This document shows, piece by piece, positions 1 through 64,000 of a stretch of DNA of 64,000 nucleotides (positions are counted from its first letter, which is position 1; every line of letters starts with the position of its first letter). The stretch comes from Syntrophales bacterium (GTDB lineage: Bacteria > Desulfobacterota > Syntrophia > Syntrophales > UBA2210): NCBI GenBank assembly GCA_963662405.2, contig CAXXKT010000001.1, positions 1,856,001-1,920,000 on the forward strand, given 5' to 3'. The position numbers were made by a program, and so were the translations under genes. The notes under the pieces are model-generated. The model did no database searches and was not told the DNA's origin. It saw nothing but the letters and a program-made list of their open reading frames with translations.

Positions 1-2
1 GG

Positions 3-347
3 TATCTCGCGCCGGTAGGGTCCGACAGCTGGTACCAGAAGGGCGGAGAGTGCGCGCGGTATGCGCAGCAACCCATCGACGCAATGGCCATCGTGATGAT
101 GTTTTACCAGGCCTCTGTTGTGACCGGTGACAAACACTACCTTGACCGGATGGTTGCATCCTTCATGTGGTTTCTGGGTGAGAATGATATGCGGATCCCG
201 CTTTATGATTTTGAGACACGCGGCTGCTGCGACGGCCTTGAAAGCCGCGGGGTAAACCGGAATCAGGGTGCGGAGAGTATCCTGGCGTATCTCATCTCTC
301 ACCTGACGGTACTTCTGGCCCATGAGCGGGAGACTCTGATAGCCTGA
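3..347 (+). CDS. C-terminal part of a large glycosyltransferase-associated protein (5' truncated by the window)
   Basis: Frame open from base 3 (YLAPVGSDSWY..QQPID..WFLGEND..GCCDGL..NRNQGAES), resembling the C-terminus of long GT4 proteins found next to GH130 genes. Confidence 0.65.
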   Translation, partial: YLAPVGSDSWYQKGGECARYAQQPIDAMAIVMMFYQASVVTGDKHYLDRMVASFMWFLGENDMRIPLYDFETRGCCDGLESRGVNRNQGAESILAYLISHLTVLLAHERETLIA

Positions 348-431
348 CGTGAAGCTCAATCGTGTCCTGTTCTCACAGGGGACTGTGCCGGAGAAAGCCC
401 TTCCGCCTGCAATGATGCAAGGAGCTTTGAA

Positions 432-1361
432 ATGCCGATTATTCAAAGATATGAAAAGAATCCAATTTTAACGAGAAACGATGTGCCCTATCCCGTGGCA
501 ACAGTGCACAATGCCGGAGTGACCAGGTATAAGTGCAGATACATAATGATCTTCCGTTCGCATTTAACCAGCGGCCGCAGTATTTTAGGGCTGGCGGAAA
601 GTGATGACGGGGTTAGGTTTAAGGTTGCCGAAAAGCCCTTTATGACCCCGGCAACAGAAGGGATATTCCACATATATGAAGAATATGGCCTCGAAGACCC
701 CCGTATCACCTGTATCGATGATGAATATCTGATTACCTACAGCGCCTATTCCAGGCATGGCGCTCGCATCGGGCTGGCCCGAACAAGAGATTTTAAAAAA
801 ATAGAACGGATTTCTTTAATCACTGAGGCAGATTCGCGCAACCTGGCTATCTTTCCTGAAAAGATAGACGGTCTGTATGTCCGTCTGGACAGACCCCATT
901 CGGGGATAGCCCCCTGGTCCATCTGGATATCCTATTCTCCCGATCTTAAATACTGGGGGGACGCCCGGTTGATTATAAAACCAGCTCAATATCACTGGGA
1001 TGAGATGAAGATAGGACCCGGAGCTCCTCCAATCAAGACCGATCAGGGATGGCTGAATATCTATCACGGTGTCTTTCAGACCATGGCCGGCTCGGTTTAT
1101 CGCTTGGGGGTTGCACTTCATGATCTGACGGATCCCTCGATAATCAGGGGGATCAGTGACGGTTGGATACTCCAGCCGGAAGAAGAATGTGAGATTACCG
1201 GTTATGTCCCCAATGTCGTATTTACCTGCGGGGCGGTGGCAGAACCGGACGGCACGCTCAAGATCTACTGGGGCGCGGCCGATACCGTGATGTGCGTGGG
1301 TACGGCCGACATAAACGCCCTTGTTGACCTTTGTCTGAACAATTCCAGAGCGGCGGTGTGA
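432..1361 (+). CDS. GH130 family glycosidase/mannoside phosphorylase
   Basis: NPIL, EDPRIT, KIGPGAPP, YHGV and GYVPNVVF motifs; SD AGGAG. Confidence 0.9.
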   Translation: MPIIQRYEKNPILTRNDVPYPVATVHNAGVTRYKCRYIMIFRSHLTSGRSILGLAESDDGVRFKVAEKPFMTPATEGIFHIYEEYGLEDPRITCIDDEYLITYSAYSRHGARIGLARTRDFKKIERISLITEADSRNLAIFPEKIDGLYVRLDRPHSGIAPWSIWISYSPDLKYWGDARLIIKPAQYHWDEMKIGPGAPPIKTDQGWLNIYHGVFQTMAGSVYRLGVALHDLTDPSIIRGISDGWILQPEEECEITGYVPNVVFTCGAVAEPDGTLKIYWGAADTVMCVGTADINALVDLCLNNSRAAV

Positions 1362-1362
1362 G

Positions 1363-2376
1363 ATGAAGATTGCGGTCCTGGCTCCGATTTGCTGGAGAAC
1401 ACCACCGCGGCACTACGGGCCCTGGGAGCAGGTGGCATCGAATATTGCCGAGGGCCTCGTCTTGCGCGGACTGGATGTAACGCTTTTCGCAACGGGCGAT
1501 TCCCTGACCAGGGCAAAACTGGAATACATCTGCGAGCGGCCCTATGAAGAAGACAAGACCCTTGATCCAAAGGTATGGGAGTGTCTGCATATTGCACATC
1601 TAATGGAATGTGCCGATGAATTTGACATCATCCATAACAATTACGATTTTCTGCCCCTGACCTATTCTCGTTTGATCACAACGCCGATGGTGACCACTAT
1701 CCACGGGTTTTCCTCGCCACACATCATCCCGGTCTTCAAGGAGTACAACGATCATAATTATTTTGTATCCATCAGCAATGCGGACCGTTGCCTGGAATTG
1801 GAGTATATCGCCACGGTTTACAACGGCATTAACGTGGCCGACTTTACATTGAGGGAAGCCGTTGGCGAATATCTGTTATATTTCGGCAGGATACATCCTG
1901 ATAAAGGAACCCATGAAGCCATACAGATCGCTAAGAGGTTCAAGATGAGGCTTATTATTTCCGGGTTTATCCAGGATCAGAGATATTACGAAGAAAAGGT
2001 AGGCCCCTTTTTAAATGATGAGATTGTGTATGTCGGTAACTCGGGACCGGAAAAAAGAGATACATTACTTGGCAATGCATACGCCCTGCTTCATCCCATC
2101 AGTTTCGACGAGCCCTTTGGCTTAAGTGTGGCCGAATCGATGCTTTGCGGAACGCCGGTGGTTGCCTTTAATAAGGGCTCCATGCCGGAGCTGATCGTCC
2201 AGGAGAAGACCGGATTTTTGGTTGATACGGTGGATGAAGCCGCGTACGCCTTAAAAGACGTACGGCAGATTGACCGCACATACTGTCGGAGGTGGGCCGA
2301 AAAGAATTTCAGTCAGGAAAAAATGGTTGATGATTATATCGAAGTTTACCGCAAGATAGTGGGTAATGCCTGCTGA
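1363..2376 (+). CDS. Glycosyltransferase family 4
   Basis: PPRHYGPWE, GRIHPDKG and EPFGLSVAES motifs. Confidence 0.9.
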   Translation: MKIAVLAPICWRTPPRHYGPWEQVASNIAEGLVLRGLDVTLFATGDSLTRAKLEYICERPYEEDKTLDPKVWECLHIAHLMECADEFDIIHNNYDFLPLTYSRLITTPMVTTIHGFSSPHIIPVFKEYNDHNYFVSISNADRCLELEYIATVYNGINVADFTLREAVGEYLLYFGRIHPDKGTHEAIQIAKRFKMRLIISGFIQDQRYYEEKVGPFLNDEIVYVGNSGPEKRDTLLGNAYALLHPISFDEPFGLSVAESMLCGTPVVAFNKGSMPELIVQEKTGFLVDTVDEAAYALKDVRQIDRTYCRRWAEKNFSQEKMVDDYIEVYRKIVGNAC

Positions 2377-2434
2377 TTGTGCCTGGTAAACCATTATTAA
2401 AGCCTGTAATTCTTAAAAACAGCTACCAGCCTCC

Positions 2435-3910
2435 TCAATCATTCAACAGTTTGTCTAAAAGCTCATCCATCCGGACCATGGCGAAGCCCGAGGCGGAATC
2501 GGACATCCCGTACGGTATGATCAGATCACCATTACGAATGAGAGAACCACAGGAATAGACGACATTTGGGACGTAGCCCTCCCTCTCTTCCTCGTTGGCC
2601 ACCAGCAAGGGTTTCCGAAGCTGCCCGATGATTTTGGAGGGATCCTCCAGGTCGAGCAGAACGGCCCCCAGGCTGTACCTCCTCATCGGACCCACCCCAT
2701 GGGTGATCATCAGCCACCCCTTCTCCGTTTCGAGGGGCGAGCCGCAATTGCCCAGCTGAATAAATTCCCAGGGATACCGGGGCTCCTGTATTTTCTTGGC
2801 ATCGTGCCATACATGAATGTCATCGGAGAACATCAGGTAATTATTGACCCCGTCGTAGCGGGAGATCATGGCGTACAGCCCCCTGATCTTTCTCGGAAAG
2901 AGCGCCAGGTTCTTGTTCTGGACATACTCGCCATGGATCGGGCGTATCTTGAAATGATAGAAGTCTTTCGTTTCTATCGATTTAGGCAGGATGGTATATC
3001 CGTCATAGGCCGTGTATGTCGCAAAGTAGGTAATGCTGCCGTCATCATCGATAAATTTTACGAACCGCGCGTCTTCGATGCCGTTGCTTTCATGGGCGGA
3101 GACCGGGAAAATGACACGTTCCGACAGGTCGGTATCCAAGGAGAAGGCGATTTCGTAATGGGAACTGGCTAGCCAGTTGATGGAATCGATCACCTTTTTC
3201 TTGGTGTAGGTGAGGGGTATGTCTCTGGTGACCTCGGCGATGCTTTTTTGGAGGTCGCGATAGAGGAACTTACCTTCCAGCTTGTCCATAACGGGGCCGA
3301 TTATGTCCTTTTGGATATTCATCTCGTGCAGTTTTTCCAGAAACTGCTCCTTGTCATACACGTGGAGCTTCAGGGCCTCGGGCAGATCAACAAATCTTCC
3401 GGCCGGTTTGAAGATCAGCTCATTGTTCCGGGTAAGGATGCCGCTCCTGAAGACGATGGATGAGATATGCCCCTCCCCGACCGCGCGAAAACTGACGATA
3501 ACGCGTTTTTCCCCCTCTTCTCGGTTCCCCTGGTTTGGGTCTTCTATCATTGAGGGATTAAAAAAGGCGGCAGCTTCAATGGCGTATTCCAAGGTAAAGT
3601 AGGACCCGATCAGCAGTTTTCTCTTGAGAGACAGGGGGCTCGGGAATATGCCGGGATCCGATGCCAGGATGTCTTTGACGGTATCAAAATTTTTCTCAAA
3701 TATTTTTGTGATATTGCGGTGCCGGATTGAAAAATCAGCCAGGACTTCGTTGAGTGCCAGACCCACCTCCTGGTCGGAGAAGGCCAATATCCGGTTGATG
3801 ATAATTTTTGCCCTCTTCCCATCGCCGGATCCGGGCAGATAGAACTTGGCAATGACCCGCGTGGGGTCCGGATAAAATTTATTCGGTAATCGTTTTACAG
3901 TTACGGCCAT
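2435..3910 (-). CDS. Long-form GH130 family glycosidase
   Basis: NGIEDARF, KNLALFP, GNCGSP and GYVPNVVYSCG motifs with an N-terminal extension. Confidence 0.85.
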   Translation of the reverse strand: MAVTVKRLPNKFYPDPTRVIAKFYLPGSGDGKRAKIIINRILAFSDQEVGLALNEVLADFSIRHRNITKIFEKNFDTVKDILASDPGIFPSPLSLKRKLLIGSYFTLEYAIEAAAFFNPSMIEDPNQGNREEGEKRVIVSFRAVGEGHISSIVFRSGILTRNNELIFKPAGRFVDLPEALKLHVYDKEQFLEKLHEMNIQKDIIGPVMDKLEGKFLYRDLQKSIAEVTRDIPLTYTKKKVIDSINWLASSHYEIAFSLDTDLSERVIFPVSAHESNGIEDARFVKFIDDDGSITYFATYTAYDGYTILPKSIETKDFYHFKIRPIHGEYVQNKNLALFPRKIRGLYAMISRYDGVNNYLMFSDDIHVWHDAKKIQEPRYPWEFIQLGNCGSPLETEKGWLMITHGVGPMRRYSLGAVLLDLEDPSKIIGQLRKPLLVANEEEREGYVPNVVYSCGSLIRNGDLIIPYGMSDSASGFAMVRMDELLDKLLND

Positions 3911-3986
3911 GACTCCCTCGTTCCGGGATACATCCGGTGGATGCGTGCCCTATCTCCTTCTTGCTTGACCCGGTCAAAGATCGGTG

Positions 3987-4796
3987 CTATTTCCGACCCA
4001 GCTCCTTTGAACGACGTGTCGCGGCCGCGACCGCGGCTGCGATGGTCTCCCGGATATTCCCGTTGTCCAGCGCCTTGATCCCTTCGATGGTGGTGCCGCC
4101 GGGGGAGGTGACCATCGCGGTCAACTGGGCCGGTGTCTTCTCCCCCTTGAGGCACAGCTTCGCGGCGCCCAGCATGGTCTGGGCCGCCAGTTTCAGTGCG
4201 GTCTCGCGCTCAAGTCCCTGGCTGATTCCGGCATCCGCGAGCGCCTTGATGATGATAAATCCATAAGCGGGGCCGCTCCCGCTCAGGCCCGTAACCGCAT
4301 CGATCAGATCTTCTCCGACGACGACGGTCGTTCCGACGGAATCGAATATCCGGCGGGCATTCGCAACATCATCCTCCGTGGCCTTCCCCCCCCCGGCGAG
4401 GGCCGTCGCCCCTTCCCCGATCAGGGCCGGTGTGTTCGGCATCACTCTAATGACCCGTGTCTCTTTCCCCAGGTGTCCCTCGAGGAATCCGATGGTGATC
4501 CCGGCCGCGATGGAGATGAAGAGCTGATTCGCCACCGCGTCGGCGATGCTTTGCAGGACCTCCTCCATATTCTGGGGTTTGACCGCCAGGATGACGATAT
4601 CGGCATCTTGCACGGCCTCACCGATGTCCTCCGTGGTATTGACGTGGTGAGTATCTCTGAAGTGATCGAGCCGTTCCGGACATATATCATGTATCGTTAG
4701 ATCTTCCGGCCGTGCCACCCCCCCCGCGATCATTCCTCCCGCGAGGGCCTCCCCCATATTCCCTCCCCCTATCATGCATATCTTCTCGTGCGACAT
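3987..4796 (-). CDS. proC: Pyrroline-5-carboxylate reductase
   Basis: IGGGNMG, RVMPNTP, SGSGPAY and VTSPGGTT motifs. Confidence 0.97.
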   Translation of the reverse strand: MSHEKICMIGGGNMGEALAGGMIAGGVARPEDLTIHDICPERLDHFRDTHHVNTTEDIGEAVQDADIVILAVKPQNMEEVLQSIADAVANQLFISIAAGITIGFLEGHLGKETRVIRVMPNTPALIGEGATALAGGGKATEDDVANARRIFDSVGTTVVVGEDLIDAVTGLSGSGPAYGFIIIKALADAGISQGLERETALKLAAQTMLGAAKLCLKGEKTPAQLTAMVTSPGGTTIEGIKALDNGNIRETIAAAVAAATRRSKELGRK

Positions 4797-4918
4797 CGTG
4801 CTGCGGTAACCTCCCTCTCTGCCGCAAGGGCAAAGCCGTTGCCCCTCACGGAAAACAGATCTTGACTTTTAAGACGGCACTTACTATTCATAACTTATTT
4901 TAATACAAAGGGGAAGAG

Positions 4919-5218
4919 ATGTTTGTCATAGGGAACTTCATTGAGGCACTTGCGAGGATTCTTGATCTGGGCCTGACGATATATATGTGGCTTATTATCA
5001 TACGGGCCATTATCTCCTGGGTCAATCCCGACCCCTATAATCCTATCGTCCGTTTTTTGTATAAGGCCACGGAACCGGTACTCTACCAGGTCCGGAGGTT
5101 AATCCCGATGCGGGGAATCGGCATCGACTTTTCACCGATTATCGTGATCATAGTGATCGTATTCCTCCAGAGCTTTCTCGTGAGGACCTTGCTGCAGTTC
5201 GCGGTCACGTTCAGATAG
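4919..5218 (+). CDS. yggT: YggT family membrane protein
   Basis: SWVNPDPYNPIVRFL..TEP..IDFSP; next to proC. Confidence 0.92.
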   Translation: MFVIGNFIEALARILDLGLTIYMWLIIIRAIISWVNPDPYNPIVRFLYKATEPVLYQVRRLIPMRGIGIDFSPIIVIIVIVFLQSFLVRTLLQFAVTFR

Positions 5219-5247
5219 CGGAGTTCCATTCGAGAAAAAGGGCTTTC

Positions 5248-5529
5248 ATGATCCCGGTGGGCGAAACAACGGATGGCGTCGTATTCAATATCAGGGTTAT
5301 CCCGCGCTCATCCAGGTGTGAGCTTGTCGGTATCCAGGGAGATGCCCTGAAGGTCAGGATCACGGCACCACCCGTCGAGGGGGCGGCGAATAAGGAATGC
5401 ATCCGCTTCCTCTCGGATATTCTGGGCGTGAAGCGTTCTCAGGTACGGATTGTAGCCGGGCATCGATCAAAAAACAAAAAGGTCTCCATCTCGGGAATAC
5501 ACAGAAAAGATGTCGAGGCCGTCATGTAA
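5248..5529 (+). CDS. DUF167 (YggU) family protein
   Basis: LKVRITAPPVEGAAN..GHRSKNK. Confidence 0.9.
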   Translation: MIPVGETTDGVVFNIRVIPRSSRCELVGIQGDALKVRITAPPVEGAANKECIRFLSDILGVKRSQVRIVAGHRSKNKKVSISGIHRKDVEAVM

Positions 5530-5558
5530 GAGAAGCCTGAGGGGGAGTCCTGCCGGGT

Positions 5559-7640
5559 ATGCGAGGTGATTGGTTCCGAGATACCTTAAGAGAGAATCTG
5601 CAGAAACGACTTGTTCTGGGATTTCTGGTGGCCACCTGTCTCACCGGCGTGGTGGCCACACTCGTCGGTATCCATATTATCAGTAGTCGCACCATGGATG
5701 AGGCACAGAGGAAGGTTCAGCAGGACATCAATACCGCAAAACTCGTCTATGGACACAATCTGGAACGGCTTATGTTTCAGGTTCGTTGTGTCGCTCTGCG
5801 ATCCCCTCTCGGAGAGACGATTTCTTCCGGCACTGTCTCCCCTCTGGATGATCTGAAGAAACTTGTCCGGAGTGGGGTGGAGACGCCGGATGAACAGGGG
5901 GCCGGTTGCATCTGTATTGACATGATGTCGCTGGTGAATGCCGACGGGGTTGTTTTGTACCGTCCTTCCAACCCGTCTGTACAGGGAGATTCTCTGCTGT
6001 GGGATCCGGTGGTTCGGAGGTGTCTTGAAGAAAAGACTCCCATCTCGTCAACAGAACTGATCTCCGTGGAACGGATCCTCAGGGAGAACCCTCACCTCGC
6101 GGATCGCCTTACCATACCGATCATCAAAACACCCCAATCAATCGAAACCAGTGGGCAGAGGCTCACCGAGGGGATGGCCCTCCGGGCGGCCTATCCCGTC
6201 TTCGACGCGCAGGGTGATCTCAAGGGGGCGCTTGTCGGGGGAGTGCTCCTGAACAGAGACTATTCCATGGTCGATAAGATTAAGGCAACGGTATACCATG
6301 ACGAAAAATATAAAACCCTTGATATGGGATTTGCCACTATATTCCAGGGGGGAGTGCGCATCTCGACCAACGTGACGACCGAAGATTCAAAGCGGGCAAT
6401 CGGCACGGTCGTCTCCAAGGAGGTATACGAGCAGGTTGTTCGGGGGGGGGAAGACTGGGTCGGGAGGGCCTTTGTCGTCAATGACTGGTATCTCAGTTCC
6501 TATGTGCCGATCTACGATATCGACCATACCATCATCGGGATGCTCTATGTGGGGATACTGGAGGAGAAATACCGCGACATGAGGCTCAATGCCCTGTGGA
6601 TCTTTCTCGGAATCACGACACTTGGGATGATTGTCGCTTTTATCATTTCCTTCCGCATAGGGCACTCCATTATCGAACGAATTCGGATCCTGAAACAGGC
6701 CACGGAGACTATTGCCACCGGCGATCTCGATTATCGACTTCCCTGCAGCACGACATCCGATTTCGGAGTGCTGGACGAGGCCTTCAACGATATGGTCACG
6801 TCGCTTCGGGATCGCGACGAGCGGTTGAAAAAGGCTCTTCAGCAACTGACGCAGACGGAGCGTCTGGTGTCTCTCGGACAAATGGCCGCCGGCGTTGCCC
6901 ACGAGATGAACAATCCACTCGGCGGTATCCTCCTCTACAGCAATCTCGTCCTGGAAGAACTTTCCGAAGACAGCACGGCGCGGGAAAATATAAACAAGAT
7001 CGTCTATCAGACGAACCGGTGCAAGGAAATCGTTCAGAACCTCCTGGACTTTGCCCGGACCCCCTCAGGTGAGATGGTCCCTCTCGACATCAATGAAGTG
7101 CTTCTCACGTGTCTCAGCCTGGTGAAGGATCAATCGATGTTTCACGGGATAGCGATCGAGACGGCCTTTGCGGATGGGCTTCCCCGGGTGAACGGTGACC
7201 GATCCCGATTGGAGCAGGTCTTTCTGAATCTCTTTATCAATGCCTCTGATTCGATGGAGCCAGCGGGGACACTAACGGTGGCGACAAAACTGGTCAGCCG
7301 ATTTCCTGTCAACCGGGATGAAACGGAGATAGAACGGATCTGTCTGTTGGCCAGTCCTTATACCATCAAGATTACCATCTCGGATACGGGAAAAGGGATC
7401 GATAAGGCCTATCTTTCCCATATCTTTGAACCGTTCTTTACGACGAAGGATCCCGGGCAGGGGACCGGCCTGGGCCTGTCCATCGCCTACGGAATCGTCC
7501 GCAAACATGAGGGGTTCATCGATGTGGAGAGCGAACCGGGCCGTGGAACGACCTTTTTTATTTTTCTGCCTGCTACGGAAAGTGGCGCACCACCGTGGGG
7601 AACGGGTTATGGAGGAAATAACGGTTGGCTGAGAAAATAG
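5559..7640 (+). CDS. Membrane sensor histidine kinase (Cache-HAMP-HisKA-HATPase)
   Basis: Two TM segments, H-box AHEMNNP, FFTTK..GTGLGL. Confidence 0.92.
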
Positions 7641-8972
7641 GGAAGGTGTTGATTGTCGATGACGAGGCATCCATACGTGACGGATGCCGACAGGTGCTCT
7701 CGCGGATGGGGTATGCGGTCGATGATACGGCGGATGCCGGCAGCGGTCTGGAGATGGCCCTTGGTGACACCTATGATCTGATCCTCCTCGATGTGAAGCT
7801 GCCCAAGGTCAGCGGCTTGGAAATCCTGAAAAAGATTAAAGTCGATTCCGCAATCTCAGCGAAGGTTATCATTATTACCGGCTACGGGACCATCGAGATG
7901 GCGGTGGAGGCGATGCGGGAGGGGGCGTCAGATTTCCTGGCGAAGCCGTTTAGCCCTGTCGAACTGCGGAAGGCGGTCGCGGGCGCCCTGAAGGCCCGTG
8001 AGAGGCAACCACCGGAGGATGACCCACTTCCCGAGCTTATCGGCGACAGTGCCTGTATCCGAAAGCTCAAGGATATCATCAGGAGGGTGGCTCACACCGA
8101 CAGCACGGTCCTGATTACGGGAGAAAGCGGTACGGGAAAGGAACTGGTGGCGGGGGCGATACAGAAACTCAGTGCCCGAAAGAATGGACCCTTCGTCCCC
8201 GTCGATTGTTCATCCCTGGTTGAAAATCTGATGGAAAGTGAGCTGTTCGGGCATGTGAAGGGGGCCTTCAGCGGCGCGACGCAATCGCGGGAAGGGCGCT
8301 TTCAGGCAGCTGATGGGGGGGACGCTTTTTCTTGACGAAATATCCAATGTTTCTCTCGGTACCCAGGCCAAGCTCCTGCGGGTTATTCAGGAGGGAGAGG
8401 TGCCGCGGGTCGGCAGTTCAGGGATCGACACGGTCGATGTCAGGTTCATAGCGGCAACCAACAAGGACCTCCGGGCGCTGGTGGCGGCCGGCGATTTCCG
8501 TGAAGACCTCTTTTACCGGATATCGGTCGTCCCGGTAGAGATACCACCCCTCAGAGAGCATCCGTCGGATATCATTCCGATTGCCCAACATTATCTTGAC
8601 CTTTTTACCGAGAAACATCAGGGAAAGGGCCGCCGATTTTCAAAGGAGGCCCGGCAATCGCTGATATCGTACACCTGGCCTGGCAATGTCAGGGAGGTCA
8701 GGAACACGATGGAACGTCTCTCGGTCCTCTCCGACAGCGAGACCATTGGTCTCTCCGACATCCTCTACTACGGGCAGGAGGAGAGCGCGAGGCCCCCCGT
8801 AGGGGACCCCCAGACCGGGCGCATGAAGCTCGTGGATGTCGAAAAGGAACATATCACAAGGGCCCTGAAACATTTTCATTTCCAGATCGGCAAGACGGCA
8901 ACCTTTCTCGGTATCGACCGAAAGACCCTGAGAACAAAGATCAAAAATTACGGTATCGAAACGGAAGAATAG
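7625..8972 (+). pseudogene. Sigma54-dependent NtrC-type response regulator, frameshifted (or sequencing error)
   Basis: 7625-8335 holds [11 protein letters not shown] and GAFSGA; 8313-8972 continues with TLFLDEI, WPGNVRE and a Fis HTH. Removing one G from G7 at 8315-8321 restores [10 protein letters not shown]. Confidence 0.88.
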
Positions 8973-9127
8973 AAAATTTTCATTCTCCCGTCTTGCAACT
9001 CATCAGCGATTTTGCCTCGGTCGAATGGGGAGCTTTTCCTCCACCATGGGGCAATATGCCCCCCGGAGAGAGGTCCCTGAGAGATGGCGGAGTAATGATA
9101 TTGAATAGTTAACAGTGATTGACTTTG

Positions 9128-9143
9128 CGGCACCGGATTTGCA
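9128..9143 (+). promoter_or_regulatory. Sigma54 -24/-12 promoter
   Basis: CGGCAC-CGGAT-TTGCA with exact GG-N10-GC spacing, 38 nt before the 9181 ATG. Confidence 0.75.
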
Positions 9144-9180
9144 TTCTCAGGGGGTAAATCAAAAAAGGAGGTGACGAGTC

Positions 9181-9567
9181 ATGACCGCGAAAAAAAAGAT
9201 ACTGTTGATCGATGATGACCAGGATTTTCTGATGGCGACCAAGCTGATTCTTGAAAAGAGCGGATATGAGGTGTCCCAGGCTGAGAATGGCAAGAGCGGC
9301 ATTGAGATGATACAGTCCGTTGCTCCCGATCTGGCCATTGTTGATATGATGATGGAGACATGGGGGGAAGGCTTTAATGTGATCTCAGAGGTCCGTTCTA
9401 TGGAGAGGGGAAAGACTCTACCCCTGATTATCCTCAGTGGTGTTGATCTCCAGGGTCCATATCAGTCATTTGAGCCGTCTGATGAATTTCCAAAAGTAGA
9501 TTTGATATTGCATAAACCGGTCAAGGCCGATGACCTGATTCATCATATAGAATCTCTGTTGAGGTAA
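9181..9567 (+). CDS. Single-domain response regulator
   Basis: LLIDDD, acceptor D in IVDMMM, KP motif; SD AAGGAGG. Confidence 0.9.
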   Translation: MTAKKKILLIDDDQDFLMATKLILEKSGYEVSQAENGKSGIEMIQSVAPDLAIVDMMMETWGEGFNVISEVRSMERGKTLPLIILSGVDLQGPYQSFEPSDEFPKVDLILHKPVKADDLIHHIESLLR

Positions 9568-9572
9568 AGGCC

Positions 9573-10670
9573 ATGTTGCAGACCCACGAGGGGTTGGTCC
9601 TTATCATCGATGATGAGGAGACCATACGGGACGGTTGCCGGCAGGTCTTGGAGAGATCCGGGTATGTGGTCATGACCGCTGCGGAGGGTTCGGAGGGCAT
9701 CAAGATTGCCAGGGAACAGTACCCTGGTCTGGTCTTTGTAGATCTGAAACTGCCCGGCATGTCGGGACTGGATGTTATTGACATCCTGCTCGAGGATATC
9801 CCTCACATCGTACTGGTGGTGATTACCGGTTATGCCTCCATCCTCTCCGCGGTGGAGTCCATGAAACGGGGGGCATATGACTATCTCCCCAAGCCCTTTA
9901 CCCCGGATCAGCTCAGGGCCGTCACGAAAAGAGGGCTTGAACATCATGCCCTCACCATCGAGGCGGAGCGTCTGCGCGAAGCGCAAGAGAAGATGACGAA
10001 GGACTTTATTACTTTTGTCAGTCACGAGATGCGTTCTCCCCTGGTGACGGTTCAGCAGTCCATCGAGTCCTTGAAGGTAGTGGCTGCTGATTGCCTGAAC
10101 GACGAGGCGCAAGAAATTATTGCACGGTGTGAAAAACGGATTCGGAATCTTGAGGATCTGGTAGAACACTGGCTTGATATCCGGCACATAGAAGGAGGAA
10201 CGCTGATACAGGAGAAGGGACTCCTCGAACTTGCAGGAGTGATGCAGCGCAGTTTGGAGGATATGGCTCCGCTCTGTGAAAAGAGAGGTATTGCCGTCAC
10301 GCGTGATATCCCGGATGATCTGCCCATGATCATCGGAGATACGGAGAGCCTGGTGCGAGTCTTCGTGAATATTATCGGCAACGCGACGAAGTATACCCCT
10401 GACGGGGGGACCATAACCGTTCGCGTCGGGTATGATGATCATTACGTCAATGTGATGATCTCAGATACCGGGAGGGGGATTCCCAAAGACAAGATTCCCT
10501 TTATATTCGAACCTTTTTACCGAGTAAAGGAAAGGGGGGAACAGATCGAGGGGTCCGGTTTGGGTTTGACCTTTTGCAAACGGATCATGGATGCCCACGG
10601 TGGGAAGATAGCCGTCTCTTCAAAGGAGGGCAAGGGAACGACGTTTGATCTCAAGTTTCCACGGCAATGA
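9573..10670 (+). CDS. Hybrid receiver-histidine kinase
   Basis: REC domain, then SHEMRSP, NATKY and GSGLGL. Confidence 0.92.
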   Translation: MLQTHEGLVLIIDDEETIRDGCRQVLERSGYVVMTAAEGSEGIKIAREQYPGLVFVDLKLPGMSGLDVIDILLEDIPHIVLVVITGYASILSAVESMKRGAYDYLPKPFTPDQLRAVTKRGLEHHALTIEAERLREAQEKMTKDFITFVSHEMRSPLVTVQQSIESLKVVAADCLNDEAQEIIARCEKRIRNLEDLVEHWLDIRHIEGGTLIQEKGLLELAGVMQRSLEDMAPLCEKRGIAVTRDIPDDLPMIIGDTESLVRVFVNIIGNATKYTPDGGTITVRVGYDDHYVNVMISDTGRGIPKDKIPFIFEPFYRVKERGEQIEGSGLGLTFCKRIMDAHGGKIAVSSKEGKGTTFDLKFPRQ

Positions 10671-10732
10671 TCTCTGAACTCGAAGGATGAGGTCTCTGGC
10701 AGGTTGTACACGATACATTGAGGCGGCGGATT

Positions 10733-10993
10733 ATGAAGTGTTACGACGAAGGGTATTACGAACGTCACGAGAACGATATGTCTGACACGTGTTTCTTGTG
10801 CGGAGAGGCGTCCAAGAAATTGGCCGTTGTCCGGCATGTTGCAAGTATGAAGATGGTACATCTGTGCCCCGAATGCATGGTTATCCGGACGTCCGAGTAC
10901 CTCCTTGACAACACGAGGGCCTGGAAAGGTAAGGTGGGGAAAGAAGAGCGTGAAGAAGCCCTGAAAGTTTTTCGGGTGGGGCAGGGGAAGTAG
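10733..10993 (+). CDS. Small hypothetical protein, possible Zn ribbon
   Basis: GAGGCGG before ATG 10733; CFLC..CPEC cysteine pairs. Confidence 0.55.
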   Translation: MKCYDEGYYERHENDMSDTCFLCGEASKKLAVVRHVASMKMVHLCPECMVIRTSEYLLDNTRAWKGKVGKEEREEALKVFRVGQGK

Positions 10994-11028
10994 CGGTGAA
11001 GCGTCGCCACTCCCCCTTCAATTTTTTG

Positions 11029-11172
11029 CTAGGCAAATGCAGCAGATGCAGCGATCAAAAGCCCTGCACCAAAGATAACCATTCCCAAGCCCGCTCCTCC
11101 TGCCGTGGCCAGGATGGGGGCCAGTCCAAACAAAAGAAATCCAAACGCACACCTTCCTTCTCTTCCGTCCAT
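11029..11172 (-). CDS. 47-aa hydrophobic membrane peptide (below ORF-track cutoff)
   Basis: AAGGAG SD, then MDGREGRCAFGFLLFGLAPILATAGGAGLGMVIFGAGLLIAASAAFA; 10 nt after the upstream stop. Confidence 0.65.
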   Translation of the reverse strand: MDGREGRCAFGFLLFGLAPILATAGGAGLGMVIFGAGLLIAASAAFA

Positions 11173-11182
11173 GGTAGTCTCC

Positions 11183-11653
11183 TTAGTCTTCAATTCGTTT
11201 AACACTGACGGCCGATATGACGAGCCGTGTTTTTGTCAGGGGATACTTCATTACGACCCCCACTGCTTCAACTCTGTCTCCCACTGCAACCTTGTTCGTG
11301 GGTGCGGTGAACATGATGACCCGTATCAGCGCCGTGTCGTCTTGCATGTGAAAGTGAGGTCTGTTCAGCCATCTGAAACTGATCTTTCGAACCTCACCCG
11401 ATATCCGTACCACTTCCCCGATCTGTGCCGGGGTTATTCGCCCAATCATGCAGGACCGTGCTTGGGGCCCGAACTGCTCGTTCGCCTGCGTAAAACTCCG
11501 GCGGCTCATCCACGCCAGGGCCATGGGGATAACCAGCATCAAAATCAGGCCGGGAACTGCATACAGCAGGAATCGCGAATCACCCGTTGCGGTATAGTGA
11601 AAGGCGACCGCTACAGCGCATATGATAAATGCCACCCAGGCCGGTGCTGACAT
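11183..11653 (-). CDS. Membrane-anchored OB-fold protein
   Basis: Two N-terminal TM segments, then VRISGEV..DDTALIRV..VGDRVEAVG beta-strand pattern. Confidence 0.7.
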   Translation of the reverse strand: MSAPAWVAFIICAVAVAFHYTATGDSRFLLYAVPGLILMLVIPMALAWMSRRSFTQANEQFGPQARSCMIGRITPAQIGEVVRISGEVRKISFRWLNRPHFHMQDDTALIRVIMFTAPTNKVAVGDRVEAVGVVMKYPLTKTRLVISAVSVKRIED

Positions 11654-11662
11654 CCGTTTCCT

Positions 11663-12535
11663 CTATTCCGCAGGGAGATCCTTCCTGAACATCAGGAAGT
11701 AGGCCACCCCGATGAAGAGAAACCCGCCGAAGATATTTCCGATCGTAACGGGAATGAGATTCCAGAGCCATATGTCGGACCAGGAGAGCCCTCCGTTGGC
11801 GAGCAGGAGGCCGCCCTTTTTGGCGATAACGGCCGGATACCAGTCGCACAGGAATTTCCCTGTCGGCAGAAAGTACATGTTTGCCACACAGTGCTCAAAT
11901 CCGGAGGAGACGAAGGCCATAATCGGGAACCAGATACCGAAGAACTTACCGATCACGTCATCTGCCGTAATGGCAAGAAGGATGGCGATGTTAACCAGGA
12001 AGTTACAGCCGATAGCCTTGATGAAGCAGGACCATAGTCCCGCAAAACCAACTGCTTTGTATCCGAGGATTTTTCCAGCCGCGATGCCGACCGCGGTCAT
12101 CCCGAAGGCGTTGACCGCCATGGTACCGTCGGCCTGTCCGCTGACGAAGGGGCCTACGGTCATGATGTATGCGTATGCCAAGGAGCCAAAGAGATTGCCG
12201 ATGTATACCCATACCCAATTTCTCATTACGGCACCCCAGGTGACCTTTTTCATCATTGCGGCCATGGGGACGATCATGCAGTCACCGGTGAAGAGTTCCA
12301 TCCCGGTCAGGACGATGGCGATCAGGCCGACAGGGAAGACGGCGCCGCCGACGAGTTTGGCGATTCCGGCTGGTGAGACACCTGTAATACATACGGTGCA
12401 CAGCGCGCCTCCGATGGCGATGTACGCACCCGCCATGAATCCTCTGAGCAGCAGGTTAAAGACTGAAAGTTTTGCCTTGCCGACTCCCGCATTACCGACG
12501 AGAGCGACCATTTTTGCCGGGGGGTTAAAAGCCAT
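11663..12535 (-). CDS. Formate/nitrite transporter (FdhC/FocA-like)
   Basis: AGAYIA, FPVGL, ELFTG, GFEHCVANM and GNIFGG signatures. Confidence 0.93.
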   Translation of the reverse strand: MAFNPPAKMVALVGNAGVGKAKLSVFNLLLRGFMAGAYIAIGGALCTVCITGVSPAGIAKLVGGAVFPVGLIAIVLTGMELFTGDCMIVPMAAMMKKVTWGAVMRNWVWVYIGNLFGSLAYAYIMTVGPFVSGQADGTMAVNAFGMTAVGIAAGKILGYKAVGFAGLWSCFIKAIGCNFLVNIAILLAITADDVIGKFFGIWFPIMAFVSSGFEHCVANMYFLPTGKFLCDWYPAVIAKKGGLLLANGGLSWSDIWLWNLIPVTIGNIFGGFLFIGVAYFLMFRKDLPAE

Positions 12536-12708
12536 GAATCAATACCTCCTCCATTTATGATTTTTTACTCTGCCCGGTCCGCCCCCTGCGGACCCTCTAC
12601 CCGTTTGTATATCCCCTCCAGGAGGGGAGTATTCCAGACAAACCACACCACAAAAATCCTCACGGGGAGTGTTGTGGCTACTCTCCATGCGAAGACAGTA
12701 AGGAAGCA

Positions 12709-12954
12709 CTAACTGGCGAATGCCTCCTTGACCTCTTGCTTCCAGATGCAGAGGAGTTTCCCGCCGTGGGTCTGGCACTGGACCAGTTCCCACTCACTCT
12801 CCCCCTCCTTATCAAGAATTCCTTCGAACTGTTCCTGTCCGCCCGGTATGCCGTCAACGACACATGTTCCCGTATCATCATCGCACGAGATGGCCTCGGG
12901 TGGAATAACGCTGTCCAGATCGACAATGCTTGTCTTGTACTTCCATCGTGACAT
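12709..12954 (-). CDS. 81-aa acidic hypothetical protein (DUF4177-like)
   Basis: SD AAGGAGG; MSRWKYK..EGESEWELV..IWK pattern. Confidence 0.65.
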   Translation of the reverse strand: MSRWKYKTSIVDLDSVIPPEAISCDDDTGTCVVDGIPGGQEQFEGILDKEGESEWELVQCQTHGGKLLCIWKQEVKEAFAS

Positions 12955-13964
12955 GTTCAGACCTCCTTCCGGATGCTGGTAAACACTCAACCGCTTGAAT
13001 CTTCGCCGTTCAATCCCCGTATTCGGAGGATTTTTCCGCCTGGTCAGACAGGGGAATGTAGGTCGGAAGATTTGTGGCGGTCTCACTACAATGGAGATGC
13101 GTACAACTCGTTCTGTTCGGTACGTTCGTAACCGTGCCGGTCTGCGCCGTGCAGCTTTCGCATTGCGACGTAACGATATTTACCCCGCTGGCGGGGATGC
13201 AACGACCGAGATCATGTGTTCCAATCACCGATCTCACCGGTTTGGGGGGGGAGTGGTCTCCATCGTTAGTGCCCCCCGTCAAGGGGTGCATCATCTGCCT
13301 GTATCCCTCGTGTCCCCCGGTTGTTCCAAGGGGCGTTCGACCCTGAGATATTACCACCGTTTTTGTGCCAATCGGTAGAGAGAGTTTTTTACCCATGGCG
13401 AACCTCTCTGCTCTCTGGTCAACCCCGGTCGCTTCAACGGGGGCCGGATATATGCATCGATCCCCCCGACCACAGCAATCCTCTCACTCTTGGAATGCCG
13501 TACGGGATTCTCTCTTCATCCCGCACCACCCACCCGGGGCTTGCCCGAATAATCAGTGCCGGTTTATCAAGGTTTAGGAAGGGCCATCCCTCACGATATG
13601 ATTCTCTGCATGAGCCGAAAGCACCATACATTATTTTCCTGTTCTTTTCAAGAATTATGAGCTCGCATTGCCGCTTGCTCCTGAGGTAATTAACCCCACG
13701 ATTTCAAAAAAAATTCTGAGAAAGAGATCATATGGTCCGGTGGTGCGGCGCATTGATTTGCCGGGATCTTGACGGAGGCTTGTCGTTCTCGGCAAATGAT
13801 ATCCCGGTATGCCGTGACGGGTGAGTCTGATTCTCTGGCCCATCAAGCCAATAAATAGCTTGATTTCTGGAAAAGCGTAGTATAATAATGTCAAGTTTTT
13901 TTCGAACGGTTTCCCTGCCGGAGGGTGCGTCCCTCAAGGAGGGAAACTGAATATCACCGAAGGA

Positions 13965-14008
13965 CTCCTTGCCCGGATCTGGAATCCGGGCTACAGAGCC
14001 GAGAGGAG
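13965..14008 (+). promoter_or_regulatory. S6:S18 ribosomal-protein leader RNA
   Basis: CTCCTT-GCCCGGAT/ATCCGGGC stem, CCG in the internal loop, outer stem pairs with the rpsF SD. Confidence 0.7.
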
Positions 14009-14013
14009 AAGGT

Positions 14014-14541
14014 ATGATAAGAAGGTACGAGACAGTATTCATTGTGAGGACCGATCTGTCGCTAGATGAGATATCCGGCGTGACTGATCGGTATGCGGGA
14101 ATTATCGGGGATATGAACGGGACGATCATTAAGGTCGAGAACTGGGGCAAGCGAAGACTCGCCTATCCGATCGAGAAGAAGCGTGAGGGCTTTTATGTGA
14201 GGATCGATTTTGTTGCCCCGCATGAGGTCGTTTCCGAAGTGGAGCGAAACTTCAAGATTGATGAAAATATTCTGCGGTTTCAGACGGTGAAACTAGCCGA
14301 TACGGTTGATATGGAAGAGATTGAACGTGAGATCGCGGAGGCCCGCAGAAAAGAAGAAGAACAGAAAGCGGAAGAGCAGAAGAAGGCGGAAGAACAAAAA
14401 GAAGAGACTGTTTCTGAACCTGCCCCTGAAGAGGCAACGGTGTTGGAAGATCCGGATGGTACTGATATCAAAGCCGAGGAAGAGAATGCCCAAGAGTCAG
14501 CACCGGTTGAAACAGACGATGAAAGGGCAAAGGAGGAATAA
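14014..14541 (+). CDS. rpsF: 30S ribosomal protein S6 with acidic C-terminal tail
   Basis: RRYETVFI..WGKRRLAYPI; start placed at the ATG after the SD. Confidence 0.96.
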   Translation: MIRRYETVFIVRTDLSLDEISGVTDRYAGIIGDMNGTIIKVENWGKRRLAYPIEKKREGFYVRIDFVAPHEVVSEVERNFKIDENILRFQTVKLADTVDMEEIEREIAEARRKEEEQKAEEQKKAEEQKEETVSEPAPEEATVLEDPDGTDIKAEEENAQESAPVETDDERAKEE

Positions 14542-14544
14542 GAA

Positions 14545-14808
14545 ATGGCCTATACACCGGATAATCGTCCAAGACGACCCAAGTCCAAATTCTTTCACAA
14601 ACGGAAGGTATGCAGGTTTTGTGTGGATTCAACCATAGCGATTGATTATAAGAATTCGGCTGCCCTGAGAGGCTTCCTGACGGAGAGGGGGAAAATCATG
14701 CCGAGAAGGATCACCGGGACCTGTGCCAAACATCAAAGGGCGTTGGCGGTGGCAATCAAACGGGCCAGGAATTTGGCTCTCTTGCCCTATGTGTCTGCCG
14801 ACAGTTAA
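14545..14808 (+). CDS. rpsR: 30S ribosomal protein S18
   Basis: [22 protein letters not shown]. Confidence 0.97.
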
Positions 14809-14839
14809 AATTCATCTTAGTTGATCATATATGAGATTC

Positions 14840-14879
14840 GAGATGCCTGCCGGCTTGGCGGGCATCTCTTCCTTTTTTT
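14840..14879 (+). terminator. Intrinsic terminator after rpsR
   Basis: GAGATGCCTGCC/GGCGGGCATCTC stem followed by a T-rich tract. Confidence 0.8.
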
Positions 14880-14895
14880 AGCGCAGAGGTGAGGT

Positions 14896-15867
14896 ATGCT
14901 CCGTCTGTCGGGGGTGACAATTCCCTACAAAGACATGTTCCTTGCTGTTACGATCACCTCTCTTGTTTTTCTTACGGTGGCCGTAATTTCCGTTGTCGGT
15001 GTATTCGGTGCTTTGCTGGTGCCTGTCCCGGTCTTATACTTCTATTCCAAGATGGGGAGAACCCCGGGTATCGTGGTTTTTGGCTTTTCTCTGGCTTTTA
15101 CCATTCTTATCCTTGCAGGGCTCGATTTACAGGCAAGCTTCCCGTATTTTTTTCTCTTAGGTCTTTTAGGTATCATTCTTTCGGAAGTGTTGCGGAAAAA
15201 CTATTCCATAGAAATGACCATTATCTATTGCGGAGGCATTTTCCTCGCTATGGGTTTGGTTATCCTCCTGTGCCTCAGTCTGCTCTCAGGAGAGATGCCT
15301 TGGGCCCTGATCGGGTCACACATAACGGCGGTGGTACAGGAAAATATCGAGCTATACTCCCGGGCGGGTGTCCCGAATGAACAGATGGATTTCATAAGGG
15401 AAAATGTCGATCTGATTACCGGCGCCCTTCTTGGCTTGTTCCCATCCATTGCCCTCGTGGGGACTGTATTTCTGGTTTGGGTGAATATCCTTGAGGGGAA
15501 ATGGTTGTTCCGAACAAAGAGAATGTGGTACCCTTCCTTCGGAGATTTATCGCTGTGGAGGATCTTTGATAAGGCGGTGTGGCTGTTCGTCATTGCCGGT
15601 GTCCTCATCATGATTCCCTCGGTGACCCTCCGGATTGTGGGCCTGAATATAATGATCGCTCTCCTCTTTCTGTATATGTTGCAGGGGTTGGCTATCATAA
15701 ACTTTTTCTTTCAGAAGAAGAACGTTCCTGTTTTTTTGCGAGTATTCGGATATTTTCTGGTCTTCGCTCAGCAATTTCTCTTGTTGCTCGTCGCGGGGCT
15801 GGGCTTGATTGACACGTGGATTGATTTTAGGAAGCTGGATAAAAACGCTGGACAATCGAGTTGTTAG
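14896..15867 (+). CDS. YybS/DUF2232 membrane protein
   Basis: Multiple TM segments, QGLA..GLIDTWIDFR; lies between rpsR and rplI. Confidence 0.85.
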   Translation: MLRLSGVTIPYKDMFLAVTITSLVFLTVAVISVVGVFGALLVPVPVLYFYSKMGRTPGIVVFGFSLAFTILILAGLDLQASFPYFFLLGLLGIILSEVLRKNYSIEMTIIYCGGIFLAMGLVILLCLSLLSGEMPWALIGSHITAVVQENIELYSRAGVPNEQMDFIRENVDLITGALLGLFPSIALVGTVFLVWVNILEGKWLFRTKRMWYPSFGDLSLWRIFDKAVWLFVIAGVLIMIPSVTLRIVGLNIMIALLFLYMLQGLAIINFFFQKKNVPVFLRVFGYFLVFAQQFLLLLVAGLGLIDTWIDFRKLDKNAGQSSC

Positions 15868-15989
15868 GGAGCGATCAGAAGCTTCGAACCTGATCGTGTG
15901 ATGTATGATGGGGGTATCAATCTGAACGCCGGGGCAGTTGGATAATATCCGGCCCTGCAAGAGGGAAAACTTCCAGGAGGAGAGTGTCT

Positions 15990-16436
15990 ATGAAGGTGAT
16001 CTTGTTACAGGGTGTGGCATCATTGGGAAAGGCGGGCGACCTTGTCAATGTATCTGATGGGTATGCGAGGAATTTTATCATTCCCCGAGGCCTGGGAATG
16101 GAGGCGAGCAGTGGCAATGTTAAGACGCTGGAACTTCAAAGAAAAGCGGCGGCTAAGAGAGCTGACAAGGAGAAAGAAACGGCACAGGCCCTGGTCGAAA
16201 CACTTGAAAAAATCACCTGTCACTTTTCCCGGAAGGTCGGGCAGCAGGATAAGCTGTTTGGCTCCGTGACCTCAAAGGACATATCGGATGCCTTGGGTGC
16301 CCAGGGGATGGAGATCGACAAAAAGGACATCGTTCTTGAGGAGCCGATCAAGAGTGTCGGCCAATCGCCGGTCAAGGTGAAGGTGCATCCCGGGATGTCC
16401 GCTATGATCAAGGTTGTTGTCGCCGGTGAGGAATAA
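15990..16436 (+). CDS. rplI: 50S ribosomal protein L9
   Basis: MKVILL..LGKAGD..GYARNF..KLFGSVT. Confidence 0.97.
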   Translation: MKVILLQGVASLGKAGDLVNVSDGYARNFIIPRGLGMEASSGNVKTLELQRKAAAKRADKEKETAQALVETLEKITCHFSRKVGQQDKLFGSVTSKDISDALGAQGMEIDKKDIVLEEPIKSVGQSPVKVKVHPGMSAMIKVVVAGEE

Positions 16437-16440
16437 CAAG

Positions 16441-17802
16441 ATGATGAAGAGGGATACCGACTATTCGCCTCACAAGGTTCCCCCGCAGAACCTGGAGGCC
16501 GAGCAATCGATTCTCGGTGGTATCCTTCTGGACAATAATGCCCTGAACCATGTCCTCGAAATAGTAGGCAGGGGAGATTTTTACAGTGAGGCCCATCGGA
16601 AGATATTCTCGGCAATCCTTGAACTGTACGAGAGGAATGAGCCGGCCGATCTGATTACGCTGAACAATATCCTTCGTGACAGGGAATATCTCGATGGGGT
16701 CGGCGGGGAGGTGTACCTGGCATCTCTTGTCGACGGGGTTCCTTCAGCTGCCAACATTGCTTACTATTCCAAGATCGTGAAGGAAAAGGCAATCCTGCGT
16801 GGACTGATAGATGCCGCGACCGATATATTGAACAGGAGTTACAACGCCGGTCCCGACATTGACGCTGTTCTTGATGAAGCGGAGCATGTGATCTTCGAGA
16901 TATCGGAAAACAAGATAAAGCCCGCCTTTTCTTCCATCAAAGATATTGTCAAAGAGACTTTCGAACATATAGAGCAGCTGTATGAGAAGAAAACGCTCAT
17001 TACCGGGATATCGACGGGATTTCAGCGGGTCGACGAGATTACCTCCGGTCTCCAGAATTCCGATCTAATCATCGTGGCGGGGAGGCCCAGTATGGGGAAG
17101 ACTGCCTTTGCCATCAATATCGCACAGCATGCGGCGATCGAAGACAGGGTTCCGGTGGCGATTTTTTCCCTGGAGATGTCCAAGGAGCAGCTTGCGCTTC
17201 GTATGCTCTCTTCCGATGGGAAAGTGGATTCTCAGAAGATGCGGAGGGGGTTTATCGGGGAGGTGGATTGGCCGAAGCTGGTGGCCGCTGCGGGGAGGCT
17301 TTCAGAGGCACCGATCTATATCGATGATACACCCGCCATCTCCGTTCTCGAGATCAAGGCAAAGGCGCGGAGGCTAAAAGCGGAGTCCGGTCTGGATCTC
17401 ATTGTTGTTGATTATCTCCAGTTGATGAGGGGAAGAGACGCATCAGCACCGAGGGAACAGGAAATATCCGAGATCAGCCGTTCGCTCAAATCCCTGGCAA
17501 AGGAACTGAATGTGCCGGTCCTGGCCTTGTCACAGCTGAACCGGCAGGTCGAGTCACGAACAGACAAGCGTCCCCAGCTTGCCGATCTGAGGGAATCCGG
17601 GGCCATCGAACAGGACGCCGATGTGATCATGTTCATATACCGTGATGAGGTGTACAACAAGTCCGAGGACAACCCGGAAAAGGGGAAGGCGGAAATCATT
17701 ATCGGTAAGCAGAGAAACGGTCCTGTCGGTGTAGCGAATGTATCGTTTCTGCATGAATTCACCTCCTTTGAAAACCTGGCCTACGACAGAGACGAATTCT
17801 AG
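16441..17802 (+). CDS. dnaB: Replicative DNA helicase
   Basis: PPQNLEAE, GRPSMGKT, DYLQL and LRESGAIEQDAD motifs. Confidence 0.98.
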   Translation: MMKRDTDYSPHKVPPQNLEAEQSILGGILLDNNALNHVLEIVGRGDFYSEAHRKIFSAILELYERNEPADLITLNNILRDREYLDGVGGEVYLASLVDGVPSAANIAYYSKIVKEKAILRGLIDAATDILNRSYNAGPDIDAVLDEAEHVIFEISENKIKPAFSSIKDIVKETFEHIEQLYEKKTLITGISTGFQRVDEITSGLQNSDLIIVAGRPSMGKTAFAINIAQHAAIEDRVPVAIFSLEMSKEQLALRMLSSDGKVDSQKMRRGFIGEVDWPKLVAAAGRLSEAPIYIDDTPAISVLEIKAKARRLKAESGLDLIVVDYLQLMRGRDASAPREQEISEISRSLKSLAKELNVPVLALSQLNRQVESRTDKRPQLADLRESGAIEQDADVIMFIYRDEVYNKSEDNPEKGKAEIIIGKQRNGPVGVANVSFLHEFTSFENLAYDRDEF

Positions 17803-18659
17803 TCGGTGAGGAGCTTTGGTTCCTCGGTCAGGTACGGGAGTGCGAGCCTCAGTTTTTTCAGCGCCTCCTTTTCGATCTGTCGTGCTCGTTCCCGTGTGAT
17901 CTTGAAGCGATCACCGATCTCCTGAAGAGTGGCGGGGTTATCCGCCATAATCCTCCGCTCAATGATATAGTGTTCCCGTTCGCTCAGCTTCTCCAACGCC
18001 CCTGCTATGTTCTTCTTGACAAGGGCCATTTCGTCTTTCTTGATGAGGGCGTCTTCCTGGCTTGTCCCGTCGTAGACGAGGTGATCGATATACGTTGAGT
18101 CGCCCTCATCGTTTAAGGATGCATCCAGAGAGACATCGCGGTTCGAAAGACGCATGTCCATCTCTTCCGTCTCCCGTTCCGTCACATTCAGAATTTCGGC
18201 TATTTCTTTAAACTCAGGACTCTTTTGCGATATGTCCTCCAGCTTTTTTTTTGTCTGATTCAGTTTGAAGAAGAGTTTTCTCTGTGCCTGGGTAGTCCCG
18301 ATCTTGACGAGACTCCACGACTTGATGACATAATTCTGCATATAGGCCCGTATCCACCATACCGCGTATGATATGAGCCGGTATCCCTTGTAAGGATCGA
18401 ATTTCTTGACGGCGTGCATGAGGCCGATATTGCCCTCCTGAATGAGATCGATCAATTTTACCCGGTAATTCTTGTATTCGTGCGCAATCTTGACCACAAA
18501 TCGCAGATTCGAGGTGACCAGTTTTTCGGCCGCCTTCATGTCGTCGTCTTTCTTGAAGCTGACCGCGAGCTTGAATTCTTCCTCTGCCGTCAGGATGGGG
18601 AAGCGGTTTATCTCGGCCATATAGAGATCAACTGAATTGGTTACTGCAGGAAGACTCAT
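17799..18659 (-). CDS. rpoH: RNA polymerase sigma-32 factor
   Basis: DLIQEGNIGL and RpoH box TTQAQRKLFF. Confidence 0.92.
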   Translation of the reverse strand: MSLPAVTNSVDLYMAEINRFPILTAEEEFKLAVSFKKDDDMKAAEKLVTSNLRFVVKIAHEYKNYRVKLIDLIQEGNIGLMHAVKKFDPYKGYRLISYAVWWIRAYMQNYVIKSWSLVKIGTTQAQRKLFFKLNQTKKKLEDISQKSPEFKEIAEILNVTERETEEMDMRLSNRDVSLDASLNDEGDSTYIDHLVYDGTSQEDALIKKDEMALVKKNIAGALEKLSEREHYIIERRIMADNPATLQEIGDRFKITRERARQIEKEALKKLRLALPYLTEEPKLLTD

Positions 18660-18692
18660 TCATGTCTCCTTCGACGTTTTATTTAATATTTC

Positions 18693-18786
18693 AGTCTAAT
18701 TAAATGTTCTTTAAAAGTCAAGGCCTTTCGGAAAAACCCCCGCGGTTGTCACCCTCCTTGACATTGTCGGTCTGTGTGTTTATCTT
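18693..18786. promoter_or_regulatory. Divergent sigma70-type promoters for rpoH and dac-clpB
   Basis: Minus: TTGACT-17-TAGACT (18721-18693); plus: TTGACA-17-TATCTT (18758-18786). Confidence 0.65.
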
Positions 18787-18815
18787 ACGGATAAAAGAGC
18801 GGAAAGGAGACCTTC

Positions 18816-19685
18816 ATGGGTTCTCAGAATGAGTCGATTATGGAATTCGCGTTCCGGTTTGCGAAGGAGATCGAAGCAAAGGCTATTCTCCTCTACGGTG
18901 AAGTGGCCCAGGACGTTCTTGTGAAAAAGGGGGAGATTCCCTCTTTTGACACGATTCTCATAACGAGAGACAAGGATGGTGAACATCACGATTTGGGACT
19001 CTTTTCCAGCGTAATCGATATTCCCACGGTCAATGTGACACGGCTGAGCCAGATCAAGGTCGCCATCACGAAGGGACTTGCAACGAACCTCTTCAAAAAG
19101 GGCGACAAACTCGTATGCCTGACCGGTGTTCCGAAATTCGGATACATCGACAGTCTCTTTATAATCGACGTGGGAAAGGAATTCGAAATCCTTATATCCG
19201 AAGAAGTCTCCGATATATTCGAGGATATTCAGCCGGAGGTATTTGACACTGTTCTCAATATCGCCTTGGAACTCGCCTCGCAGGGGAGGGAAGGCCGCCA
19301 GGTGGGGACGATCTTTGTCCTCGGTGATCACGAGAAAGTCCTTGAACTCTCCCGTCAGATGATCATCAATCCCTTTATGGGATACGGAGAGGAGGAACGG
19401 AACATCCTTGACCGGAATCTACGGGACACCATCAAGGAATTCTCCGCCATTGACGGTGCGTTCGTGGTGCGCGGGGACGGTGTCCTGGTCACGGCGGGAA
19501 GGCACCTCAGCGCGGCTCTGGAAAACAAGGATTTTCCCAAGGGGCTGGGGAGCAGGCATATAGCTGCGGCCGGAATCACCAGCGTCACCAGGGCGATTTC
19601 CATTGTTATTTCGGAATCAACCGGTACCGTCCGGATTTTTAAGAATGGAAGGCTCTTTGTTGATATAGAGAAAGGAATGGAATAA
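18816..19685 (+). CDS. Diadenylate cyclase (DisA_N/DAC domain, DacZ-like)
   Basis: [23 protein letters not shown] and ISESTG motifs; no TM segment. Confidence 0.85.
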
Positions 19686-19690
19686 CGATC

Positions 19691-22282
19691 ATGAGATTTG
19701 ATAAATTGACCCTGAAACTCCAGGAGGCCTTGCAGGATGCCGAAGGGCTGGCGGGTCAGTACGGACACCAGGGGATCGATGTCGAGCACATCCTCCTGGC
19801 CCTTGTGCGTCAGCCGGAAGGGACCGTCCCGGGGATCGTAAAAAAATTCGGCGCAAAGCCGGAACAGCTTGCCGCTGAAATCGAGGAAGCCCTGGAAGAG
19901 CTCCCGAAGGTTTCCGGCGCCGGGCAGACCTACGCGACTCCCCGGTTGAATGAGATGTTGAATAAGGCCCTGACCGAGGCGGCCCAGTTGGGGGACGAGT
20001 ATGTCAGTGTGGAACATGCCCTGATCGCAATCACAGGGGACACGAGCAGCCCCGCAGGGAAGGCACTTCAGCGATTGGGGATGAACAGGGATGCGATCCT
20101 GAAGGCCCTGGTGGATATACGGGGAAACCAGCGGATTACCGATCCGAATCCGGAGGACAAATACCAGGCCCTCAAGCGCTTTGCCCGTGACTTCAACGAA
20201 CTGGCCCTCAAAGGAAAATTCGATCCGGTTATCGGGCGGGACGACGAGATCAGGCGGATCATGCAGGTCCTCTCCCGGAGGACAAAAAACAACCCCGTAC
20301 TGATCGGTGAACCCGGGGTCGGAAAGACGGCAATCGCCGAAGGGCTGGCCCAGCGGATCATCAACGGCGATGTACCCGACAACCTGAAAAACAAACGGGT
20401 CGTCGGTCTCGATCTGGGGTCTCTGGTGGCGGGGGCCAAGTACCGGGGCGAATTCGAAGATCGCCTGAAGGCCGTCCTGAAGGAGGTGACCCAGACCAAC
20501 GGGGAGATCATCCTCTTCATCGACGAGCTCCATACCATGGTCGGGGCCGGGGCCGCCGAGGGCTCCATGGACGCATCGAATATGCTCAAACCCGCCCTGG
20601 CACGGGGGGAACTCCACTGTATCGGTGCGACGACCCTGAACGAGTACCGGAAATATATCGAAAAGGACGCCGCCCTGGAGCGGCGGTTCCAGCCGATCGT
20701 CGTGGGGGAACCGACGGTGGAAGATACCATCGCCATCCTCAGGGGGCTGAAGGAACGGTATGAGGTCCACCACGGGGTGCGGATCAAGGACTCGGCGATC
20801 ATCGCCGCCGCCACCCTGTCGAACCGGTATATCAGCGACCGGTTCCTCCCGGACAAGGCGGTCGACCTCATCGATGAGTCGGCCTCCCGTCTCAGGATCG
20901 AGCTTGACAGTCTCCCCTCCGAGATCGATGTTGTTGAGCGGCGGATCATGCAACTCGAGATCGAGCGGGAATCCCTGAAAAAGGAAAATGATAAGACCTC
21001 GAAAAAGCGGCTCGACAGTATCGAGAAGGAACTGGAGACCTTGGGGAAATCCCGGGATGACATGAAGAAACACTGGTCCGCCGAGAAGGAGGCCATCAAA
21101 GAGATCCAGTCGATCAAGGAGAAGATTGAGGAATACAAGGTAGCGGAGCAGAATGCCCAGCGGGAAGGCGATCTGGCGAAGGCCGCGGAGATCCGCTACG
21201 ACACCCTGGTCAGGCTGGAAAGGGATCTGTCGGAGAAGACGACGGGTCTGGAAGAACTTCAGAAGGAGAAGAAGACCCTCAAGGAAGAGGTGGACGAGGA
21301 GGATGTCGCCGAGGTCGTGGCGAGCTGGACCGGTATCCCGGTCGCCCGGATGATGGAGAGCGACGTGGAGAAGCTGATCCATATGGAAGACCGGCTCAAG
21401 CTCCGGGTCGTCGGCCAGGATGACGCCATTCACACAATATCCAACGCCCTCAGGCGAGCCCGTTCGGGTCTGCAGGACCCCAATCGTCCCATCGGATCGT
21501 TCATCTTCATGGGGCCGACCGGCGTGGGAAAGACCGAGCTGACCAAGGCCCTTGCCGAGTTCATGTTCGATAACGAGCAGGCCATGGTCAGGGTGGACAT
21601 GTCCGAGTTCATGGAGCGGCATTCCGTTTCCCGGCTGATCGGGGCTCCTCCCGGCTATGTGGGGTATGACGAAGGGGGATACCTGACCGAGGCGGTGAGG
21701 AGACGGCCCTATGCGGTGGTCCTCTTCGACGAGATCGAGAAGGCGCACCAAGATGTCTTCAATATCCTGCTCCAGATACTGGATGACGGCAGGTTGACGG
21801 ACGGGCACGGCCGGACGGTCGATTTCAAGAACACGATCATCATCATGACCTCGAATATCGGCAGCCAGTGGATGCAGGACCTGTCACTGGGCGAGGAGGA
21901 GCGGCAGAAACGGACGATGGAAGTGTTGCGGACGACCTTCAGGCCCGAGTTTCTCAACCGGGTTGACGATATCATCACCTTCAGATCCCTCTTGATCGAG
22001 GATATCCGGGGTATTATCGGTATCCAGATCGGCATGGTGCAGAAGAGGCTCCAGGACCGGAAGATCAATCTCGAACTGACGGACAAGATCCGGGAGTATA
22101 TATCCGAGGAAGGATACAGTCCCGTCTATGGTGCGCGTCCCCTCAAGAGGGCACTGCAGCGGATCATAGAGGACACCCTCGCCACCCAGATCCTGCAAGG
22201 TGAGATCGCGGAGGGCGACGATATCGTGGCGGATATGGACGGAAACGGCGAGGTTGTTTTCAGAAAGAAGGACAATTCGTAG
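19691..22282 (+). CDS. clpB: Chaperone ClpB
   Basis: Two AAA modules ([16 protein letters not shown]) and a coiled-coil middle domain; 863 aa. Confidence 0.98.
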
Positions 22283-22358
22283 ATTCACTTGCAAAAGAGA
22301 TGTCAACGGGGTTTATCCGTGCTCTGCGCCGAATGCTCCCCCACAGGAGAAACATGAG

Positions 22359-23204
22359 ATGAACAATGTAAAGACGGTGGTGCTGCTGGGGTCCCTGACG
22401 GGTCTCCTGATGTTGATTGGTGGATATTTCGGCGGAAGGAGCGGTATTGTCATCGCTTTCCTCTTTGCCATGGTGCTCAATTTCGGGAGCTACTGGTTCT
22501 CGGACAAGATCGTCCTGAAGATGTACCGGGGCCGGGAGGTGTCCGAGGCCGATGCTCCTGAGCTCTATTCAATGGTCAAGGATCTGGCCCTCAGGGCCGG
22601 TCTTCCCATGCCCCGTCTGTACGTGATCCCGGGGAACACGCCCAATGCCTTTGCGACGGGGCGAAACGAACACCACGCGGCCGTTGCCGTCACCGAGGGG
22701 ATCGTTAGCCTCCTGAACAGGGATGAGCTGGAGGGGGTCCTGTCCCATGAACTGACCCACATCAAGAACCACGATATTCTTATCAGCTCCATTGCCGCGA
22801 CGATTGCGGGCGCCATCATGATGCTGGCCGGCATGGCCCGGTGGGCGGCGATCTTTGGTGTCGGGAGGGATGACGATGATGAAGGCGGAGGACTGGTCGG
22901 TCTCATCGTCATGGCCATTCTCGCTCCGATAGCGGCAACCATCATACAGATGGCCATCTCGCGTTCCCGTGAATACCTTGCAGACGAGGGGGGGGCGCGA
23001 ATATCGGGAAAACCCGCCGGGCTGGCAAACGCCCTGGAGAAATTGTCGTCTTCGTCGAAGAACAATCCGATGAATGTCAATCCGTCGACGGCGCATCTCT
23101 TCATCGTGAAGCCTTTTAGCGGCCGGGCTGCGATGAATCTCTTCAGCACGCATCCGCCGATTGAAAAGAGGGTGGAGAAGCTGCGGGCGATGCAGCGGTA
23201 TTAG
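22359..23204 (+). CDS. htpX: Zinc metalloprotease HtpX
   Basis: [21 protein letters not shown] and STHPP motifs. Confidence 0.96.
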
Positions 23205-23367
23205 TGGCCGGTATGTGAAAGACACGAAAAAATACCACGGTTCAGTGGGAAGAGAAGATGCTGGCATGGAACTCAACGTGAAGGTCCATTCATGGACCTT
23301 TTCTCAACTTTGTGGTAGGGAGTGTTCCTGATACGGCGGGACCAAGCATACTATTCGGGAGGGTGAC

Positions 23368-23829
23368 ATGGAGGAGAATAACGGAGAAAAGGGATTTGTG
23401 ATTAAAGACAGACGGATGTTCGACGAAGAGGGAAAGGCGCGCGAGGAAGGGGCGCAACAGGAGACTCAAAAAGAACAGACGCCATCCGAGGGTCAAACCG
23501 AATCGAAAGTCGCAGATGAGACGCCACAGGTCGAGAAGGAGGAAAAGGTCGAATCGGGAAGAGAGGAACAATATCAGGTTCCCGAGATGAATTTCCATAA
23601 TTTCGTTCTCTCCCTGTATACCTCGGTGATCTTCAGTCTGGGAGAGGTCCCCGATCCCGTATCGGGCGAAAAGAAGAAAGACCTCCAGGCGGCAAAACAG
23701 ACGATTGATCTATTGGGAATGATCCAGGAGAAGACACGGGGAAACCTCGATAGTAGCGAGAAGGAACTGCTTGAAGGAGTCCTATCGGAAGCACGTATGA
23801 GATATGTGAAGGAGCGGGATCAGGCATGA
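23368..23829 (+). CDS. DUF1844 family protein
   Basis: LGEVPDP..AKQTIDLL..KTRGNL..E motif. Confidence 0.8.
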   Translation: MEENNGEKGFVIKDRRMFDEEGKAREEGAQQETQKEQTPSEGQTESKVADETPQVEKEEKVESGREEQYQVPEMNFHNFVLSLYTSVIFSLGEVPDPVSGEKKKDLQAAKQTIDLLGMIQEKTRGNLDSSEKELLEGVLSEARMRYVKERDQA

Positions 23830-24662
23830 TCGTCAGGCGTTCACCCGCGAAGGTGAACCTCTTCCTCCGGGTACTGAGAAAAAGGGGTGACGGGTACCAC
23901 GATATCCTCAGCCTCATGCAGCGGATCGACCTTTCTGACGAGATGTCATTCTCCCTGAGAGACGAAGGGATCGTGATCAAATGCCCGGGGAGTTCGATCC
24001 CCGAGGACAGGCGGAATCTGGTATACCGGGCCGCCGAGGCTGTCCTTGCCCTCGCCGGCGGGAAGACAGGCGCGGAGATAACCATACACAAGAAGATCCC
24101 GGTCGCCGCGGGGCTGGGGGGCGGCAGCTCCAACGCGGCAACCACGCTCGTTACCCTCAACGAGATGGTGGGAACGAAATGCAGCACGGAGGAGCTGATG
24201 CGCATGGGGGCAAAGCTGGGGGCCGACGTTCCCTTTTTTATTTTCGAACGGACTGCCCTGGCATCCGGTATCGGCGAATATCTCGAGGCGGTAGACGGGC
24301 TCCCCCGCATATGGTTCGTTCTCGTCAATCCCGGTTTTGAGATCTCCACCCGGGAGGTCTACGAGAGTTTGAGAATGGAATTGACAGAAGACCCGATACA
24401 ATATAGGATGCCGGCTTTTAAGACGGTTTCCCATGTCGCGAAGGAACTGTACAACGATCTGGAGGAGGTCTCTCTGGATCGGTATCCTGTCTTGTCGGAG
24501 ATCAAGGCACAGTTGATGGCGCATGGGGCCTCGGGTTCTCTGATGTCGGGGAGCGGTCCCACCGTCTTCGGTATCTTCGAAAATGAAGATGATGCGCGGA
24601 AGGCCGAAACAAAGCTACGTGAGACTCACACCGGTTCGGTGCTCGTCGCATCTTCCATATAA
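23826..24662 (+). CDS. ispE: 4-diphosphocytidyl-2-C-methyl-D-erythritol kinase
   Basis: PAKVNL, IPVAAGLGGGSSNAA and MSGSG motifs. Confidence 0.97.
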   Translation: MIVRRSPAKVNLFLRVLRKRGDGYHDILSLMQRIDLSDEMSFSLRDEGIVIKCPGSSIPEDRRNLVYRAAEAVLALAGGKTGAEITIHKKIPVAAGLGGGSSNAATTLVTLNEMVGTKCSTEELMRMGAKLGADVPFFIFERTALASGIGEYLEAVDGLPRIWFVLVNPGFEISTREVYESLRMELTEDPIQYRMPAFKTVSHVAKELYNDLEEVSLDRYPVLSEIKAQLMAHGASGSLMSGSGPTVFGIFENEDDARKAETKLRETHTGSVLVASSI

Positions 24663-24737
24663 TGGGGCGTCGTCAAGCGGTAAGACACAGGACTTTGGTT
24701 CCTGCATTCGGAGGTTCGAATCCTCCCGCCCCAGCCA
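24663..24737 (+). tRNA. tRNA-Gln(UUG)
   Basis: Cloverleaf with anticodon arm CAGGA-CTTTGGT-TCCTG, GGTTCGAATCC T-arm and encoded CCA; abuts the ispE stop. Confidence 0.97.
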
Positions 24738-24865
24738 TAACTTTTCTCAGATGACGGCTCGTCACTTGGGCCGGACAGCGAAATCTCTTGACATTACATC
24801 ACCATAAAGTTATCAGGTTAACGATTTGATCTTGATGTTATTTTCTGTTTGCGAACGGCTGTAAC

Positions 24866-24934
24866 CAAAGGGGGATTATGGCCTGATCATCAAAGCCCTG
24901 TTTCTCAAAACGAGAGATGGGGCTTTTGCTTTTT
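24866..24934 (+). promoter_or_regulatory. Putative leader motif, copy 1 (SD, ATG-GCC-TGA, terminator hairpin)
   Basis: 15-bp stem AAAGCCCTGTTTCTC/GAGAGATGGGGCTTT (3 G-U pairs) plus T tract; similar to 60953-61020. Confidence 0.55.
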
Positions 24935-24972
24935 GTCATAGAAAAGATTGGTATGCGAAGCCGCGAGACACA

Positions 24973-25658
24973 GTGAATGTGAGATGTCCCTCGTTTTTTC
25001 TAGGCCTTTACGAGTTTTCAAAAGCAATAGTTGAAAAAATCATTAATCACATTGCATGGAATAAGACAGGTCCTGGCGAGTTTCGAAGCCCTTTCACACG
25101 TGGGACTAAAGAGCGGCCACTGCGAATAACATTTCATACCTCTAGCGTGGCTGGAGCAACAGGGAAAGAGAAAGAAGCTCTTGAACTATTAATGGAATTG
25201 ACCTTCGTTTCTGAAATACAAGCAATGCAAGCAGAGTCTGGGAGTCTTCCTTCCAAATTGGCTCAACTGATGAGAATAATAATTTTTTTCCGGTGACGGT
25301 GAATTACACAACTCACACTACTTACGCTAGGATAGCAAATCCACAACGATGGTCTCAGATCGCAGCTTCTCTTCTCGAAAAATATGATCAGCAACCTGAT
25401 GTGATTAAGGTGCTTGATGCTTTATTGTTGTCGCCAGCGCATCATAGGTTGCACCAAGATATTTGTATGACTTTATCCCCCCAGTTACTCACCCACCGCA
25501 CTCGGCACGTCGTTCGTGATGCCAACCCTATGACACCGAGAGAAGCTGCTAAGGTTGTTGGATATTTTCTGAGAGCTCGAGATAAATTCATTTATGAGGC
25601 GTGGGCAAAAGGTGCAGCGATCACTCGATCGCGGTTTTTTGCCGAAAATGTGATTTAG
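24973..25658 (+). pseudogene. Two overlapping orphan ORFs (107 and 121 aa), possibly one decayed gene
   Basis: GTG starts, no clear SD, no recognised motif, inside the islet. Confidence 0.3.
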
Positions 25659-25938
25659 AACAGTTATGCTCAAGAGAATTTCTTCTGGAATCATATCAAT
25701 TATTGTAAACAGAAGTATGATATAGTGAATATTTTATCCTGGTCGCACAGTGCCACCGGTTCCTCTCCTGATGCCCCGATCTCTCTCCTTTTCCCTTGAC
25801 CTCTGGTCATTTTTGGGTTAGTAATGCCCAAATTGTTCCTAAGGTGTTCCTATTGCCCTCGGAAGTGCTGTATTAGCGTGGGGGTACGAAGGTTTAAGCC
25901 CTCCCGCTCCAACCAGATAAAGGGAAAGAAGGTCCTAG

Positions 25939-26880
25939 ATGTTAGAAAGAATGAGGATATTTTCCGGTAATGCCAGCCGGGTTCTTGCAACTGATATCTG
26001 TAGAAAACTCGGGGTATCGCTGGCCAAGGCCAGCGTTTCCACTTTCAGTGACGGCGAGACGAGTGTTGAAATTGATGAAAATGTGAGGGGGATGGATGTC
26101 TTTATCGTTCAATCCACTTCGACGCCGGTTAATAAGAACCTGATGGAACTCCTCATCATGATAGATGCCTTGAAACGAGCGTCTGCCGACCGGATAACTG
26201 CCGTCATCCCCTATTACGGGTATGCCCGGCAAGACAGAAAGGCCGCCCCGAGGGCTCCGATCACGGCGAAACTGGTGGCCGATCTTCTCACGACGGCCGG
26301 GGCGAATCGCGTGATAGCAGTGGACCTCCATGCCGGCCAGATCCAAGGCTTTTTCAATATCCCGGTTGATAATCTCTACGCAACTCCCATCCTTCTCGAG
26401 TATGTGAAACGCAATTATGCAGGTAATCTCATTATTGTATCACCCGACACGGGCGGCGTCGTGAGGGCGAGGGCCTTCGCAAAGAGGTTGGGAGCCACGT
26501 TGGCAATCGTGGACAAGCGGAGGGATGCGCCAAATGAATCCCAAGTGATGAACGTTATTGGTGATGTAAAAGACAAAAAAGCAATCATTATCGATGACAT
26601 GATCGATACGGCCGGAACGGTTGTTCAGGCCGCCGAGGCCATCAAGAAAGAGGGGGCTAAGGAGGTTTCTGTCTGTTGTACCCATCCTGTCCTTTCCGGG
26701 CCGGCGATTGAGCGGATGAGTTCTTCCTCCGTGAAAGAGGTGATCGTGACGGATACCATTCCCCTGCATGAGAAGGCGCAGACCTGTAAAAAGATACGGG
26801 TCCTTTCGATGTCGGGGGTGTTAAGCGAATCGATCAAGAGGATTTACTATAACGAGTCCGTAAGCTCATTGTTTATTTAA
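25939..26880 (+). CDS. prs: Ribose-phosphate pyrophosphokinase
   Basis: [22 protein letters not shown] and DDMIDTAGT motifs. Confidence 0.98.
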
Positions 26881-26975
26881 AGCCTTGGTTTTTGCTCCCA
26901 AGGGAGGGAATGGGGGTCCATGGGCGTTTGATATGTGTATATATGAGTTTTGAACTTTTTAAATAGGAGTGACAG

Positions 26976-27644
26976 ATGAGAACAGTTGCGTTAAGCGCTC
27001 AGATACGGGAAGGGACGGGGAAAGGCCCTTCGCGGAGGCTGCGATCGGGGGGCTTTGTCCCGGGAACATTTTACGGATACCAAGCAGAGCCGATGATCGT
27101 CAAGGTTGATGCATCCGAGTTGACGAAGATCTTGGTGCAAGGACGGGGAGAGACGGTCTTTATAAAGCTCGGGATCGAATCAGACAAGGAGAAGAAGGTC
27201 GAAAAGCTCTCCGTTATAAAAGATCTCCAGATTGACACGGTCAACAGAAAGCCGGTCCACGTTGATTTCTATGAGATTCGGATGGACAGGACCCTCGCGG
27301 TGGATGTGCCCGTGGTTTTTACCGGTACATCGTCAGGGGTCGAAGATGGTGGGGAAATGCAGCAGCTCAAGAGGGATGTGAAGGTATCGGGTCTTCCCTC
27401 CGATCTCCCCGAATCCATTGAAATAGATATTAGTCAGCTCGGGATTGGTGATTCCGTCAAGGTGAGCGATCTTGTTGTTGAAGAGGGAATCCAGCTTCTC
27501 GATAACGATGACGTGGCCATCGTGGCCGTAGTCCCCACGCGCGTAAGCCTGGCGGCGGAAGTGGCCGAGGGTGAAGAGGGTGAAGGAGAGGTTGCGGGAG
27601 CGACTGAGGCGTCTTCTGCCGAAACGGAAGGTGAGGGAGAATAA
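26976..27644 (+). CDS. rplY: 50S ribosomal protein L25/Ctc
   Basis: GKGPSRRLR..VPG..YG..HVDF, long form. Confidence 0.95.
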   Translation: MRTVALSAQIREGTGKGPSRRLRSGGFVPGTFYGYQAEPMIVKVDASELTKILVQGRGETVFIKLGIESDKEKKVEKLSVIKDLQIDTVNRKPVHVDFYEIRMDRTLAVDVPVVFTGTSSGVEDGGEMQQLKRDVKVSGLPSDLPESIEIDISQLGIGDSVKVSDLVVEEGIQLLDNDDVAIVAVVPTRVSLAAEVAEGEEGEGEVAGATEASSAETEGEGE

Positions 27645-27678
27645 TCATAAGCATGATGATGCTCCGGCAGGGAAACAG

Positions 27679-28269
27679 GTGCAGCTGATAGTTGGGCTGG
27701 GCAATCCCGGTGCCAAGTATGTCGGTACCAGACATAATATGGGATTTCTGGTTGTCGATGCCGTGGCTCGGAGGGTAGGTGTAGCTGTTGACCGTAAGCG
27801 GTTTGATTCCCTCCTCGGCAAGGGAGATATCTCCGGGGTTCCCGTGATTTTGGTGAAACCACAGACCTTTATGAACCTGAGCGGGAGTGCGGTTGCTCAG
27901 GTTGCCCGTTATTTCGGGCTCGGTGCCGAAGAGATAGTAATTGTTCATGATGATATGGATTTCCCAACCGGCGAGGTCCGGATAAGAATGCGCGGTGGCG
28001 CCGGGGGGCACAAAGGGTTGCTCTCCATCATCGATCACCTTGGCAGGCCCGATTTTGCCAGGGTTCGAGTGGGTGTCGGTAGGCCGTCTGCTGGTGTGAT
28101 GATGGAGCGGCATGTATTGGATCGGTTCCCGAAGAGCGAGGCGCGAATGGTGGATCATGCCGTTGAACGGGCATGTGATGCGGTGATTGAGGTTGTTTCA
28201 TCGGGTGTTCAGGCGGCGATGAACAAATGTAACGCAAGGACCACACAAAAATTAAGCGAGGAGGTATAA
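27679..28269 (+). CDS. pth: Peptidyl-tRNA hydrolase
   Basis: [26 protein letters not shown] and HDDMD motifs; GTG start inferred. Confidence 0.95.
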
Positions 28270-28277
28270 ACGGGACT

Positions 28278-30341
28278 ATGGAATTTTTGGTAGATTATGC
28301 GTGGTTATGGGGCCTCATCGGTCTGGTGCTGGCATTCATAATTTACAGATACGTTATGACCTTTTCTCCGGGTAACGACGTAATGGTTGAGATCATGGAC
28401 AGGATACACGCCGGTGCCATGGTCTTTCTGAAGAGGGAATACAAGATCATCTCGATCTTTGTCGTTGTTGTGTTCCTTATCCTCTTCTTTGCTTTGGACA
28501 ACAAGATGTCATCCGTGGCGTTCCTGGCGGGGGCGATCTGTTCTCTGATGGCCGGTGTTTTCGGAATGCAGGCTGCCACCCTCTCCAACGCGAGGACGGC
28601 TGAGGCGGCCAAGACGTATGGCCAGGGCAGGGCCCTGACCGTGGCCTTCTTCGGCGGTTCCGTTATGGGGCTTTCCGTGGCATCCCTCGGGCTCTTGGGC
28701 TTGGGCGTCTTCTTCTATTTCTTTGCCGAAACGGATCCCGTTGTCATCAACGGTTTCGCCATGGGCGCCTCTTCGATCGCCCTCTTCGCCCGTGTCGGTG
28801 GTGGTATCTTCACCAAGACGGCCGATGTGGGATCCGACCTGGTCGGTAAGGTTGAAGCGGGAATCCCGGAAGACGATCCGAGAAACCCGGGCGTCACCGC
28901 GGACAACGTTGGGGATAACGTGGGTGATATTGCCGGTATGGGCGCGGACCTCTACGAGTCCTACTGCGGTTCCGTTATTGCCGCCATCGCGATCGGCGCG
29001 ACGATGGGTCTCGGTCAGGAAGGTATGGCAATCAAGTGGATGATGCTGCCCATGCTGTTCATCATCGTCGGGCTTCTTGCATCGGTTATCGGAATCGGGC
29101 TCTTCAATTTCCTCAAGAATATGAAACCCCAGTCGGCGCTAAGCAATTCTCTCTATATCGCGGGGATTCTCTTCATCATCGCTTCGTACTTCGTTGTCAA
29201 AAATATCACGGCGGGGATGTCTGCCGAGTATCTGAAAGAACTGGGAATGATCAGTGCCCTGGGGCCCTTCTGGGCTGTTCTTCTCGGGATTGTTGCCGGT
29301 ATGCTGATTGGCGCCGTCACGGAATACTACACGGCCCGTGGGCCCATCGAGCGGATAGCTGAGGCATCGCAGACCGGCTCGGCGACAACGATCATCAGCG
29401 GTTTCGCCGTCGGTCTCGAGAGCGTTGTGGCCCCGGTATTCTTCATCGCCATCGCGATCTGGATGTCCTATATAACCTGCGGTCTCTATGGGATAGCCAT
29501 TGCTGGTGTCGGTATGCTGGGTACGGTCGGCATGACCATGTCAGTCGACAGCTACGGTCCGATCGCCGATAACGCGGGCGGTATCGCGGAGCAGGCCCAT
29601 ATGCCTCCCGAGGTACGGGAGATCACGGACGGTCTCGACGCGGTGGGTAACACGACCGCCGCTATCGGTAAGGGTTTTGCCATCGGTTCGGCGGCCTTGA
29701 CGGCCCTGGCCATGTTTGCCGCTTACACCGCGACGGTGAAGACCTTCCCCGGTTTTGAAAATTTCACTCTCGATCTGACCGAGGCGCACGTTATTACCGG
29801 TGTGTTCCTGGGTGGCTTGATCCCTTGTCTGCTGGCTGCGCTCACGATGACCGCTGTCGGTGAGGCGGCGTTTGATATGATCAACGAGATCAGGAGACAG
29901 TTCAGAGAGATTCCCGGGATCATGGAAGGCACGACTCCTCCCGACACGAACAGGTGTGTGGATATCGCTACAACCGCAGCCCTGAAGAGGATGATCTTCC
30001 CCGGTGTCTCGGCGGTCCTGGCACCCATCCTCGTTGGTGTATTCATCGGCCCCCAGGCGCTGGGTGGATTTCTCGCCGGTGCGACGCTGACAGGCGTGAT
30101 TCTGGGTCTGCTGATGGCAAACTCCGGTGGCGCGTGGGATAATGCGAAGAAGTACATCGAGCAGGGGCATTTCGGCGGCAAGGGTTCCGATGCGCACAAA
30201 GCGAGCGTTATCGGCGACACCGTCGGCGATCCCTTCAAGGATACCTCGGGACCCTCGATGAATATCCTGATCAAGCTGATGTCGGTTGTTTCTCTGGTTA
30301 CCGCTCCGGCGATTATATATCTCTATAATCTGATTTATTAA
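28278..30341 (+). CDS. hppA: Membrane-bound ion-translocating pyrophosphatase, K+-dependent type
   Basis: [26 protein letters not shown] and [10 protein letters not shown] motifs. Confidence 0.96.
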
Positions 30342-30369
30342 GCCGGATAATCAGGATATAAGTATATGG

Positions 30370-30403
30370 AAGGGGGGTGGAGGAATCCATCCCCCTTTTT
30401 TTC
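30370..30403 (+). terminator. Probable terminator after hppA
   Basis: AAGGGGGGTGGA/TCCATCCCCCTT stem plus T run. Confidence 0.65.
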
Positions 30404-30415
30404 TGAGAGAGAGTT

Positions 30416-31510
30416 ATGGGTTTCAGGTGCGGCATCATCGGACTTCCGAACGTCGGCAAATCCACGATCTTCAACGCCCTTACCGCCGCTGGCGCGGAGG
30501 TGGCGAACTATCCCTTCTGCACCATCAATCCCAATATCGGTATCGTTCCTGTTCCCGACCCGCGGCTTGAACATATCGCCCACATTATCCATCCCCCTGA
30601 GGTCACTTTTACGACGATGGAATTTCTCGACATTGCCGGTTTGGTAAAAGGTGCGAGTCAGGGAGAGGGGTTGGGAAATCGGTTTCTCGGAAACATTCGG
30701 GATGTCGATGCAATCGTCCATATTGTTCGCTGTTTCAATGATCCCAACGTCGCGCATGTTCATGGTGCCGTGAACCCCGCCGATGATATTACGGTTGTGG
30801 AGATGGAGTTAGTCCTCGCTGACATGGAGACCGTAGAAAGACGAATCGAGAAGGCGGAAAAAACGGCAAAGGCTGGAGACAAGTCACATCGCAGTGAACT
30901 CGAACTGTGCCACAGGATTCTCGACTCCCTAGGGGGCAATATCCCGGTGCGCAATATTGCTCTGAACCCTGAAGAAGATGTTGTGCTGCGAGAACTAAAT
31001 CTGATCACGGCAAAGAAGGTGCTGTATGTTGCGAATATTGACGAATCACAACTGCGGGAGGGGGATCAGTATATAACCGCCGTAGAAGAGATCGCGCAAT
31101 CGGAAGGATCTGAGGTGATTGTTATCTGCGGCGATATGGAGGCCGAGATCGCGGCCCTTGCCGAGGAGGACAGGAAGGCATTCCTTGATGATCTTGGTCT
31201 GGCAGAGTCGGGACTCCAGAAGCTGATCCGAGCCGGATACCATCTCTTGGGCCTGGTCACCTTTTACACAACGGTGGGGGGGCAGCTTCGTGCCTGGACG
31301 ATCCCGGACGGGACCAGGGCCTCCCGTGCCGCTGGAAAGATCCACACCGATATGGAACGGGGATTCATTCGGGCGGAGATTCTAAAGTATGATGATTTTG
31401 TCAGGGCGGGGGGCATTTCAACTGCCAAGGATCAAGGGCTTATTAAGGCGCAGGGCCGAGACCATATTATCGAGGATGGTGATATTGTTCACTTCAGATT
31501 CAACGTGTGA
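30416..31510 (+). CDS. ychF: Redox-regulated ATPase YchF
   Basis: GLPNVGKST, NYPFCTI, DIAGLVKGAS and FIRAE motifs. Confidence 0.97.
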   Translation: MGFRCGIIGLPNVGKSTIFNALTAAGAEVANYPFCTINPNIGIVPVPDPRLEHIAHIIHPPEVTFTTMEFLDIAGLVKGASQGEGLGNRFLGNIRDVDAIVHIVRCFNDPNVAHVHGAVNPADDITVVEMELVLADMETVERRIEKAEKTAKAGDKSHRSELELCHRILDSLGGNIPVRNIALNPEEDVVLRELNLITAKKVLYVANIDESQLREGDQYITAVEEIAQSEGSEVIVICGDMEAEIAALAEEDRKAFLDDLGLAESGLQKLIRAGYHLLGLVTFYTTVGGQLRAWTIPDGTRASRAAGKIHTDMERGFIRAEILKYDDFVRAGGISTAKDQGLIKAQGRDHIIEDGDIVHFRFNV

Positions 31511-31529
31511 TACAGAGAGAAAGGTACCA

Positions 31530-32441
31530 TAGTCGATTTTGAAAACCCCAACCCCTACAGGGGTCTCGTATGCCAATGCCCTTTGGCAAAGAAGGCGTTG
31601 CTGAAACAATCGGCGCAAAAAGGCGGCAGCGAACCGCTGCAGCTTCCGCAAGTTCAAATCCACAGCACTGAGAATCGCATTAATCCGGTCCCCGCTGGTC
31701 CCTGTCAGACGATTCCGATCCATGCGATGCCTTCGCTTCAAATGAGCAACACCCGGTTCGATAGCCGGTCGGGGTTGCCGCCACGGCCGTCTTCCCTCGA
31801 CACCTTTTACCCACATGAACCTGAAAAGTTCCCTCATATTCGTGACCACGGTATCCCATATCAACAAAGGCACGGGTCTGTTTCCCCTAATGGGCTCAAC
31901 CTGCGAAAGAGTATCCTGCTAACGTATGCCCGGATTCCCCCGGAGTGCCCTAGCGCCCACGGATGAGCCCCCGCGACTGGTCGCCGCCATGGGCTCGTGA
32001 ACACTGTATACCTTGTTCGTATTGGATTATGCCTTCGCCGGTACCAATAGTGCTTGAAGGTGTTGGTCCGGCCGGGGGCAGTTCCTGTCGATACCACGCA
32101 TGACATGCGCCAGATAGGTCGTCGGTTTCCTCGTACACCCTGTTGCGCTTTTCATCTGACGGGCTTGGGCAGAACGGCTCTTCTCTGACTTGCCCTCGGC
32201 TTCGATTGCCGAGTGTGGTTCTGACGCGGGGGAATGCTCCTTATCTGTGGCAGCTGTTGCCAACCATTTCCGAGGACGATCGAAGAGCCGGGTGTTGGTG
32301 GAAAAACGAATATTCTTCTCCTGCACTGTGGTATCAGCATTGGCCCGCTTGAGTGGGGGACTTCTTGATTGCCGTGAGCTTCAAGCCCGCTTCCATGGGT
32401 TAATAATGACAGGGTAATAAATCTTTCGTCAGGGACGGCCA
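31530..32441 (-). mobile_element. Degenerate IS5-family element (fragmented transposase)
   Basis: Fragments in different frames: QEKNIRF.., DMGYRGH, AIEPGVAHLK..HRMDRNRL.G..GDRINAILSA; eroded ends. Confidence 0.75.
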
Positions 32442-32461
32442 TTATAGGAAAAGACGAACAT

Positions 32462-32499
32462 AAAAAAAGGTGGCTGATTCCTTGAGACCTTCAGCCACC
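32462..32499 (-). terminator. Intrinsic terminator of the candidate sRNA
   Basis: Perfect 9-bp stem GGTGGCTGA/TCAGCCACC followed by U7 on the minus strand. Confidence 0.85.
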
Positions 32500-32560
32500 C
32501 GATATATAAACAGAGAGAACACTCAAAAGACACTCTCCGATTTATGTCTCCATCCCACAA

Positions 32561-32694
32561 TGGGGGGGGTCGGTGAGCGGAAAGGAGGGAACGTAAAACC
32601 GCCCACCGACATATAAAGCCTTTATAACAACCCCCTCTTCTATGGGGGGGGGGCCGGTGAGCGGAAAGGAGGGAACATAAAACCACTCACCGGC
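32561..32694 (-). repeat. Two ~50-nt direct repeats, each a 12-bp hairpin with an 18-nt loop and a C tract
   Basis: Hairpins at 32569-32610 and 32653-32694; plus-strand loop AAAGGAGGGAACRTAAAA. Confidence 0.92.
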
Positions 32695-32959
32695 TAAAAA
32701 ACTCAATCCTCCGAAAGATCCGAAAGGAAGAAATCCTCACTCAAAACGGCATTCTTTGATCTCTTTCCCTGAAGATCCACGAAATGATTCGAAACCGAAC
32801 CACCATCGCGCCGGACTGTACCACAATCTCTATGGGGTTTGAGAGCATCTGTACCTTTCTCTCCAGAGCCCCTCTCCAAAACCTTTTTCTTTGTCGTATC
32901 TTTCATCGAGACTCTCGCTCTTGATCCAAGGCCGTTTAAAGAACTCAGTTTGTCTGTTA

Positions 32960-32976
32960 TGCAACAACGGTGCCAA
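32960..32976 (-). promoter_or_regulatory. Sigma54 -24/-12 promoter
   Basis: TTGGCAC-CGTTG-TTGCA matches the TGGCAC-N5-TTGCA consensus. Confidence 0.88.
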
Positions 32977-33238
32977 AACTAATCTGAGTGAGAAAAAGAC
33001 CCTGAAGCAGAAATGTATTGATAAATCGAATGGTTAGAAAGTAGGCCTCAATGGGAAGGGTGTCGCAAAGATGAAAAAATGGGGAGTATTCATGACAACC
33101 TGAGGAGATGATGTTGATAACCCGTGCTCGTCCCGCACGTTAATGGTCCAACAGGGGGGATGATACCCCTAAAAACAGGGTATGTGTGCGATCTGAGAAC
33201 TATAAGTTCGAAGACCGCACTTTTTGGGGCGGTGTGAC

Positions 33239-35338
33239 CTATGAGGCATCAGTTTCCAATTTTTTGAGTTCACGTATAAGTGTGTACCGTGAAATGCTGA
33301 GTTGTCTGGCAGCTGCGGCCTTGTTGCCGCGGTTGACCTCGAGAGCTCTCCGGAGGATTTCACCTTTAATTTTGTTCGTCAATTCATCGACTGAACGCCG
33401 GTAGTCTGAGGGATAGGGGATACCGAGGACGGATAGCTCGCCGGCATGGATTTCCAATGAATGGGGCTCTGCCGCCTTGATCTCCGCCGGGATATTATCA
33501 GAGGTAATTAAATTGCTGACACTTTGGAGGATCATGATACGCTCAATGATGTTTTTCAGCTCCCTTACATTACCCGGCCAATGATAGCTTTTCAGGAGCT
33601 TTTCCGCATCGGCGGTAAAGCCCTTTACGCTCTTGTTCAATTTTGTGTTGAACTCCTCGATATAGTGATAGGCCAGAGGCATGATGTCTTCGATTCTTTC
33701 CCGGAGAGGCGGTATCACGATAGGGACAACACTAATCCGGTAGAACAGATCTTCTCGGAAGGTCCCCTCGCTCGCCATCTGGCTTAAATCCCTGTTAGTG
33801 GAGAATATAAACCTGACGTCAATGGGAATATTGTCTACGCCACCAAGCCGTCGGATGTGATTTTCTTCGAGCATTCTGAGAAACTTTGCTTGAATCGAGG
33901 GGTTCATTTCGCCGATTTCGTCCAGGAGGAACGTTCCTCCGCTTGCGTGCTCGACGAGCCCAATTTTCCTTTTCCTCGCATCGGTGAAAGCCCCGGCCTC
34001 ATAACCGAAGAGCTCACTTTCGAGCAGTGTCCCCGGTATGGCAGCGCAATTTACCTCCACAAAGGGTTTTGATTTTCTGGTGCTCTGTCGGTGAACAGCG
34101 CGTGCTATCAGTTCCTTTCCCGTTCCGCTTTCCCCCTGTACGAGTACACTGGTATCGTGCCGGGCGACATCCTTTATCATATGAAATATATCCAGCATCT
34201 TACTGGAATTACCTATAATATTATGAAAGCCCAAGAGTTTATTTTCTCTTTCTTTGAGCATCTCGACTTCCGTCTTGAGTGACTTGGCCTCACGGGAGAG
34301 TTGAGAACGCAAGATGGCGTTGTCATATGAAATAGCGGCGTTGATGATAAGGATGTCCAGGAGACTTTTCTGATCACTTGAATAGTCCCCTTGTCGCTTG
34401 CCCAGATACAGTATCCCTTTGAATTTATCTTTGATTCTCAAGGGTATGGCTATCTCAGATGGATGGCCGTCAAAGATGGGGGTGGCCCCCGACCCTTGAG
34501 GAGACAGTTGCGTGATAAGGATGTCCTCATCGAGTGCCTTCTGGATGATGCTGCGTTGTATCTTTGGATAGTATATATTGTCCTGATCCGAAAAGACCTG
34601 CTGTCCATCGCTGATTAGAAAGCTTCTCTTTTCGATGTCAAGGAAGTAGAGAAGCGCCTTCTCCGCCTCTCCGATTCTGATCGCGTTGTGTATGACGGTT
34701 TCATGGATTTTGTCCAGGTTGTACGTCGAGTTGACTTGTGACATCGCGTCTTGGAGCATCAGCAGCCTTCTGATCTTTTCTCTGTTGTCATCGAAAAGAC
34801 GGAGGTTGTGTATGACGACACTGATGTGATTCGCGAAGGTCATAAGGGTGCTGATCACTTCCCGTGGAAACGTTGTTTTCCTCTCATACCATACGGCGAT
34901 AATGCCTATCACGTCATCCTGTATCTTGAGGGGACCGCAGAATGCCGAGTATAAACCGGTCTCCCCGCCGTAGAGGCTGGTGAGTTTACGATCCGTGGGA
35001 GTGATCATGGGATCCGTCTCGGAATCTTCGAGGACGATATAATTGCCGGTCCTCGCGACCTTTGTCACGAGACAATCGTGCCGCTCGAGGTTCAGCTTGC
35101 GCGCAAAGGCCCGTTTTGCCTCCTCAGGGCTGTAATTCTTGACAACTTTGGTAACCAGATTCTTCTTTTGCTCGTCGAGGAGACAGATGACCCCCCGGTG
35201 AAACCCCATGGTGTCCACCGCTTCATCCAGGATCCTCTGGAGGGTGTCCTCAAAACTGAAGGGGGTCGTGATCAAGGCGCTCATGCGATAGAAGCACCCC
35301 AAGATCCGTTCTGTTGAGTAGAAGAAGTCAGGACTCAT
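33239..35338 (-). CDS. Sigma54 enhancer-binding protein with two GAF domains
   Basis: GAF-like N-terminus, [27 protein letters not shown] and a Fis HTH. Confidence 0.92.
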   Translation of the reverse strand: MSPDFFYSTERILGCFYRMSALITTPFSFEDTLQRILDEAVDTMGFHRGVICLLDEQKKNLVTKVVKNYSPEEAKRAFARKLNLERHDCLVTKVARTGNYIVLEDSETDPMITPTDRKLTSLYGGETGLYSAFCGPLKIQDDVIGIIAVWYERKTTFPREVISTLMTFANHISVVIHNLRLFDDNREKIRRLLMLQDAMSQVNSTYNLDKIHETVIHNAIRIGEAEKALLYFLDIEKRSFLISDGQQVFSDQDNIYYPKIQRSIIQKALDEDILITQLSPQGSGATPIFDGHPSEIAIPLRIKDKFKGILYLGKRQGDYSSDQKSLLDILIINAAISYDNAILRSQLSREAKSLKTEVEMLKERENKLLGFHNIIGNSSKMLDIFHMIKDVARHDTSVLVQGESGTGKELIARAVHRQSTRKSKPFVEVNCAAIPGTLLESELFGYEAGAFTDARKRKIGLVEHASGGTFLLDEIGEMNPSIQAKFLRMLEENHIRRLGGVDNIPIDVRFIFSTNRDLSQMASEGTFREDLFYRISVVPIVIPPLRERIEDIMPLAYHYIEEFNTKLNKSVKGFTADAEKLLKSYHWPGNVRELKNIIERIMILQSVSNLITSDNIPAEIKAAEPHSLEIHAGELSVLGIPYPSDYRRSVDELTNKIKGEILRRALEVNRGNKAAAARQLSISRYTLIRELKKLETDAS

Positions 35339-35361
35339 ACGATCTTGCCTCGGGAGAGTTA

Positions 35362-37392
35362 TTATGCCTTGTCGTACTTTAAAAACTGCATGGAAAAGGT
35401 ACCCCTTCCCTGTGTAACCGAGCGTAGGTCGGTTGAATACCCGAACATCCGTTTTAAGGGAACGCGCGCCTTGATCTCACTCACGGGATCTTTGTGGTCG
35501 ATTTGTTCCACTTCGCCATTCCTGGCATTGATGTTGCCGATGACCTCGCCCATGAACTCGCCCGGAGTGATGATATCCACCTCGACGATGGGCTCCAACA
35601 GAGTGGGTTGCGCCCGTGAGCACCCATTTGAAAAGGCTGTTGAGGCTGCTATGCGGTATCCGAGTTCCGTCGATTCCGCGTCTCTGAAAGAGCCGCCGAC
35701 TACTCGAATGACCACATCGACGACCGGATAACCGGCTATCGTCCCGCTGAGGGCCGCGTCACGGATCCCATCTTCAATAACAGCTTGAAATTCAGAAGGA
35801 ATAACATCACTTGTGGTTTCATTTATGACCACCAGACCGCTCCCCCGCTCACCGGGTTCCAGATGCAGGACCACATGGCCGAAATGCTTCTTGTCACCAA
35901 GCTTTCGTTCGAATATTTCCTCGGCCTTTGTCCCTTTTTCAATCGTTTCTCGATAGACAACCTTGGGTTTGCCGATATTGACATTGGTATGGAATTCACG
36001 GATAAGCCGGTCGATGATAATCTCAAGATGGAGCTCCCCCATCCCGGAGATGATCGTTTGAGCGGTCTCGTCATCATATTTAACGGTGAGGGTGGGGTCT
36101 TCGCTCGATAACTTCTCGAGGGCAAAGAGTAACCGCTCCTGATCCGCAGGTGTCTTCGCCTCTATCGCTTGACTGATAACCGGCTCATATGACTCGATCC
36201 GTTCGAGAATAATCGGATGGGATTCGTCGGATATGGTATCTCCCGTGGATGTATCCTTCAGACCGACCACCGCGATGATATCACCGGCCCCGGCCTCCTT
36301 GACGCGTTCCCGTTTATTGGAATGCATCTTCAAAAGTCGGGATACCTTTTCCTTGTGCCCCTTGCTTGCATTGTAGATATCCTCTCCGGCTTTGATTTTC
36401 CCGGAGTATATCCTCATGTAGGTGATCTTTCTTCCTTCTTCCAGCATTACCTTGAACGCCAGGGCCGCGAGCGGTTCCTTGATGCTGCTGCGGCGGGTTT
36501 CAATCTCCTTCGTGACGGGATTGATCCCCTCGACAGGGGGAATGTCTTCAGGGGAAGGAAGAAAATGAATGATGGAATCGAGAACCGGCTGGACCCCCTT
36601 GTTACGCAGGGCCGTACCGCAGAGTACCGGAACCACCTGGAGCGAGAGGGTTGCATTCCTGATTGATTCCAAGGTTTCGTTCTCGGTAATTTCGGTTCCC
36701 TCAAGGTATTTTTCAGCGATGACGTCGTCGATCTCCGCCAGTGTCTCGATCATTTTTTCACGATGTTTTTCGGTTTCGGTAAGCATGTCCGAAGGGATGT
36801 CGAAGGTATCATATGACTGCCCCAGGGTGTCTTCGTCCCAGGTGATCAACCGCTGTCCGATAAGATCGATTACTCCCTGAAAAGTATCGTTTTGTGTATA
36901 CGGTATCTGGATCGGGAGGGGTATTGAGGTGAACCGCTCATTCATCGTTCGCATTGTGCCCCAGTAGTCCGCACCCACTCGATCCATCTTGTTGATGAAT
37001 GCTATCTTGGGGACGTGATACTTGTCGGCTTGGCGCCAGACCGTTTCAGATTGTGGTTCTACCCCTCCGACGGCGCAGAATACGACCAACACCCCGTCCA
37101 AAACCCGGAGGGATCGCTCCACCTCCATCGTAAAATCCACGTGACCGGGGGTGTCGATGATATGTATCTCCTGGCCCTTCCAGAGACAGGTCGTAACCGC
37201 GGAGGTGATGGTGATCCCTCGCTCCTGCTCTTGTGCCATCCAGTCCATGACCGCCTCACCATCATGGACCTCGCCGATCTTATGGGTCCTGCCGGTATAA
37301 TAGAGGATCCTTTCCGTTACAGTAGTTTTCCCCGCATCTATGTGCGCGATGATTCCTATATTTCTTGTTTTTGAAAGTCGTCCGGAGGCCAT
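35362..37392 (-). CDS. fusA: Elongation factor G paralogue
   Basis: [22 protein letters not shown] and NKMD motifs; outside the str operon. Confidence 0.92.
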
Positions 37393-37411
37393 GATATTTT
37401 GTTTCGTATCC

Positions 37412-38026
37412 TCATTGGTTTTCTACGATCAGTTCCCTGTTCATCGAAAAGGGCGTGGTCGTGTCAATATGGCCCTTTATCGTTTCCACACCGGTTCCCT
37501 CTATCAGTATCCGCACCCCTTTGATCGATGGCATATTGATGGTAACGGTGTTGGTCAGCGAATAGATGGTCATTATCTCACTGGCACTTCCCCCGGGGTG
37601 AAGATCGATAAGATTCCTCCCGAAATCGATTGTGGCAACACCGTCCTTCACGGAAATACCCCTCAGGGCGGTCTCTTTCGGGAAGGTCTCTACCAGGTCG
37701 GTATGGGGGCCCTCGATCAGTGCCTCAACCAGTTCTTTCACCATGTCGCTTGAGGAATTCCTCCGGGTGACATACCGTTCTTCCGGAATGAGAAAACGCT
37801 CGTTGAGATCGGAGAAATAGAGGCTCATCTTCTCCTTTTCCTCCTTGACCACTGCTCCCCGCGTCCCACCGGCGGGGGGATAGATGTAATCGAACAGCGA
37901 GAGAAAGAAGAAGAGGAGAAATCCTACGCCAACCAGAATGATGAGTGACAGATAGAACGTTCTGGTATTTTTCTTTTTCTGTTTTGCCTTTATCTGTTTG
38001 GATTTTGTTTTTTTCTTGGAGCCCAT
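37412..38026 (-). CDS. GerMN domain membrane-anchored protein
   Basis: TM segment, then [26 protein letters not shown]. Confidence 0.85.
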
Positions 38027-38216
38027 ATCGTATGTATTCCCCCGTTGGAAAGCGCGCCAAATCTAAGGTAAAATGCGCGTCCTGTCAAGATAAGAAAATC
38101 GAAAATCGTGGTTTCCGAAGAGACTGAATAAATTCAAATTATTATAACAACACGGTGGTGACAGCTCACTTGCGGTGACTCATGATCTCTCGCCGGAGCT
38201 TTTCCCCTCAGCGGAG

Positions 38217-39008
38217 CTAGGGATTGAAAGTCTCCAGTTTTTCTCTCGCCTTTGCTCCGAATACCGAATCCGGGCTTGTCTCGATGACGGACTGCAATTC
38301 CCGAATTGCCTTCTCCCGGTTTCCCGCTTCGAGATGGCTCACTCCTAACCAGTAGTGTGATTCAATCATGCCGGGGGCACTATCGACCGCCTTTGTCAGG
38401 AAATGAATGGCCGCATCGATATTATGCCCGGCAAGGTATGCAATCCCCGTGTTTTTCTGGATGAGTGGGCGTATGGGTGTATCGGGCTCTCTGGTCAGCG
38501 CAGCCTCATATTTCGTGAGTGCCGTTTGCCAATCACCTTTCTGATAGTATGCCCATCCGATGTTGTTGAGCGCCACCGCAGGCGTCTCATAGAGCATGTT
38601 TGAGAGTGCTCGGTTAAATGCCTCTATTGCCCTTTCATGCCTGCCCTCTTCCAAGTATATGGTCCCCAGATAATTGTGTGCCTCGGAGTAATCCGACCGG
38701 AGGGACACGGCTGCATGAAACTGTTCTTTTGCCTCTGATTTTAAACCGTTTCCGTAATAGGCGAGACCTGTATAGTACCGTATTTGAGGATCATTTGGGG
38801 AAAAACGTTGTGCCGTAAGGAATTCCCTGAGGGCCGGGGTAAAATGCCCGGACTTCAAATAGGCCGTGCCCATCGTCACGTGAGAGGATGCTCGTTCTCT
38901 GTCTTGACTGCTGGTAGCACAACCGCTAAGGCAAAACAGGGCCATTATGGTTGTTAGAATGGCGAAACGAGCAAGGCCCGTTTTTGCGCCGAGACGGGTG
39001 TCACTCAT
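38217..39008 (-). CDS. TPR lipoprotein (PilF/PilW-like)
   Basis: Lipobox LSGC, TPR repeats, AHNYLG and YETP..ALNNIG. Confidence 0.75.
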   Translation of the reverse strand: MSDTRLGAKTGLARFAILTTIMALFCLSGCATSSQDRERASSHVTMGTAYLKSGHFTPALREFLTAQRFSPNDPQIRYYTGLAYYGNGLKSEAKEQFHAAVSLRSDYSEAHNYLGTIYLEEGRHERAIEAFNRALSNMLYETPAVALNNIGWAYYQKGDWQTALTKYEAALTREPDTPIRPLIQKNTGIAYLAGHNIDAAIHFLTKAVDSAPGMIESHYWLGVSHLEAGNREKAIRELQSVIETSPDSVFGAKAREKLETFNP

Positions 39009-39579
39009 TATTGCTTGCATTGACCCACCAATCGCCCTTATCTTGAAACCACCACTCGGATGAATCCGTTTCGGTTATCTCCACCGCCAGTTTCTTCGCA
39101 CTGTCCGTGCAGAGCCTCTTGACGGCAAAAGCGATCCATTCTCTGCTGTATTTGTTTCCCAGATCACCGTATTCTTTCAGCTGAAGGATCAGTGCAAGCT
39201 GATCGGCGTCGCGTGCCAGCAATGATTCTTTGGTCTTCTTTTCGTTGAATTCATCAATGGCGTTTCGAATCTCATCTCCGAAAGGAAGGGTTGCGGCAAG
39301 TTCTTCAACCGCTTTCCGTTCGTCAACCGTGACATATTTCTTGTTGACGTAATTCATGTCGCCGGTCCGTGCCTCCGGGAGATCATGCACGAGACACAGC
39401 TTCAAAACCCGCGCTTCGTCCACGCCGGATTCCAGTTTGCACAGGGTATAACCGATAAAGATTGTCCTGAGGATATGTTCCGCCACGGATTCTGATCCGG
39501 AACCCAGGAACTGAAACCCTGACCTTGGTGTCTTTTGAAGCATCCCTGCCTCAAATAAAAAATTTACTATACTTCTCAT
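39001..39579 (-). CDS. HD-domain phosphohydrolase
   Basis: ESVAEH, HDLPEARTGD and DAD motifs. Confidence 0.88.
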   Translation of the reverse strand: MRSIVNFLFEAGMLQKTPRSGFQFLGSGSESVAEHILRTIFIGYTLCKLESGVDEARVLKLCLVHDLPEARTGDMNYVNKKYVTVDERKAVEELAATLPFGDEIRNAIDEFNEKKTKESLLARDADQLALILQLKEYGDLGNKYSREWIAFAVKRLCTDSAKKLAVEITETDSSEWWFQDKGDWWVNASNNE

Positions 39580-39580
39580 C

Positions 39581-39787
39581 TCAGCTCTTTTTCAGTATCT
39601 TGATCCGGTTTTCCATCATTTCATTGATCTTTTTTATTTCCACCTGAAGAGAGGCAATGCCATCGGGCTTCATCGACGCCACCCTCATGAGCCGTTCATG
39701 CCAGTACTGAACAACCGAAATCTCATGCTCTTTCAGCTTTTTCTCAACTTTTTCCTGAAAGTTTCTCAGAAATTCATGATCGGACAT
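39581..39787 (-). CDS. 68-aa helical hypothetical protein
   Basis: G-rich SD; stop 1 nt before the HD gene start. Confidence 0.65.
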   Translation of the reverse strand: MSDHEFLRNFQEKVEKKLKEHEISVVQYWHERLMRVASMKPDGIASLQVEIKKINEMMENRIKILKKS

Positions 39788-39957
39788 GTTCCCCCCTCTT
39801 TTCCCAAAATGTACGAATACAAAACTTACTGACCATATATCATTTAAGTTTGAGTTGCAACAGGCGCGCGCTCTCATTTTTGGACGGGCTCGGGTGAATG
39901 CCGCAGGATTTCACGGTTTGACTTTTAGTCGGCATATGTATATAGAAACAAACTTGT

Positions 39958-41616
39958 TTGAGGAGGGCTTTTGTGAACAGACCGGGTCTGTCAATCTATC
40001 TTCTAGCCGCCATGCTGTTTCTTGCCTTGGTCGATCCATCGGGTGTCTTTTCCAGTGAAGATACGGCATATATCGTGTTTGAGAGGGCAGGCGTTTCCAA
40101 GGATCTCGCCGATCCGTATATCATCAAGAAAAACGAACACCTTTTCGGGATCATCAGGAACCGGTATGCCGTTTCAGAAACCGATATTCACCGAATCTTG
40201 CAGCTCATCAGAAAGTTGAACCCTGAGCTGAAAGATATCAATGTTATTCACCCGGGACAGAAGATCCTTCTCCCCCGGAAGAGGTCTGCGGAGATCTCCC
40301 CCGCTCCTCAACACCCATTGACTGCCGAGAATTCGGAAAAGAGGGACAAGACGACCCTTTTCAAATATGTGGTGAAGAGCGGCGACAGCATCTCGGAGAT
40401 TATTCATGGGTTCGGCAATTCATATGGTGATATCTATAGGATATTGAAACTGGTTCAGCGCCTTAATCCAAAAGTTAAAAATTTTAACGCGATATACCCG
40501 GGGCAAACCTTGCGGTTTCCCTCTGAAGTTTTTAAGAAATCGACACTTTCCTCCGAAGATCGGGATATTTCTCTCCCTGAACATAAGCTGGTGCCGGTGA
40601 TCGGTCATATCGTGGGAAGAATGCGGGATAACATCATAACGGAAGGGAAATACTGTATTCCGATTCCTCCTTCCGGCGAGGTAACGATTAACTGCTCAAA
40701 GGTTCCCGTTATAGAGACCCGTGGCGGCAATACGATTCTTCTCGATCTTTTCGACCGGATACCCGCAGATCTGAAAAACATAATAGAAACGACGTGGCAT
40801 ACCTACCGTGTTGTTGATGGGGGGGAGAGGAAATCCATATCCTCCATTCTCCAAAGGGTGCTGAAAGCTGCCAGCGTATATAGTCTTGAACAGGTCAATC
40901 GCCAGACAAAGATCGGCGATACGCCGGAAATCGGGGTGTTGACGGACTGGATTGTTTCAAGGAAACCCCAATCGGGTGAATCGAGCAGATACGCATTGAA
41001 TTTTTTGAGAAAAAGGTCCGATCTACTCCCCCTTCCCGTGAAGGATTATGCGCGGAGAAGCGGACTCGATATCATTGAAATTATGGATGGCTTCGGGATC
41101 GCCGGTGATGCGACGGTACATCAATCATTGCCCCCTCAGGCCATTGATTCCGACAGCGATCTCGTATGCGTTGCTTCTCTCCTGAAAATACTCGGTTATG
41201 CTCCGGTAGAAGAGGTCGAGATTGCGCTCCTGAACGGAGATGGTCTTTCTCTGTCTCTGAAGGCGGAGTTGCTGGTGAATAATGGGGGCATGCGTGTTAT
41301 CGTAACGGCGCAAGAAATTGCTGAGCAGGTCATACGTCTCCTGCGGGACAGGGGGGACAAGGTCGTCATTGTATCTGACGACAAAAGACGGGCAGAGATC
41401 ATAGCGGATATGGTACGCGCCCTGGATATCCCCTTTTCGCGTGAAGATTTCAGGTTTTCACTTTCACAAGATACCGAGAAGCGAAGGGGCTACATATCTC
41501 TTCCCGCCCTGCGAATCGAGGGGGACAGGACCCTGCATCTGGTCGAATACGATGTTGATAGTGGAATCCAAGCGCTTCTCCGTAAGGAGTGGAAAGTAGA
41601 ATTGGTACGGTATTGA
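39958..41616 (+). CDS. LysM-domain exported protein
   Basis: Signal peptide; two LysM-like repeats ending LNP..I(H/Y)PGQ. Confidence 0.8.
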   Translation: MRRAFVNRPGLSIYLLAAMLFLALVDPSGVFSSEDTAYIVFERAGVSKDLADPYIIKKNEHLFGIIRNRYAVSETDIHRILQLIRKLNPELKDINVIHPGQKILLPRKRSAEISPAPQHPLTAENSEKRDKTTLFKYVVKSGDSISEIIHGFGNSYGDIYRILKLVQRLNPKVKNFNAIYPGQTLRFPSEVFKKSTLSSEDRDISLPEHKLVPVIGHIVGRMRDNIITEGKYCIPIPPSGEVTINCSKVPVIETRGGNTILLDLFDRIPADLKNIIETTWHTYRVVDGGERKSISSILQRVLKAASVYSLEQVNRQTKIGDTPEIGVLTDWIVSRKPQSGESSRYALNFLRKRSDLLPLPVKDYARRSGLDIIEIMDGFGIAGDATVHQSLPPQAIDSDSDLVCVASLLKILGYAPVEEVEIALLNGDGLSLSLKAELLVNNGGMRVIVTAQEIAEQVIRLLRDRGDKVVIVSDDKRRAEIIADMVRALDIPFSREDFRFSLSQDTEKRRGYISLPALRIEGDRTLHLVEYDVDSGIQALLRKEWKVELVRY

Positions 41617-42596
41617 AGGTAAAGGGAATTGCTTTAATGTCCGGTGGCCTTGACAGCATTCTTGCCGTTAAGGTCATGCAGGAACAGGGAATAGAGGTTG
41701 AGGGCGTTGCCTTTGAGACGCCTTTTTTTAGTGCCGACAGGGCTGTGGAGGCTTCCCGCGCGATAGACCTTCCGTTGACCGTTGTGAATATCACGGAAGA
41801 GCATCTCGTTATGCTCAGGGCGCCGCGGTACGGGTATGGCAAAAATATGAACCCCTGTATCGATTGCCATATCCTGATGCTTAAGAAAGCCGGGGAGATC
41901 ATGGAGTCCCGGGGGGATGATTGTATCCTGACGGGGGAAGTGCTGGGGCAGCGTCCCATGTCCCAGGGGAAACAATCGCTCCATGTCGTAGCGAAACGAT
42001 CGGGGTACCAGCCATATATTATCAGGCCGCTGAGCGCCCTGCTCCTGCCGGCGACCGTGCCGGAGACGGAAGGAAAGGTCGATCGGACCCGCTTACTGGA
42101 TATCCAGGGGAGGGGGAGAAAGCGCCAGATAGAGTTGGCCGAGAGGTATCGCATCACCGGGTATGCCACACCCGCTGGGGGGTGTCTCCTGACCGATGCG
42201 GGGTTTTCAAAGAGATTGAGAGACCTCTTCGAGCATGATACGGATGTAGAGATCAGGGATTTAGAACTCCTCAAGGTGGGGAGACACCTTCGATTGAATA
42301 ATACGACAAAGATAATCGTGGGGCGAAAACAAGGCGAGAATGCGATTATCAGCCATCTATCCGGTGACCATGATATCGTGATCAAAATGAAAGATCTTCC
42401 CGGCCCGACGGTCTTGGTACCGTACGGTTGCGATGATCAGGAGCTGCGCCGTGCCGCCTCGATTTGTGCCCTTTACGGCCGATTCCGAGGCGATAAAGAG
42501 GCCGTTGTGACGTGGCGGACGGGGGAAGGAGGGCCATTGAGATATGTTGAGGTTGCGCCCGCTGAAGACCAAGAGGTACGAAAACTGATAATCTAA
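41613..42596 (+). CDS. ThiI/MnmA-like tRNA thiouridylase with NFACT-R-like C-terminus
   Basis: PP-loop SGGLDS, NPCIDC, GEVLGQRPMSQ and PAGGCLLT; start uncertain (41589 or 41613). Confidence 0.8.
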   Translation: MKVKGIALMSGGLDSILAVKVMQEQGIEVEGVAFETPFFSADRAVEASRAIDLPLTVVNITEEHLVMLRAPRYGYGKNMNPCIDCHILMLKKAGEIMESRGDDCILTGEVLGQRPMSQGKQSLHVVAKRSGYQPYIIRPLSALLLPATVPETEGKVDRTRLLDIQGRGRKRQIELAERYRITGYATPAGGCLLTDAGFSKRLRDLFEHDTDVEIRDLELLKVGRHLRLNNTTKIIVGRKQGENAIISHLSGDHDIVIKMKDLPGPTVLVPYGCDDQELRRAASICALYGRFRGDKEAVVTWRTGEGGPLRYVEVAPAEDQEVRKLII

Positions 42597-42779
42597 GAAA
42601 GCAAATGGATCCGCGATGGGAGCACGACTCTTCGTCACGATCGAAAGGGGCCTGTCGAAGAGTCGGTATCGCAGATGTGTCTCATTTGATAACTGTTAAA
42701 AATATATGGAAAACTGGTAGAACAAGGTGTAGTTATCTCGGTAAGGGAATAACGTTTCTACACAATCGTGGAGGGTTTG

Positions 42780-44066
42780 ATGAAAATATTGTTCAATCAA
42801 GAGAGACGTATATCACTATTGATGTCTCTGATTTGTATCCTGCTCATCGCATTGATGGGGTCCGGCGCTGCAGGTGCGGCTGATAGTAAAACGTATGAGA
42901 ACTTGAAGTTGTTTAATGAAGTCCTCAATATGGTTGAGAAGAACTATGTTGAAGATGTCGATCCACAGGTGGTCATTCATGGTGCCATCAACGGGATGAT
43001 GAAAGCTCTGGATCCTCACAGTGTTTTTATGACGGCCGAGCAGTACAGTGACCTGCAGGCGGATACCAAAGGGACGTTCAGTGGACTGGGTATCGTCATA
43101 ACCATGCAGGATGATATCCTCACCGTGGTTGCTCCGATTGAGGATAAACCGGCTTTTATCGCCGGTGTGAAGGCGGGAGACAGGATCGTCAAGATAGATG
43201 CTGAATCGACGAAGGGCTTTACCATTATGGATGCGGTCCATAAGCTCAGGGGAGAAAAGGGAACGAAAGTGACCATAACCGTAACCCGTGAGGACGAAGT
43301 CAATCCGATCATCTTCAATATTGTAAGAGATCTGATAGAAATTAAGAGTGTCAAGCATACCACGTATGGTGATATTGGATATATCAGGGTGTCGAGTTTT
43401 CAAGAAACAACCACCGATGAGTTGGGTGCTGCGCTCAATGAGATATCCACGGGGAATCCCCCTCTCAAAGGTATTGTTCTGGATTTACGGAACAATCCCG
43501 GAGGGCTTTTGTCGCAATCGATAACCGTATCGGATGCGTTCCTCAAATCGGGGGTGATCGTATCTTCCAAGGGAAGAACAACGAAAGAAAAGGTGGCGGA
43601 GGCCAGAGATGACGGCAACGAACCGGTCTGCCCCCTCGTTGTTTTGATCAACGGCGGAACCGCCAGCGCGGCTGAGATCGTATCAGGAGCTCTTCACGAT
43701 AATAAACGGGCGATTCTCCTCGGTACTCAGACGTTCGGGAAGGGATCAGTACAGACCATTGTTCCCCTGAAGGATGGTTCGGCCCTCAAGCTGACGATCG
43801 CAAAATACTATACACCGGACGGTGAATCGATCCAAGCTAAAGGTATTATGCCTGATATTGTGGTTCAATATGTATCACCTGTTGCCGAAGATGAGAACAA
43901 ACCCAAACAAATCAGAGAAAAAGATCTGGAAGGACATATAGAGGGGGAGGAAGAGAAAGGACCGGACGAAAAGGCCAAAAAACAAATGGTGGATCTAAAA
44001 AAAGACAACCAGCTCAAAAGTGCGATTGATCTGTTAAAAAGCTGGTATGTCTTTAAAGAGATGTAG
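42780..44066 (+). CDS. ctpA: Carboxy-terminal processing protease (S41)
   Basis: PDZ GLGI, DLRNNPGG, ASAAEI and TFGKGSVQ motifs. Confidence 0.93.
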   Translation: MKILFNQERRISLLMSLICILLIALMGSGAAGAADSKTYENLKLFNEVLNMVEKNYVEDVDPQVVIHGAINGMMKALDPHSVFMTAEQYSDLQADTKGTFSGLGIVITMQDDILTVVAPIEDKPAFIAGVKAGDRIVKIDAESTKGFTIMDAVHKLRGEKGTKVTITVTREDEVNPIIFNIVRDLIEIKSVKHTTYGDIGYIRVSSFQETTTDELGAALNEISTGNPPLKGIVLDLRNNPGGLLSQSITVSDAFLKSGVIVSSKGRTTKEKVAEARDDGNEPVCPLVVLINGGTASAAEIVSGALHDNKRAILLGTQTFGKGSVQTIVPLKDGSALKLTIAKYYTPDGESIQAKGIMPDIVVQYVSPVAEDENKPKQIREKDLEGHIEGEEEKGPDEKAKKQMVDLKKDNQLKSAIDLLKSWYVFKEM

Positions 44067-44090
44067 CCTGTTGAACTGTTCGGTGCTCAG

Positions 44091-45023
44091 ATGCGTGATT
44101 TGCGGGATTTGTATAGTACCCGAGTGAAGGAGACGGTTTCAAAAATAGCGGGTTCGGCTTGTTCAAGGAAAACGTATGTCACCGTCTGGATCTGTGCTAT
44201 CGCCTTGGTCGGAGTTCTGATCGCGGTTGGATATATGGCGTGTCATTGGGGAACGGAAGATAGCGATGAAAAGGAATCGGTTCTGGAAGAAAGGGGGAAA
44301 ATCCCCGGAAACTATCAAAGAGGAAGTCTGAAAGAGGAGGTAAGCTCTCGGACAGGGGAGGGCAACCGGGTCGCCTTTGTTATTGACGATATGGGGTATG
44401 ATATATCGGTTGTCCATAAACTCCTCGCGTTGGGTATCCCCGTGACGATCTCTATACTCCCTCACCTCCCGTATTCAGAAGCAATCGCCCGGGAGGCATA
44501 CAGGGCCGGAAGGGAGGTAATGCTCCATCTTCCGATGGAGCCCCATGGTTACCCGGAAAAAAAGCCGGGGAGCGGAAACCTGCGGTTGGCGATGCAGGGT
44601 GAGGAATTACGGGCCCAACTGGAAAACAATATACGGAGTGTTCCTCATATATCGGGGGTCAATAATCATATGGGGTCGCGTTTCATGGAAGACGCGGAAA
44701 AGGTAGGGATAGTACTCCGGGAGCTTAAAAGGAGGAGGCTTTTTTTCCTCGACAGTCTCACAACACAAGATTCGAAGGGATTGATGGTGGCGAAGAGGAT
44801 TGGCCTGCCGCATGTCGGAAGAGACATATTTCTTGATAATGAGGGTAATTTTGAAGACTCGTTGAACATTCTGCACCATATTATCGAACGAAGAAACCAA
44901 TGGAAGACGATGGTCATTATCGGGCATCCTTATGACAGCACCGTCCGGGCAATCGGCGAGTCGATGGCCGCTTTCAGACGCAGTGATATCCGCATTGTAC
45001 CGTTGTCCGAGCTAATCAACTGA
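44091..45023 (+). CDS. Divergent polysaccharide deacetylase (YibQ-like)
   Basis: IDDMG, HLPMEP, NNHMGS, RDIFLD and IGHP motifs. Confidence 0.9.
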   Translation: MRDLRDLYSTRVKETVSKIAGSACSRKTYVTVWICAIALVGVLIAVGYMACHWGTEDSDEKESVLEERGKIPGNYQRGSLKEEVSSRTGEGNRVAFVIDDMGYDISVVHKLLALGIPVTISILPHLPYSEAIAREAYRAGREVMLHLPMEPHGYPEKKPGSGNLRLAMQGEELRAQLENNIRSVPHISGVNNHMGSRFMEDAEKVGIVLRELKRRRLFFLDSLTTQDSKGLMVAKRIGLPHVGRDIFLDNEGNFEDSLNILHHIIERRNQWKTMVIIGHPYDSTVRAIGESMAAFRRSDIRIVPLSELIN

Positions 45024-45183
45024 AAGGACAACAGCAGGATTGTTCCCAACGCCCTTTCGGATCGGGGCGCGGGTGGTTTTAGCGGAATATGAATCACTTC
45101 GGTATATACGCAGAGAGCGTGTGAGGAAAAAGAGGACCTGATCTGTGTGGCCGTATACGAGGCAGGGCACGAAAGGCATTTGC

Positions 45184-46884
45184 ATGGCGAAAAACATACA
45201 TATATCGGTGACGCTGTCCCTTCTCGTTTGCTTCGTAGCGTGTGTATCGGCGGTACCCGGCGAGGATCCCATGATGGTAAGCGGTTCATCATCCGAGGGA
45301 TATTATCACTACTCCCGAGGTGTGCTGTTCATGGCTGACGGTGAGATGGACAAGGCTATTGAGGCGTATGAGCGTGCCCTGGGATTTGATCCTGAATCGT
45401 CCTACCTTATGACTGAACTGGCCGAACTCCATATAAAAAGAGAGGAGATCGACCGGGCAGTTTCACTTTTGGAACAAGCGGTTGCTCTTTCTCCTGAACA
45501 GGTTGACCCCCATATCCTGCTTGGCAGTCTGTACAGCAATGTGAAAAGATACGAAGATGCGGTCCGGGAATATGAAACGGTAGTCGGCATCGACCCCGGG
45601 AGACGAGAGGCCTACCTCTTTCTCAACCTTCTCTACCGCGAGAAGCGGGAATACGAAAAAGCCGTGAGCATCTTGGATGATCTCCTGGTCATTGATCCAT
45701 CAAATCTGATGGGCGGTTATTACCTCGCCAAGACGTATGCCGTGATGGAGCAGTATGACAAGTGCGAACTGTGGCTTCGAAAGACTTTGGATATCAAGCC
45801 GAGTTTCAGGCCTGCGCTGGTTGATCTGGGGATGTTGTACCGGTCGCAGGCCCACAGTGAGAAGGCGGTAGCGATATATGAGGATTTTCTTCGAACCAAT
45901 CCAGCCGATGTCCAGGTCCGATTTGAGTTAGCAAATACCCTCATGAAATCGAAGATATACGATGCTGCTTCCCAAGAGTTCGAAACCATATTGCGCTGGG
46001 AAAGCTCGCTGACAGAGGCGAGATTTTCGCTGGGACTGGCCTATTTCCTCGGTGGTGAGAAATTAGATGAAGCCATTGCGGCATTTCTTGAGGTCCTTCA
46101 GGCGGAACCGGATAATGACAAGGCAATATACTTTCTCGCATCTGCGTACGAAAAAAAAGGACAGTTTGCGGATGCGTTCAAAGAGCTCGAATCGATATCT
46201 GAAGGGTCGGGCCTCTATGTGGCGTCCCGTGTCAAAATGGGTTTTATCCTGCAGACTGACGGCCGGATTCAAGAGGCGATCGCACTGATCGGGAAAGAGA
46301 TCAAAAAAACGGACACAGACCCCGAGTTCTACCGATTTCTGGCTGCTTTGTACGAAGAGGAGGAGATGTTTGAAGATGCGGAGCATATTTTAACGGAGGG
46401 GCTGGTCTTTTCCCCGAAGAACGTGGATTTTTACTACCGACTGGGTGTCGTATATGGGAAGCAAAACAAGCATGAACAGAGTATCGCGGCCATGGAAGCG
46501 CTGCTCGAGATTGACCCGGATAATGCGGATGCGCTCAATTACATCGGATATAGTTATGCGGAGAGAGGCGTGAAGCTTGATGAGGCTGAATCTCTCATAA
46601 GGAAGGCCCTCCTCCTGAAGCCGAATAACGGTTATATTATGGACAGTCTCGGGTGGGTTTTCTTTCAGCAGAACAGGTTGAAAGAGGCGATCGACTATTT
46701 GAAAAAGGCTGTGAAGCTTCTCCCTCAAGATCCAACCATTGCCGGTCATCTCGGCGATGCCTACAAAAAGACCGGTCAGGTCGAAGAAGCGTTGGATGTG
46801 TATAAAGAAGCGCTGCATCGTAACCCAGGAAACAGTGATCTCAAGGAAAAGATTCGGCGGGGTATTGAGACATCCGGTGAGTAA
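45184..46884 (+). CDS. TPR-repeat lipoprotein
   Basis: Lipobox-like FVAC, many TPRs, ALNYIGY..DSLGW..HLGD. Confidence 0.88.
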   Translation: MAKNIHISVTLSLLVCFVACVSAVPGEDPMMVSGSSSEGYYHYSRGVLFMADGEMDKAIEAYERALGFDPESSYLMTELAELHIKREEIDRAVSLLEQAVALSPEQVDPHILLGSLYSNVKRYEDAVREYETVVGIDPGRREAYLFLNLLYREKREYEKAVSILDDLLVIDPSNLMGGYYLAKTYAVMEQYDKCELWLRKTLDIKPSFRPALVDLGMLYRSQAHSEKAVAIYEDFLRTNPADVQVRFELANTLMKSKIYDAASQEFETILRWESSLTEARFSLGLAYFLGGEKLDEAIAAFLEVLQAEPDNDKAIYFLASAYEKKGQFADAFKELESISEGSGLYVASRVKMGFILQTDGRIQEAIALIGKEIKKTDTDPEFYRFLAALYEEEEMFEDAEHILTEGLVFSPKNVDFYYRLGVVYGKQNKHEQSIAAMEALLEIDPDNADALNYIGYSYAERGVKLDEAESLIRKALLLKPNNGYIMDSLGWVFFQQNRLKEAIDYLKKAVKLLPQDPTIAGHLGDAYKKTGQVEEALDVYKEALHRNPGNSDLKEKIRRGIETSGE

Positions 46885-47671
46885 ACATACTAGTATCGTA
46901 ACGTGTTTTCTTCTGGTCTGGATCCTTTCGGGGTGTGGTGCCGGGAAGGGCAGAGAGACGGTCTCACTGCTTCCACTACCGATATCTGGGCAGGATGTGG
47001 TCATGAAGCTCGCCGCCATGCGGGACAGTGTTGGTATGATACGGGCCACGGCCCGTATCACTGTTACCGCTCCCGGTATGACATACTCGCGGAAAATGGC
47101 GCTTTTGCTCCAGATGCCATCCAACCTTCGTCTCGAGGCGATCCCGATTTTCGGGCCGGTTGACTTTTTCCTTTCCGCTAACGAACAATCGCTCAAGATG
47201 TTTTTCCCCGGCCAAGGGGAATTTTATGTAGGCGCACCGACGCCCGAAAACTTCTCGTTGTTTTTTAAGGTATCTATTCCCCCTTCCGATGTGGTTCCTC
47301 TTTTTATAGGAGTTCCGCCGGAGGTGATAGGAGGACAGCATTCGGGACACGGGGAAGGAAGTGTTTACCGTATCGATAGTAAATATGCGAATAAGAAGAG
47401 GTCTCTGTGGATAGATCGTGAAAATCAGACCGTGATGAAGTTGGAAGAGAAGAAGGATGATAGGATTCTGTGGAGGGTGCTATTCATGGATTACACCGTT
47501 GTGGGAAAGGTATCTCTTCCGAATCTGATCCAGATTGAAGGAGAAGAACCAGAGAGAGTGGAAATCGAAATTCAATATTTGCAGAGGGATATGATACCGT
47601 CGACGAGTGACACGGCACCGTTCAATCTTCCGATTCCCCCCGGCATCATACCGACACCGTTGGAGCACTAA
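46877..47671 (+). CDS. LolB-like lipoprotein
   Basis: Lipobox LSGC, beta-rich, follows the TPR gene; GTG start inferred. Confidence 0.6.
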   Translation: MSKHTSIVTCFLLVWILSGCGAGKGRETVSLLPLPISGQDVVMKLAAMRDSVGMIRATARITVTAPGMTYSRKMALLLQMPSNLRLEAIPIFGPVDFFLSANEQSLKMFFPGQGEFYVGAPTPENFSLFFKVSIPPSDVVPLFIGVPPEVIGGQHSGHGEGSVYRIDSKYANKKRSLWIDRENQTVMKLEEKKDDRILWRVLFMDYTVVGKVSLPNLIQIEGEEPERVEIEIQYLQRDMIPSTSDTAPFNLPIPPGIIPTPLEH

Positions 47672-47745
47672 TTCGGGCATCCGAATCTTTTCAGAAGATG
47701 TGGATCAGCGGAATATTTATTCCACCGATCCACCGTGATACAATT

Positions 47746-48573
47746 CTACTTGAGACCGATCAGCCTTTTCCTGGCTATGCCTGCGGGTGTCGTGTTGGGA
47801 TAATCTTTAATAACCCCCTGGAGCAACAACTTGGCGCTGGAGGTATCCCCCAGTTTCAGGAAGGAAAGAGCCTGTTTCAGCAGTGCATTGGGAACCTTGT
47901 TTCCTTTTGGATAGTTTTGGATCACCGCTTCATATTCTATGATTGCCTCTTCGTATTTTCCCTGAAAATAGTTGCATTCTCCAATCCAAAACTGGGCATT
48001 ATCGGAATATTCTGAATTGGGAAAGGCCTTCAGAAAAGCCCGAAACTTATCCCTTGCGGCGCCGTATTGCCCATCTTTAAACATGCCGTAGGCACTGGCA
48101 TATGCCTCTTCTTTGCTTGCGGACTCACCTTTTTCGGGTGAGCCCACCTGTTCCTTGTGAGACTCTCCACCTTCGGCAGATTCCTTCACCCCCAGAGAGT
48201 TCTCAAGATACGCCAACCGATCGGATAGATCACTCAGCGTGCTTGATACATCATTCAAACTGCTGGATAGATCTCTCAGCCTGATCTGCGGTTCCTGTTC
48301 CTTTGATTCAAGGACGGACACCTTGACCTCCAGCTGTTCCGTGGTGCCTCGCAGTTTCTGCAGGTTGTCCCTTAAATCGACCAGATCGGCACCGACATCC
48401 GCTTGAATCTTCCCACCGACGCGTATCGATTCGCTGTTTTCTTCGATGCGTTGCTCAAGGGACGATACCTTTGACCCGAGATTCACCTCAAACCGCTGAA
48501 GCTCTTCCTTCGTCACGCCGCACCCCATACAGGTAAATGCGACGAGCGAGAAAAGAACCGCAAAATATTTCAA
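47746..48573 (-). CDS. cpoB: Tol-Pal system protein CpoB/YbgF
   Basis: Coiled coil plus TPR (NAQFWIGE, KVPNALLK); downstream of pal. Confidence 0.92.
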   Translation of the reverse strand: MKYFAVLFSLVAFTCMGCGVTKEELQRFEVNLGSKVSSLEQRIEENSESIRVGGKIQADVGADLVDLRDNLQKLRGTTEQLEVKVSVLESKEQEPQIRLRDLSSSLNDVSSTLSDLSDRLAYLENSLGVKESAEGGESHKEQVGSPEKGESASKEEAYASAYGMFKDGQYGAARDKFRAFLKAFPNSEYSDNAQFWIGECNYFQGKYEEAIIEYEAVIQNYPKGNKVPNALLKQALSFLKLGDTSSAKLLLQGVIKDYPNTTPAGIARKRLIGLK

Positions 48574-48594
48574 GAGAAAAACTCCATGCCGTTA

Positions 48595-49200
48595 TTATTT
48601 CTGAGGCGTTGGGACGAAGTGATCTCTCCTGTTTTTCGTCCATGCCCCTTCGTTGTTCGCGGGGTCCAGCGGTCGTTCCTCACCATAACTGATGGTCGTG
48701 ATTCTCTCCTCGGCAATGCCCAAGCTGGTGAGGTACGCCTTCGCAGCCCCGGCGCGCCTCTCCCCCAAGGCCAAGTTATATTCGCTGGTGCCCCTGTTGT
48801 CGCAATGGCCTTCGATGGTTACCACCCAACCATCTTGATTTAACAGCCAATCTGCCATTTCTCTCAAGGTATCCCTGGCACCGGAATCGAGGTCATAGCG
48901 GTCAAATGCAAAGTGGATATCTTTACAGACTGCGGTGGCTTCGGCCATCAGCTTTTCCTGGGCTGCTTTTTTAGCCGCGGCAGCCTTCCTCATGGCGACG
49001 AATTCGGCCTTTGACTTGGCTGTCTCCTCTGCCAGGATGTCATTCATCGTGGCACCGCTTTTGATACCGGTTGCCGCACTCTTGGCCGTGGCCGACTCAG
49101 TCTTGACTGCCTGGTCCGTTGTTGTACACCCTGCGATGAAAAGCAATGAAAGTACGCACACGAACACCAGCCATCCACTAACAGACAAACTATTCCTCAT
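48595..49200 (-). CDS. pal: Peptidoglycan-associated lipoprotein
   Basis: Lipobox IAGC; IEGHCDNRGT, YNLALGERRA, SYGEERP and NRR motifs. Confidence 0.95.
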   Translation of the reverse strand: MRNSLSVSGWLVFVCVLSLLFIAGCTTTDQAVKTESATAKSAATGIKSGATMNDILAEETAKSKAEFVAMRKAAAAKKAAQEKLMAEATAVCKDIHFAFDRYDLDSGARDTLREMADWLLNQDGWVVTIEGHCDNRGTSEYNLALGERRAGAAKAYLTSLGIAEERITTISYGEERPLDPANNEGAWTKNRRDHFVPTPQK

Positions 49201-49212
49201 TTGATCACTCCT

Positions 49213-49593
49213 TTACTTAGTGGCTTTCGCCTTTGCTGCTTTCTCCGCGGCTGCCTTTTTGGCGGCGGCAGCCTTCTGCATGGCGGCAAATTCGGCCTTC
49301 GACTTGGCGGTCTCCTCTGCCAGAATGTCGTCCATTGATGCACTCCCTGCGATCTTTGGCTCTTCCGCCTTCTCCTTCGCCGCTTTTGCTTCTGCTGCCT
49401 TTTTGGCGGCGGCAGCCTTCTGCATAGCCGCGAATTCAGCCTTGGACTTGGCGGTTTCCTCTGCGAGGATGTCATTCATCGACGCACTTCCCGCGATTTT
49501 ACCTTGTTTGCTTGCACATCCCGTTGTGAAGAAAATTAATGAAAGACAACAGACAAACACCAGAAAAACGACAATACTCGAATGCTTTTCCAT
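49213..49593 (-). CDS. Ala/Lys-rich repeat lipoprotein (126 aa)
   Basis: SD GGAGGAGG, lipobox TTGC, two near-identical helical repeats also found in the Pal linker. Confidence 0.8.
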   Translation of the reverse strand: MEKHSSIVVFLVFVCCLSLIFFTTGCASKQGKIAGSASMNDILAEETAKSKAEFAAMQKAAAAKKAAEAKAAKEKAEEPKIAGSASMDDILAEETAKSKAEFAAMQKAAAAKKAAAEKAAKAKATK

Positions 49594-49748
49594 AGTTCCT
49601 CCTCCAAAAAGTTTAGTGTCTATCCGCTCAGGAACTCTTGGCTGTGGGCGTGTAAACACCCGGACATCGAGAATTCACCCCCCAAGAGTATCCCTGATGA
49701 ATACCATCAACCAATGCATACTCCTTAAAACACAAAACAGTTGTAAAT

Positions 49749-51074
49749 TCAATATAAATTTAAATGACCCGACCACGAGGGACTCTTGCATGCGCTCATG
49801 CCGGGTATGCAGGGTAATACTCTCAAATTTAGACCGTTAGCGTTTATCAGACACACCCGTTCTCCCCCGTTTTTCATCGAAGAGAAGGCTAGATATCGTC
49901 CATCTGGTGACCAGGAAGGTGATTCACCCCCCCCCGCCTCAAAGGTCAGTTGTATGAGATCTGTTCCGTCTTCTCCAATGGAAAATATCTGAAAATGACC
50001 GTTTGTCGATCCTGCGTACGCTATTCTGGTGCCATCAGGCGACCAGCAGGGGGACGAGTTATATGATCCATGAAAGGTTACCCTCCGTACCGCGCCGCCC
50101 TCGGTGTTCATAACGAATATCTGAGGGGAGCCGGAGCGGTTCGAGACAAAGGCAATCTTCTTTCCGTCGGTCGACCATGTTGGAGACACATCTATGGCGC
50201 GATCACGTGTGAGGCGTTGTAGCCTCCCGCTTTCGAGATGTTTTATATAGATATCTTCATTCCCGTCTTTACTGAGTGAAAGAAGGATTTTTGTGCCGTC
50301 TTGGGACCAGGATGCAGGGAGATTCAGCCCCCTGAAGGAAGAAATCTTTTGTATCTTTCCGCCCATGATATCTTTGATATAGCAGTCGGGATTTTGGTTT
50401 TTGTATGAAGTAAAGGCGATCCTTGACCCGTCCGGCGACCACCGCGGGCAGAGGGTGAGTGAGTGATAGTACGTCACTCTATCAGGGGAGGAACCGTCAA
50501 AGTTGATCGTATATATCTCCGAATTATGACCTTTTTTTCCGACGAAGGCTATTTTCGTATCAAAGACACCTCGCTTTCCGGTTAGCGCGAGGAGGATCTC
50601 GTCTGCAAACTTAAGGATCATGACCTCTTTTTCTTCCGGTTTTCCCCAGTATTTCTTCCCGGTAATGAATCTCCCCTCGATGGTATCAAACAGGCGAAGT
50701 TCCACGGCCAGAATCCCGTTATCGAAACTGATCCCCCCCTTTACCAGGAAATCAGAGCCGATACTCGACCAACTGGAAAAATCTATCTCTCCGATGGTTA
50801 TGCCGGCACGGTTCTGATCTTCGAGGAAGGCGTCTCGATTGATTATCCTGAAAAAACCGGTGATCTCAAGCTTGCGGGAGAGTTGATCCGCAAGCCATGA
50901 GGACAGATTCCCCGGCGGCTCGGTGGATCCCAGGTTTTTAAACTCCGGTATTGCCAGTGGGAATTGCTGAAATGTTGGGGAATTAATATCTATATACACC
51001 TTGCCGTAGGCCGCTGGATTACACCAGATCATTCCCAAGAAGATAAAAAGAAAACTTACTATCGTACGCATCAT
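49749..51074 (-). CDS. tolB: Tol-Pal beta-propeller protein TolB
   Basis: TolB_N region plus repeated P.WSPDG motifs. Confidence 0.93.
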   Translation of the reverse strand: MMRTIVSFLFIFLGMIWCNPAAYGKVYIDINSPTFQQFPLAIPEFKNLGSTEPPGNLSSWLADQLSRKLEITGFFRIINRDAFLEDQNRAGITIGEIDFSSWSSIGSDFLVKGGISFDNGILAVELRLFDTIEGRFITGKKYWGKPEEKEVMILKFADEILLALTGKRGVFDTKIAFVGKKGHNSEIYTINFDGSSPDRVTYYHSLTLCPRWSPDGSRIAFTSYKNQNPDCYIKDIMGGKIQKISSFRGLNLPASWSQDGTKILLSLSKDGNEDIYIKHLESGRLQRLTRDRAIDVSPTWSTDGKKIAFVSNRSGSPQIFVMNTEGGAVRRVTFHGSYNSSPCWSPDGTRIAYAGSTNGHFQIFSIGEDGTDLIQLTFEAGGGESPSWSPDGRYLAFSSMKNGGERVCLINANGLNLRVLPCIPGMSACKSPSWSGHLNLY

Positions 51075-51331
51075 CTCTCCTGCAAAATTCACCTGAATCG
51101 GCCAAGGTCCGATATCCCGCGCGTGTCGTCACCCCGTTCGCTATCCGGGGATAAAGAAGAACATGCAGAATCGCACCTGGCAGAGAAAAATAACTTGTTC
51201 CCACTCCGTCTTGCGGGTGTGACACTGTCTGGAACAATGCCCCGCGTGTCTTTCTCCCACGTACAATATCAGAACAGCGGCACGACGAAACGTCTGTGAG
51301 TGGGACCAGCGCTATTCGATTTTTGTTATTC

Positions 51332-52102
51332 CTAAAACTCTGATGAGCGAAACCGTATCCCCAGATCTATATATTTTTTGTTCAACCATTCAGGAAAAGG
51401 GGGAAATTTTCCCACTTTCTTGATCGCCTTCAGAGCGGATTCATCAAAATATCTGTTCCCGGATCGTCGTTCAAAGCTCAGATGTTCGACCGTTCCGTCT
51501 TGCAGGATTGTGGCCTCTATGATCGTCTCAAGGATAGTATTATTCAAGATGCCTTCGGGCAGGGCCCATTGCTCCTTTATCGCGGACCAGACAACCGAAT
51601 AATAGACCTTCATTTGCAGATTCAGCTCCGGGTGATCGGCGGATGTGACCGGCTGGGGATCCTTTGCGGTGGCGGCACCGGAACCCGAGGCAGGAGGAAC
51701 AATCGGTTCTGTGACGGGAGTGGCGGCAACCTTTTTCTTGATGCTCTCTATCGCTGCGCCGACGGCCGCGGTCTCTTTTCTCAGGGGTTGTGACTTTCTG
51801 ACGGGGATGTGCAGATCTGTGCCGACCTCTTTTTTCATAACCATTGAATCGCGCTTGCGTTGCATACCGACCACTTCCCTTGAGATCTCTTTCGAGGATC
51901 TTACCTCGACGGAACGCGAGGGAAGGCTCACCAGATCCACCGTATAGGTCGGACCGAAGGTCCACCGAGGCTCCGGGAGAGACGGGGAAAAGAATATGAT
52001 CGAAAGGATGAGGGCATGAAGAAGAAACGACAACACGACCATGTTGTGAAGGCCAACACCATCTTCATGGTTTTTCTCCAGCGTCTCCGCTAAAAAAGTC
52101 AT
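51332..52102 (-). CDS. tolA: TolA/TonB-family energy transducer
   Basis: TM segment with SFLLH; C-terminal SGNRYFDESALKAI; operon position. Confidence 0.8.
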   Translation of the reverse strand: MTFLAETLEKNHEDGVGLHNMVVLSFLLHALILSIIFFSPSLPEPRWTFGPTYTVDLVSLPSRSVEVRSSKEISREVVGMQRKRDSMVMKKEVGTDLHIPVRKSQPLRKETAAVGAAIESIKKKVAATPVTEPIVPPASGSGAATAKDPQPVTSADHPELNLQMKVYYSVVWSAIKEQWALPEGILNNTILETIIEATILQDGTVEHLSFERRSGNRYFDESALKAIKKVGKFPPFPEWLNKKYIDLGIRFRSSEF

Positions 52103-52104
52103 GC

Positions 52105-52524
52105 CTATTCCTTCGGAGATTCTGTAATCATCCCCAGTTTATCTACACCGGCCTTGCGAACCTCCGACATGACGCGAACCACGAATCCGTACGGGATTTT
52201 CTTATCGGCACGCATATATATCTCTCTGTCGATTCGCGACGCGAAGATCCCTTCCAGCTTGGTCTTCAGATCCGCCATAGACGTGCGGTATTTGTTGATG
52301 AAGATCTCTTCCTGGCTGTTAATCGTCAGTATGAGCTTTTCCTCACCCACATCCACCGCTTTGGCTTTGACGCGGGGGAGATTGACATCGATACCCATCT
52401 GCAACAAAGGAGCGGTAACCATAAAGACTATCAGGAGGACCAGTATCACGTCGACAAGGGGCGTAACGTTGATGTCCGATATGGGCCGTGTTGTGGCGTT
52501 TCTTCGATTCCGTGAATATCTCAT
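52105..52524 (-). CDS. tolR: TolR
   Basis: INVTPLVDVILVLLIVFMVTAP. Confidence 0.93.
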   Translation of the reverse strand: MRYSRNRRNATTRPISDINVTPLVDVILVLLIVFMVTAPLLQMGIDVNLPRVKAKAVDVGEEKLILTINSQEEIFINKYRTSMADLKTKLEGIFASRIDREIYMRADKKIPYGFVVRVMSEVRKAGVDKLGMITESPKE

Positions 52525-53276
52525 CTGCGGATACTTTTTGTGTAATATCTCTCTACGATGTTGAGAAATTCGGAAGAAAAACTATCTGACTCCACCGTCA
52601 TAATACGTATCTTGTTGGTGAAATAGTTATAAAAAATAACGGCAGGTATCGCAGCTGCAAGCCCTGCGGCTGTGGCGATTAACGCCTCCGATATCCCCGG
52701 GGCGACGACCGCCAGTGTAGCAGAGCCCTTGACCCCGATTCCTTTGAAAGCATTCATAATGCCCCACACAGTCCCGAATAGACCGATGAAGGGGCATGCA
52801 CTTCCCGTCGTCGCAAGGAACCCCAATGAGCTTTCCAACTTTGTCGTCTCTGCATCGCATGCCCTGTTCAGCGCCCGTTCGATGTTGTCCAGGCCTTTCA
52901 TCTCGAGTGACCACGAGGATTCAGGGTCCGCGTCCGGAACGGTCTCCTTCTTGATCCCGACGATCTTGACGAGTTCCGTATAGCCTGCCCTGAAAACCGC
53001 CGCGATCTGAGAATATTTAAATTTTTTCGATTCGGGGAAAACATCGGACAACTTGTTGATTTTCATATATCGATCAAGAAACATTTCATTTTGTTTTTTG
53101 GACCTTTTAATCAGCCGGTACTTGGTTAGGATGATAGCCCACGAAACAACGGAAAAAAAGAGGAGCAACGAGAGCACAAATTGAACCATTAAACCTGAGT
53201 CCAGAATCATCTCGAGGACGTTCCCATGGAAGTGTCTTCCAATATCTGCTGATGTTACTGCCAAGGCTTCATTCAC
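52521..53276 (-). CDS. tolQ: TolQ
   Basis: PFIGLFGTVWGIM..APGISEALIATA; GTG start inferred from SD AGGAG. Confidence 0.93.
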   Translation of the reverse strand: MNEALAVTSADIGRHFHGNVLEMILDSGLMVQFVLSLLLFFSVVSWAIILTKYRLIKRSKKQNEMFLDRYMKINKLSDVFPESKKFKYSQIAAVFRAGYTELVKIVGIKKETVPDADPESSWSLEMKGLDNIERALNRACDAETTKLESSLGFLATTGSACPFIGLFGTVWGIMNAFKGIGVKGSATLAVVAPGISEALIATAAGLAAAIPAVIFYNYFTNKIRIMTVESDSFSSEFLNIVERYYTKSIRR

Positions 53277-53613
53277 GTGTATCTTCTCCTGGATATGATG
53301 CATTTTTCTGGAGAATCCGATGTCCAGGCTCTCCACCAACTGATGTAGGGGACTTTTGTAGTTGAAATTCAACCTATTGTCAATACATCTTTTTTAACCG
53401 TCACATGGCGACGGTTTTCCCCGAATATGATAGAAATGCGAGTGTCTTATCCTCGGTTTTTATTGTGTACCCCGGTGAAAAACAGATCTATTGTGACGAT
53501 CACGTATGACCTTTGTCAAACGATTCTTTTTGATCTTCCGAAAAAGAGGCTTCTATGGTAGGAGATACATCCGTTGCCTTTGCATGCCGATAATTCTACC
53601 GGGGGAGTGTCTC

Positions 53614-55797
53614 TTGAAAACAAGGTGGATACTGTTTTTTATCTCGCTATCTTTGTTTCTGCATGGCGGTGTTTCCTTTGCCTCTGTCCCGGATAGACCC
53701 AACCGGGTGGATATCGAGGCGGAGCGTCTGTTGTATGACAGCAATGCTCAAACATACCAGGCGAGCGGCAACGTCGTCATTTCCTTCAAAGGCGGGTTTC
53801 TCAAAGCCGATCGGGTGAAATGGGACCGGCTCAACGATGAAGCAACCGCCGAAGGGCATGTACTCATTAAAAGCGGAGAGGATCTTCTTGAAGGGGAGAA
53901 GGCTCGATTCCATATCGGAAGTGAAACGGGGAGTATTTCGAAGGGGCGGATTTTTTTGGACAGGAATCATCTCTACCTGAAAGGAGATACCATAGAGAAA
54001 AGGGGAGAAGCGACCTATTTTCTGAAGGGAGGAGAGGCAACGACCTGTGACGGTGAGAATCCCGACTGGAAACTCACCGGAGAAGAGGTGGCGGTTACCC
54101 TTGACGGCTATGGGACCCTTAAGCAGGGGACATTCCAGGTCAAAGGCTTCCCCGTGCTCTATCTGCCCTACCTGCTATTCCCCGCCAAGACGACCCGACA
54201 GACGGGGCTGCTTTTCCCCCAGATTTCCTATTCGGAACAAAAACTGGGATGGGACATCGGGATCCCCTTTTACTGGGCTATCTCGGAAAACGCCGATGCG
54301 ACCTTTTACCAACGCTACATGGACAAACGGGGATTCCAGGAGGGGGTCGAGTTTCGCTACCTCATTGGTGAAAATACGCACGGCACCCTGTATGGTGATT
54401 ATCTCAATGACACGATGGAGGTGTCCGAGGCCGAAGGTGATCCCCTCCTACGCAGAAACTGGGAAGATAACAACAAGCGGTGGTCTTATTATCTGGATCA
54501 CGAGACGACATTCAGCCCCGGGTTTTACCTGAAGACCGATATCAGGCGGGTGTCGGACCGGTGGTACTTCAGGGATTTCGATTCGTACAACTATTATATG
54601 GCGCATTACAGCGGGAATGACACCCGCCCCTTCAGCGGGGTCTCATTCGATGCCGATAAGTCCCTGACGTCTCTGACCTCGTCAGCACGCCTCGTCAAAG
54701 AGTGGGACCTGTTTAACGCGAGCGCCCTTGTGGAATATACGGATAATTTCCGGAGCTACTCCAATGATGAAACGCTCCAGAAGTATCCGGAGATCACCTT
54801 TACCGGACTCAGGCAGCCCCTCTTCAAATCCCCCTTCGATTTTGAATTGACGTCATCATATGGTCATTATTACCGAACCACGGGATACCGGGGGGACGTG
54901 CTCGACATCTATCCAATTTTTTCGTGGCCGCTGAATTTTTCCGACTGCCTTGAATTGACTCCATCGTTGGGGGTGCGGCAAACGACCTGGGATAGTTCGA
55001 ATACCGATCCCACGACAGGAAGCAAAGACAAAGACGGCAGCCGCGGACTGTATACCGTGGGAGCGACCCTTTCCACCGAGGCATATCGGATATTTGATGT
55101 GGGGGGGGAGGTTGTGGAGAAGATACAGCACGGTATCAGACCGGAGATTGAGTATTCCTACATCCCATATGTTTATCAGGATGACAGACCGGACTTCCTC
55201 GACGAGGTGGCGGAGGCGAACCGGGTGACCTACTCGATTATCAACACGCTGATCGCCCGGCTGAAGAATGAAGAGGGTGGCGTTTTCTACCGGGAATTTT
55301 TTCTGCTGAAGGTAAGCCAGGATTATGACATCAAGGAGGCACGAAGAGATGTCGTCAGATCCTCTGAGCCCCGGAGACCGTTCGGCAGCATCAACTCCGA
55401 ATTGACATTTACCCCTTTCCGCTATCTCTCGCTTGATGCCGATGCACGGTTCAACGTCAATGGAGGCGAATGGGAACAGATCAATTCCACGGTGTATGTT
55501 AGTAACCCGCGCGGTGATTCGATGACCGCCGAGTATCGCTATACGCAGGATTCCGTGGAGGAGATCAACCTCTCTCTCCGGGCGAAGGCGACGGAGGTCT
55601 TGGATCTTAGATACGTCTTGAGAAAAAACAAGCTCGACGATAAAACCCTTGAAACGACCTATGCGATGGATTATCATCGACAATGCTGGAGCGTGGAGGT
55701 AAGCTATACTGATTCCCCCGATGACCGAAGTGTGATGCTGGTCTTTTACCTCTACGGCCTCGGGAAGGTGGGCAGAGTTTCGGGTGAGATGCCTTGA
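53614..55797 (+). CDS. lptD: LPS assembly protein LptD
   Basis: OstA-like N-terminus, TTC..PDW, RQTGLLFP, QCW near the C-terminus; TTG start inferred. Confidence 0.88.
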   Translation: MKTRWILFFISLSLFLHGGVSFASVPDRPNRVDIEAERLLYDSNAQTYQASGNVVISFKGGFLKADRVKWDRLNDEATAEGHVLIKSGEDLLEGEKARFHIGSETGSISKGRIFLDRNHLYLKGDTIEKRGEATYFLKGGEATTCDGENPDWKLTGEEVAVTLDGYGTLKQGTFQVKGFPVLYLPYLLFPAKTTRQTGLLFPQISYSEQKLGWDIGIPFYWAISENADATFYQRYMDKRGFQEGVEFRYLIGENTHGTLYGDYLNDTMEVSEAEGDPLLRRNWEDNNKRWSYYLDHETTFSPGFYLKTDIRRVSDRWYFRDFDSYNYYMAHYSGNDTRPFSGVSFDADKSLTSLTSSARLVKEWDLFNASALVEYTDNFRSYSNDETLQKYPEITFTGLRQPLFKSPFDFELTSSYGHYYRTTGYRGDVLDIYPIFSWPLNFSDCLELTPSLGVRQTTWDSSNTDPTTGSKDKDGSRGLYTVGATLSTEAYRIFDVGGEVVEKIQHGIRPEIEYSYIPYVYQDDRPDFLDEVAEANRVTYSIINTLIARLKNEEGGVFYREFFLLKVSQDYDIKEARRDVVRSSEPRRPFGSINSELTFTPFRYLSLDADARFNVNGGEWEQINSTVYVSNPRGDSMTAEYRYTQDSVEEINLSLRAKATEVLDLRYVLRKNKLDDKTLETTYAMDYHRQCWSVEVSYTDSPDDRSVMLVFYLYGLGKVGRVSGEMP

Positions 55798-55828
55798 TGA
55801 ATGCCGGGAAACTTTTTTTGATTTTTCC

Positions 55829-55857
55829 TTGACAAATCTTTCGGAATTACATATTCT
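55829..55857 (+). promoter_or_regulatory. Sigma70 promoter of rplM-rpsI
   Basis: TTGACA-17-TATTCT. Confidence 0.7.
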
Positions 55858-55893
55858 CGCGCTCTTTGAGTTTCTGAATACAGGTGGTTGTTT

Positions 55894-56322
55894 ATGAAGA
55901 CATATAGTGCCAAGAAGGAAGATGTCGCGAGGGGGTGGTATCTGGTCGACGCGGACGGTAAGGTGTTAGGACGGCTCGCCGTTGAGATCGCGCGGCGTCT
56001 CAGAGGAAAGCACAAACCCGTTTATACACCCCATGTAGATACGGGGGATTTCATCGTTGTGGTCAATGCGGAGAAAATTTCCCTGACGGGCAAGAAACTG
56101 ACCGATAAGGTTTACCACCATCATACCGGTTATCCCGGCGGATTAAAGTCGGCGACAGCAGCTAAGGTGCTGGCAGAAAAGCCGGAGGAGCTGCTCCGCA
56201 CCGCCGTCAAGGGGATGCTTCCCAAAAACAGTCTAGGGAGACAGATGCTGAAAAAACTGAAGATATACAAGGGTGACAAGCACCCGCATAAGGCCCAGAT
56301 GGCCAGTATACCGGAAGTGTAG
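55894..56322 (+). CDS. rplM: 50S ribosomal protein L13
   Basis: [19 protein letters not shown]. Confidence 0.98.
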
Positions 56323-56339
56323 GCGAGGAGAGGGACAAT

Positions 56340-56732
56340 ATGTCAGTGAAGAATTATTATGCGACGGGGAAGAGAAAGACATCCATTGCGCGGGTGTGGC
56401 TGAAAGAGGGAAGTGGTGTGTTTGTCGTCAACAAGAGAAGCTTTGACGAGTATTTCCCCCTTGATATACTAAAGAGAATGATCACGCAGCCTCTCGACCT
56501 GACCGATAAGAAAGATAAGTTTGACCTCTACATTAACGTGCGTGGAGGAGGAATCGCCGGTCAGGCCGGTGCCATCAGGCACGGAATATCCAAGGCCCTT
56601 GTGGGGTATGATGAGGAGCTGAAAGCCGTCCTGAGAAAGGCCGGGTTCCTGACGAGAGATGCCCGGGTGAAAGAGCGTAAGAAATACGGTCAGCCCGGTG
56701 CCCGGAAGAGATTCCAGTATTCTAAGAGATAA
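56340..56732 (+). CDS. rpsI: 30S ribosomal protein S9
   Basis: [22 protein letters not shown]. Confidence 0.98.
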
Positions 56733-56748
56733 AAGCAGCAAGACACGG

Positions 56749-56774
56749 AGGGGGCCGATGCGGCCCCCTTTTTT
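56749..56774 (+). terminator. Intrinsic terminator after rpsI
   Basis: AGGGGGCCG-ATG-CGGCCCCCT plus T run. Confidence 0.8.
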
Positions 56775-56790
56775 ATTGGGAGGCGGAATT

Positions 56791-57828
56791 ATGGTGAAGG
56801 TTGGGATCTATGGGGGGAGCGGTTACACCGGCCAGGAGCTTCTCCGGCTCTTGATCGGTCATCCCGACGCGGATATTGTCGCTATCACATCGAGAAAATT
56901 CAAAGGTATTCCGGTTTCAGAAGTCTACCCGGCATTTGCCGGGATGACGGACCTGCGCTTCATGGATTCGTCCCCCGATCAGCTCGGCTCCTCCTGTGAC
57001 GTGGTTTTCCTGGCGCTTCCGCATGGGAAGGCAATGGCGGTGGCTCCCACCTTTGTCCGGGCGGGGATGAAGGTGATTGATCTCAGCGCCGATTTCCGTC
57101 TGAAAGATCGTTCGGTATACGAAACATGGTACGGAAAACACACCGCCTCGGACCTGCTGGGAGGGGCCGTTTACGGTCTCCCCGAACTGTACCGGGATGG
57201 AGTCAAGGGTGCAACCCTTGTCGCCAACCCCGGCTGCTATCCCACCAGCATTATCTTGGGGATTGCCCCCCTGCTGAAGAGGGGGTGCATCGATCCCGCA
57301 ACGGTCATCGCCGATTCGAAGTCGGGCGTGAGCGGTGCCGGACGTGAGTTACAGCTCGGCTCACTCTTCTGTGAGGTGAATGAGGGTTTTAAGGCGTACA
57401 AGGTCGGGTCGCATCGCCACACCCCGGAGATAGAGCAGGAGTTGTCTCTGCTTGCGAACCGGGACTTGACGGTTTCCTTTACCCCTCACCTGCTGCCCGT
57501 TACCCGGGGGATACTGAGCACGATCTATGCGACCCTTAGCGCGCAAGTGTCCGTGGACGAAATCCTTGAGTTCTACCAAACATTCTATGCGGGTGAGCGG
57601 TTTGTGCGGATATGCCCGGCGGGGACCCTCCCGAATACCTCCTCGGTCAGAGGTTCCAACTTCTGCGATATCGGGTGCGTTGTCGACGGGCGTACCGGGC
57701 GCGTGATCATCGCATCGGCCATCGATAACCTCGTTAAGGGGGCATCGGGACAGGCCATCCAGAACATGAATATTATGTGCGGCCTTTCGGAAGGTGCCGG
57801 TCTGGAACAGATAACCGTATTTCCCTGA
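56791..57828 (+). CDS. argC: N-acetyl-gamma-glutamyl-phosphate reductase
   Basis: [15 protein letters not shown] and [11 protein letters not shown] motifs. Confidence 0.97.
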
Positions 57829-57896
57829 GAGGGAACAGCTGCGATTGAGGCGGGATGTCCGTAGGAGAGCGCCTCGATGATGAGGACACGGTAGTT

Positions 57897-59378
57897 ATGA
57901 GCTTGAAACTGTACAATACCCTGAAAAAGAAGAGAGAAGAATTCGTCCCTCTTGAGGAAGGGAAGGTGGGGATCTACGTTTGTGGCATTACCGCGTATGA
58001 TGTATGTCATATCGGTCACGCCCGATCGGCGGTGGTCTTCGATGTTATCTACCGGTACCTGAAATACAAGGGTTACGATGTTACCTACATCAAGAACTTC
58101 ACGGACGTCGACGATAAGATTATCGGAAAGGCAATCGCGGAAGGAACCGATATAGCCACGATATCGGAACGGTATATCAAAGAGCACAACGAGGATATGG
58201 ATCGTCTCGGAGTGGCCCGACCGACGGTGACCCCCAGGGCAACCGAAAACATCAAGGGGATGATCCGACTCATTGATACCCTGATGGAGCGGGGACTGGC
58301 ATACGTTGTCAACGGCGATGTTTACTATTCAGTTGAAAAATTCGCCGGTTACGGTAAACTGTCGGGGCGTGGGCTCGATGACATGATGGCCGGTGCCCGA
58401 ATCGACATCGATGAGAAAAAGAAGAATCCTTACGATTTCGTCCTCTGGAAGGCAAGCAAGGAGGGGGAGCCGTGGTGGAGCAGTCCCTGGGGAAACGGCA
58501 GGCCGGGGTGGCATATCGAGTGCTCCGTCATGAGCCAGCGCTTTCTGGGGGATACTTTCGATATCCACGGCGGGGGGGAGGACCTGATCTTCCCGCATCA
58601 TGAGAACGAGATTGCCCAGTCGGAGGGGGCTACGGGGAAGCCCTTCGCCAACTACTGGATGCACAACGGGTTCATCAAAATCGACAGCGAGAAGATGTCC
58701 AAATCCCTCGGGAACACCTTGACCATCAAACAGACCCTCGTCGCCTATCACCCCGAGGTGGTTCGCTTCTTTATCCTCCAGCGACACTACAAGAGTTACA
58801 TCGATTTCTCCGACGCAGCCATGGCGGAGGCTCGGATGGGTATGGAACGAGTCTACGCGGCATTGAAAGGGATCAAAGATGCCCGCGGCGAGGAGGCTGA
58901 CCTCTCCGATCTCTCCGAGAAGGATCTTGACAAGGAAGATGAAATCGTATTCGAAAAGGTGCGGACACTCCCCGATCGGTTCACCGAGGCAATGGACGAC
59001 GACTTCAATACCCCGATGGCATTGGGATACATATTCGACATCGTCCGTGTCATCAATAGCTATCTTCCCGCGAAGGAGTCACCGTTCACCCGGGGGATGC
59101 TTTTTACCCTCAGCGAGGCGCGGGAGCGAATCAGGGAGGCGGGGAAGGTCTTGGGTCTCTTTTTGGAAGATCCCGATGACTACTTCGCGAAGGATCAGGA
59201 GCGGGAGGTCAGAAAGGCCGGTTTGGACGAGGAAGAAATCGAGCGGTTGATCACCGAGAGGCGGCAAGCTCGTGACGCCAAAGACTGGGGGCGCGCCGAT
59301 GAAATCCGGGATCTCCTGGTCGGTAAGGGGATCATCCTCAAAGACACCCCCACCGCCACCACGTGGAAGATAGGATAG
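57897..59378 (+). CDS. cysS: Cysteine--tRNA ligase
   Basis: HIGH, KMSKS and GRPGWHIEC motifs. Confidence 0.98.
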   Translation: MSLKLYNTLKKKREEFVPLEEGKVGIYVCGITAYDVCHIGHARSAVVFDVIYRYLKYKGYDVTYIKNFTDVDDKIIGKAIAEGTDIATISERYIKEHNEDMDRLGVARPTVTPRATENIKGMIRLIDTLMERGLAYVVNGDVYYSVEKFAGYGKLSGRGLDDMMAGARIDIDEKKKNPYDFVLWKASKEGEPWWSSPWGNGRPGWHIECSVMSQRFLGDTFDIHGGGEDLIFPHHENEIAQSEGATGKPFANYWMHNGFIKIDSEKMSKSLGNTLTIKQTLVAYHPEVVRFFILQRHYKSYIDFSDAAMAEARMGMERVYAALKGIKDARGEEADLSDLSEKDLDKEDEIVFEKVRTLPDRFTEAMDDDFNTPMALGYIFDIVRVINSYLPAKESPFTRGMLFTLSEARERIREAGKVLGLFLEDPDDYFAKDQEREVRKAGLDEEEIERLITERRQARDAKDWGRADEIRDLLVGKGIILKDTPTATTWKIG

Positions 59379-59414
59379 ACAGGAAAGAACGGAAAACGGG
59401 GACGGCGGGCGAAG

Positions 59415-59888
59415 CTACTCTATGGCGATGTCCACGACCTCAAATTCTCTGACGCCCCCGGGCGTATTGACCTTGACTTCGTCCCCGAGTTTCTTTCTGA
59501 TGAGGGCTTTCCCGATGGGGCACGTAACCGATATCTGATTTCGGCTCATATCCGATTCGAAGGGGCCGACCAGTTGATACCGGGTTACCTCTCCCGTGTT
59601 GATATCCTCGATGGTAACCGTTGACCCGAAGACGGCCATCTCATTGGTCAGGTTGTTCAATTCGACGATTGTCGACTGCGCCAGGTTATTTTCAATTTCT
59701 TGAATCTTCCCCTGAATAAAGGATTGTTTCTCCTTGGCTGCGGCGTATTCGGCGTTTTCCGAGATGTCACCATGAGCTCTGGCTTCTTCGATATCGCGTA
59801 TGTTTGCAGGGACTTCGGCTCGTTTGAGGTGATCCAACTCTTCCTTCAACCTGTCAAATCCGGCGCGTGTGATGGGAAATTTATTCAT
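59415..59888 (-). CDS. greA: Transcription elongation factor GreA
   Basis: ARAHGDISENAEY..PIGKAL. Confidence 0.95.
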   Translation of the reverse strand: MNKFPITRAGFDRLKEELDHLKRAEVPANIRDIEEARAHGDISENAEYAAAKEKQSFIQGKIQEIENNLAQSTIVELNNLTNEMAVFGSTVTIEDINTGEVTRYQLVGPFESDMSRNQISVTCPIGKALIRKKLGDEVKVNTPGGVREFEVVDIAIE

Positions 59889-60104
59889 GTCTCTCTTTTC
59901 CGGGCTTTCGACCGCCAGGCCCTCTCGTAAAAATAACAATGCACAGAGTCGGCATTGCTCGACCCCATGCATCGCCTATTCCTATATATCATATCTTCGG
60001 CTTTTTCAACTGATAATATGACCCGTGTTCAGCGTTTTTGTCGATTGCTATTTCGGCTTCTCCGTATTACACTTTTGTCTATAAAACTCAGGGTGGTGAG
60101 AGCC

Positions 60105-60842
60105 ATGGGGGAGAACAAGAAGGTTCGGTATCCCATTCCTATCCGCGAGTGGTTGGAAGATGACCGTCCCCGCGAGAAACTGCTCAGGCACGGTGAACAT
60201 ACCCTCAGCAATGCGGAACTCCTCGCTATCCTGATCAGGACCGGAACACCCGGAAAGAGCGCCGTCGATATCGGGCGGGTGCTCCTTTACCGTTTCAAGA
60301 CCCTGCGTGCCATGGCCGGTGCCGATATCTCGGAATTTAAAAAGATTCCGGGTCTCAAAGACGCAAAGATCGCACAGATCAAGGCAGCCGTTGAGTTGGG
60401 TAAACGGATGCTCAGTGAAAAAAAGGAGCCCTCGGCCCCGATCCGACATTCCTCCAACGTGGCCGATCTGCTGATGCCCCTGATGCGGGACCTTTCGAAA
60501 GAACGTTTCATTCTGCTCCTCCTCGACGGGAGGAATGCCGTGACGGACATCATCGATATTGACTACGGAACCGTCGACAGGGCCAATCCGTATATCCGCG
60601 ACATTATCCAGGCGGCTATTCGAAATAACGCGCCGTCGGTCATCGTCGCCCATAACCATCCTTCGGGAGCCACGGCCCCCAGCGAAAACGACAAGGCCTT
60701 CACCCGGAGCCTGATGGTCGCAGCGAAGGCCACGGGGATCAACTTTTTCGACCACATCATCATCGGCAATGACGGCTACTTCAGTTTTGCTGATAAGGGG
60801 TTCATCGGGGAATACGAAACGCGCGCGATCAGAGAACTCTAG
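60105..60842 (+). CDS. radC: RadC family JAB-domain protein
   Basis: RPREKL, ELLAIL, HNHPSG..S..D and DHIII motifs. Confidence 0.93.
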   Translation: MGENKKVRYPIPIREWLEDDRPREKLLRHGEHTLSNAELLAILIRTGTPGKSAVDIGRVLLYRFKTLRAMAGADISEFKKIPGLKDAKIAQIKAAVELGKRMLSEKKEPSAPIRHSSNVADLLMPLMRDLSKERFILLLLDGRNAVTDIIDIDYGTVDRANPYIRDIIQAAIRNNAPSVIVAHNHPSGATAPSENDKAFTRSLMVAAKATGINFFDHIIIGNDGYFSFADKGFIGEYETRAIREL

Positions 60843-60952
60843 CTCCCCGAAAAGTAACCGGTAATAGTACTTGACAGGATATTGTAGGAAAGGTAGGAGA
60901 GATAGCCTTACGCTACAATATATCAGGACAGGTATATAAAGTCGACTCTAAT

Positions 60953-61020
60953 CAAAAGGAGAGTGATGATCTGAACGTCGAAAGCCCCGTTTCTCACCAT
61001 GAGCGCCGGGGGTTTTTTTT
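60953..61020 (+). promoter_or_regulatory. Putative leader motif, copy 2 (SD, ATG-ATC-TGA, hairpin, T8)
   Basis: AAAGGAGAGTGATGATCTGAACGTCGAAAGCCCCGTTTCTC..GGGGGTTTTTTTT, upstream of the GGDEF gene. Confidence 0.55.
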
Positions 61021-61160
61021 GCCTGTGGATCTCTCCGAGAGGGGGGCATGTGTACTCATGAACGTCCGGGCAGCCCGAGCGGTTCATGAGCCGCAACGAT
61101 GGCGAGGTATGGTAACCCCTCTGTATTCTTAAAGAAAGAACAACCCTGCACGAATTTTGA

Positions 61161-62354
61161 GTGTATCGAATTATGACTGCCCTGTCTGATGAATACCGAA
61201 TGGTGTGGTGGCGTGCCGAGTTTGCAAATCGGAACACGGAACTGACCTACCAAAAACACATGCAGGAGATGATCAACCGGCAGCTGCGGGTTGTTCTTCT
61301 CTTCTGGGGAGGGTTCTTGCTTTCGTTTGCCTACCCTGATTATCTGGCGCTAGGCCTGACCCGTTCATTTTACCATCTCCTGGCCTATCGGTTCGTCATC
61401 GCCCTGGCGATTGTGGGTGTAGTATTCACCATCAGACCCGAGACGAACTCCATAACGATCAGCTCTATCGTCACCATCATTGTTATCGTCGGGTTCTCCG
61501 GCTTTATGATGTTCTTCTATTATCGCCCGGATGCTGTCGTCTGGGTCGTCGGCGTCATCATGATCCAGATCATCGGGCTCCTGATGTTTGTCCCCATCAG
61601 GTTCAGCATGGCCTGTGTCGGAGCCCTTTACGCTGTTGTGATCACCATGATAACCCGCTGGATGATGGGGTCGCCGAAAGCCACTCTTATAGGCCTGTTT
61701 TTTCTGCTCATGCTGCCGCTTGTCCTGGGGGCAGCGACGGCAATGCGGTTGAACCTCCTCCAGCGCAGACAATTCGTCCTCTTGCTGCAAGAGGAAAAAG
61801 CCAATCAGGAACTGGAACTGGAGATCGACCGCCGCCACAGGCTGGAACTGCAACTCAGGGAAATGGCTGCCACGGACCCCCTGACCGGGCTTTTCAATCG
61901 CCGCGAGTATGAAATGCTCCTTATACATGAAATCGAACGGGCCAAACGTACAGGGTCTCCCCTATCAGTCGGTATTTTCGACCTCGACTATTTCAAGAAG
62001 GTGAACGACACCTATGGCCACGGTGCGGGTGATGAGGTGTTGCGCCGAACAGCACAGCTGGTACGGGAGAACCTCCGACAGATTGATATCGTGGGCCGTC
62101 TCGGGGGGGAAGAGTTCATCCTGTTATTACCCGAGACCACCTCTGATAAGGCCGCCGTGATCGGTCGCCGGGTCTTGGAGGTACTCGTATCTACTGATAT
62201 GGGTGTCGGCACCGCTATCGTGCGAGTCACCGCCACGATCGGCATCACCCAACTGCTTCCGACTGATCAGGATTTTAACGCCGTGATCCAACGGGCCGAC
62301 GCCGCCATGTATATGGGAAAAGAGGCCGGACGAAACTGCGTTAAAGTAATTTGA
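61161..62354 (+). CDS. Membrane-bound diguanylate cyclase
   Basis: About 6 TM segments, DPLTGLFNRR, I-site RQID and GGEEF; start could be ATG 61173. Confidence 0.92.
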   Translation: MYRIMTALSDEYRMVWWRAEFANRNTELTYQKHMQEMINRQLRVVLLFWGGFLLSFAYPDYLALGLTRSFYHLLAYRFVIALAIVGVVFTIRPETNSITISSIVTIIVIVGFSGFMMFFYYRPDAVVWVVGVIMIQIIGLLMFVPIRFSMACVGALYAVVITMITRWMMGSPKATLIGLFFLLMLPLVLGAATAMRLNLLQRRQFVLLLQEEKANQELELEIDRRHRLELQLREMAATDPLTGLFNRREYEMLLIHEIERAKRTGSPLSVGIFDLDYFKKVNDTYGHGAGDEVLRRTAQLVRENLRQIDIVGRLGGEEFILLLPETTSDKAAVIGRRVLEVLVSTDMGVGTAIVRVTATIGITQLLPTDQDFNAVIQRADAAMYMGKEAGRNCVKVI

Positions 62355-62479
62355 CGTAAATCAGCAGTCTCCCCCCCAAATATCCTCTGCATGGTCGTCT
62401 GTATCGGCTATGGGTGGCTGCGGTTATCCCCCCCCCCCCCCGCGGAGAATCTTTGAAACAACCGTCGCTGTTTCGCCTC

Positions 62480-62944
62480 TTACCCATTTCTCAAGAGGGC
62501 CTCCAGGACCGCCGCCGTGACCCGATAAATATGGGGGTCCCTGCTCTCACGGGGACCGGCGACGTTCAGGATCCGTATCTTATCGGCTTCAATCCATTGT
62601 TGTAGGGTATTCGCCGCTTTTACGATCGATAGCCTCTCCATGTCGAGATGGATATAAGGGAGCTCATGCCTCTTGGCATATATCTCCGTCAGTGCCGATC
62701 CTCCATCGAGGGGGCCGTGGGAGATGATCACGGTTCCGTCCGATTCGATCACGTTCTGTTCCGTCCGCGCCGCGTAGTCGGGGGTGGGCATCTCGCCTAC
62801 CCGGTATCTGCCGGGGAGAATCCCGTCTTCGGCCCTCCGTCCTCTGGGTACCCAGCCACCGTGGGGAATGCCGAGCCTGATCGCGACGTCGAGGGCGGCC
62901 CGGTCGGCGCCGGTCTGTCCTCCTGATATGATTGTCTTAATCAT
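62480..62944 (-). CDS. SLOG-family protein ('putative molybdenum carrier')
   Basis: IISGGQTGADRAALD, RTEQNV..SDGT and LNVAGPRES motifs. Confidence 0.85.
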   Translation of the reverse strand: MIKTIISGGQTGADRAALDVAIRLGIPHGGWVPRGRRAEDGILPGRYRVGEMPTPDYAARTEQNVIESDGTVIISHGPLDGGSALTEIYAKRHELPYIHLDMERLSIVKAANTLQQWIEADKIRILNVAGPRESRDPHIYRVTAAVLEALLRNG

Positions 62945-63113
62945 CTCATGGACCGTGAATATCTGAGATCCGGAAGACCTTCCCCGTGGCTTACATTGAA
63001 GATGACACAATGCAAAACCATTCCGTGCAGGCAGAAGACCTCCCGGTCCGGAACAGTCGCGTTTCCGATCGAGTCGTTTCCCTCATGAAAGTCACGTGGC
63101 CCTCCAGAGGAAA

Positions 63114-64000
63114 TCACGGCACCTTCCACCCTTTCAGCGCAGCGGCAAAGGGGTTTCCTCCCGATGCCTTCTTCCGCGCGGGCGTGCCGCCGGATTGCTT
63201 CTTACCGGAATGGGCATCGTCGGACCGTCCGCTCCGGGGCTCCATGGGATTGGAACGCATCGAGAGCGAGATGCGGCGGCGTGTGAGATCCACATCGATC
63301 ACCGTGACATGGACCTTCTGATTGACGGTCAGGAAATCGTGAGGGTTGCGGATAAAGCGGTCGGCCAGTTCACTGATATGCACGAGTCCATCCTGGTGGA
63401 CCCCGATGTCGACGAAGGCACCGAAGGCCGTCACGTTTGTCACGACGCCGGGAAGTTTCATTCCTCTCTGCAGGTCTGCGATCTCATTGATCCCGTCGGT
63501 AAATGCGAAGAGTTCGAACTGTTCACGCGGATCGCGCCCCGGCTTGGCGAGTTCGTTCATGATATCCGTGAGGGTCGGGATGCCGATATCGTCGGTAACG
63601 TACCGGTCAAGGACAATCCTGCTCCGCAGGGCTCCATCGGTCATCAGGTCAGAAACGGTGGAGTTTTGATCAACCGCCATTGCCTCAACGATCGGATAGC
63701 TCTCGGGATGGACCGCCGACGCGTCGAGGGGATCCGCCGCGCCGCTGATCCTGAGAAACCCGGCTGCCTGCTCGAAGGTCTTTGCCCCCATCCCGGAGAC
63801 CTTTATCAGTTCCAAGCGCGAGCGGAACGGGCCCTGCGCGTCGCGGTGAGCGATGATATTCCCCGCCAGCCGTTCGGAGAGGCCGGAGACATAGCGCAGG
63901 AGCTGCCTGCTCGCGGTATTGACCTCCACGCCGACCCTGTTCACACAGCTGGTGACGACGTCGTCCAGCGATTTCTTGAGGGCCTTCTGATCGACGTCGT
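63114..64000 (-). CDS. tex: Tex family RNA-binding protein, C-terminal part (truncated by the window)
   Basis: VGVEVNTAS, HhH, AVHPESY and S1 domain FGAFVDIGVHQDGLVHIS. Confidence 0.93.
   Translation of the reverse strand, partial: DVDQKALKKSLDDVVTSCVNRVGVEVNTASRQLLRYVSGLSERLAGNIIAHRDAQGPFRSRLELIKVSGMGAKTFEQAAGFLRISGAADPLDASAVHPESYPIVEAMAVDQNSTVSDLMTDGALRSRIVLDRYVTDDIGIPTLTDIMNELAKPGRDPREQFELFAFTDGINEIADLQRGMKLPGVVTNVTAFGAFVDIGVHQDGLVHISELADRFIRNPHDFLTVNQKVHVTVIDVDLTRRRISLSMRSNPMEPRSGRSDDAHSGKKQSGGTPARKKASGGNPFAAALKGWKVP

Follow-up and report, generated by a model that had tools for sequence, protein, structure and literature searches.

C-rich loops occur in several regulatory RNAs, such as RsaE/RoxS, LhrC and sX13, and dual-function RNAs that pair with mRNAs while encoding a peptide include SgrS/SgrT. 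The layout closest to the one reported here is that of the cuckoo RNAs CcsR1-4 of Rhodobacter sphaeroides with the small protein CcaF1, described as a small ORF followed by anti-Shine-Dalgarno (anti-SD) hairpins in the 3'UTR and a single terminator, under an alternative sigma factor and with a variable number of hairpins (PMC8034643; PMC4615179); one of them, RSs0680a, is reported to be bound by Hfq (PMC4615179). Pxr of Myxococcus xanthus is described as an sRNA that folds into stem-loops, exists in a long and a short form and has paralogues; its gene, with an apparent sigma54 promoter of its own, lies directly downstream of the sigma54-dependent activator gene nla19 (PxrR) (PMC5568312). The 6C RNA of Actinobacteria is reported to pair with several mRNAs through its C-rich hairpin loops independently of RNA chaperones (PMC6486639), and in SR1/SR1P of Bacillus one transcript serves as both a base-pairing RNA and the message for a conserved peptide (PMC3526287).

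The locus studied here lies on the minus strand of a 64,000-nt stretch of a Syntrophales genome (the window, taken as a whole). It shares with cuckoo/CcsR the order of a small ORF, repeated anti-SD hairpins and one terminator, but the likeness is one of architecture only. The cuckoo loop motif CCUCCUCCC occurs in none of the 92 distinct hairpin units collected here and nowhere in the transcript, the core being CCCUCCUUU instead; the stems of cuckoo/CcsR are variable, whereas those described here are conserved; and the RpoH promoter of cuckoo/CcsR contrasts with a sigma54 promoter served by a dedicated GAF-type enhancer-binding protein. Furthermore, the CIN1 subgroup of cuckoo loci encodes DUF1127, whereas the peptide of our locus matches neither DUF1127 nor any other Pfam family, and RSs0680a is Hfq-bound, whereas the order hosting our cassette appears to lack Hfq (0/61 genomes). 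The Rfam model ar14 (RF02344) did not match the locus; its best hit in the genome lay elsewhere and scored 25.1 bits against a gathering threshold of 58.8 bits. The cassette is best seen as a counterpart of cuckoo/CcsR with sigma54 control, a host apparently lacking Hfq and a probable dual function, but by loop motif, Rfam, DUF1127 and promoter it is not a member.

Pxr and the cassette are alike in that an RNA stands behind a sigma54 activator and has its own sigma54 promoter. However, Pxr is a non-coding RNA of about 108 nt that folds into three stem-loops and follows a response regulator, whereas the predicted transcript of the cassette spans 488 nt, includes a conserved ORF and follows a GAF-GAF activator. 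A search for sequence or structure homology to Pxr gave no Rfam match at the locus; Rfam presumably contains a Pxr model. The 6C RNA carries its C-runs in two loops and belongs to high-GC Gram-positive hosts, whereas here the C-runs lie 3' of the stems and the host is of another phylum; the loop sequence is also different, Rfam gave no match, and sigma54 control and the attached ORF are particular to the cassette. An exposed anti-SD seed in a chaperone-less host is the situation described for 6C RNA. No sequence relation to SR1/SR1P or SgrS/SgrT was seen, and the peptide here has no known family and is dropped by some members. We rejected three further classes. A Csr-type sponge was discarded because GGA, the feature of CsrB/RsmY/RsmZ, is not enriched (13 occurrences versus 14.1 +/- 2.6 in 500 shuffles); the loops are CU-rich. 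CrcZ and CrcY are sigma54 sponges with repeated AANAANAA motifs in hosts that have Hfq, and this type was set aside because the transcript holds a single AANAANAA motif and Hfq was found in 0/61 genomes. Type I toxin-antitoxin systems pair a small hydrophobic toxin with an antisense RNA, and were excluded because the peptides consist of 46% E/S/K/D and the RNA module lies on the strand of the ORF.

The original prediction of a consensus sigma54 promoter and of a terminator with seven U residues closing the unit was borne out for both elements. The promoter has a perfect -24/-12 site at 32975-32960 (minus), is one of only six strict matches to TGGCAC-N5-TTGCW across the 3.8-Mb genome, which encodes RpoN, and recurs at the same place in relatives. 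With standard spacing, transcription would start at 32949, and the predicted unit (32949-32462, minus) is 488 nt long. It ends in an intrinsic terminator at 32500-32462, with a 9-10-bp stem (32500-32469) and U7 (32468-32462), which a simple terminator scan did not report because its loop exceeds the 8 nt that the scan accepts. The proposed direction of transcription agrees with promoter, terminator and G-U covariation in the stems (see below) but not with the folding energies: the whole transcript folds with z = -1.76 on the minus strand (6/100 shuffles equally good) and with z = -3.06 on the plus strand (0/100). Since folding shows no preference for the minus strand, the strand call rests on the other three features, and a minus-strand transcript is predicted from them. 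Positions 31500-35500 were matched without a single difference by contigs of two runs; both runs belong to one sample, from which the DNA may have come.

Upstream of the promoter lies a gene for a 699-aa protein (33239..35338, minus) with Pfam GAF, Sigma54_activat and HTH_8 matches in the order GAF-GAF-AAA+-HTH, which is presumably the cognate activator of the adjoining promoter. An orthologue of its GAF region was found in 123/151 genomes of the order, and activator and hairpins tend to occur together (both in 113 genomes, hairpin only in 4, activator only in 10, neither in 24). Three palindromes of the form NGT[GT]C-N7-G[AC]ACN, at 33205..33221, 33185..33201 and 33123..33139, are predicted upstream activating sequences (UAS) to which the activator would bind. 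At least two such palindromes are present in 42/47 loci with the promoter in view, and in this genome they accompany only 2/48 relaxed sigma54 sites: the promoter at 32975-32960 and a site at C1:799133(-). There, the same layout of three palindromes and a sigma54 site heads a CoA-transferase operon (PF01144), which continues with genes for a paralogous pair of periplasmic binding proteins; 10/11 loci of this operon retain both the sigma54 site and the UAS. A 13/14-nt complement to the hairpin loop in the operon leader was rejected as a target, as it was not seen in the 10 orthologous leaders inspected. By eye, a stretch resembling the IS remnant that lies beyond the terminator of our locus (see below) is found near C1:801948, upstream of the CoA-transferase promoter. 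One-mismatch matches to an IHF site were seen in 18/47 spacers, a count without chance control. A gap of 24 nt separates the end of a gene for an EF-G-family GTPase (35362-37392, minus) from the activator gene, which has the same orientation, and this suggests that the two may be co-transcribed.

The transcript contains the two predicted hairpins, at 32694-32653 and 32610-32569 (minus), each with a 12-bp stem and an 18-nt loop and each followed by a C-run (32653-32644 and 32569-32562). They are spaced 84 nt apart within a 56-nt repeat of 86% identity, and the exact 17-nt direct repeat that they contain was matched in 0/300 dinucleotide shuffles of 31800-33700. As originally described, the stems differ by a compensatory change from C-G to U-A and each contains one G-U pair on the minus strand. 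A linker hairpin with GAGAG/CUCUC arms and a UUUAUAUAU tract (32538-32502) separate them from the terminator, and, judged by eye and without a count, most 3' modules of the family that we inspected share this combination. In the folded full transcript, the loops are unpaired with a probability of 0.76-1.0, and the 9-mer CCUCCUUUC is common to the genome's own 16S tail and the loop plus its closing base. The loop had been proposed to complement an SD sequence together with a start codon. The first part stands: the core CCCUCCUUU is present in 89/92 distinct units, a figure inflated by the choice of units with loop-containing patterns and by the relatedness of the genomes. The second was rejected, because UA(U/C)GUUCCC occurs in only 11/92; we read the start-codon complementarity at this locus as a local coincidence outside the family seed, which by conservation is CCCUCCUUU only. 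A third hairpin copy in the genome was found with a covariance model and had been missed by a loose genome-wide hairpin scan. Separately, a dispersed identical repeat in nine places (including C1:25631, C1:1518270 and C2:378258) resembles the loop at three mismatches and is probably the ribosome-binding site (RBS) and start of a multicopy gene, an IS.

Across 33 units from 20 loci, 395/396 stem cells pair (99.7%), compared with 35-57% in slid controls; 14 cells in two pairs are changed on both sides, which 0/500 shuffles reach, and G-U pairs account for 35 cells when the promoter strand is read, each of which would become A-C on the opposite strand. These figures overstate the case, because the units are related and were selected by a pattern spanning part of the loop and arm. 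The covariance model matches 117/151 genomes of the order, whereas in a sample of the phylum it matched 4/151, all four within the order and thus 0/146 outside it. A DNA search with a 561-bp region matched 42/61 related genomes, and when 185,579 species genomes were scanned with an exact pattern, 53 loci were returned, 49 of which carry the labels Syntrophaceae, Syntrophales, Syntrophus, Syntrophobacterales or Deltaproteobacteria; judging from the record titles, the host order would be Syntrophales. Two loci with the whole cassette are labelled Pseudomonadota and Solibacteraceae (L022 and L055), possibly through mislabelling, mis-binning or transfer. Two others (L029 and L056), having neither promoter nor activator, were treated as chance matches; they are excluded from the 92 units of the loop count and included among the 62 loci of the ORF count given below. 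In one genus (g4; L018/L019/L062/L065/L085) the hairpins are kept, in L018/L019 as two copies about 305 nt apart, the GAF activator was not found in the two genomes tested (2/2) and no sigma54/UAS layout was seen, a possible case of regulatory rewiring. Rfam gave nothing near threshold at the locus or in nine homologous loci; with relaxed E-values it returned sub-threshold hits only, three in the window region and four in the nine loci. In the literature covered, to which subscription journals contributed little, we found no regulatory RNA of this kind in Syntrophales. Thus, the suggestion of a sigma54-driven RNA with anti-SD loops from an unrecognised family was upheld: the loops are conserved and exposed, and the family is real, order-wide, order-specific and apparently uncatalogued.

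We propose that the GAF-GAF protein would sense a small molecule, bind the three palindromes and turn on the adjoining sigma54 promoter, as architecture and co-occurrence suggest. The transcript of about 488 nt would have two functions, its 5' half encoding a disordered mini-protein, whose acidic-FFL motif, computed to be under purifying selection, probably docks on a partner protein, and its 3' half forming a structured RNA. In the latter, one to three GC-rich hairpins, whose structure the covariation supports, hold out CCCUCCUUU as a single-stranded seed; the 16S rRNA tail carries an identical run. Most likely this seed needs neither Hfq nor ProQ and pairs with the strong AAAGGAGG(G) RBSs of several mRNAs. 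Pairing would block initiation, so that repression would be exerted in trans, by the full transcript or by a 3'-processed RNA. To this reading, a chaperone-free, multi-target, RBS-blocking RNA that may act like cuckoo/CcsR without belonging to it, we assign a probability of about 0.6. Hfq was not found in any of 61 genomes of the order, nor ProQ in the one genome searched; CsrA and two RNase E/G-family proteins are encoded in the genome.

Since a loop with an anti-SD sequence is bound to match many RBSs, complementarity is weak evidence when taken by itself. AAAGGAGG is present in 72/3417 start regions, 21 of them with AAAGGAGGG, and with this many candidate sites a multi-target mode is likely; the start regions were delimited with a crude ORF caller, which placed a number of starts wrongly, that of a cold-shock gene for example. 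Ranking the 3417 start regions by loop-only duplexes gave no clear outlier, and folding duplexes with the full hairpin at no opening cost yielded an uninformative ranking. The best single candidate in this genome would be a tandem-USP gene (309 aa, PF00582, C1:422848), whose RBS (C1:422823-422850, plus) complements the loop and whole 3' arm of hairpin 1 at 21/22 nt and could invade the stem too. It is the only match with at most three mismatches outside the hairpins in the genome, and its net cofold energy is -23.9 kcal/mol versus -13.1 kcal/mol for the runner-up among the 3417 start regions, in a calculation that cannot model loop-only kissing and hence undervalues ordinary targets. The strict 16-nt extended complement occurs in 1/151 genomes, and orthologous USP start regions have the same layout with 9-16 of the 22 nt matched (13/15 loci parsed). 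We have rejected order-wide target pairing into the 3' arm on the ground of the single strict match and kept it as a local lead; the USP match, which is lineage-specific, could stem from recent selection or the recent gain of a target, or else have been copied from the hairpin by DNA conversion. Among the 50/62 GGAAAGGAGGG start sites of the family that were fetched, no order-wide target emerged. The recurrent genes were aldehyde:ferredoxin oxidoreductase (5), what we take to be a cold-shock protein (3), Hsp20 (2), a rubrerythrin-like protein (2), USP (2) and a 97-aa unknown protein (2), and may simply be genes with strong RBSs.

That no conserved mRNA target was found would also be expected if the hairpins were docking sites, that is a decoy or sponge, for an RNA-binding or ribosome-associated protein, with mRNA pairing incidental. 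Stem sequence is conserved beyond the needs of pairing, 6/12 pairs being invariant among the 33 units, which hints at protein recognition; a C-run follows 71/92 units (a U-run 18/92), and the copy number of one to three per locus is like that of sponge RNAs. However, a loop core that is a single-stranded anti-SD run and the near-perfect complement to the USP RBS in this genome speak for pairing, and the obvious clients fail, as GGA is not enriched for CsrA and there appears to be no Hfq to sponge (0/61). We consider such a decoy unlikely, while granting it some weight.

The transcript had been described as about 490 nt without a convincing gene, which proved incorrect. It contains an ORF (32906-32703, minus) for a hydrophilic 67-aa mini-protein with a C-terminal acidic-FFL-S-D motif, and relatives have counterparts at the same place, conserved in frame and motif and with the stop codon just 5' of hairpin 1. 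Of 62 distinct loci, 41 have an ORF bearing an FF-hydrophobic (FFx) motif, and where the promoter is 250-450 nt upstream the proportion is 35/37; one of the two exceptions, L022, does show an FFx-type ORF in a separate inspection, whereas the other, L068, shows none. The motif, acidic-F-F-L-S/P-D/E, is present in one or two copies with synonymous codons freely used, the stop codons of the motif ORFs vary (TGA 16, TAA 13, TAG 12), and pN/pS, uncorrected and from non-independent sequence pairs, is 0.14 over the ten motif codons versus 0.64 elsewhere (14 family-level sequences). The conserved protein is about 60-75 aa long. No Pfam or NCBIfam family rose above noise for 41 peptides; a profile search across 1.84 billion proteins returned 47 representatives, including P0044, a repeat that looks unrelated, a word-index search returned one relative, and an Atlas peptide search gave no usable match. 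The ORF has at best a weak RBS, none being clear. From conservation and selection, the ORF is predicted to be a gene, and ORF and hairpins are both conserved. Thus, the prediction of a sigma54-dependent sRNA stands as regards a conserved, exposed anti-SD RNA and falls as regards a purely non-coding one; in this genome the transcript is best read as a dual-function or 3'UTR-type RNA.

The position of the stop codon just ahead of hairpin 1 and the selection on the ORF would also suit a cis-acting 3'UTR element for the stability, decay or translation of the mini-protein or USP mRNA, the protein being the effector. In some relatives a USP gene is indeed part of the same transcript, inserted ahead of the ORF (L008, by Pfam Usp; L015-L017, by alignment). 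However, a stabilising hairpin needs no invariant loop, and promoter, hairpin and terminator are retained at loci that lack the ORF: in L058/L096, L089 and L098 the loop follows the promoter at a distance of 64-79 nt, and in L026 at about 177 nt; as such versions exist, the RNA module is a unit in its own right. Furthermore, the third hairpin copy of this genome (C1:961062-961120, minus) has the same linker and terminator module and follows a gene pair for a PAS-kinase and an NtrC-type activator (domains read from sequence), and the FFL peptide was not seen there. This paralogue has a leader of about 450 nt, with similar blocks in L028, L044 and L054, and a variant promoter, TGGCAYGATTYRTGAA, in which A replaces the -12 C, stands behind the NtrC-type regulator in 5/7 loci. 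In many relatives the terminator itself is a further copy of the anti-SD hairpin. ORF-less loci, loop-bearing terminators and reuse of the module behind an NtrC-type activator together argue that selection acts on the loop whether or not the peptide is present, and we regard a solely cis-acting role as distinctly unlikely. Nor is the module likely to be the leader (5'-UTR) of a downstream gene, since the longest downstream ORF is convergent in 44/55 loci that have one, mostly ychF. In most relatives ychF directly abuts the terminator; here, an IS remnant (31418-32400, weak DDE_Tnp_1_6) lies between the two.

A DNA-level repeat (REP-like or a mobile-element end) or a chance structure is highly improbable: although the IS remnant 600-1000 nt downstream (DDE_Tnp_1_6, below cut-off) and the capacity of single-stranded DNA hairpins for G-T wobbles could be counted in its favour, the genome has only three copies, the place behind one activator is fixed order-wide, the orientation relative to promoter and terminator is strict, and the stems covary.

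A chaperone-free RBS-blocking RNA remains our preferred reading, and the mini-protein may be tied to it through the activator. By eye, the N-terminus of the activator, PDFFYS (35338-35315, minus), resembles EDFFLS of the mini-protein; such N-termini occur in this family and one other, and other families are without them. A modelled peptide-activator complex scored 0.50, against 0.00 for the best of three controls, with at least 39% contact agreement between runs and a partner pLDDT of at least 40. Of 157 solved pairs 116 attain the mark for such scores, as do 2 of 215 mismatched pairs, and among those scored at most 0.60 there are 18 solved pairs and both mismatches; binding is a weak lead, of a kind that at such a score is more often wrong than right. 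A full feedback circuit, in which the mini-protein would bind the activator via its acidic-FFL motif while the 16S-mimic loops throttle strongly translated mRNAs without a chaperone, the proposed targets being those for USP, Hsp20, cold-shock protein and aldehyde:ferredoxin oxidoreductase in energy-limited syntrophs, is a speculative extension that we think improbable as a whole.

As members of methanogenic consortia, Syntrophales break down fatty acids, aromatic compounds and alkanes. The regulon in hand comprises an activator, an enhancer motif, a sigma54 promoter, a CoA-transferase operon, a mini-protein and a paralogue. If the proposed mechanism is true, the cassette would offer a clean model of chaperone-free anti-SD regulation in a Gram-negative lineage without Hfq. 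It would parallel the design of cuckoo/CcsR independently and bring in a new family of small proteins that carry a short linear motif. The UAS, the seed, the USP target and the FFL motif would then provide handles on the control of translation in syntrophs living close to the thermodynamic limit.
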